Positions 1 through 35,810 of a DNA stretch of 35,810 nt are shown piece after piece (positions within the stretch are counted from its first letter, which is position 1; each line of letters starts with the position of its first letter). Below the pieces are notes generated by a model that did no database searches, was not told where the DNA came from, and saw only the letters and a list, made by a program, of their open reading frames with translations. Source of the DNA: Rhizaria sp. SCN 62-66 (lineage: Eukaryota); the NCBI GenBank assembly GCA_001724265.1, contig MEDY01000315.1, forward strand, positions 1 through 35,810, read 5' to 3'. The translations under genes and the position numbers were made by a program.

Positions 1-188
1 AGTATGATGTATGATGAAGATATCGAAAATTATTATGACAACGAGGTTAAATGTAGTGAACATTCAGTTTGTTAGAACGAAGTGGTGGCAGTGGACAGCT
101 TGTGGACTAACTGACCTTCTTTAAATGTGCATTTACACAATTCTACGATTTTCTCTTCATGCAGAAACCTCGGACTTGCCCGCAGGGG

Positions 189-350
189 TTAAGTTTGTAC
201 TTTCCAAGATGGGGAAATTAGATGTAGACGTAGAATTTAAGGAGATGTATGATGTTTATAGGTAAGGATACCAAGGAATATGCTCAACTATGCTGTATAT
301 CGAAGACTTTATTGAAGGGAAATAAAAATTAAGTTTGTACTTTCCAAGAT
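189..350 (+). repeat. 22-bp exact direct repeat TTAAGTTTGTACTTTCCAAGAT (189-210 and 329-350)
   Basis: Two identical copies 140 bp apart in AT-rich sequence, read directly. Confidence 0.9.
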
Positions 351-1897
351 AAAGCGCCGCACAATTAATTACTGTCACGTGACTGGGGGGCGACCCATGG
401 AAAGAGTTTTGCGGACGGGACTGTAATGCAGAATGTCGGCGGTAACATATATGAGGACCTAAAATAAGTATAATGGAGAAATATCTCACCAAAAAATAAG
501 AAAATGCACAAAAACAGATATTACGATCACACAACTCAGAAAAACCTTGTAGATAAAGGAGCCACCCCTGACACGTCATCGCTCTTTCGATGACTCGCAT
601 ATTACCAATAACAGAAGAAAGATATTTTGAAACAACTATACACCCACTTAGAGGTATTTAAAATGACAACAGTAGTTATGGCAACAACAAATTACAAGAT
701 ATGAAGATAATCATCACGCACAAAGTGTTGAAATCCAAGCTCGCAGCAGCGTGGCTGTGTGCAGCTGCGAAGTAAACCACGTATGAGAAGACGCAGGAGA
801 TCTCGAGTAAATTAATTTGGACGCTTATTGAAAAATTATCAGTTAGATGTTCTTACAATTCCCAGAAAAATGCAGTTCATTGCTATTGAGACTCACACCG
901 TTTGTCACAGCGCAAGATGCTGTCACCGTCGGTTACGCAGCGTGACAGCGTCCAATACCTTTGACCGGAATATAACACAAACGAGGAGCAGATATAGAAC
1001 TGTTGAAGAAGTACCTGGCAAGGCAGCAACTGGACCGATAAAATAGTCTGGCTGTCGCAGAGGACGAGATGTGACCATACCAATACACTTTAGCTCTATT
1101 AATAAGGGTATCTTTATTAGTTCCATGGTTTTTGATCGCGATCGCACACAGTGAAAAATTGACTGAGAAAACCGCTAAATTGACCAGATCTCCGCATAGT
1201 TACGTCATCAGAAATAACAATAGACTATAATGTGTGTATTGGTGATTGAAATGCTGTGCACGAATTCAAACACTGTTGAAACCGCACAAAACCGTGCATA
1301 TTTAGATGTACAATAATGTACAGTACATTGTAAAAAGCAAAGGGCAACCAGTCACACAAGTTAACCTTCCAGTAAGGGGGTTTATGTAGATGGTCAGGGC
1401 GCTGTATACATAATTGATACAAGATAATGGACATCTACATGATGAATGAGCTATAAAATTGCAGTTTTACGATTGAATCCGCTTGTTCATATGCATACAT
1501 GATAATGGACATTTCCGTTATTGTGCGGTTGCTTGTGGGGCCTTTTCGTGTTGCTGCCCGGTTTGTTGGTCGTTCAAATATGTACTTGTACTACATGTAT
1601 TAAAATGTGTTTGCCTGGTTAGGCAAACCAGTTTTATCTTAATAGCAAACAAACACAATAAGTGCCGGAGATAAGGTTGCACACAGGAGGATCGCAATTT
1701 TCCTTAGTTACGGTAACCCTGTGAGTGTACACTGCCCCTACTGCACTTTAAAGAGCATCAAATCGCGCATCAGGCCTAAGTCACACGCACCTCGTTATGT
1801 CCAGTTAAGGGCGCATAGAATGCTAACGTCATCAGGCTTCTCACAGCAAGCTATATCCGTACGTGATCTGTATTACACATATCAATACATTCACACA

Positions 1898-3949
1898 TTA
1901 CTCGTCCTTGCCCTGCTCCTTCGCCCGCGCCTGCTCCTGCTCCTGCGCTGCCAGCTGCATGGCGTCCTCGAGCGCATCCTGTGCGTCGCACACGGCGCAC
2001 ACGTGCGCAAGCTCGCCGCGCGCCAGCCGCGACGCATACTCGCTGCTCTTGGCCCACATCACCAAGTTAAGCCGCTCGCCGGTGGCGACGGGCAGCGCGG
2101 CATGGCGCAAGCGGCCCACGTGCACAAAGGCCCAGCCTGCGTCTTGAGTCAAAATGACACCTTCAGGCTCGACCGGCTTAGCCGGCGCATCCTCGCCATC
2201 AGCCGCAGTCGCACTCACGTCGCTGCCGTTGTCCTTGCCCTTCTCGTCTTCCTTACTGTGTGCAATGTGCGCAATGACGCCGACGTCGTTGTGATACTCG
2301 CAGCGGTGTCCGCCCATGTACAGCTCGCCACCAGTAAACGCATTCACCATCCCTGTGGACGCCGCATTCGCGGCAGCGCTGTCGCTGTCAGTGCTAGCGG
2401 CCGTGCTCTTGACGCGGGGCCCGAGGCAGACGTTGAGAGTGATGTGCGAGTCGTCCACGTGCAGTGCCAGGCTGTCCACGTTCGGCCCACCCTGCGCCGG
2501 CAGCGTCACAGCGTTGCGGCCCGCCACAGCGGCGACCGTGCCGTGCTGCTGCGAAAGCGGCTTGACTTCCGTGCCGGACTTATTTTTGGCAACGTATTTG
2601 ACCGTAAAGGAGTACAGCGAGTCGAGTTCAGCAGCGCACTCACTATCACTCAACACAGAGTCACTCTCACTCGCGCTCTTGCTCTTGTTATTATCAGCCT
2701 TCGAGTCTGCGTCAGAGTCGGAGTCGGGCTCTGCGCGCGTGACGACCCAGGAGTAGTACGCTTCGGCCAGCGGTTGCAACACAGCGGCCACGAGGGCGCG
2801 CAGCGGGCCCTCAAAGCCGTAGTGCTGCAGCAGCAGCCCGTAGCGGTTCATCGAGTTCGGCCGCAGCGGCGCAGTCTCCTGTTTCCCATGCACTGCGGCG
2901 CTCGAGTCCGCACTCTGTTCCTGCTGCTGCTGAGCGCTTTGCTGCTGGGCGCGGGCAAGCGTCCAGCGTTCTGCTTCGTCGAGCGCGGCGGCGAGCGTGT
3001 CCGCAAACTCGGGTGTGAAGAGAGGGAACTTGTACACGTTCGCGAACGGTTCCGCAAAGATCTCATCAGGATCCTCTGCAGCCTCGGTCTTAGCGTGCAC
3101 GGACAAGAACAGGCGTTGGTAAGCAGCGATAGACGCGGTGCCGTTGTTCAAAGCGTCCTCGCCGTCGTCCTCGTCGACATCATCCGACTTCTTGTTCGCA
3201 CAGTTGTCATCATCACCGTCGCCGTCAGATTCCTCATCAGTCGTGGCACCGTAGCCGCCTTTGCTCATGCTCTTGCTAACGGGCGCGCCGTCAGGGCCCT
3301 GCGCGGCGCGCCTGCTGTGGCCGAGCAGCGCAGCCTTCTCGCCCAGCAGCCCCTTCAGCGACGCGGCGACGGCGGGGCTGAGGCCGCGGAGCCACGCCGC
3401 GGGGGCCAGCAACGCGCGCGCGGCGGCGGAGCACTCGAGCGGGAACGCGCGGCGCACGGCGGCCAGCTCGGCGGCCGCAGCGGCGCGGCGCGCGTACTCG
3501 GCGCGCTTGTGCTGCTGGAAGGCCTCGATACGGCCCGTGAGGAAGGCGGAGCGCGCGTCCTCGCTGAAGGAGTCGAAGTCGGCGGGGAGCGAGTTGTGGA
3601 CGAAGAGACGAAGCTCTTCCTCCAGTTGCGCCTGCTCGGGATCGTAGTCATCGTCGTCCTCGTCGTCAAGGTCGCCGTGGTCGTGGTCGCAGCAGCCGCC
3701 GGGACCGTGCGCATGGCCGTGGCTGTGGCCGTGGCTGTGACCGTGCTTGTGGTCGTGGTCGCAGTTGTGGCCGTGTGAATGGCTATGAGCGTGCCCGTGA
3801 CCGGCATCGTGGCTGTGCGTGCAATGTGTGTGGGCATCACCGCAGGCGGGCTTTGAGAAAGTAGAAGCCTGGGTGGTGCAAGCTGTGTCGTCGCAGTTGC
3901 CGTCTGGGCAGCATGCTTTGGGATCTTTGCAGCGGTCCGCGCAAGACAT
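1898..3949 (-). CDS. 2OG-Fe(II) oxygenase, OGFOD2/ICU11-like, with Cys/His-rich N-terminus (683 aa, no CDS intron)
   Basis: Motifs RPNSMNRYG, LALHVDDSHITLNVCLG (HxD), FTGGELY and HVGRLRHAALPVATGERLNLVMW (distal His and 2OG-binding Arg). Ends in TAA followed by AT-rich sequence. Confidence 0.85.
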   Translation of the reverse strand: MSCADRCKDPKACCPDGNCDDTACTTQASTFSKPACGDAHTHCTHSHDAGHGHAHSHSHGHNCDHDHKHGHSHGHSHGHAHGPGGCCDHDHGDLDDEDDDDYDPEQAQLEEELRLFVHNSLPADFDSFSEDARSAFLTGRIEAFQQHKRAEYARRAAAAAELAAVRRAFPLECSAAARALLAPAAWLRGLSPAVAASLKGLLGEKAALLGHSRRAAQGPDGAPVSKSMSKGGYGATTDEESDGDGDDDNCANKKSDDVDEDDGEDALNNGTASIAAYQRLFLSVHAKTEAAEDPDEIFAEPFANVYKFPLFTPEFADTLAAALDEAERWTLARAQQQSAQQQQEQSADSSAAVHGKQETAPLRPNSMNRYGLLLQHYGFEGPLRALVAAVLQPLAEAYYSWVVTRAEPDSDSDADSKADNNKSKSASESDSVLSDSECAAELDSLYSFTVKYVAKNKSGTEVKPLSQQHGTVAAVAGRNAVTLPAQGGPNVDSLALHVDDSHITLNVCLGPRVKSTAASTDSDSAAANAASTGMVNAFTGGELYMGGHRCEYHNDVGVIAHIAHSKEDEKGKDNGSDVSATAADGEDAPAKPVEPEGVILTQDAGWAFVHVGRLRHAALPVATGERLNLVMWAKSSEYASRLARGELAHVCAVCDAQDALEDAMQLAAQEQEQARAKEQGKDE

Positions 3950-4927
3950 CTAGATCGAAGTGAAAAGAGAGTTCGAAGAGATGTAATAAAGGAATAATAG
4001 TTTACACGTGTGTATGACCAGGTGAAGCGTTTATTCTTAACGTTTTACGATCCTCGTGAGTCTTGGAAGCTTTTTGAGATGTGGCTTTTCAGTCCCAATG
4101 CACGTGGACGCAGTAAGCGTTTGTGGTGAAACGAGCAAAACGGAGTATTTCTGAATAAAATGAGAGTCACAGACAGAGACTGTTAAGAGATAATCAACTT
4201 TGTATTTAGATAACAATGAAATCGAAAAATCAATGTTGAGTCATCCATATCTAGATCTTCTTCGGCAACGGCGAGCATACGTGACATAACCGTGTTAGCG
4301 AGAGAGGGTCTCAAGATATAAGTTTGCAGCCACACAGGGTTACGCATAGCCAACAAGCAGACTCAGTCGGTGAGGGATCGTGTAGAATACACTGACGGAT
4401 CAGCACAGAGAGCAAAATCAAAATAGGACCAATGTCCTGTCTCATCACACTCAAAAGATGCCGCGTAACAAACAGCTTTGGCGCAAATAATGCAATGCAC
4501 AGCAGACATCACAAAGCAAATAGGGACGACGCAAATCGGATAACAAAGAGCAAGAAAGGGGGGAAATGCAAATAAAGGTCGGGACAAACGAATGACAAAA
4601 GGGGATACCATGCAAGGAGAAGGAGTGCAAAAGAGCAAGGAAGAAAAGAGGAACAACATAGACGACCTATACAAGTGTACAAGACTAGAGAAGACGACAG
4701 TAGAACGTCGTACAGAAACATGAGTGGTAGAACCACACAAAGCATCCGTGCTAAATTAGTACACGAAATGAAGAGAAAAAACAACAACACGGTCACACAA
4801 AGGCAGCGCCTTACTCACATCATACATGCACACAAGCATAGAATACGTTGTCGTTATAGTTATCGATATAGGGATAGATATACATCGAGCATCCCTGGCC
4901 TGGCCATCGCAGAAAGAAAGACTCTTA

Positions 4928-7390
4928 TCAGCACAGCAAGCGGCACAAGTAGCAGCTCTAAAAAAGGTCGCAATATACAAGTTAGGACCAGCGTTAGGAG
5001 GACAGGCGTTACAGTGACGATTTTGGGGGAGCTCACCTCCGCAGGCAGGGGCAGCAGCGCGTCTCCTGGACCGTCTCCGCTCTCTCTAGCGCCTCCAGCC
5101 CGGCGGCCAGCACACGCCGCGCCGTGACAAACACCATCGTCACGCGCTCGGCGGCGGCAATGGCCGCGGCGTCGGCGTCCACGCTCGGCAACAGCAGCGC
5201 GGGCGCTTCGCCGCGCGCGCCGACAGCGACTCCTCCCGGCAGTCCGCCCGCGAACGAGTCGCGGCGCTGCAGTGGACTCGCACTGCCGCCGCCGTTACTG
5301 CCGCCGTTGCCGCCGCCACCCGCGACAGAGCTGCCTGGCATAGCAGCAAGGTTGAATGAACCGCGCCGCGACCCCGTACCCCCGCCGCCGCCGCCGGCCG
5401 CCGCACCAGCGCTGGCACCACTGGCAATGTGGGCCGCGAGCGAGGGCGCAATTGCGCGGAATCCGGGCGCCTTAAGCGACGCGTAGGCCTCAAGCTGCTG
5501 CCGCAGCGGCGCGGACTCGAGCACCTGCAACATCGCCCCCATCCGCTCCAAGTCAGTGCGCGCGCCGGCGTCGTCGCCCGCGGTCGCCAGCGCGGCGAGC
5601 GCGCCGGCGTCCTCGGTGTCATTGGCGGCGATGAACGCCGTGTAGGTGGGCGAACCGGCGGTGTAAGAGCCCGCCGCCAGGAACACGCGCTCGCGAAGGT
5701 CGGCGGCGCGCGGCAGCTGCTTGATCGCCGCAGTCAGCCGGGTGGCAGCAGTGGCGACGGTGCCGGCCGCGCGCAGGCGGCTTAGCATGCTCGCCGTGAC
5801 GGCGGGCAGCAGCCCCGCGCTCGCCGACACGGGCGCCGCTGGGACGTTGCGCAGGGCGGGCGAGAGCGGGCGCTTCGAGGTGACGCTGCGGGCGCCCAGA
5901 TGCGCGGCCTCGGCGGCGGCGAGCGTCGCCGCCGGGTGCGAGATGAGCGAGGCAACAGCCGCGTCCCAGGCCGCGAGTACGGGCGCCGCCACGTACGCCA
6001 CGGCCGAGCCCTGCAGCGCGGCGGGCAGCGGCGCGGCCACGGCGGCCTGCATGATGTCCAACAGCCGGATGCGGATGGAGTAGAGCGAGAAGAGTGCGCT
6101 CTCCAGCGTCTCGGGCCACGGAATGGGCGTTTTGTCGACGGTGGAGGCGGCAGCGGCGTGTGATTGCGACTGCGACTGCAACCCCGAGCCGTCGGTATCG
6201 AGCTGGTACGCGCGCCGCAGCGTGCATAGTACAGGGGCGGGGAATGCGGTGACGAAGCGCGGCAGGTGGAGCTGGAGCATGGTGTCGTCGACTTCGTCCT
6301 CAGAGTCAAACTGCGCGCCCATGGCCGTGATGTCGAAGTCGTCGAACAGCAGCGGGCACGTGTCGACCCACTTGGGCAGCACGGCGAGGCAGTCGCACCC
6401 GCCGGGGCAGGCGCGTAGCGGGCCCGGAAGCCAGTCCGCCTGCAGGGGGGCGTCGACGCCGTTCGCGGGCAAAGCGGCAGAGCCAGCGCCAGCACCGGAG
6501 CCGGAGGCGCCCGCGCTACCGGTGTGGTGCGGGTTCAGGGCGGCGGTATTGAAGCTGCCGCCAGAGGCCAGGATCGGACGCGGGCCCGCCGCAGTCGCTG
6601 TGGCTGTGGCAGCGGTGGCAGAGGCGGCGGGGGGATTGACGACGGCGGCGACGGGGTTGTTGGCAATGCTGTTGTTGCTGCTGGTGTTAGAGAGCAGCGA
6701 GAAGGAGAGGATGGGGGACTGCTGGCCAGGGGCCGCGGCGGCGGGCTACAGGATGATAATGAAGGGGCAGAGTGAGAGTTTGTGATGAGTGCGGCTGGGT
6801 GACTCACCGGGATGTAAAAGCAAAAGTCAGTTTTGTAATCGCAAATTGCAGACATTTCGAAGCTAAGAGCAGTCCGGAGTACGTACGTTTGCCTTCAAAA
6901 TTGAGGGACGCGGGCCTAACGACGGCGTCCGCTGCACCGGTTGAACCAACTGCTGCTGCGGCTGCTGCGGCTGAGTCTGAGGCTGAGGCTGAGGCTGAGG
7001 CTGTGACAGCTGTTGTTGGGGTTGCTGTTGTTGCTGTTGGCTTGGAGTTTGCCCCTGTGCCCGCGCCTGTTGAGAACGTGTGGCAGTCAAGTGTCATGGG
7101 CGGTTGCAATCATTTTTTTGCCCAGGCAATGGAGGGTGTTCGGAGATGTGGAGTGTTGGTGAGGGCAATGCGGGAAAGAGTGCGTAATCGCACATTTAGA
7201 ACGTATAAAAGTGGCTTAATCGGGGCGTTGCCATATTCGTGTGTTGTTGCAATACGAATGAGTTGCTTTGCAGATGAATAGGTGCAGGGGCAGCGGAAGC
7301 GGAAGTCGATGGCGACAAGGGTCAAACGCATAGATCGGGACGAACCTTAGGCTTGAGAGACGGTGAAGACCGCGGGCCGGCGGGCGGCAT
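4928..7390 (-). CDS. Multi-exon protein of unknown function (~650 aa): poly-Gln N-terminus, Cys-rich C-terminus; 3' end uncertain
   Basis: Exons 7390-7346, 7066-6887 and 6745-5037 join in frame through GTTCGT..CAG and GTACGT..TAG introns. A further intron starts at 5036 (AG|GTGAGC), has two CCTAAC branch motifs and ends at TTTTTTAG 4958 or AG 4956. The stop is at 5033 (unspliced), 4928 or 4756. Confidence 0.7.
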
Positions 7391-7940
7391 TGTAAGGCGT
7401 TAAGAAAACCTCCTTAGGTCGCGGCTATCAACGAGGGTGACTCTTAAACTGCGATTTGGATATTCAGCGGAGGCGTGTTCTGCGGCGACTGAGATAGACA
7501 AGCTAAGAGAGTGCGAGGAGACCGGTGTGAGAGATAGTGGGCATAAAACAGTAAAAATGAAACCAATATTGAGTGGATAGTGAAAAAAATGTACTTCTAT
7601 CCGCGCGCATGTTGTGTGCGAAGACCTGTCAAAGGAATACATTTGAGTGGTGACTCAAGATCCGGGATCACACGAGCGTCTCAGCCAAGATGAGTCACTC
7701 GAGGACAGTCTGAATGATTGAAGAGTTTTAATTAAATCCCCATGAGCCAGGTGTAGCAGGCAGTATTCACACTAAATCACAGACTCCTTGACGGCAATAT
7801 CGACGCGTAACGCTCTTTTAAAATCTCACTTTCTCCTTCCTCACCTGATTTGCTCTCTCACTTCGCTGACCAATAACGGCTAGCAACTACCGCGCCTTCT
7901 AGCCAGCCACCCTGGCCACTTTTGCGCGTCTAGTTTGAAT
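7391..7940. promoter_or_regulatory. Divergent promoter region with an inverted GTGACTCA (7650-7657) / TGAGTCAC (7691-7698) pair
   Basis: Head-to-head genes start at 7390 (-) and about 7941 (+). The AP-1-like half-sites are read directly; their function is inferred. Confidence 0.45.
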
Positions 7941-10900
7941 ATGTTGCCATATGCCCTGTCAGGTACCAATGACAGCGGTTATAACCCGGAGCCATCGCCG
8001 TCGTCTCCTTCTCCGGCGCCATCCTACACTTCGTTCGGCCCGTCCCTGCCTCATCCGTCCTCCGCGTCCCCGCCCCGCCCCGCCTCGCCGACCGCGTCCG
8101 CAGCCACGCCCGCGCCCCCGCTGCCCGCGCTTACCCGCCTGTACTCATCATCGATGTTTCAGAGCTCCGAGGCGGCCGCTCGCGCGCGCGCCACAGCCGC
8201 CGCGCTGCGCCTGCTGGGCGACGCGTCGCAGGGCCCTGCGCGCTTTCTCGCCGCGGTGGCGGAACGACAGCACGAAGAACACGCACGCGCGCTCGCCGCC
8301 GCGCAGGAGGCCTTCCGTCAGCGCGGACAGACGCTTACCGCGTCACGCGCGGGTGCGGGCTCGGCCGCTGCGGCCGGACAGTGTGGCGACGCCGCAGCTA
8401 GCGCCGACGCTGCTGCGACGACAGAGACGCCGTCCAACGTGTCCGCCGCCGCCGCCGCCGCCGCCGCTTCTGTTGGCGCTCTGGTATCGGGCAGCGCGGA
8501 CACTGAGGAGGCCGCTGCGGTGCGGCGCGTGGTTCTGGCCGCGCCGCTGACGTCGGGACTGGCTCGGTTGCGGCACGCGAGGCGCCTCGAGGCGGCGGCG
8601 GCGGCGGGCGCGGCCGAGGCACGGTACAAAGCGCGCGTCACCATGGCCCACACTGGCGGCAAACGCAGCATCGCCTGCGCAGGCGGCTTAGACAGCGCTG
8701 GCTGCTTAAGAGCGGGCATCGGCGCTGGGCTGGGGTTTGGACCAGGCACCAACGACAACGGCGACGATGACAACGACGACGACGATGATCATGATGATGA
8801 TGACGAATCGGGTATCGTCACTGCGGCAACGCTTGTCCGCCGCGCCAGCATTGGCCTCAGCCCCGCTGCGCTCTCCCGCGCCCCTAGTGTGGCGACGAGT
8901 GCGAGTGTGATTGGGTCTGGGGCTGGGACTGGAGGCGGCGGCGGTGGCGGTGGGCCGGCGGCGCTGAGGCCGACGATCGGCAGCCGCATCACGGCCCATG
9001 ACGCGGACGCCGCGCGCGCCGCGGCCGCCGCGACCGCGGCTGCGGTGGCGCGGCTGGCGACCCCGCGCGCGGCGAGCAGCACTCACGCGCGCAGCCAGAA
9101 CAGCGGCGGCGGCAGCGTGGGCAGGGCGTTCACGTTCGGCGCTGATGATGACAACGGTAGCAACAGCAACAACAATAGTATCGGCGACAGTATGGGTGAT
9201 GACAGCCATAGCGACGCTAAAAACAAGAGCGGCAGAAGGGCGGTTACTGGCCAGCGCGCCCGCGCTCTAGCCGTCGCAGCAGCAGCGTTCGTGCTGCCGG
9301 AGTCCGTGGCCAGCGCCGAGCTTTTCCGGTCCACGCTCGTCGCCAAAAATGTAAGTACCCCCTTAGACGCGAGCGAACGCACCACCCCGCCGATTACGCG
9401 TGTGCCCGCAACCAGTTTTGTCGCCAACTTGCACGCCGATGCCGCTACTCCGTCATCCGCGACACCAGCAACGAGCACTGTTGCAGCGCAGAGCTCTGGG
9501 GTGGCGGCTGCTACTGCAGCACGCGCCGCTAGCAGCAGTGCCAGCGCGAGTGCGAGTGTGGGTTCGCAGCTGGATGCGCCTATTGACGACGCATCGGCGC
9601 AAGTGCTTGCGGCGGCGGCAGCGTGGTCGTCGTCGGTCACCGCCGCCGCAAACGAGAGCGGACGGGATCTACGTTACCGGCTCGCCACCGGCACACGCGA
9701 CGGCGACGGCGACGGCAGCAGCAACGGCGGCGGCAGCGCCGCAACACGCGCCGCCGCGGCCGGGAGCGGCTTCGGGGCCGCGGAGCGGATGCTCGCGATG
9801 ACCGGGTCGCTGGTGCGCTCGCCGGTGCCGCTCACGGTCACCGTCCCCGCAGCGAAAACTGTAAAGGCGGGGGCAGCGCCGACGCCTGCAGCTGTGGCCG
9901 GCTCTGCGGCTGCGGCCGGTGACGAGTCGGCGACTGGTGCGACCGCCGCCGCGGGCGAGGGCGAGGCCGAGGCCGAGGGCGAGATGGAGGCAGCCGGGGG
10001 ATGGATGACTGGCGCCGAGGCCGCCGCTGCGTTCTCGCGGTATCTGTACTCGTTGCCCGTTATCCCCAGTCTGCCGGTTGGCGGCCGGGCCGGGGAGCTA
10101 GGCAGTGATTGCGAGGAGCTCAGCAGCAGCGACGGCGATACAAGCGACAGAGACGCCGCCGGTGGCGATGTGGCGGACGCGGTGCAGTTCGATGAGACGA
10201 GAGAGGACGGTGCTGCAGCACAGCAGCAGGACGATGTCATGGTGCGCTGCCCGCTAGACGCCGAGACTGCCGGCGAGTCTCTTGCTTCCGGGAGCATGGC
10301 CGCTTTGTGCAGCGACGGCGGGGCGCTGAGACCCTCTGCGAACGCGCACGTCACCCGTGGAGCGAGCCGCCTCGGTGGCAGCGGCAGCGCCGCCGCTCTC
10401 GCCGTTGACACGCCCGGCGTGAGTCACGGTGACGGCGACAGCGTCAGTGACCGTGATGCCGGTTCTCACAGCAGCATCGACCGCCTTGCCGTGAGCGCAA
10501 GTCTGGCGCAACGCGCGGTGTTAGGCGACAGGAGGCGCAACAGCAGCATCGCGCAGTCGGCCGCTGCGTCACGTCGACACAGTACAATCACAAACAGCAA
10601 GGTCACTGCGGCCGCTTCGTTGGAGCCCACTGCGATGCCCGTGGGCAATGCCGGTGTCACTATTAACGTCACTGCGAGCGCGGTAAATAGCGCTCTCGGC
10701 ACCCCGTTATACTCTACTGCCACAGCAGCGCAAGCGGAAGCTCTTTTTTCGGCCCTCGCCGTGCGCCCGCCGCCCGACCACCGTGCCACCGCCGCCGCAC
10801 TGCGCCGCGCACGCGCACGCGCACACAACAGCAGCAGCCGCAGCGTTAGCTGCGTTACCGCTGTAAACCCGCAGCAGCAAGTGGGCCTTGTCGCGGTCGA

Positions 10901-13900
10901 GAGCGAGAGCGACGCGCAAGCACTGTTGCTGCGGCCTGTCACCCGAGCCCGGCTTGCGCGTGCTTTTGCTGCGCGCGATGAGCGCGCACGTGCGCTGCAA
11001 CGCCGCGCCGCGGTCACCGCAATTGCTGCGTCTGTGCTTGCGAGCGAACAACAGAACGAGAGTGGGGACGCGCACTCAGCCACTGCTGGCGGAGATGAGC
11101 CTCTACCCGTGCCACTTATTGTAGCCGCCGCTGCTGCTACCGCCGCTGAGGGCGCTACCGCAGGCGCTGGCGCTGGTTTAGGTATGGTGACTGTTGACGG
11201 CGAGAGCGACCATGAGCTCGAGCGCGAGGCGCTGTCCGACTTTGAAGACAACCTTTCCGTCGACTTAGCCGCCGCCGTGCCCGCCGGTCCGGGCTACCTC
11301 TCATCCTCGGACTCCGGATCGGACCTGGAGCACGGTGCTGGCGCTATGCACGGCGGCCACGATGTAGAAACGGCCGAGAGTGAGCGACTGGCGGCGTATG
11401 TCGGCGGCGGCGACGCGGCCAGCTCGGCGTTCATGATGAGACTGCAGCGGCGACAGCGGCGCAGGCTGCGGCGCCACATGCGCTCTCGCGCTTCTGCAGC
11501 GGCAACAGCAACTGCAGCGACTGCAGCGACGAACACTGGCGGCGCGACACCGACTGTGAACGCCATTGCCGTGAGTCATTCAGAGGTTGAGACGGGGCGA
11601 GTATCGCCTGTTCGGGCGGGCGGTCACCGATACCAAGAGCCTACGGTCTCACTGAAAAGTCAAGCCGCGTCCGTGTTGCACTTGCCGCGCGCCGTTGCTG
11701 ACGTCACCGTCGCGCCGCTACCCGCTGGCTCCATTGCCATAGCGCCGCCGCCGGTGTTCAATGGCGGCCTAACTTCCGCGCATCACATCGCGCTGGGCCC
11801 CCGGCAGCCACCGGAGGGCTCTTGGGATCCGTCCGTGTTTGATGACGGCGCAGCGCCCGCGGTCTCAGTTTACGACGCGGCTGTGTTGTAGCAGCAGCTG
11901 CAAGAGCAACGGCAATTCATAACAACGGCAGACACCGCAGGCGGCGACTCTGTGCAGCAGCATCAGCAGCTCAGCGTTGAGATGTTTGACAGCGACGACG
12001 TGCGGAGCTGCGTGATTCAAAGGTGGCGCGCTGAGAGACAGGTCGAGAATGCAGCGCAGCGGCGCGGCGTGGTGCCCCCGCGCGCCGGCACTACTGTGAG
12101 CGCGGATGATGGCCTAACTTACGACGAAGACGTTGGCGTCGGCTTTGCTGTGTGGGGACCTGCCGCGGCATTACCACTTGCTTCACGTCCGACGCTGCTG
12201 GTGCAACCATGCGTAGAACTGCAGCGCGACATCAGCGCCTCTCGCAACAACTCGAGCAGCAGCACTGCGAACGAGAGCGCAAGCAGTGAAGCGGCGCCTA
12301 AGGCTGCGAATGCTGTGGGCTTAGTGATCCCGCCCCCGCCGCGGTCGCTTCGTCGCTCCGGTGCTGCTGCAGCCGCTGTTGGTACTTTAGCACGCATGAC
12401 TACAGTAGCCCTGGAGCGCGGTGGGCCCAACGCCTTGCTAGAGAGCTCTGACGTGTTCTACGATCCGCTCTGGCAGCAGCGCGCCGATCTTAAAGCCAGT
12501 AGCAGCAGCGCTGCAATGGCGGGCAATGCCGCGACTAGCGAGAATGCAGTACGCGTGTGCAGTGGCGTTGTCGTGGGTGCTGAGGCAGGCGGCACTGTAG
12601 TGCGCGGCGGCAACGTCGTCGAAGCCGTGCTCAACAACTTCGGCCCCCTCGAGCGGTCTAAGGGCCCACTTACACACGCACCTGCAGTGGATCCAACAGC
12701 GACGCGGTCACCATTAGTAGCTGTCACCCCGCAGGTCACCAGCCTGCCCCTCGGCGCGAGCGCGCGTGGCTCCGGTGGCAACAGCGGCACCAGCAGGCCA
12801 GGCAGCGCGCTCTCGGCCGCCGGCACGCCCCGCTCCGGCCCTCTGCGCAGTCCCGCGCGCAGCCGGCCCCAGAGCCGCGCGCACAGCCGTGCGCACAGCC
12901 GCGCCGCCAGCCGCGGCGGCTTCGCGCTTGACGGCGACCTCGACGGCGGCGACGACGGTGGCGGCGGCGGCGGCGACAGCGACGGCGAGGGCGCGGGCGG
13001 CGCTAGGGCCGCGGCGCAGACGGGGCCGCCGCCCGGCGCGCTCGTGGTGCCGCGCGCGGAGGCCGAACTGGCGGCTTACTTTAAGTCGCGCGATGCGGCG
13101 TTTCTGCCCGTTGCGGTGACGGCTCAGGCGCTGGCTGCGGCGCAAGCCAGTGCTGCCAGCAAGGCCGCTACCGCTGCTGCCGCTGTGGTTAGCAGTGCTA
13201 AACGGCCGGTGTCTGCGACTGTGCATAATGCGGCCAATGGAACGTCTGCGGATGGTTTACAGCAGCAGCGTCCGGCGACTGCGGGCCCGCGTCTCGTGCC
13301 GCGCGTCTCTTTCACTCAGGACGGGCAAACGCAGCAACATCCGCAACAGCAACAACAACAGCAATTGCAACTGTCCGGTTCGACGACTCTCCCGTCGTCG
13401 CTGGCATCAACTATGCAGGCCCGTGTTGGTCTGATCCCAACGCTCCAGCTCGCCGCACTTACCGCAGAGAACACTGATGCGGACGCTGCCGTTGCGACCG
13501 CCACTGCGCTTGCGCTAGCAGTGACCATCAACAGCAAACCCGCGGTTATGAAACAGCTGCCACGCGCAAAGCGTTTACTGCCCGCTGCTGTAGCGGCAAC
13601 CGCAGCCGAGTCTGAGCCCTCCGCATCCGCCGTTCCTCTATCATCGCCCTCTAAAGCACCGTCGACAACTGCTCGTGACAGTGAGAATGGTTCGAAGTCA
13701 ACGCCGGCAAAGGATCATGATGGCGCTACAGTCCGCGTTCTGGATCTAGGCGAAACTCAGGACAGTATAAGTACCACATTGGTACAGCATGGCGACGTGG
13801 GCACGGCCGACGTGCCGCACGACTCGATTCTGCTTCCCTCCGCGCTGGTGCCGCGCCTGCCCGTGGCCGCGGCCGCTACGACAGCGGCGACAGCCCGCGC

Positions 13901-16900
13901 GGCGCCGATGCCGCTGGCGACGGCACACCCGCCCCCGCGCTTTACGCTGACGCGCCGCGACGCGCACGTGCTCTTCTCCTCCGGACGCGTTGCCGCCGAG
14001 GTGAGTGCGGAGCAGGCCGCGCGGTGCTCGCTGACGCTGCAGGGCAACAGCGAGTACTACGCGCACGACGCGCTGGACCGCCGCCGCGCGCTGCGCAGTG
14101 ATCCCGCTGTGGTGGAGGCTGTGCGCGCGCTGTGGCGGGCTGTGCTGGCTACGCCCGCCGCCCGCGCTCGCGCCGCCGACGCCGCCACGGAGGCCGCCAC
14201 GGTGGCCAGCGGGCGCGCGCGGCGCGAGACGGTGCACATGCTCGACGGCGTCGTCGTTGTGCCAGCGCTGGGGCCCGGCGCGGAAGTTAAGCCGGGATGG
14301 CGGTCCACGCGCGCACTGGCCGTGCGCGAGCCGGGGAAGCCGCTCGCGGTACCCGTCCACGCGACCGACATCGCAGCGGGGCTCGCGGACCCGCCCACTG
14401 CGCGCGCGGTTGCGGCCGCCGCTGCGAAACGCGCTACTGTCACAGAGAGCGAAGGCGCAGGCGACGCTGAGAACGAGGAAGACGGCGTGGGGCCTGAGCT
14501 GTACGCGGAGCTTCTGCTGCTTGCTCATTTGCACTTGGAGCCCGGGACGCCGACTGCGGTGGCGCGGCAACGCGTGTTGGAAGACCTCATGGTTGACTTT
14601 ACCGATCTTGACTACCTCCAGCGGTACTACAGCAGCACTCGCAACAGCAGCGCTGCCGTTGATGCTGAGAGCGCAAAGTGTGGTTCCGAGGGTAATGGCA
14701 CCAATGCGCCCGCCGAAAGCGCGGCAGCCACGGCTGCGCCGGTAGCGCCAGTGCGACTGAGTGCGAGTGAAGTGCTTTACCGCCGCCGGCTTGCCGAGAT
14801 CCACGCCTCTGGCGCTGCCACGTCCGCCGCGGCAGCGAGCGTGCTCTCTGCGCGGCGCCGCGCCGACACAGACGCGCACAGTGTCGCAGAGGCGGAGGGG
14901 CTGTTCCAGCACTTGGCGTCGCGCGAGGCCGTGCCCGGGCTGCTGCTCCTGCCCGCTGCCGCGGCCGCAGGCACTGCGCCCGCGATTGCGCTGAGAGGCG
15001 CCGCGCCTCCGCAAAAAGGCGACAAGGCCACACAGCTGCCGCAGCAACAGCAGCAGCAGCAGCAGCAGCAAGGTCTGGCGCCCGTCGCAGAGTTGGATCA
15101 CGAAGAGTCAGAGCGCGATGGCGTCCTAACGGCTCCAGCAACCGTTTCAGACTCGGCAGCGTTGACTGTCGCTGCGTCGTCGCCGACCGGCACCGAGATC
15201 GCTGTGACTTTGGGCTCGAGCTCCGTACTGCAGCCGCGCGCAGTGCAGGGCCCGCAGACGTATTTTGCGCACGCGCGCGTGCCCCCTCGGCCCATCGTTG
15301 CAGCTCCGCGGCTGCGACGGCTTAACTTCCCCGCCTTCTTCGACGCACTATTCCAGCTCGCGGACAACTGGACGGACTCGCTCGCCGCGGCCGACTACAC
15401 CGCGTTCCTTGTCGACCTTACTGCGGCCGTGACGATGCCGCCGCCGGCGCTAGGTCCGCAGTCTGCGCGCCCGCCGCGCGTGCTGCGCCGCGTGACGGTG
15501 AGCGCCGTGCGTGAGTTCCGCGCGCGCCGCAGCCAGGGCGGGCCTGTCGCCGCCACCGCGGACCGGCCCTCGCACATGTTCTCCGCGCGCTCCTCCACGG
15601 GCCGCGACTCGGCCACGGACCGCGGTTCCGCGCGCCGGGGGCCGCCGGGCTGGTCACCGCCGCCCTTCTCCTCCGCCTCCGCGTCCAGCGCGCACGGCTG
15701 GGATGTGCTCTCATCTTACCGCTCTCTGACGTCGCAGGCTAACGCTGCGCTGTCGCAGCCGCAGTCCGGGGATCTGACTGGCGGTGCCGGCAGCGGCGCG
15801 CGTGGCACGGGCGCATACGAGCCGCGGTACCCGCGCGGCGGCGGTCTGCTCGCGGCTGCGGAGCAGCTCGCGCTGCCGATCTTCGCGCTGGGTAGCGGCG
15901 CGGGCGGCGCGCGCATCAGGGCCGCGCTGCGGGCCGAGGCGCGCCGCGTCATCGCCGACTGGTGGGGGATCAACAGCAGCGACGCGAATCATGACAAGAG
16001 CAAGGGCCAGGAGGAGGAGCAGAAGTATCTACGATGGGTGCGCTCGCGTACTCTCGAGGGCGCTGCGCTGCGTGGCATCAAAGACGCGCGCGTGCGGTCT
16101 GGGCTGGACCGCGATGCGCGTGCGACCTATGTTCCAGACGTGGCCGACTCAGACTCGTCCTATGTTATCAACGCAGATGGCGTGCTCACTATGGCGGGCG
16201 GTGGCGATGGGCACCACTTAGAGGCACAGCCGGGCTACTTAGATGTCGGAGATCGCGGCGACGTGCATTTAGCGCTGTTGCGTGAATATCACCCGGGTTT
16301 CTACAAAGCGCTTGCCTACTCATCCGCGTCGCAGTCTTCCGAAGCCTCGCAGTCTAAGTATCCCTCACCCCCGTCACATCCCTCATCGGCTGACACCGTT
16401 GTCGGCTGCCGCCACTGGCCCGACCCCACTCCAGGCGCGCCCGTGCCCTGTGCGCTGCTCTCCGCTCCACGCGCCGCCGGTCTCGCGCCGCCCTCAGCCG
16501 CGGGATCTCCTCCTGATGGCTCTGTGTCAACCCCGCCGGAGAACGGCAGTGCGGTGAGCGGCGTGCATGGCAGTCTAGGCGAACCCCGGCACGCGTCGGT
16601 GTTCTCTAAGTCAGGCCGCTTCACGCGCCGTCTCCTCTCAACGGGCGCCACTGCGTCTGCCGTCGGCGCTCTTAACGGCGGCGACGGCAGCGACAGCGTG
16701 TCGGCCGGCGGCGAAGGCACTGCGGCGGCGCACGAGCAGCGACAGCGGGCTGCGGCGCGCGCATTTGTTCGCGCTGCGCATGGCGTCACTACGGCGTCGA
16801 GTACTGTGTTCCGCAATATGGCGCACGCGCCGTTGCATCAGCTGCCTCAGGCGCTGCGGGTCGTCGCTGCTGCGGTTGCAGCTGACGCTCAGGTAGCGTT

Positions 16901-19900
16901 TGATGTGGAGGCCAGCGAAGCTGCTGCAGATGCAGATGCTATCGGGCTCGCTGTGACCGCAGTTACGGTGAGTAACGCGCGTCCGCAGTCGGTGAGTATT
17001 GCCAGCACGCTGGCCGCGACTGCCCGGTCTACTGCGCTTACAGTATCGGACGCAGCTGCAGCACGCAGCCTCGCCGCTATGGCCATCCGCGAGAAGCGGG
17101 TGTTAGAACAACAGCAACAGTCTCTACGTTATCGCAAGTACTTCCGGGCGGACGCTGACTACAGCTCCGATGACTACAATGGCGACCCCGCGATTGGCGG
17201 TGACGATGAATGTAACAACGCAAACACATTTGAAGTGGCTGGAACGGTAAACACCCGCGTGACCGCGACTGGCGCTGCTTATCTGGAGCCTGACACCGGG
17301 CGCAACGGCACATTCTGCAGCAGCCCTGGCGCTATCGTTGGCCTTCCTGGTCGCGTGCGCCCCCACACAGCATCTGGGCTCCGCGCCGCTCGTACTACCG
17401 CTGACGCAGCCACAGACGCAGCCACTGCCGCAAACGCGACGGCAACGGCGGCGCGTACCGCTGTGCCTGCGGCTGCGCGGTGGCGTCCGTCGACGGCGGC
17501 GGCGACGCGCGCTGTGCAGCGGGTTGGCGACGCCGCGTCCAATGCGGCCTTCGAAGCCACATCGACGGCCTTGGCTGCGCGCGATACCGCCGGCATGTTC
17601 ACGCCTGCTGACGGTGCCGCAGCGGCGGAGAAACGGCCGGTGGGTTCGGCGACGGTGAGTACGGTGACGGTGACTGTGCCGCAGCGGCCGGACTCCGCCA
17701 CGTCGCCCTACGCCAGACACCTGGCCGAGGCCGCGACCGCGTCAATCTCCCAGCTGCAGCAGCATCAGCAGCAACAGCAAGCGGCTGCACAAATGAGTGC
17801 TCATGATGATGCGAAACAAAGTCAAGCCGCGCCTGTCGAGCCGATTGTGCGCCGCACCCGCCGTCCTGCCACGGCACACGCACCCCTTGCCGTTGCGTCG
17901 TCGATCAACGCGTCTGCTGCACCGGCTGTGGCGAGTATGGCAGTGTCCGGCGGTCGTTTGTGTCTTCAGTTACCGTCGACCACCGCAGCTGGCGCTGTCG
18001 ACGCAGTGCTCACCATCGAGCCGCCCGCCCCCGTCCACGCCCCCGCCTCCACTAGAGTAACAAGCGGCACAGCGAACGCACATCCGCGACCCGCGACTGC
18101 GGGCGTGCGTCGGGCCACTGCGGCGGCGACTGCAGCGGCGACTGCTGCTGCAGTGTCTGGCGTCGGCGCAGGACGCGCGCTGGCTGGCGGTGGTGGCGCG
18201 CTTGTCACCGCAGCGCTCCCTGTCGGCACTGCTCTGCTTGGTGCAGTGCAGGCACATGGAGTCGGACTTGGCATGGGTCAAGAGCCGAGGGCGTTCCAAC
18301 AGTCACAGCGGCAGCAGCCTCCGCAGCAGCAGAGGCGCGCGCTGAACGCGTTTAACGAAGGGCTGCTGTACGCGCACCGCGGCTTGACATCGAAGCAAAT
18401 AGAGCTGTTGCAGGGCCAAGTCGCGCAAATCTACCGTACGAACAGCAAAATTGTTAGCACTGACGCAGTTGGTAGCACAGAGCAAGAGATCGTCGATACA
18501 GTATCTGCCCACACAACTGCTGCTGAAGATGCAGATGTGGACGCGGACGACTGTGACCAGGCCAGCTGTGCTAGCGGTGCCGCTCCGCCCCACAGCCCGC
18601 AGCGCCCGCGCCGGCTTGAGCATTGGACGCTGCCCGGCTCGCTGGCGCGCGAACTGGCCCACGAGAGCGACCCCGCGTTCTCTCCCGCAGCGCGCGCCAA
18701 AGCCAACACGCTCCGCGCGCAACATCTCGAGCCTCACTTGCCAGCCGCTGACAGCAACTCGAGCCACGGGCCCGTTAGTGGGACGGCTAGTCCCGCTGGG
18801 AAGAGGCTGCGGCCCGCAACTGCGCACGCCGCACTTAGCTCCAGCTCTCGCGCGACTGTTATTACCGCCGCAGATAGTTTGGAGCCTGTCGAGCCCAGTA
18901 AGGCTGTGTTCTCGCGCACGTCCCAGTCACCGGCGCCGTCTGTCGCGTTGGCTGTTGCGGCTGCAACCGCCGCCGCCGCTGCGCTGGCGATCACGCGCAC
19001 CGGCAGCAGCGAGGGCGGCGGAGGGCGCACACAGCCGCTGTCGGGCGCGTCGCTGTCAGCGACCGCGCTCGCGGGACTGCCGCGCGCCACGGCGGCGCTG
19101 CTGCTCGCGGCGAAACGCGAGGAACGGGCCCTGCTGACGGCAGTCTCGGGCACGTACGCTCCTGTGAACAGCACTGCAGGCAGCACGGGTGGAGCTGGTA
19201 CTGTGACACAGAAGCAGCAGAGGCCGCACACTGCTCTGCCTCGAACTGACCCGCCGTCTGCCAATGCTACCGCCACTGGGCCTGAAAATTCAACGGTTAG
19301 CGAGGCAAGTGAGAGAGGCTCGGTTGCTGCTGCGACCACTGTAGCGCGTTATGAAAGCTGTGGTAGCAATAGTGACAGCTACGGTCGCGGTGGCGCTCCT
19401 AGTCCCACGAACAGTAACAGCTACAGCAGCAGTGCGTCTGCAGTGCCAGTTCACGCTGCACTCTTGGGAGCAAACGCGATTGATGAGCACGAGCACAGGG
19501 TTTTCCGCACCCGCGCGCGCACCGCCGAGCGCACCGCGCTGCGCGGGCTGCAGTTATCTGCGTCTCTCGCAATCGCTGTAACGACCGCAACGGCAGCGAA
19601 GGACGCATCCGCAGTCTCCGCAAACGACGCCGCTGCTGCGACCGCGGCGGCGACAGAGGCCGCGTGGGCTGCCGTGGCCGCGAGCGACGGGAGTAACCGC
19701 CCGCTGTCCGCGCCTGTCGCGGCCCACAAGCGCGCTCCGGGCGCAGCCTTTGCTCCCGGCCTGTCGGCGGCGGGCGGCGGGTGGAGCGGCGCGCTGGGCA
19801 GGGGCACCGAAGTTCCTATTCAAACGGGCGCAGCCGAAGCTGTGGCTACGCGCACGCTGGCTCGAGGCAGCGCTGGCGTGGGAGCAATGTCCGGCGCGGC

Positions 19901-19973
19901 TCGGGTGCAAGCGCTACATTCGGCGGGCGCAAAGGCACGGCTCGCGCGCATGCTTAAGGGCGTGGAGCAGTGA
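7941..19973 (+). CDS. Giant Ala/Ser-rich protein (~4,010 codons) interrupted by one in-frame TAG at 11889-11891; RPx[S/T]A motifs and a split helical module
   Basis: ORFs 7935-11891 and 11952-19973 share a frame and are separated only by TAG plus 20 sense codons (QQLQEQRQFITTADTAGGDS), with no AT-rich spacer. Ends in TGA followed by an AT-rich 3' region. Start uncertain (ATG 7941, or an upstream exon spliced to the AG at 7882-7883). Confidence 0.7.
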
Positions 19974-20358
19974 GTACATATCATTATCATTGATGAAAAA
20001 TTTAAACTAACATTGTATATTTAGCATATCTTTGCGTCATGAATTGCAGTATCTATTTAGTTCTTAATCACACTACCACTGAATAAAGCCTCATTTATTT
20101 CGAAAACAGTTTGTGGTGAGAACGGCTTGTTTTAAGTGGAAGTGTTCATTGGTCTTGAGTTCGCAGTTCATTTGTAATTACACTAAGCCAACTTTGAAGC
20201 ATCGTTATCAGTGATTATTTTAAATGTATCTCGTATTTTTAATTGTCTTGTAGTTTCTTGTTTTATAACACTTCTATTGATATTTGTTTCAAGTCAATAT
20301 ATCTCTCATAAAGTATGACGCTTCCTTCACGCCTGATTGAGTTCTGTTACCCACACAG

Positions 20359-23135
20359 ATGACACGCAAGCTACTGCTCTTTGGAGCAGTCCTTGCAATG
20401 CTTCTTGCACTAGCCTTTGCGGCTACAGCAAGTCCACCAGATATTATCCCTGGAGCCCTGTGCCAGCCGTCTATGTCTACGGCGCTGATCGTAACGCCCC
20501 ACTCCGCAGCTGTATCGACCTCTGATTCAGAAGCAGCTGCAGACGCCGCCACGGCCGCCTCTGACAACGCAAACATAGCGCGTGATAGCAAAGCCATTGG
20601 AGAAGATGATGACAATGAAGCCCTTGTTGACGCACTTCTTGCCGACGAGGACAACGAGCTCCGCGACAACAGTAACAGCGACAATGCTGTGACCGAGACC
20701 GAGGCTGAGACCGAAGCCGAGACTGAGTCTGAGCCTAGCATTGATAACACCAACAACAATGTTGACAACATTAATGTTGAAGCTGACATCGACGAGACTG
20801 AGACTGAGGCCGACGACTTCCCCGATCGCCCCCGTCGCCACATCAACACGATGCGCGACCGTGAGCGCGACCTCGACGGCCACGATCACGAACGCGAGCA
20901 CGGCCACGGGCACGGCCGCGGACGCGGACTGGCGCACATGCCGCGCTCCGACTGGGCGCGCGACCGCGAGCGCCGCGACCGCAGCGGCCTATTTGACCAC
21001 GAGCTCGACAACGAGGCCCGCGAGGCGCGCATGCACGGTCCACCATTCCGCCGCCGCCACGGCGACGAGTCGGACCATAACTTGCACATGGAGCTTGAGG
21101 CCGCAATGAACGGTCCTTACGGTCACCTTGGTGCGGGACGCGGCAGCGGCTACGGCCGATTCAACGGCGGCGCTGACGCATACGGTCGCCCGCAGCCAGG
21201 GTTTGGCTTAGGCTCTCCCCGCGGACCCCACGGTCACGGCCCCCACGGTCCCTCTGACGGTGCTTTCGGCCGCCCGAGCGCCGCGCATGGCCACCCGTAC
21301 GGCGTAGACATGATGATGAACCCGCGTGGCGGCGACCCTGCGATGAGCGAGCGTTACATGAGCAGCATGCCGCCCAACATCGGCGGCAGCGGCTACATGC
21401 CAGGCCCCGGCGGAAACGACATGATGTATGGCGGCAACCCAAACGGCTACAATGACGGGTATGGCGGCCCTGGCATGGGTGCGGGCCCTATGATGCACAA
21501 CGGTGACTCCTCGATGATGCCGCCATCAAGGCCCTCGCCACGCCACGTGCACATGCGTGGCTTCTCGGGCCTCCCGCGCGACGAAGTGCTGCTCAATAAC
21601 ATTCAGGCGGCGCTCAACCGCGCGCGCAGGGCGCCTGAAACAGTAACGGAGGCTGGGGATGAGGAGACGGCGCTGTCGATGAGCGACGAAGACGCTGGAC
21701 GCGGACGCAGCTTCAGCACACTTGGCTCCAATAGTGACGGTAGGTTTTAGAAGATATGTCGCGAAAATGACAGTTTCGTGAAACAATATTTGTTTTCCAA
21801 TCTTTAATTCTATATTTTTATTTTAATACTATATTTTCACATTGAGTTTACATGTTTCTCTGCATTAAAATTTTGATAATATTTTTTTTAGACGATCTTC
21901 CAAGGATTGAGTCAACTCGTCGCCGTTTCCGTCATCGCCTTCACCACGCTCACGACCACCATGAGCGCGATGACGATGACAACGACACAGACATTCCGAT
22001 TAAGGAGCGGTGTGAGGCCCTTGCGACCGCGATCACGAAGATGGACGGCGCGACTCTGCGCAAGCTCATGGACAAGCACGTGCACCTGAGCTACGCCAAT
22101 TTCGAGCTCCCCACCGGGGGCCACTGGGTTGGTGACCGCGGTCTCAAGGCCTATGCCGAGCGCTACCGCAACACGGTTAAGGACGTCACGAACAAGATCC
22201 GTGTTGTGACTGCCGACGCCGGTTTCCAGCGCTGTGTGCTCAAGTATAACGTCACGGGCACGTTTATTCGCTCCGGAAGCAAGTTCCGCGACGTGACTCT
22301 GTACAACACCGTCGACTGGTCGCTGGGCCGCGTGACGCGCATGCGCCTTATCGACGGCGGCAACTACGACGCGATGATGCAGGCGTACCGCACGCGTTCC
22401 GAGGCCAACACTGTGAAGCTGTTCCGTGCTGTGTACACACACGGCCCTGGCGCTAAGCTGGACGAGCTGGTCTCTGACAAGGCCCTCGTGCTACTGGGCC
22501 GCCGCGGCTACACGTTTAACGGCACCACCGCTGTGAGCAAGGCGCTGACCGCGATCAAGAAGTTCGCCGGCGAGTTCGGGCTCTCACGCGAGTCGCTGCT
22601 GCTACCACTGAACGCGCGCAAGTCGAAGCAGTGCGAGTTCATGTTCGCAGACGAGCACAACCACGGCGGGGAGTGCCGCGTGTACAATCTCAAGTCGCGC
22701 ACGACGTCGTTTAAACACGTTGACTTTGTCTACCGCATCCGCTTTGACGACAACGGCAAGTTGGACCGGCTCTTCATTGTCGAGTCGCGTGCGTTCTTAC
22801 CGGGCGAGCTCGTGCGCGAAATCAAGACCAGCGCAGGTGACCATACGCACATAAGTGCGGGTGATTATACCGACCTGAGTGCGCCGAGTGGTGCAGGTGG
22901 GCGTGCGAGTGGGGGTGGGGCTGCCATCACAGCAACTATGACTGGAGTTACAGGCACTACTAGTGCGAATGCTGCTGCTGCGCCAACAGACACAAACATC
23001 CACACTGCACCGAGTCGTTCAAGGATTAATGAAGACGATAACGACATTGCAGACCTGATTGATCTCGATGATGACGATGATGATGACGGTGAGGACAGGA
23101 TTGACCGCGAGAGTGACAGTGCGCACGACGATTAG
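20359..23135 (+). CDS. Secreted protein: signal peptide, acidic, His/Arg-rich and Gly/Met/Pro-rich regions, then probably two NTF2/SnoaL-like domains (874 aa; 911 aa to TAA 23244-23246 if TAG is read)
   Basis: Signal peptide MTRKLLLFGAVLAMLLALAFAATA. Intron 21740-21891 (G|GTAGGT..TTTTTTTTAG|AC) joins the two ORFs in frame. Exon 2 has SnoaL-like patterns (D...LRKLMDKHV, WVGDRGLKAY, YNVTGTF, IRFDDNGKLDRL); the fold call is by eye. Confidence 0.75.
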
Positions 23136-24070
23136 AGTGTTGCAGAGGTGTTACAGTTCGAGCCTGAAAAGCAGAGCGACCCGCATCCGCGCAACATGCA
23201 CTTTGCAACTGGTCGCCGTGTGCGTGGACCACCACGCTTGACGTAAACTGAAAGTGGGTGAGATAAAATGAGTGACATTGTGCATATCGAGCAGTAAAGT
23301 AACCCTGTTGATGCGCACAGTTGAAAATACACGATGAATAGGAGCAGAGACATTAGTATTTGATTCACGAATAGATTAAAGCTGCTCATATATAGTAGGC
23401 AGTTTATTTCGTGTTGAGATTTTTCCTCGAGGCGAATACCACTTGAATATGGAACGCTCGCGTTCTCAACTGCCTGACTCTGCCCACGGTCTTCGCTGAC
23501 CGTGGCCAGTTGGCCGACTGAGCTGGCACGCGATCAGGACTGACCGAGGAGTGAAGCAAAAGCCAAGAACGCCTGATCAACGTTTATGTGTGAACCTACA
23601 ACTGATATATTTGGGGAGATACTTTTGCTTGACTATTTCCCCAAATTTGTACACCTTGACATTTCGGCTATGTGCATGTACTCGACGCGAACTTGGAAGG
23701 GCTGGCGCGTGCGCCTCGAACCGGCTCAAATCTACCGCGTTTTCGTCGTGTATATGAACACGCGCTAGGTTATTTCAGAGCTGTTGGAATATAACGGTCT
23801 CTGTTATATATTGCTTAACTGACGTCAAGATCAGAAACTGCGATTTGTGTCGTCGTTTCGTGTCTTGAATGCGCACGCGAGGACGAAACACAGTTTTGCA
23901 TTCTCTCGTTTTCCAACACTGATTTCGCGCATAATTCCCGCTCGCCTCATACTGCCTATGAATAATTCATGCTTCCATACCGCCGAAATATTACACCACG
24001 CACTTACTTCCTATTCTATCGACAATTCCACGCGTGCAATCGATTTTTCTACAGCAACCACCCCGCCAAG

Positions 24071-25210
24071 ATGTCCGCCCCTGCTGCGCTCGACACCGCG
24101 ACCCTCGAGAAGTTCCGCAAGATCACCGCCATGACCTACAAGGAGCAGGCCGTGTTCTACCTCAACGCCTTCTGGAAGGACGGCGCCGAGGCCGAGGCTG
24201 AGTCTGTCTGGAAGACCATGCACGACTTCATCGCTGTCGACCACGCCAAGGGCAAGAACGGCAACCAGCTCGACGAGGTCCTCTCTCACCACTACCTCCA
24301 GAAGGTCGGCCGCACCCTGACTGCGATCGAGCTGCGCCAGGAGCTCCGCAAGATCGACCTCGACGCCAATGGCGAGATGGCTCTTGCTGAGTACCTCATC
24401 TTCCGCGCCGGCCAGACCGGCACCCCCCGCGAGGTGATCGCTCTCATCAACAACCCCCAGGGCGGTGAGGCCAACCCCGAGGAGCTCGTGGCGGCGCAGA
24501 ACCAGCTCGACGCGCTCACCAAGGCCTTCGAGGAGCTCCAGGTGCAGCTCGACCAGCAGAAGGAGCTCGAGGCTGCGTCCCGCAAGGCCTCAGCCGATGC
24601 CGTTAAGGTCGAGGCCGCCGCCGTGGCCGCCGAGCGTGTCGCCAAGGACGCCGAGGCGCAGGTGCGCGCCGCCGAGCAGCTGGTCCGCGACGCCGAGGCC
24701 GAGGCCGTGGCTGTGGACGCCGCGCTCAAGGCCGAGCAGGACGCCTATACTGGCGAGATGGCGCGCCTCGAGGCCATCACCAAGGACGACTCCGCAGGCA
24801 TCGTCAAGCGCAACACCGCCGTCCAGGACCTCGCTCGCATGAAGGGCGCCGACCCGCTCCCTCTGCAGCGCGCCAAGATCAACCAGGAGGCGCAGGTCCG
24901 CAAGGTCCAGCGCGCGCGCAAGGCGGCCGAGGAGAAGACTGCTGAGGCCGCCGAGAAGACGGCCGAGGCCGTTGCTCAGCGCGAGCACGCCGTGCAGGCG
25001 CGCCACGCCGCCGAGGCTGCCGCAGCCGCCGCGGAGGAGCAGACCAAGGCCGTCGAGGCGCAGCTGGCCGCCGTGCAGGCGCAGACGGCCGAGGCGGAGA
25101 AGAAGCTCGAGGAGCTTAAGTCGCAGGCCGGTGTTCCCCACGGTGCCATCTGGTGGATGGAGCGCGAGATCCTCGAGAAGAAGCGCTCCCTGCCCCAGCG
25201 CTTCCAGTAA
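24071..25210 (+). CDS. ABP34-like (Dictyostelium 34-kDa Ca2+-regulated actin-bundling family) EF-hand/coiled-coil protein, 379 aa
   Basis: YKEQAVFYLNAFW, LTAIELRQELRKIDLDANGEMALAEYL (EF-hand) and the C-terminal GAIWWMEREI match recalled family motifs. Strong C/G third-position codon bias. TAA stop. Confidence 0.8.
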   Translation: MSAPAALDTATLEKFRKITAMTYKEQAVFYLNAFWKDGAEAEAESVWKTMHDFIAVDHAKGKNGNQLDEVLSHHYLQKVGRTLTAIELRQELRKIDLDANGEMALAEYLIFRAGQTGTPREVIALINNPQGGEANPEELVAAQNQLDALTKAFEELQVQLDQQKELEAASRKASADAVKVEAAAVAAERVAKDAEAQVRAAEQLVRDAEAEAVAVDAALKAEQDAYTGEMARLEAITKDDSAGIVKRNTAVQDLARMKGADPLPLQRAKINQEAQVRKVQRARKAAEEKTAEAAEKTAEAVAQREHAVQARHAAEAAAAAAEEQTKAVEAQLAAVQAQTAEAEKKLEELKSQAGVPHGAIWWMEREILEKKRSLPQRFQ

Positions 25211-25231
25211 GCAAGCCGGCTCTCGTCGCTT

Positions 25232-25259
25232 GCCACTCGCCACTCGCCACTCGCCACTC
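25232..25259 (+). repeat. (GCCACTC)x4 tandem repeat in the 3'UTR of the ABP34-like gene
   Basis: Read directly. Confidence 0.9.
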
Positions 25260-25926
25260 GTCGACCGCAATCACTGCGCGCGTGAGCGAAAACGTGCCCC
25301 AAACCAAACACTCTCTCTTTTTGTACATATATAACCCATTTTTATGATAAAACACATAATACCAATAATACAAATGATTCTTTCATTCTATTGAATGCGA
25401 TAGTGTCATCGTACCTTAACATACTTGCTGCTTAAAATGACTCGTAACGAGTCACATTCAAGCCGAGAAAGCGAGAAATTAGCACTGAGAAAAACACTGA
25501 ATGTGTATTGATTGACCGCAATTGCGGTGATGTTGAAGATGACTAATTAGGGACACGGATCAACATGAACAAGAGGATTCAGTTGTCGTGTTAAAAAAGG
25601 ACTAGATAAAAGTACATAACGAGAGCGTGGTAGCTCTCTTAGGAGTGAGGGTGCATGCGAAGGAGCGGAACTGGCTACAGACAGAAAGGGACACATAGAG
25701 GATCTAATGTGGTGAGTGATGGTAATGATATCAATCAAGAAACACATTAACAAAGCGATACTAAAGTAAACGCCACCCACTGGCCCAGTGCTATCTTGCT
25801 GTACCGATGAGATCAGCGACAGCAACACGCTGCAGTGCAACTGCATCGTTGCCGTGACCAGACCATAGAGCAAGATGACACGCTGTAAGCAAGGGAGTCG
25901 AGTCTACGAAAGAGTCTGTTTGGTTA

Positions 25927-26021
25927 CTAATAAATCAGAGTACGAATACGAATGCCCACGCAACACAGCCCTCAAGGAGCCATGCTGTCGCCTTGGAATA
26001 AATATGATTTCATCAGATTAG
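25927..26021 (-). ncRNA. Box C/D snoRNA candidate with U41/snR51-like LSU rRNA guide
   Basis: Box C (C)TGATGA at 26016-26010, box D CTGA at 25938-25935, flanking CTAAT/ATTAG complement and an internal hairpin CAGCATGGCTC/GGGCTGTGTTG. The guide TTCGTATTCGTACT (25952-25939) is antisense to the recalled LSU sequence CAGUACGAAUAC. Confidence 0.75.
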
Positions 26022-26262
26022 CACGCAAACTAGCAAGCACCATAACAGACGTGTTGATAGGAGTGATATGAGTTTGAAGCAATACGTACAATCGTTCACA
26101 TCGTACTAGCAGCATGACACGGGATATGAGCCTCATTGTTGCTGAGACATTAAATACGGCTAAACAGGAAGTGAAACAAAGGAGATAAGATACAGAATGA
26201 GTATAGATAGTTACAATGACGTCTGCCACATGTCGGTCGAGTGAAAAGAGATTGGTATTGAG

Positions 26263-26344
26263 TCAGATTAAACGCGTATATCAAACCTGCCTACACGTAT
26301 GCGGCAAGATCATAGGATGGTGCATCGTTATGGTTTATCATCAT
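26263..26344 (-). ncRNA. Box C/D snoRNA candidate with U33/snR55-like SSU rRNA guide
   Basis: Box C ATGATGA at 26344-26338 and box D CTGA at 26266-26263 (82 nt). ATGCACCATC (26325-26316), ahead of a putative D' ATGA (26313-26310), pairs with conserved SSU GGUGGUGCAU (10 bp, one G-U). Confidence 0.55.
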
Positions 26345-26471
26345 ATTAACAACAAAAGAAGGGGCACAGAGCGGACAAAAGCAAAGAAATGACAGTTTAA
26401 CTACTAGCGTACCTATATAGTATATTAGTTTGCATCTATCTTTGCTTTGTCAAAGGCGGCATGGAAACTAT

Positions 26472-26845
26472 TTACTTGGAGCCGGGGGTGGTGGTGGCGA
26501 CATAGGGCTTGAACTTGCAGGCCGTGAGGTCGGGGCAAGTGAAGGTCTTCTGGTGGAACTTGGTGTTGTCGATGAGGAAGCGACCATTTTTAGCGAAGAA
26601 ACCCATGGTGGGAGCACCACGACCTATGTTTGGAGGAAAGGTTGAGCAGAGATAGAGTGGGAGATGAGAAGCGTTGGTGGGCGAGCAGGTCCGTTGGGGT
26701 GGATTTGGGATCAAAGACCAAGCACTCGAAGGGCGCAGACAAGACAGCAAAATGACGTACCCTTGTAGAAGCTGTTGTTACCACGCTTGGAGGTGAGGTT
26801 GCCACGAACAACGTTGGCGGCGCGAGCGAGGGACGAACGGAACAT
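26472..26845 (-). CDS. MRPL41: Mitochondrial ribosomal protein mL41 (MRP-L27/MRPL41 family), 78 aa, 2 exons
   Basis: Exons 26845-26761 and 26623-26472 (GTACGT..CATAG intron) give LTSKRGNNSFYKGRGAPTMG...PDLTACKFKPYV, the family signature. TAA stop. Confidence 0.9.
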
Positions 26846-27277
26846 CGTACCTGGACCTGAGTTGGAGCGATCAGATAGGACGTTAGAAAGCGGGCAAGTG
26901 TGAGAACAAGGCAAATGTGGTTATTATTTCTACATTCTATGTTGCACAATCTACCAGCAACACGGACTAATTTGTTAAACAAATGATACAGCAGCTTAGT
27001 ATGCCTCTCCGAAGATCGTGCTCATCTCTTCTCGTGCGCCAACCCCCGCGGCCTAACTTCAGCAGGACCAAGCCAGACCGACGACTGACGGACCGAGTGA
27101 CTGTGAGAGAGCCTGTCCGTCCCGCCCTCGGTGTGTGGGCAATGAGGAGCACTTTGCAGATCGGCTCCTGGTGTTGAACAATCGTTGATTTGGTCGTCGA
27201 TTGACTCCTCGATCTAGATTGGTCTTTTGTTTCGGGCCTTTCAATTTTGTATTGTGTAGTGATCACCCCGACGTACT
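26846..27277. promoter_or_regulatory. Divergent promoter region between mL41 and the TBL1-like gene
   Basis: Start codons are head-to-head, 432 bp apart. No specific sites identified. Confidence 0.4.
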
Positions 27278-30200
27278 ATGGCTTCTCTGACGAGCGACGA
27301 GCTCAACTATGTCATCCTCCGCTACATGCTCGAGTCTGGTACGTCCCACCACTGCAATTTCCACCTCAGCCACACTGCACCACATTAGGACTTTTCTCCA
27401 TGTCATTTTTCGCAGAGCCCGCTGCCCGCCATGTGCTCACTTGTCCGTCTTCTTCCGTTCTGTGACCCCCGCGCGACATCTTGCATCGTGACTTTCGCCC
27501 GTTGCTAATTTGCACAGGCTTCGTGCACTCTGCGTACACGTTCTCGCATGAATCCTTCGTGCTCAAGTCAAACATTAACACTATGGAGGTTCCCACGGGC
27601 GCTCTCGTCTCTTTCGTGCAAAAGGGCCTTCAGTACGCCGAAATTGAGGCGCACGTGAACGAAGACGGCTCCCGCGTCGCCTGCGACTCTGAGTTCTCGC
27701 TCGTCGCGCCCCACGTCTGCCAGCCCGCCCTTCGTCGCGCCGCCGGTGCGCCGTACGACCCCCTGGACGCGGACTACGGCACGCTCGAGGTCGACGCCGC
27801 GGACCGCTACACGCTGCCCGCGCACAAGGCGCTTGCGCTGGCGTGCGCGTGGCACCCCGCGCGGCCGCTGCTCGCCACCGCGGCCGCCGACGGCACGGTG
27901 CGGCTGTGGGACTTCGGGCCCGAAGTGCTGGCCGCCGTCGCTGCGGGCGGCTCGCACGCGTTGGCCGCGCTGGGTGAGGCCGAACTGCACCGCCGCACGC
28001 TCGCCGTGCTCGCCGCCTCCCACTCGCTCACTCCCACCGCCGTCGCACCCGCGGCCGCCGCCGCCGCGATGGATGCGGTCGGCAGCGCGTGCGCCCGCGG
28101 GGCGTACACGTTCACCGTGACCCCCACGGCCCCCGCGGGCTCGGCCGCCGCCGCCGCGCTCGCCGCCGCCGCCGCCGGTGCCGACGGCATCGACATCGTC
28201 CCGACCCACACCGCCAAGCGCTCCCACACCTCTAGCTCGAGCTCTAGCGCCAGCGCTAGTGCCGACGCCGCTGCTGCTGCTGAGGCGGACGTGGTGCTGG
28301 TGCGCCCCCCCGCGGCAGCGGACGCCGTCGTCGCCCTTACCTGGCAGCCCTTTCCCTGCGGCCTCACACTCGCCAGCTCGAGCTCCAGCAGCTCTAGCTC
28401 TAGCTCTGGCGCCGCCATAGGCTCTCAGGCGTCCACGGCGGCGTCCCCGGCGGGCCAGACGTGGCTGCTGGCGCTGGCCACGGCCTCGGGCCGCGTCTGG
28501 CTCACCGCCGTCCCCGCCGCGCCCGCGCCGCCCCAGCTCCTCGGACAGCTCTCAGACTCAGCCAATGCCGGTCAGAGCGCTGCCGCTGCTGCTGCTGCTG
28601 CTGCGGCGGACACGGCTGCGGGTCTGGGTGCGTACAGCCGCCCCGCGCACAGCGGGCCCGTCACGGTGCTGCGGTTCGCCCGCGGCCCGGCCCCTGCGCA
28701 CACGCCGTTCCCCCTCCCCGCGGCTCTCGCGGCGGCCTCCAACAGCAGCACCAGCGCCACCTCAAGCAGCAGCAGCAGCAGCAGCAGCAGCAGTGCGAGT
28801 GCGAGTGAGCGTGAGGCTGGCGAGAGCGTGCTCGTCGAGGCCGAGAGCGCTGCGGACGCCGCCACCGCGCCGCTGCCCCTGCCGCTGCTGCTCACCTGCG
28901 GGCTCGACGGCCGCGCGCGCGTCTGGCGCCTGTATATCACCACGGCCAACAACAACAACAACACGATGCGTATGGCTGCCTCGGTGCGCGACATCACACT
29001 CTCCGCCAGTGCCAGCTGTAGTTCAAGTGCGAGTGCGGGCTCGAGCGCTGTGTCTGCGCAGGTGCTGGACGCTGACTGGCGCGACGAAGCCACCTTTGCC
29101 GTTGCCCTCGCCGCCACCTCTAACAGCAGCAGCAGCAGCGGCAGCGCGGGCTCCGTCGACGAGCTGTCCGCCGGCGGCGGCGCCGTTGTGATCGCGAGTG
29201 CAGCGACGTCGACCCCGCTGCTCGTCCTCTCCGCGGCACACGCCGGCGACGCCACCGCGCTACGCTGGTGTCCCCAGGGCGTGACGCTCGCCACGGGCGG
29301 CGCGGACGGCGTACTGCGGCTCTGGCGGCCGAGGCTGCCCCACGCGCGCGCAGTCGCGGCCCACATGGCGCCCGCCGTCGCAGCCTCCGCCGCCGCCGCA
29401 GTCGCTGCGGCCGCCGCGGGCGCGGGCGCGGGGGCGGGCTCGCAGGCCCTTGTCGCCGCCGCCGTCGCCGAGGCCGCCTCCGCCGCCGCTGCCCCCAACT
29501 CCACTGAGGGCGACGCCGCAGCGAGTGCTGCGGCTGAGGATCCTGCTGCGATCGCGGCCGCGGTCGCCGCGTCGGCCGCCTCGCTGCCGCCGCTGCCGCT
29601 CGTGGTGGCGCAGGCCGCGCGCGCCGCGCCTAACGCGGGTGGGCCCCGGGCCGTGCTGACGGGCCACGCGCGCGGTATCACCACTCTCCGCTTCCAGGTA
29701 TGCACTTTAACGCAATATATCTCGATTATGTGAAAAATATTCGGAAGTTCAGGAGTGTATTTCAGAATATATTTGTGATATCCACCCGTGCGGTTTATTT
29801 TGCGTCATTTCACTCACGTTTAGTGTTATTGTATGACAATTCTGTGCTTTTGCTTACTTTTTCTTCCCTCTCATAGGACCCCGGACCGCTGCCCCGGGAC
29901 GCGCTGGTCGTGGCGCCCGACTGGCGCGCTCTCGCCGCCGCCGAGCTCCGCGCCGTGGAGCGCGCCGACGCCGCTGTGGCCGAGACCGCCGCGGCCGCGA
30001 CCGCCGCCGCGGCCGCCGCTGAGGCCGCCGCCGCCGAGGCCGAGTCTACCGCTGCTACCGCCGCCGCTGAGCCGAAGCCCGAGTCAAAGACCGAGAGCAG
30101 CGGCGACTCCGCCGCCGCGACCGCGATGACTGACGACGCCGACGCCGCCACCGCCGTCGCCGCTGCTGCCGAGGCGGCGGCCGCTGCCAGCCCGGCCGCC

Positions 30201-30725
30201 GCCGCCGCGCAGGCCGCGCAGACCGCGCTGGAGTCGGCGTCCGCGGCCGCCGCCGCCGCCGCCGAGGCCGCCGCGGAGGCTGTGGAGGACCGCACGCGCC
30301 ACGGCTACGTTTCCCTGGCGATGCCGGCGCCTGTCGCCGGTCTGCGGCTTGCATCGGCGTCCTTAGACACGACTGTGCGCGTGTGGGACGCGGTGTACGG
30401 CGACTGCGCCGCGCTGCTGACGCGCCATGCGCACCCTGTGACGGCGCTGGCATGGGCGCCCGCCGTGCCCGTGGCCGTCGCCGCCGCGGCCGAGGGCGCG
30501 GACGAAGCCGCCGACGCCGACGCCGGCTTTGGGTACGGGTTCGTCTCCCCGGGACTGCTGGCGACGGTGTCGCACGAGCGCGTGCACGTCTGGGCGGTCA
30601 ACGAGGCGTCGGTGGTGCGCACGCTCCGCACGAGCGCGCCCGCCACCGACGTCGCGTGGGCCGGCGGGCAGGTCGCGTGCACGGCCACCGACGGCAGTCT
30701 CTACGTCTTTGACGGCAACGTCTGA
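27278..30725 (+). CDS. TBL1: TBL1/TBL1XR1/HOS15/Sif2-like LisH + WD40 co-repressor subunit (1,029 aa, 3 exons)
   Basis: Exons 27278-27338, 27518-29697 and 29877-30725 join in frame. LisH region MASLTSDELNYVILRYMLESGFVHSAYTF...VPTGALVSFVQKGLQYAEIE. WD repeats LLATAAADGTVRLWD, LATGGADGVLRLW and LASASLDTTVRVWD. TGA stop. Confidence 0.9.
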
Positions 30726-31242
30726 GCGCGCGGCGTTGCGGGTGCATTTGCGATGGTTTGTCAGTTTTGAGTGAGCTTGACGAAGTGAAGTGGTGGTGAT
30801 TGAGTATGATTATATTGGGATGTACTGTATGAATAGGGCCACATGCACGTTTGTAATATGTGCGAATGTCAGATATATAATAAACAAGGACTTTTATTCA
30901 AATCAAGAATGATCTGCGCATGTTAGCTCTTGTTCGAGTGTTTTCACCACAAATTATCGGAACAGATGTGTGGTCGGTCGACGGTTGGATGGGTCTAGCT
31001 TCTCATGAAGATTCACACTCGAGATATCGTGTGTTAGAGATGCTACTAATTGCCCGCACTTCGTGCGCCGGAACTAATTTAATATTTCTTTTGCATGTTA
31101 GATCTTCTCATGCATATCCTAACTAAGACCCTTGCATTGTCCCTCACTGACCCCATCCAAACCTTTTCTCTGGCTCTCTCCTGCTCACACCTGGCACTCT
31201 TATTTCACACATTCTCATATCTACTTGTGCATAGACACCAGC

Positions 31243-32076
31243 ATGGACCAAATCAAGACGCTGTTCCCGAAGTTCAAGGCGGCCGCGGAGGCCTCCAGCC
31301 CGAACGTGGCTGAGGCGACCGCTGTGCTGACCGAGCTCAAGAAGGCCATCGTTTCCCTCAAGCTCGCGCTCGCTTCCCCGGCCGCCATCGCCGCCAAGGA
31401 CGCCACCCTGGCCGCACAGGCCGCCGCGGCGCGCGATGTGTTTGAGTCTGCCTCGTATTTCTCCGCCAAGACCGGCGACGCCGCCGGCTTCGAGCGCCAC
31501 TTCCTCCAGCTCAAGCCCTTTTACTCTCTCTTCGCACCCCTGCTGCCCGCGTCAGCACACCGCCTCCCGCTCACGGGCCTCTTCCTGCTCTACCTCGTCT
31601 CGGCGCAACCCGCGCGCCTGGCCGAGTTCCACTCGGAGCTGGAGCAGCTGCCCGCGGCCGACGTGAAGGACGGCAACGTCGCCTTCGCCTTCAACCTCGA
31701 GCGCGCGCTCATGGAGGGCTCTTACACCACGGCGCTCGCGCTCCGCTCTGCGCTGCCGCTGCCCGCGCACGGTGCCGCGTTTTTCGACATGCTCGAGGGC
31801 TCCGTGCGCACCAAGGTTGCTGACTGCATCGAGGTCGCGTACGTCAGCTACCCGATTGCGCGGCTCGGCGCGGCGTTGGGCCTTGCGTCCGACTCCGCCG
31901 TGACCGCGTTTGTGGCGCAGCGCGGGTGGAAGGTCGAGGGCGGCCGTGTCGTGTTCCCCGCGGCCGGCGCTGGCGCGGACGTGGATGCCGCGGCCGAGGG
32001 CGGGGCCGTGGCGCGCCGCGAGAAGGACATGAGCAAGCTGCTCGATATCGCCACCCGCATCGAGCGCATCGTCTAA
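31243..32076 (+). CDS. RPN12: 26S proteasome lid subunit Rpn12/PSMD8 (277 aa)
   Basis: ARDVFE, FERHFLQLKPFY, GLFLLYLV, LAEFHSELE, LERALMEGSY, KVADCIEVAY and terminal IERIV followed by TAA. Confidence 0.92.
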   Translation: MDQIKTLFPKFKAAAEASSPNVAEATAVLTELKKAIVSLKLALASPAAIAAKDATLAAQAAAARDVFESASYFSAKTGDAAGFERHFLQLKPFYSLFAPLLPASAHRLPLTGLFLLYLVSAQPARLAEFHSELEQLPAADVKDGNVAFAFNLERALMEGSYTTALALRSALPLPAHGAAFFDMLEGSVRTKVADCIEVAYVSYPIARLGAALGLASDSAVTAFVAQRGWKVEGGRVVFPAAGAGADVDAAAEGGAVARREKDMSKLLDIATRIERIV

Positions 32077-32496
32077 GTACTCTTCGCACAGTCTCAGTCT
32101 AAGGGGGTCCTTAGTCAAACCGGTGCCCGTAAGATGATGCTATAGCTAACTAGATGTTATGGTCGCGTGTGCTTGTTTTCCAGAGAAAACGAGAATGTGA
32201 GCTGAGTCGCTGCCGTAACACAGGAGCGAACGATGCGAGTGATACGGGACAGCAAAAACAATATTTCATTTCAATTGTTTGATTAACAACAGTAGTAGCA
32301 ATGTTAACGTAGAATTGAACATATATTCCAATATCTCCCAAAGAAACATAAACAATACACATGATAAATAGTGACGTTCGATGCACAAATTATTGTTTTA
32401 TGATTATTACGTTGGCCATAGGGTCATTGGCCATACTGACTGACAGAACAGATTGTTAAATAGGAGTTTCATTCGCACTCGCATTCAAGCTCACAC

Positions 32497-33887
32497 TCAC
32501 ACAGCCTTGCCCTTGGCGTCCGCTTTCGCAGCAGCAGCCTCAGCCTCAGCCTCGGCCTCAACCTCGGCCGCGCGCCTCTTATCGGCCTCCATAGCGCGGC
32601 GCTCCGCCTGCTCCGCCGATGCAAACACGCGCTCGAGAAGTTTAGCCGCCTCCTTCTGGCGGTCGTCGGACACGTCCAGCGGCAGCGGCGCCATCATGCG
32701 GCGGAACGCCTCGGCGTCCAGTCCGCCGCGGCCGTCGCTCGCGGCCGCGTTCTTGGCAGCGTCCGCAGCGTCGTTCGTACTCGCACTGCCAGAGTTCATG
32801 CTGTGAGAGTTGTTCGTGTTGCTGCTGTTGCTGTTGTTGTTAGAAGCTGTCTCAGCGTTGCGCGCGTACTGACGCGCCTCCTTCAGCCGCTCGCCCGCAC
32901 TCTGAGCCGCGCTGCTGCTACTGTGGTTGTGAACGTCGGCAGCGGCCGAGTCGTTGTTGACGTAGATCTCAACTGCGGCGAGCGCGGCCGCCTCTGGGGA
33001 CTGCAGCCACGCCAGCTCCTCGGGTGTCGACACGCGGCCCAGCACGACGTTGCGCTGCGGGAAGCGGCCGAAGCGCGTCACCAGGTCCAGGTGCGCGGCC
33101 GCGTAGTCGCACAGGACCGATAAATAGGGCCGGTGCACGCGGGGCGCGTTGTCGTGGAGCTCATTGAGCCGCGCCATGGCGACCTTGAGCGTGTTGAGCC
33201 GCTCCGAGCGCAGCAGCGGGAGAAAGTAGAACTGGCGCTCGACCGTGTCGAACGCCAGCGGGTGCAGGTCCTGGAACGCGGTGTAGTTTGACTGCAAGAA
33301 GAGCTCGTGCAGCATGCTGCCGCGCGGCCCGAGCCAGGACCCGACTGCGAGCGCGGGCGTGAGGCGGCCGCCGTTGGCGCGCACGGCGTCGCGCAGCTGC
33401 GCGCGAGGTAGCGCAAAGTTGAGCGTGGCCAGCGCGAGCGAGCCCTCGGGAGAGCGGTGCAGCGCGGCGTAGGGGCCATCGTCCTGGCGCGAGAGGCGCT
33501 CGGCGCGGTACTGCTCCATGTCGTCGCCGAACTCGGCGCTATATAGACACAAATAACAACACATAAAAACAAAAAGTGAGCTATCCAGAAATTTCATCGC
33601 GTAGTATATATGATAACTGAGATACATTATGTTTTACATTGACGTACACCATGTATGCGTCGATGGCAGGAGGAGGGGTGAACCAGCGTTGGCGGCAGAC
33701 AGGAGGCACGGGAGCGCCGCGGGTATAGCCTGCAGAGAGATACAAACAAAGAGTCAGATGCTGTGAGTGCATAAAAGAACAATGAACAAATGCACGCGTG
33801 TTGTGAATTATGGTTGTATAACGTACCATCAAACCAGAAGGGGAGGATACGCTGGACAAGCGTCTTGGCCCTATTAGCGCGGATCAT
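32497..33887 (-). CDS. DUF924 family protein (394 aa, 3 exons)
   Basis: Exons 33887-33827, 33729-33648 and 33538-32497 (two GTACGT introns). Motifs ILPFWF, RWF, ERQFYFLPLLRSE and HLDLVTRFGRFPQRNVVLGRVSTPEE. TGA stop. Confidence 0.85.
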
Positions 33888-34100
33888 AGCGCTACTACTC
33901 GGAGTTCAACAAGGCGCAGGGCAGTACAAATATCGATTTAGGAAGTATAATTATAGAATCATACACAATACACATTATGAAATCGAATAACAGTGCCGAG
34001 CCGCAATATTACGTTCGCATGCATGCGTAAATCAAGACCATAGTTGGGGCTGCTCAGTCTCGGCACTTGATGGTCAGACGCCGCAGCAGCAGTCAAAAGC

Positions 34101-34130
34101 ACAAACTCAAGATCTACAAACTCAAGATCT
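34101..34130 (+). repeat. (ACAAACTCAAGATCT)x2 tandem duplication upstream of the DUF924 gene
   Basis: Read directly. Confidence 0.9.
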
Positions 34131-34332
34131 AGTGATGTGTAGTGGGAAAATGAATCAAAAGTTCACGTTTATTCCAGTCGGTCTACACTGTTTAGTTCAA
34201 ATAATATCCACAATATCTAAGTATCACTCTTAAAAATCCGCGTATCTCCAACTTTGTGCACGAGTTACTCGCACGTGTGACTGTACCACACACTATCATA
34301 CTCACAACACTCCCATTTGCTCACCGTTTCTC

Positions 34333-35810
34333 CTACATGTCGCCATCACTCATCTTCTGCTGCTGTTGCAGCGACGGCGTGCCGCTGCGGTGGTGCTGGG
34401 CCGCCAAGTGCGTCGCTGGCGACGCCCCCCTGCTCCCACTCACGCTCCCACTAGCGCCAGCAGTCACGCCCGCACCGGCATTTGCGCTGTTATGCTGCTG
34501 CGCACTGCCAGCCGCGCCAGATAGCAGCGTCGGCCCACTGCTCGCGCCCGCGGCTGCGCCAGAGGAGAAGCCGTGACCCGCGCCGGCCGCAGCGCGCGGC
34601 GTGCCTTTGCGCTTCGCACCACCGCCACAGGCCGACAGTGCTGCGCCGGACAGAGTGGCCGAGCCGGGGCCCGAACCAGGCCCTGGGCCAACGCCGGAGC
34701 CCGCCGTAACCGACAGCGCAAGCCCCAACCCTCCGCCAACAGTGACACCGGCATTTTGACCGGCGCTGGCACTGGCGCCGAGGTTGCTGCCGCTGCCGCT
34801 GTGGCCGAGCGGCGCTGGCGGCGTCAGCGGCCTGGCCCCGGCCCCGCGGCCCCGGGGCCCCGCCGCCGTGCCCATCGGCGTCATGACGGTGAGCGAAGAC
34901 TGGCCAGACAGGGCGCCGACCGCGAGCCCCGGCTGCGGGCCTGAGGCCAAGGGGCTGGAGACAGCGCTCGAGGCCGCACTCGACGCCGCGCTGCAGTAGT
35001 TGTAGTCATAGCCGCCGCCGTAGCCTGCTGCGTAATTATTCCGGTGGGTCAGATTCGAGTTGCCGCCGCTGCCGCCGCTGCTGCCGCCGCCCCCGCCGCC
35101 CCCACCAGACTGGTGGTGCAGCGTTGGCACTGGCGTCGCAACAGATGCGCCGCCGCCGCTGCCAGCCGTGGGGCCAAGCGCCGCCCAGTGCCCGTGACCG
35201 TGAACGCCATGCGTTCCGTGACTGTGGCCGTGGGTGAGCGCGCTGTGGCCGCTGTTATGGCGCGTGGAGCGCGGCGAGTGCGTGACCGAGTGCGCGATCG
35301 AATTGGCAGGGGCACCGCTGGCGCTGGCGCTGCCGCTGCCGGCGGGGGCGGGCGAAGCCACAGCGGTCACAATCGGCGGGGGCGCGGAGCCCAGCAGTGA
35401 GCCCGAGCTTGAACCACCTGAGCCACTCGAACCGGAGCCAGAAACGGAGCCAGATGCAGAGGATGATGCGGGGATGACGGAGGCCGCCGCAGCCGCCGCA
35501 GCTGCGTGTGCCGCCGCCGTGGCCGCGCCCGCCGCGCTGCCCGTCAGCAGCATCGGCGTCGCGCTGTGGCTGTGCGGGCCGTGACCGTGGCCGTGGCCGT
35601 GGCTGTGACCGTGGTGCTGCGGCTGCGCGGGCGCGTGGCCCTGGTGGCTATGGTGGTGCGCCGCCGCGGCCGCCGCGGCCGCGGCCGCCGCCATCGCCGC
35701 GACCGCGGCCGTGCTTGCGTCAGCCTTGGCGGCGCGCTCGCGGCCGCGCGGGGTCGAGGCCGCGCCCGCGCTGCCGCCGCCGTGGCGCTCCGACGCCGCC
35801 GCCGCGGCCA
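34333..35810 (-). CDS. 3' part of a Gly/Ser/Ala/His-rich low-complexity protein, truncated by the window edge
   Basis: The frame is open from the window end to TAG at 34335-34333, then GAG AAA CGG TGA (to 34321). No domain recognised. Confidence 0.7.
   Translation of the reverse strand, partial: AAAAASERHGGGSAGAASTPRGRERAAKADASTAAVAAMAAAAAAAAAAAHHHSHQGHAPAQPQHHGHSHGHGHGHGPHSHSATPMLLTGSAAGAATAAAHAAAAAAAASVIPASSSASGSVSGSGSSGSGGSSSGSLLGSAPPPIVTAVASPAPAGSGSASASGAPANSIAHSVTHSPRSTRHNSGHSALTHGHSHGTHGVHGHGHWAALGPTAGSGGGASVATPVPTLHHQSGGGGGGGGSSGGSGGNSNLTHRNNYAAGYGGGYDYNYCSAASSAASSAVSSPLASGPQPGLAVGALSGQSSLTVMTPMGTAAGPRGRGAGARPLTPPAPLGHSGSGSNLGASASAGQNAGVTVGGGLGLALSVTAGSGVGPGPGSGPGSATLSGAALSACGGGAKRKGTPRAAAGAGHGFSSGAAAGASSGPTLLSGAAGSAQQHNSANAGAGVTAGASGSVSGSRGASPATHLAAQHHRSGTPSLQQQQKMSDGDM

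Follow-up and report, generated by a model that had tools for sequence, protein, structure and literature searches.

In Rhizaria sp. SCN 62-66, the pre-mRNA of the mitoribosomal protein gene mL41 is probably spliced past its stop codon and hosts box C/D snoRNAs in at least two introns of its tail, a reading to which we assign a probability of roughly 70%. The window analysed here is the whole 35,810-nt stretch of DNA (contig MEDY01000315.1, C315), part of the eukaryotic 34.9-Mb assembly (G000) that was searched throughout.

In the proposed mechanism, the pre-mRNA of mL41, a short housekeeping gene, would continue beyond the stop and contain two or more non-coding introns, with a single box C/D snoRNA ~70 nt past the donor of each. 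The spliceosome would excise these introns, snoRNP proteins would bind boxes C and D, and trimming would produce mature guides of ~85-90 nt. The first of the two snoRNAs (unit 1) would direct 2'-O-methylation of the SSU rRNA uridine corresponding to yeast U1269/human U1326, and the second (unit 2) would probably guide another rRNA site, the best candidate being a C in the SSU rRNA 5' domain. The role of mL41 would be to provide a steady promoter and splice sites, and a special mitochondrial link is not needed. We infer transcription, continuity with mL41, splicing, snoRNP assembly and methylation, the splice-and-trim route following from the anatomy of the tail together with the established biogenesis of intronic snoRNAs.

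The mL41 gene

Read from the sequence of the window, mL41 is a two-exon gene on the minus strand with a 78-aa product.

26761..26845, minus strand: mL41 coding exon 1, with the ATG at 26845 (sequence reading)
26624..26760, minus strand: mL41 coding intron, 137 nt, GTACGT...TAG (splicing restores the frame)
26472..26623, minus strand: mL41 coding exon 2, through the stop TAA at 26474-26472 (Pfam and PDB matches)
26413..26471, minus strand: mL41 3'UTR between the stop and the first donor, 59 nt (sequence reading)

The product matches Pfam PF09809 at 26.5 bits (cut-off 25) and 11 PDB sequences at E<=1 (best E 4.6e-4), which are named mL41, L41 or L27 except for one that carries a locus id. The gene region is single-copy in the assembly, and a protein search with the product returned its own protein alone (1 of 1 candidates). 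The coding intron contains no snoRNA boxes and has a branch-like CTCAT 41 nt before its acceptor. The initial annotation had named the gene mL41 and placed a strong donor (AG/GTACGC, at 26412) 59 nt past its stop; the identity, the TAA stop and the donor are all found in the sequence.

Upstream of the gene lies a promoter-like motif, in a region common to mL41 and a divergently oriented neighbour.

27097..27107, plus strand: promoter-like motif GTGACTGTGAG, in the upstream region common to mL41 and the divergent WD40 gene

The copy at 27097 is the sole one within 25000-27600, with none in the mL41 tail. Two non-coding snoRNA hosts (on C255 and C615) have the same motif 138-140 nt ahead of their first donor, and it may act as a promoter. 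It is absent before a third non-coding host (on C222), so its absence from the mL41 tail is weak evidence.

The first predicted 3'UTR intron and a U33/snR55-type unit

The first predicted intron of the tail (intron 1) has splice signals at both ends, including a branch-like CTCAT 38 nt before the acceptor at 26160.

26160..26412, minus strand: predicted 3'UTR intron 1, 253 nt, donor GTACGC, pyrimidine tract, TAG (splice signals)
26263..26344, minus strand: unit 1, predicted box C/D snoRNA of U33/snR55 type (boxes, guide register, conservation)
26344-26338, minus strand: box C of unit 1
26325-26316, minus strand: guide of unit 1
26313-26310, minus strand: D' box of unit 1, ATGA
26266-26263, minus strand: box D of unit 1
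26090..26159, minus strand: predicted non-coding exon, 70 nt (stops in three frames of the spliced tail)

Unit 1 has ATGATGA as box C and CTGA as box D, and in both units the C-to-D spacing falls in the 50-100 nt expected of box C/D snoRNAs. In its cassette the donor-to-C distance is 69 nt, the unit measures 81-82 nt and the D-to-acceptor distance is 103 nt, and both distances agree with those of frame-verified coding-intron cassettes of the same genome (described below). The guide forms a 10-bp duplex (1 G-U) with the organism's own SSU rRNA, which puts its fifth base opposite the U at L001:4822, position 7780 of C706; a duplex score of this size is common by chance, being reached by 69 of 300 random guides. 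The guide register is that of Plasmodium PFS1, and positions 5-12 are identical save for one C/T. In runs X1 and X3, from two studies, contigs from a more distant relative match the tail within 26270-26325 only (in X1 a contig of 56 nt with 4 differences) and then diverge from the window, which marks the core of unit 1 as a conservation island. A genome search with SNORD33 (RF00133), in which 60 of ~1,511 candidates were scored, gave one other locus (E 3.07) and did not return unit 1. By prediction, unit 1 is a box C/D snoRNA-like element with a U33/snR55-type guide for SSU rRNA.

The Um1326/Um1269 site lies in SSU helix 34 (PMC5464676) and is common to yeast snR55, human U33, Arabidopsis snoR34 and Dictyostelium CD29 (PMC3511168, PMC8817022), while Plasmodium PFS1 is listed as a Um1269 guide (PMC2656528). 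Unit 1 shares its guide register on SSU helix 34 with U33/SNORD33, snR55, snoR34, CD29 and PFS1. Unlike PFS1, which guides from the D box, it uses the D' box (ATGA), with a 10-bp duplex and no Rfam score.

The exon first proposed between 26159 and 26090 has the boundaries claimed for it, as an acceptor ending at 26160 and a donor GTACGT at 26089 are both present as splice signals. The 82-nt C-to-D unit ascribed to each of the first two introns is likewise there, boxes included, if counting begins with box C's first base.

The second predicted 3'UTR intron and the end of the tail

The second predicted intron (intron 2) opens with a strong donor and contains unit 2, which has an internal hairpin.

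25883..26089, minus strand: predicted 3'UTR intron 2 in its shortest reading, 207 nt, donor GTACGT (strong donor)
25935..26016, minus strand: unit 2, box C/D snoRNA candidate with internal hairpin (boxes, spacing)
26016-26010, minus strand: box C of unit 2
25938-25935, minus strand: box D of unit 2

Box C of unit 2 is CTGATGA, its first base off the consensus RUGAUGA, and box D is CTGA; the donor-to-C distance is 74 nt and the unit measures 81-82 nt. The best guide (25951-25941) forms 11 bp with 2 G-U against the SSU C at L001:1862, position 4820 of C706, with a score that 38 of 300 random guides reach (~13%). Two other pairings, 12 bp with 3 G-U to SSU (D' GCGA) and 10 bp with 2 G-U to U2, are near chance level. 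None of the unit 2 guides has a target site tied to a published site, and the relatives' contigs listed include no conserved counterpart. As a snoRNA, unit 2 is less sure than unit 1. Complementarity between the tail and U6 (9-11 bp at 26121, 26025 and 25883) was rejected, its duplex energy not being significant (8 of 100 resamplings as good, over 25935-25675).

Intron 2 may end at 25883 or at 25675, each at a little under even odds, with 25602 as a distinctly improbable third choice. In a small acceptor model, 25883 scores 2.9, 26160 scores 6.5 and 25675 scores 7.6; the model derives from 26-38 automatically called introns and is noisy, also giving high scores to 25841 (10.9) and 25799 (8.2). 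The acceptor at 25883 has an AG 21 nt upstream, and an AG 12-30 nt upstream is found in just 2 of 26 automatically called introns. It also has no branch-like motif with a pyrimidine start at the usual 38-49 nt. Further downstream lie a better-formed acceptor and a second possible box D.

25675..25720, minus strand: best-formed downstream acceptor, with branch-like CTCAC 38 nt upstream, pyrimidine tract and TAG
25813..25816, minus strand: further CTGA, possible alternative box D of unit 2 (speculative)

Measured from box D of unit 2, the acceptor distance would be 52 nt for 25883 and 260 nt for 25675; neither value falls within 101-182 nt. The initial annotation had extended the tail with a third exon from 25882 to ~25781. 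Its proposed donor (GTGGGT, 25780) is not among the 40 commonest candidate donors, and there is no GTAYGY donor between 25882 and 25425. The weakness of 25883 as an acceptor, the better quality of 25675 and the lack of a typical donor after 25882 make this exon doubtful, and it may not exist.

A longer intron 2 is a tentative reading, somewhat less likely than not and compatible with post-stop hosting by mL41. The intron would run from 26089 to 25675 (or 25602) with no third exon, and would hold either a single ~205-nt box C/D RNA, with the CTGA at 25816-25813 as its end, or else unit 2 together with a second small RNA. It is favoured by the branch-like motif and better acceptor score of 25675, by the lack of a GTAYGY donor over 25882-25425, and by the 138 nt from the CTGA at 25813 to 25675, which is within the usual range. 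A contig of run X2 spans 25816-26030, and the non-coding host on C255 has longer units that contain an internal CTGA (SNORD15-like, 133 nt, 26.5 bits). Against these points, no significant guide precedes the CTGA at 25816-25813, and the X2 contig may be random DNA and starts ~9 nt upstream of the expected trimmed RNA. At 415 nt the intron would also exceed all 38 automatically called introns (109-376 nt, introns to ~400 nt having been sought).

A second small RNA in such an intron would correspond to a doubtful H/ACA-like fold.

25707..25874, minus strand: hairpin-hinge-hairpin-ACA fold, H/ACA-like (doubtful)

This is the sole H/ACA signature in the 1,100-nt tail (null 3-4%; fold z -1.4), with two hairpins, an H box (ANANNA) and an ACA all present. 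Its targets are at chance level, hairpin 2 being equalled by 7 of 40 shuffles, and the best target of hairpin 2 is what we take to be a pseudouridine site of human 28S rRNA, for which the literature searched gave no confirmation and which is not counted as evidence. A near-identical strain in run X3 changes the invariant H-box base at 25792 and a stem base at 25853, which lowers the H/ACA reading of 25707-25874 and counts against a second small RNA.

Chance expectation and Rfam

It is extremely improbable that the units are dead copies or motifs arisen by chance in A/T-rich DNA between genes. Second-order Markov resampling of the 1,071-nt tail yields two donor-C-D arrangements in 15 of 20,000 cases, and unit 1 combines the PFS1 register with a conservation island in relatives. 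What speaks for chance is the Rfam result, together with the genome-wide pattern matches, ~1/4 of which are expected by chance and many of which proved spurious when inspected. The Rfam scan of the window gave 0 matches at cut-off and, below it, alignments of 14-15 bits to C/D families that are at chance level; neither unit reaches any Rfam cut-off. A metagenome pattern scan yielded 9 loci, of which one, L009, is identical to the window and eight are chance matches.

Housing of snoRNAs in this genome

The genome was surveyed with five donor-C-D pattern searches that use canonical donors, boxes and spacings, with the reversed sequence as control. These gave 44 v 12, 25 v 2, 19 v 6, 28 v 6 and 11 v 4 matches (genome v control, counts including duplicates). 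All matches were inspected by script and many also by eye, and most were judged chance; the census does not capture H/ACA RNAs, nor units with variant boxes or donors of other types. Matches attributed to chance on inspection include L032, L033, L035, L037, L040-L045, L047-L049, L051-L061, L063, L065, L068-L073, most of L075-L092 and L106-L161, while L034, L036, L123 and L128 were assigned neither to chance nor to cassettes. Among the pattern-found cassettes, one on C255 passes the Rfam cut-off for SNORD24 (42.6 bits, cut-off 41), and others fall under theirs for snR54 (44.6, cut-off 50) and U18 (42.5 and 35.6, cut-off 47). Such Rfam matches indicate that the pattern finds real snoRNAs. A snR38-type guide pattern gave 0 matches, a U14-type guide pattern gave 3, none with U14 anatomy, and U5 was looked for and not found.

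Seven cassettes lie in open frames where splicing restores the frame (L039, L046, L050, L062, L064, L066 and L067), with donor-to-C distances of 60-92 nt, units of 71-82 nt and D-to-acceptor distances of 101-182 nt. By Pfam, the coding-intron hosts comprise two DnaJ genes and one NSA2-like gene; judged by their translations, others presumably encode RPS4, TFIIH p52, Pol I's largest subunit and a mitochondrial-type DnaJ. L038, L079, L099 and L135 are additional likely cases of this kind, and the snoRNA hosts of this genome include other genes for mitochondrial proteins. Dedicated non-coding hosts are found on C255, C222, C31 and C615, of which the C255 host shows a box C after each of 9 donors and, for 8 of these, a box D in range. 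Hosting in predicted introns past a stop is found in mL41 (2 cassettes), in the uS19m gene on C352 (3 cassettes) and after a small open frame on C490 (1 cassette), the last read by eye, with its donor 255 nt past the stop. Nop-domain genes are encoded in the genome. The earlier proposal of box C/D hosting by the mL41 tail fits this setting, as its units are snoRNA-like and sit in intron cassettes of the type used across the genome.

The rDNA on C706 is very divergent, with many group I-like introns that were removed by coordinates before guide pairing. It is taken to be this organism's rDNA, since guides of other cassettes pair there at 10-16 bp.

The sister locus uS19m and the probable continuity of the transcript

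The uS19m gene on C352, in the region 33300-34900, matches PF00203 as a bacterial-type S19, and its best PDB matches are mitochondrial uS19m. (Three further S19-family matches sit at contig ends.) The coding intron of uS19m carries a U18-type snoRNA unit, and its tail holds three more cassettes, with junctions 15, 70 and 159 nt after the stop. The units alternate between two duplicated types, such that the coding-intron snoRNA is repeated past the stop. The 15 nt between stop and donor leave no space for a promoter, which argues that this genome hangs snoRNA introns on coding messages. Given uS19m, post-stop snoRNA hosting appears to be a habit of this genome.

GAS5/UHG-type genes are non-coding snoRNA hosts. 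The mL41 tail resembles them in its short non-coding exons between snoRNA introns and differs from them in that the array sits on an intact single-copy coding gene. The mL41 snoRNAs could still be intronic in a separate host of this type, with a promoter inside the end of mL41 and an mRNA that ends in the 59-nt UTR. The existence of dedicated non-coding hosts in this genome, an A/T-rich end of the 59-nt UTR that could be a poly(A) signal, and the initial annotation of the Drosophila minifly/Nop60B (mfl) tail in this way (PMC1821038) speak for such an arrangement. We regard it as improbable, given that the spot 138-140 nt before the donor falls in the mL41 coding exon, with no motif there, and that uS19m has 15 nt from stop to donor and repeats its coding-intron snoRNA past the stop. 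Most likely, mL41 and the tail units share one transcript; the space between stop and donor has no room for a promoter and no promoter-like motif, and uS19m provides a sister case.

A very improbable variant is that the units are cut by an endonuclease from an unspliced 3' extension, with the splice-like signals unused, in the manner of polycistronic snoRNA units of yeast or plants. The single RNA-library contig (from X2) is unspliced, and a snoRNA inside the Plasmodium RPL7a mRNA's 3'UTR is known (PMC2656528). On the other side, each unit lies behind a consensus donor at the frame-verified distance, and cassette 1 has a full acceptor.

RNA-library contigs

All contigs of four runs (X1-X4, low depth) were compared with the window at 88% likeness. 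Run X4 covers almost none of the stretch, and uncovered parts of X1, X2 and X4 were not counted as evidence. The junctions at 26413/26159 and 26090/25882 that had been predicted for the tail did not appear, as no joint at a 3'UTR junction is seen in any of the four runs (contigs alone, at low depth). In the poly(A) run X2, the contig at 25816-26030 (215 nt, depth 2.6) crosses the acceptor at 25883 unspliced. The X2 depth table suggests cover within the mL41 coding intron, in a run whose cover is patchy and low, so that this contig may be DNA or pre-mRNA. It counts against the acceptor at 25883 if it is mature RNA and is uninformative if it is DNA. For the near-identical X3 strain (11 substitutions over 2,120 nt), the listed substitutions all fall outside the two units, a count too small to show selection on them.

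Possible nonsense-mediated decay and choice of isoform

Under the mammalian rule, junctions as far past the stop as 59 and 129 nt would mark a message for decay (PMC5238794, PMC6173133). UPF1 (228.5 bits) and MAGOH (140.1 bits) are encoded in this genome, as is a protein that resembles human UPF2 (E 8.4e-16) and was reached through MIF4G after a blank UPF2 Pfam search. The Pfam search for UPF3 was also blank, which proves nothing, as UPF2 was found in spite of the same result.

As a sub-case of post-stop hosting by mL41, most of its mRNA may end early or be stable, and a minor, long spliced isoform may release the snoRNAs and then undergo NMD. The junctions at 59 and 129 nt in mL41 and at 15, 70 and 159 nt in uS19m, together with the encoded UPF1, MAGOH and UPF2-like protein, are in keeping with this. 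In human, NMD targets show an enrichment of snoRNA hosts (PMC5238794), and in Drosophila mfl alternative poly(A) sites are used in this manner, releasing different snoRNA sets from 3'UTR introns (PMC1821038). We nevertheless consider the sub-case unlikely. A poly(A) site before the first uS19m junction is hardly possible, the UPF3 search is uninformative, and the EJC-dependent rule is not universal, this mode of NMD being uncharacterised or absent in many lineages (PMC6173133).

Comparison with known systems

The closest likeness to the mL41 layout is Drosophila mfl, a coding gene with box C/D snoRNAs, one per 3'UTR intron, whose tail an initial annotation had treated as an independent non-coding host, dUhg 6 (PMC1821038). 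In contrast to mL41, the mfl product is a snoRNP enzyme, Northern blots revealed both the isoforms and the small RNAs, and the D-to-acceptor distance is ~70 nt; the mL41 host is mitoribosomal and has a spacing of ~100-125 nt, predicted from the sequence. A nuclear mitoribosomal-protein gene that hosts an intronic snoRNA is likewise known from human SNORA58 in MRPL3, a choice of host explained by broad expression and 'constrained drift' (PMC3511168). Unlike the mL41 units, SNORA58 is an H/ACA snoRNA in one copy, and the available part of that source does not describe it as post-stop. Among protists, Plasmodium PFS9 (in the RPL7a 3'UTR) and PFS10 homologues (downstream of a stop) are box C/D snoRNAs in or beside a 3'UTR (PMC2656528). 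In contrast to mL41, RPL7a is a cytosolic host, and the accessible text of that source reports no intron around PFS9. The initial annotation had implied that such a layout and host are rare, which is not supported, as both the mfl 3'UTR-intron clusters (PMC1821038) and SNORA58 in MRPL3 (PMC3511168) were already described, and other genes for mitochondrial proteins host snoRNAs in this genome. Searches of the Creative Commons PubMed Central and bioRxiv literature turned up neither 3'UTR-intron snoRNAs on a mitoribosomal gene nor such snoRNAs from a rhizarian.

The snoRNAs are ordinary, the layout is known from mfl and mitoribosomal hosts are known from MRPL3; what deserves further attention is that the arrangement recurs in two mitoribosomal genes. 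In a bolder reading, which we consider quite unlikely as a whole, this lineage would have repeatedly built snoRNA arrays on mitoribosomal gene tails (two of three post-stop hosts, a small count), with guides made in step with mitoribosome genes, and either the 50-nt rule would fail here or NMD and poly(A) choice would act as a switch; its boldest form includes the ~205-nt RNA in intron 2. If this were true, junctions 59-159 nt past stops would be carried by essential single-copy messages despite UPF1, UPF2 and MAGOH, and the switch would be between making a mitochondrial protein and making snoRNAs alone.

The mL41 and uS19m tails offer a simple natural test of whether post-stop junctions trigger decay in this lineage. 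They also bear on host choice, whether by steady expression alone or by co-ordination of two ribosome systems. Annotation of such genomes should look past stop codons, and Rfam misses both mL41 units. It is the host that matters, not the snoRNAs: a coding gene with a guide-carrying non-coding tail, found in two mitoribosomal genes of one little-studied protist. As for the lineage of this protist, its ubiquitin genes start with two extra residues ahead of the usual start, a feature typical of cercozoans and to be taken as a lead.

Genes with snoRNA cassettes beyond the stop codon

Like mL41, the uS19m gene of Rhizaria sp. SCN 62-66 carries snoRNA cassettes (donor plus C/D unit) after its stop codon, and a small open frame is a possible third host of this kind (C, contig of assembly GCA_001724265.1; L, inspected locus).

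C352:33300-34900 (L101), minus strand: uS19m, nuclear gene for a mitochondrial protein, with four box C/D cassettes
C490:300-1300 (L103), minus strand: small open frame of three exons and ~68 residues, read by eye

The uS19m cassettes are arranged A-B-A-B, i.e. two types, both duplicated; the U18-type cassette inside a coding intron is followed by three beyond the stop. The C490 product, in the by-eye reading, is cysteine-rich and hydrophobic, and its cassette (with a guide of 11 bp) lies 255 nt past the stop.

The mL41 locus

Window 26857-27060, minus strand: well-formed acceptor ending at 26857, 12 nt 5' of the mL41 ATG, and preceded by a branch-like CTCAC at a distance of 44 nt
Window 27278-29733 and 30126-30725, plus strand: WD40 gene starting at 27278, head-to-head with mL41
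Window 23969-25210, plus strand: convergent neighbour with PF18060 (F-actin-bundling C-terminal domain)

Because a well-formed acceptor ends at 26857, the sequence suggests that mL41 has a 5'UTR intron ending there. No GTAYGY donor was found upstream of this acceptor on the minus strand of 26857-27060; the donor of the putative intron may be of a GC or weak type. The motif GTGAC[C/T]GTGAG recurs, facing one way or the other: it lies at window position 27097, precedes several other housekeeping genes and snoRNA hosts (L024, L028, L064, L100, L101, L150), and is likely to be a promoter element in this organism.

The WD40 neighbour, which we take to be TBL1-like, still has its start next to that of mL41 in a contig of a relative (joint 26853/27278) from X3, a run stored as contigs, and the PF18060 gene is well covered by RNA contigs from relatives.

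Three stretches of the mL41 tail (26121-26111, 26025-26015 and 25883-25875, minus strand) are complementary to the organism's own U6 over 9-11 bp, without significance where tested; two of them, in exon 2 and at 25882, have a common 8-nt word, perhaps an old duplication.

rDNA and ubiquitin genes

C706:4459-17666 (L001, L003): A/T-rich, very divergent rDNA
C3:11200-14100 (L016, L023), with further copies at L019 and L020: ubiquitin genes

The rDNA contains four insertions in the SSU and at least seven in the LSU, all resembling group I introns; the length of some would leave room for homing endonuclease genes. Ubiquitin is encoded as a single unit, extended by two additional N-terminal residues and a C-terminal tail of three residues, and no polyubiquitin junction was seen at these four loci. 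Some copies have internal deletions, and assembly collapse is possible.

Non-coding hosts and coding introns

C255:7100-10900 (L100), minus strand: non-coding, spliced, dedicated snoRNA host with nine donors, each followed by a box C
C222:1-1300 (L102), minus strand: non-coding host whose array continues off the contig end
C31:115100-116100 (L104), plus strand: non-coding host
C615:5400-5900 (L150), minus strand: non-coding host
C24:98955-99090 (L036): coding intron of 139 nt, its last 80 nt a candidate C/D unit

The C255 host contains two copies of SNORD24 (one above the Rfam cut-off), a 133-nt SNORD15-like unit and variant box C sequences (TGAAGA); the C615 unit has a 10-bp pairing with the SSU 3' region. 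The C24 candidate, either a real snoRNA or a chance match, has a perfect 11-bp guide to the LSU in the U38/snR61-type register (compared with the Plasmodium snoRNA PFS6), and the acceptor lies just 3 nt beyond its D box. Two unrelated genes, on C445 (L064) and C614 (L099), each have a coding intron with a snoRNA unit, and the two units look similar, a sign that snoRNAs have moved from host to host.
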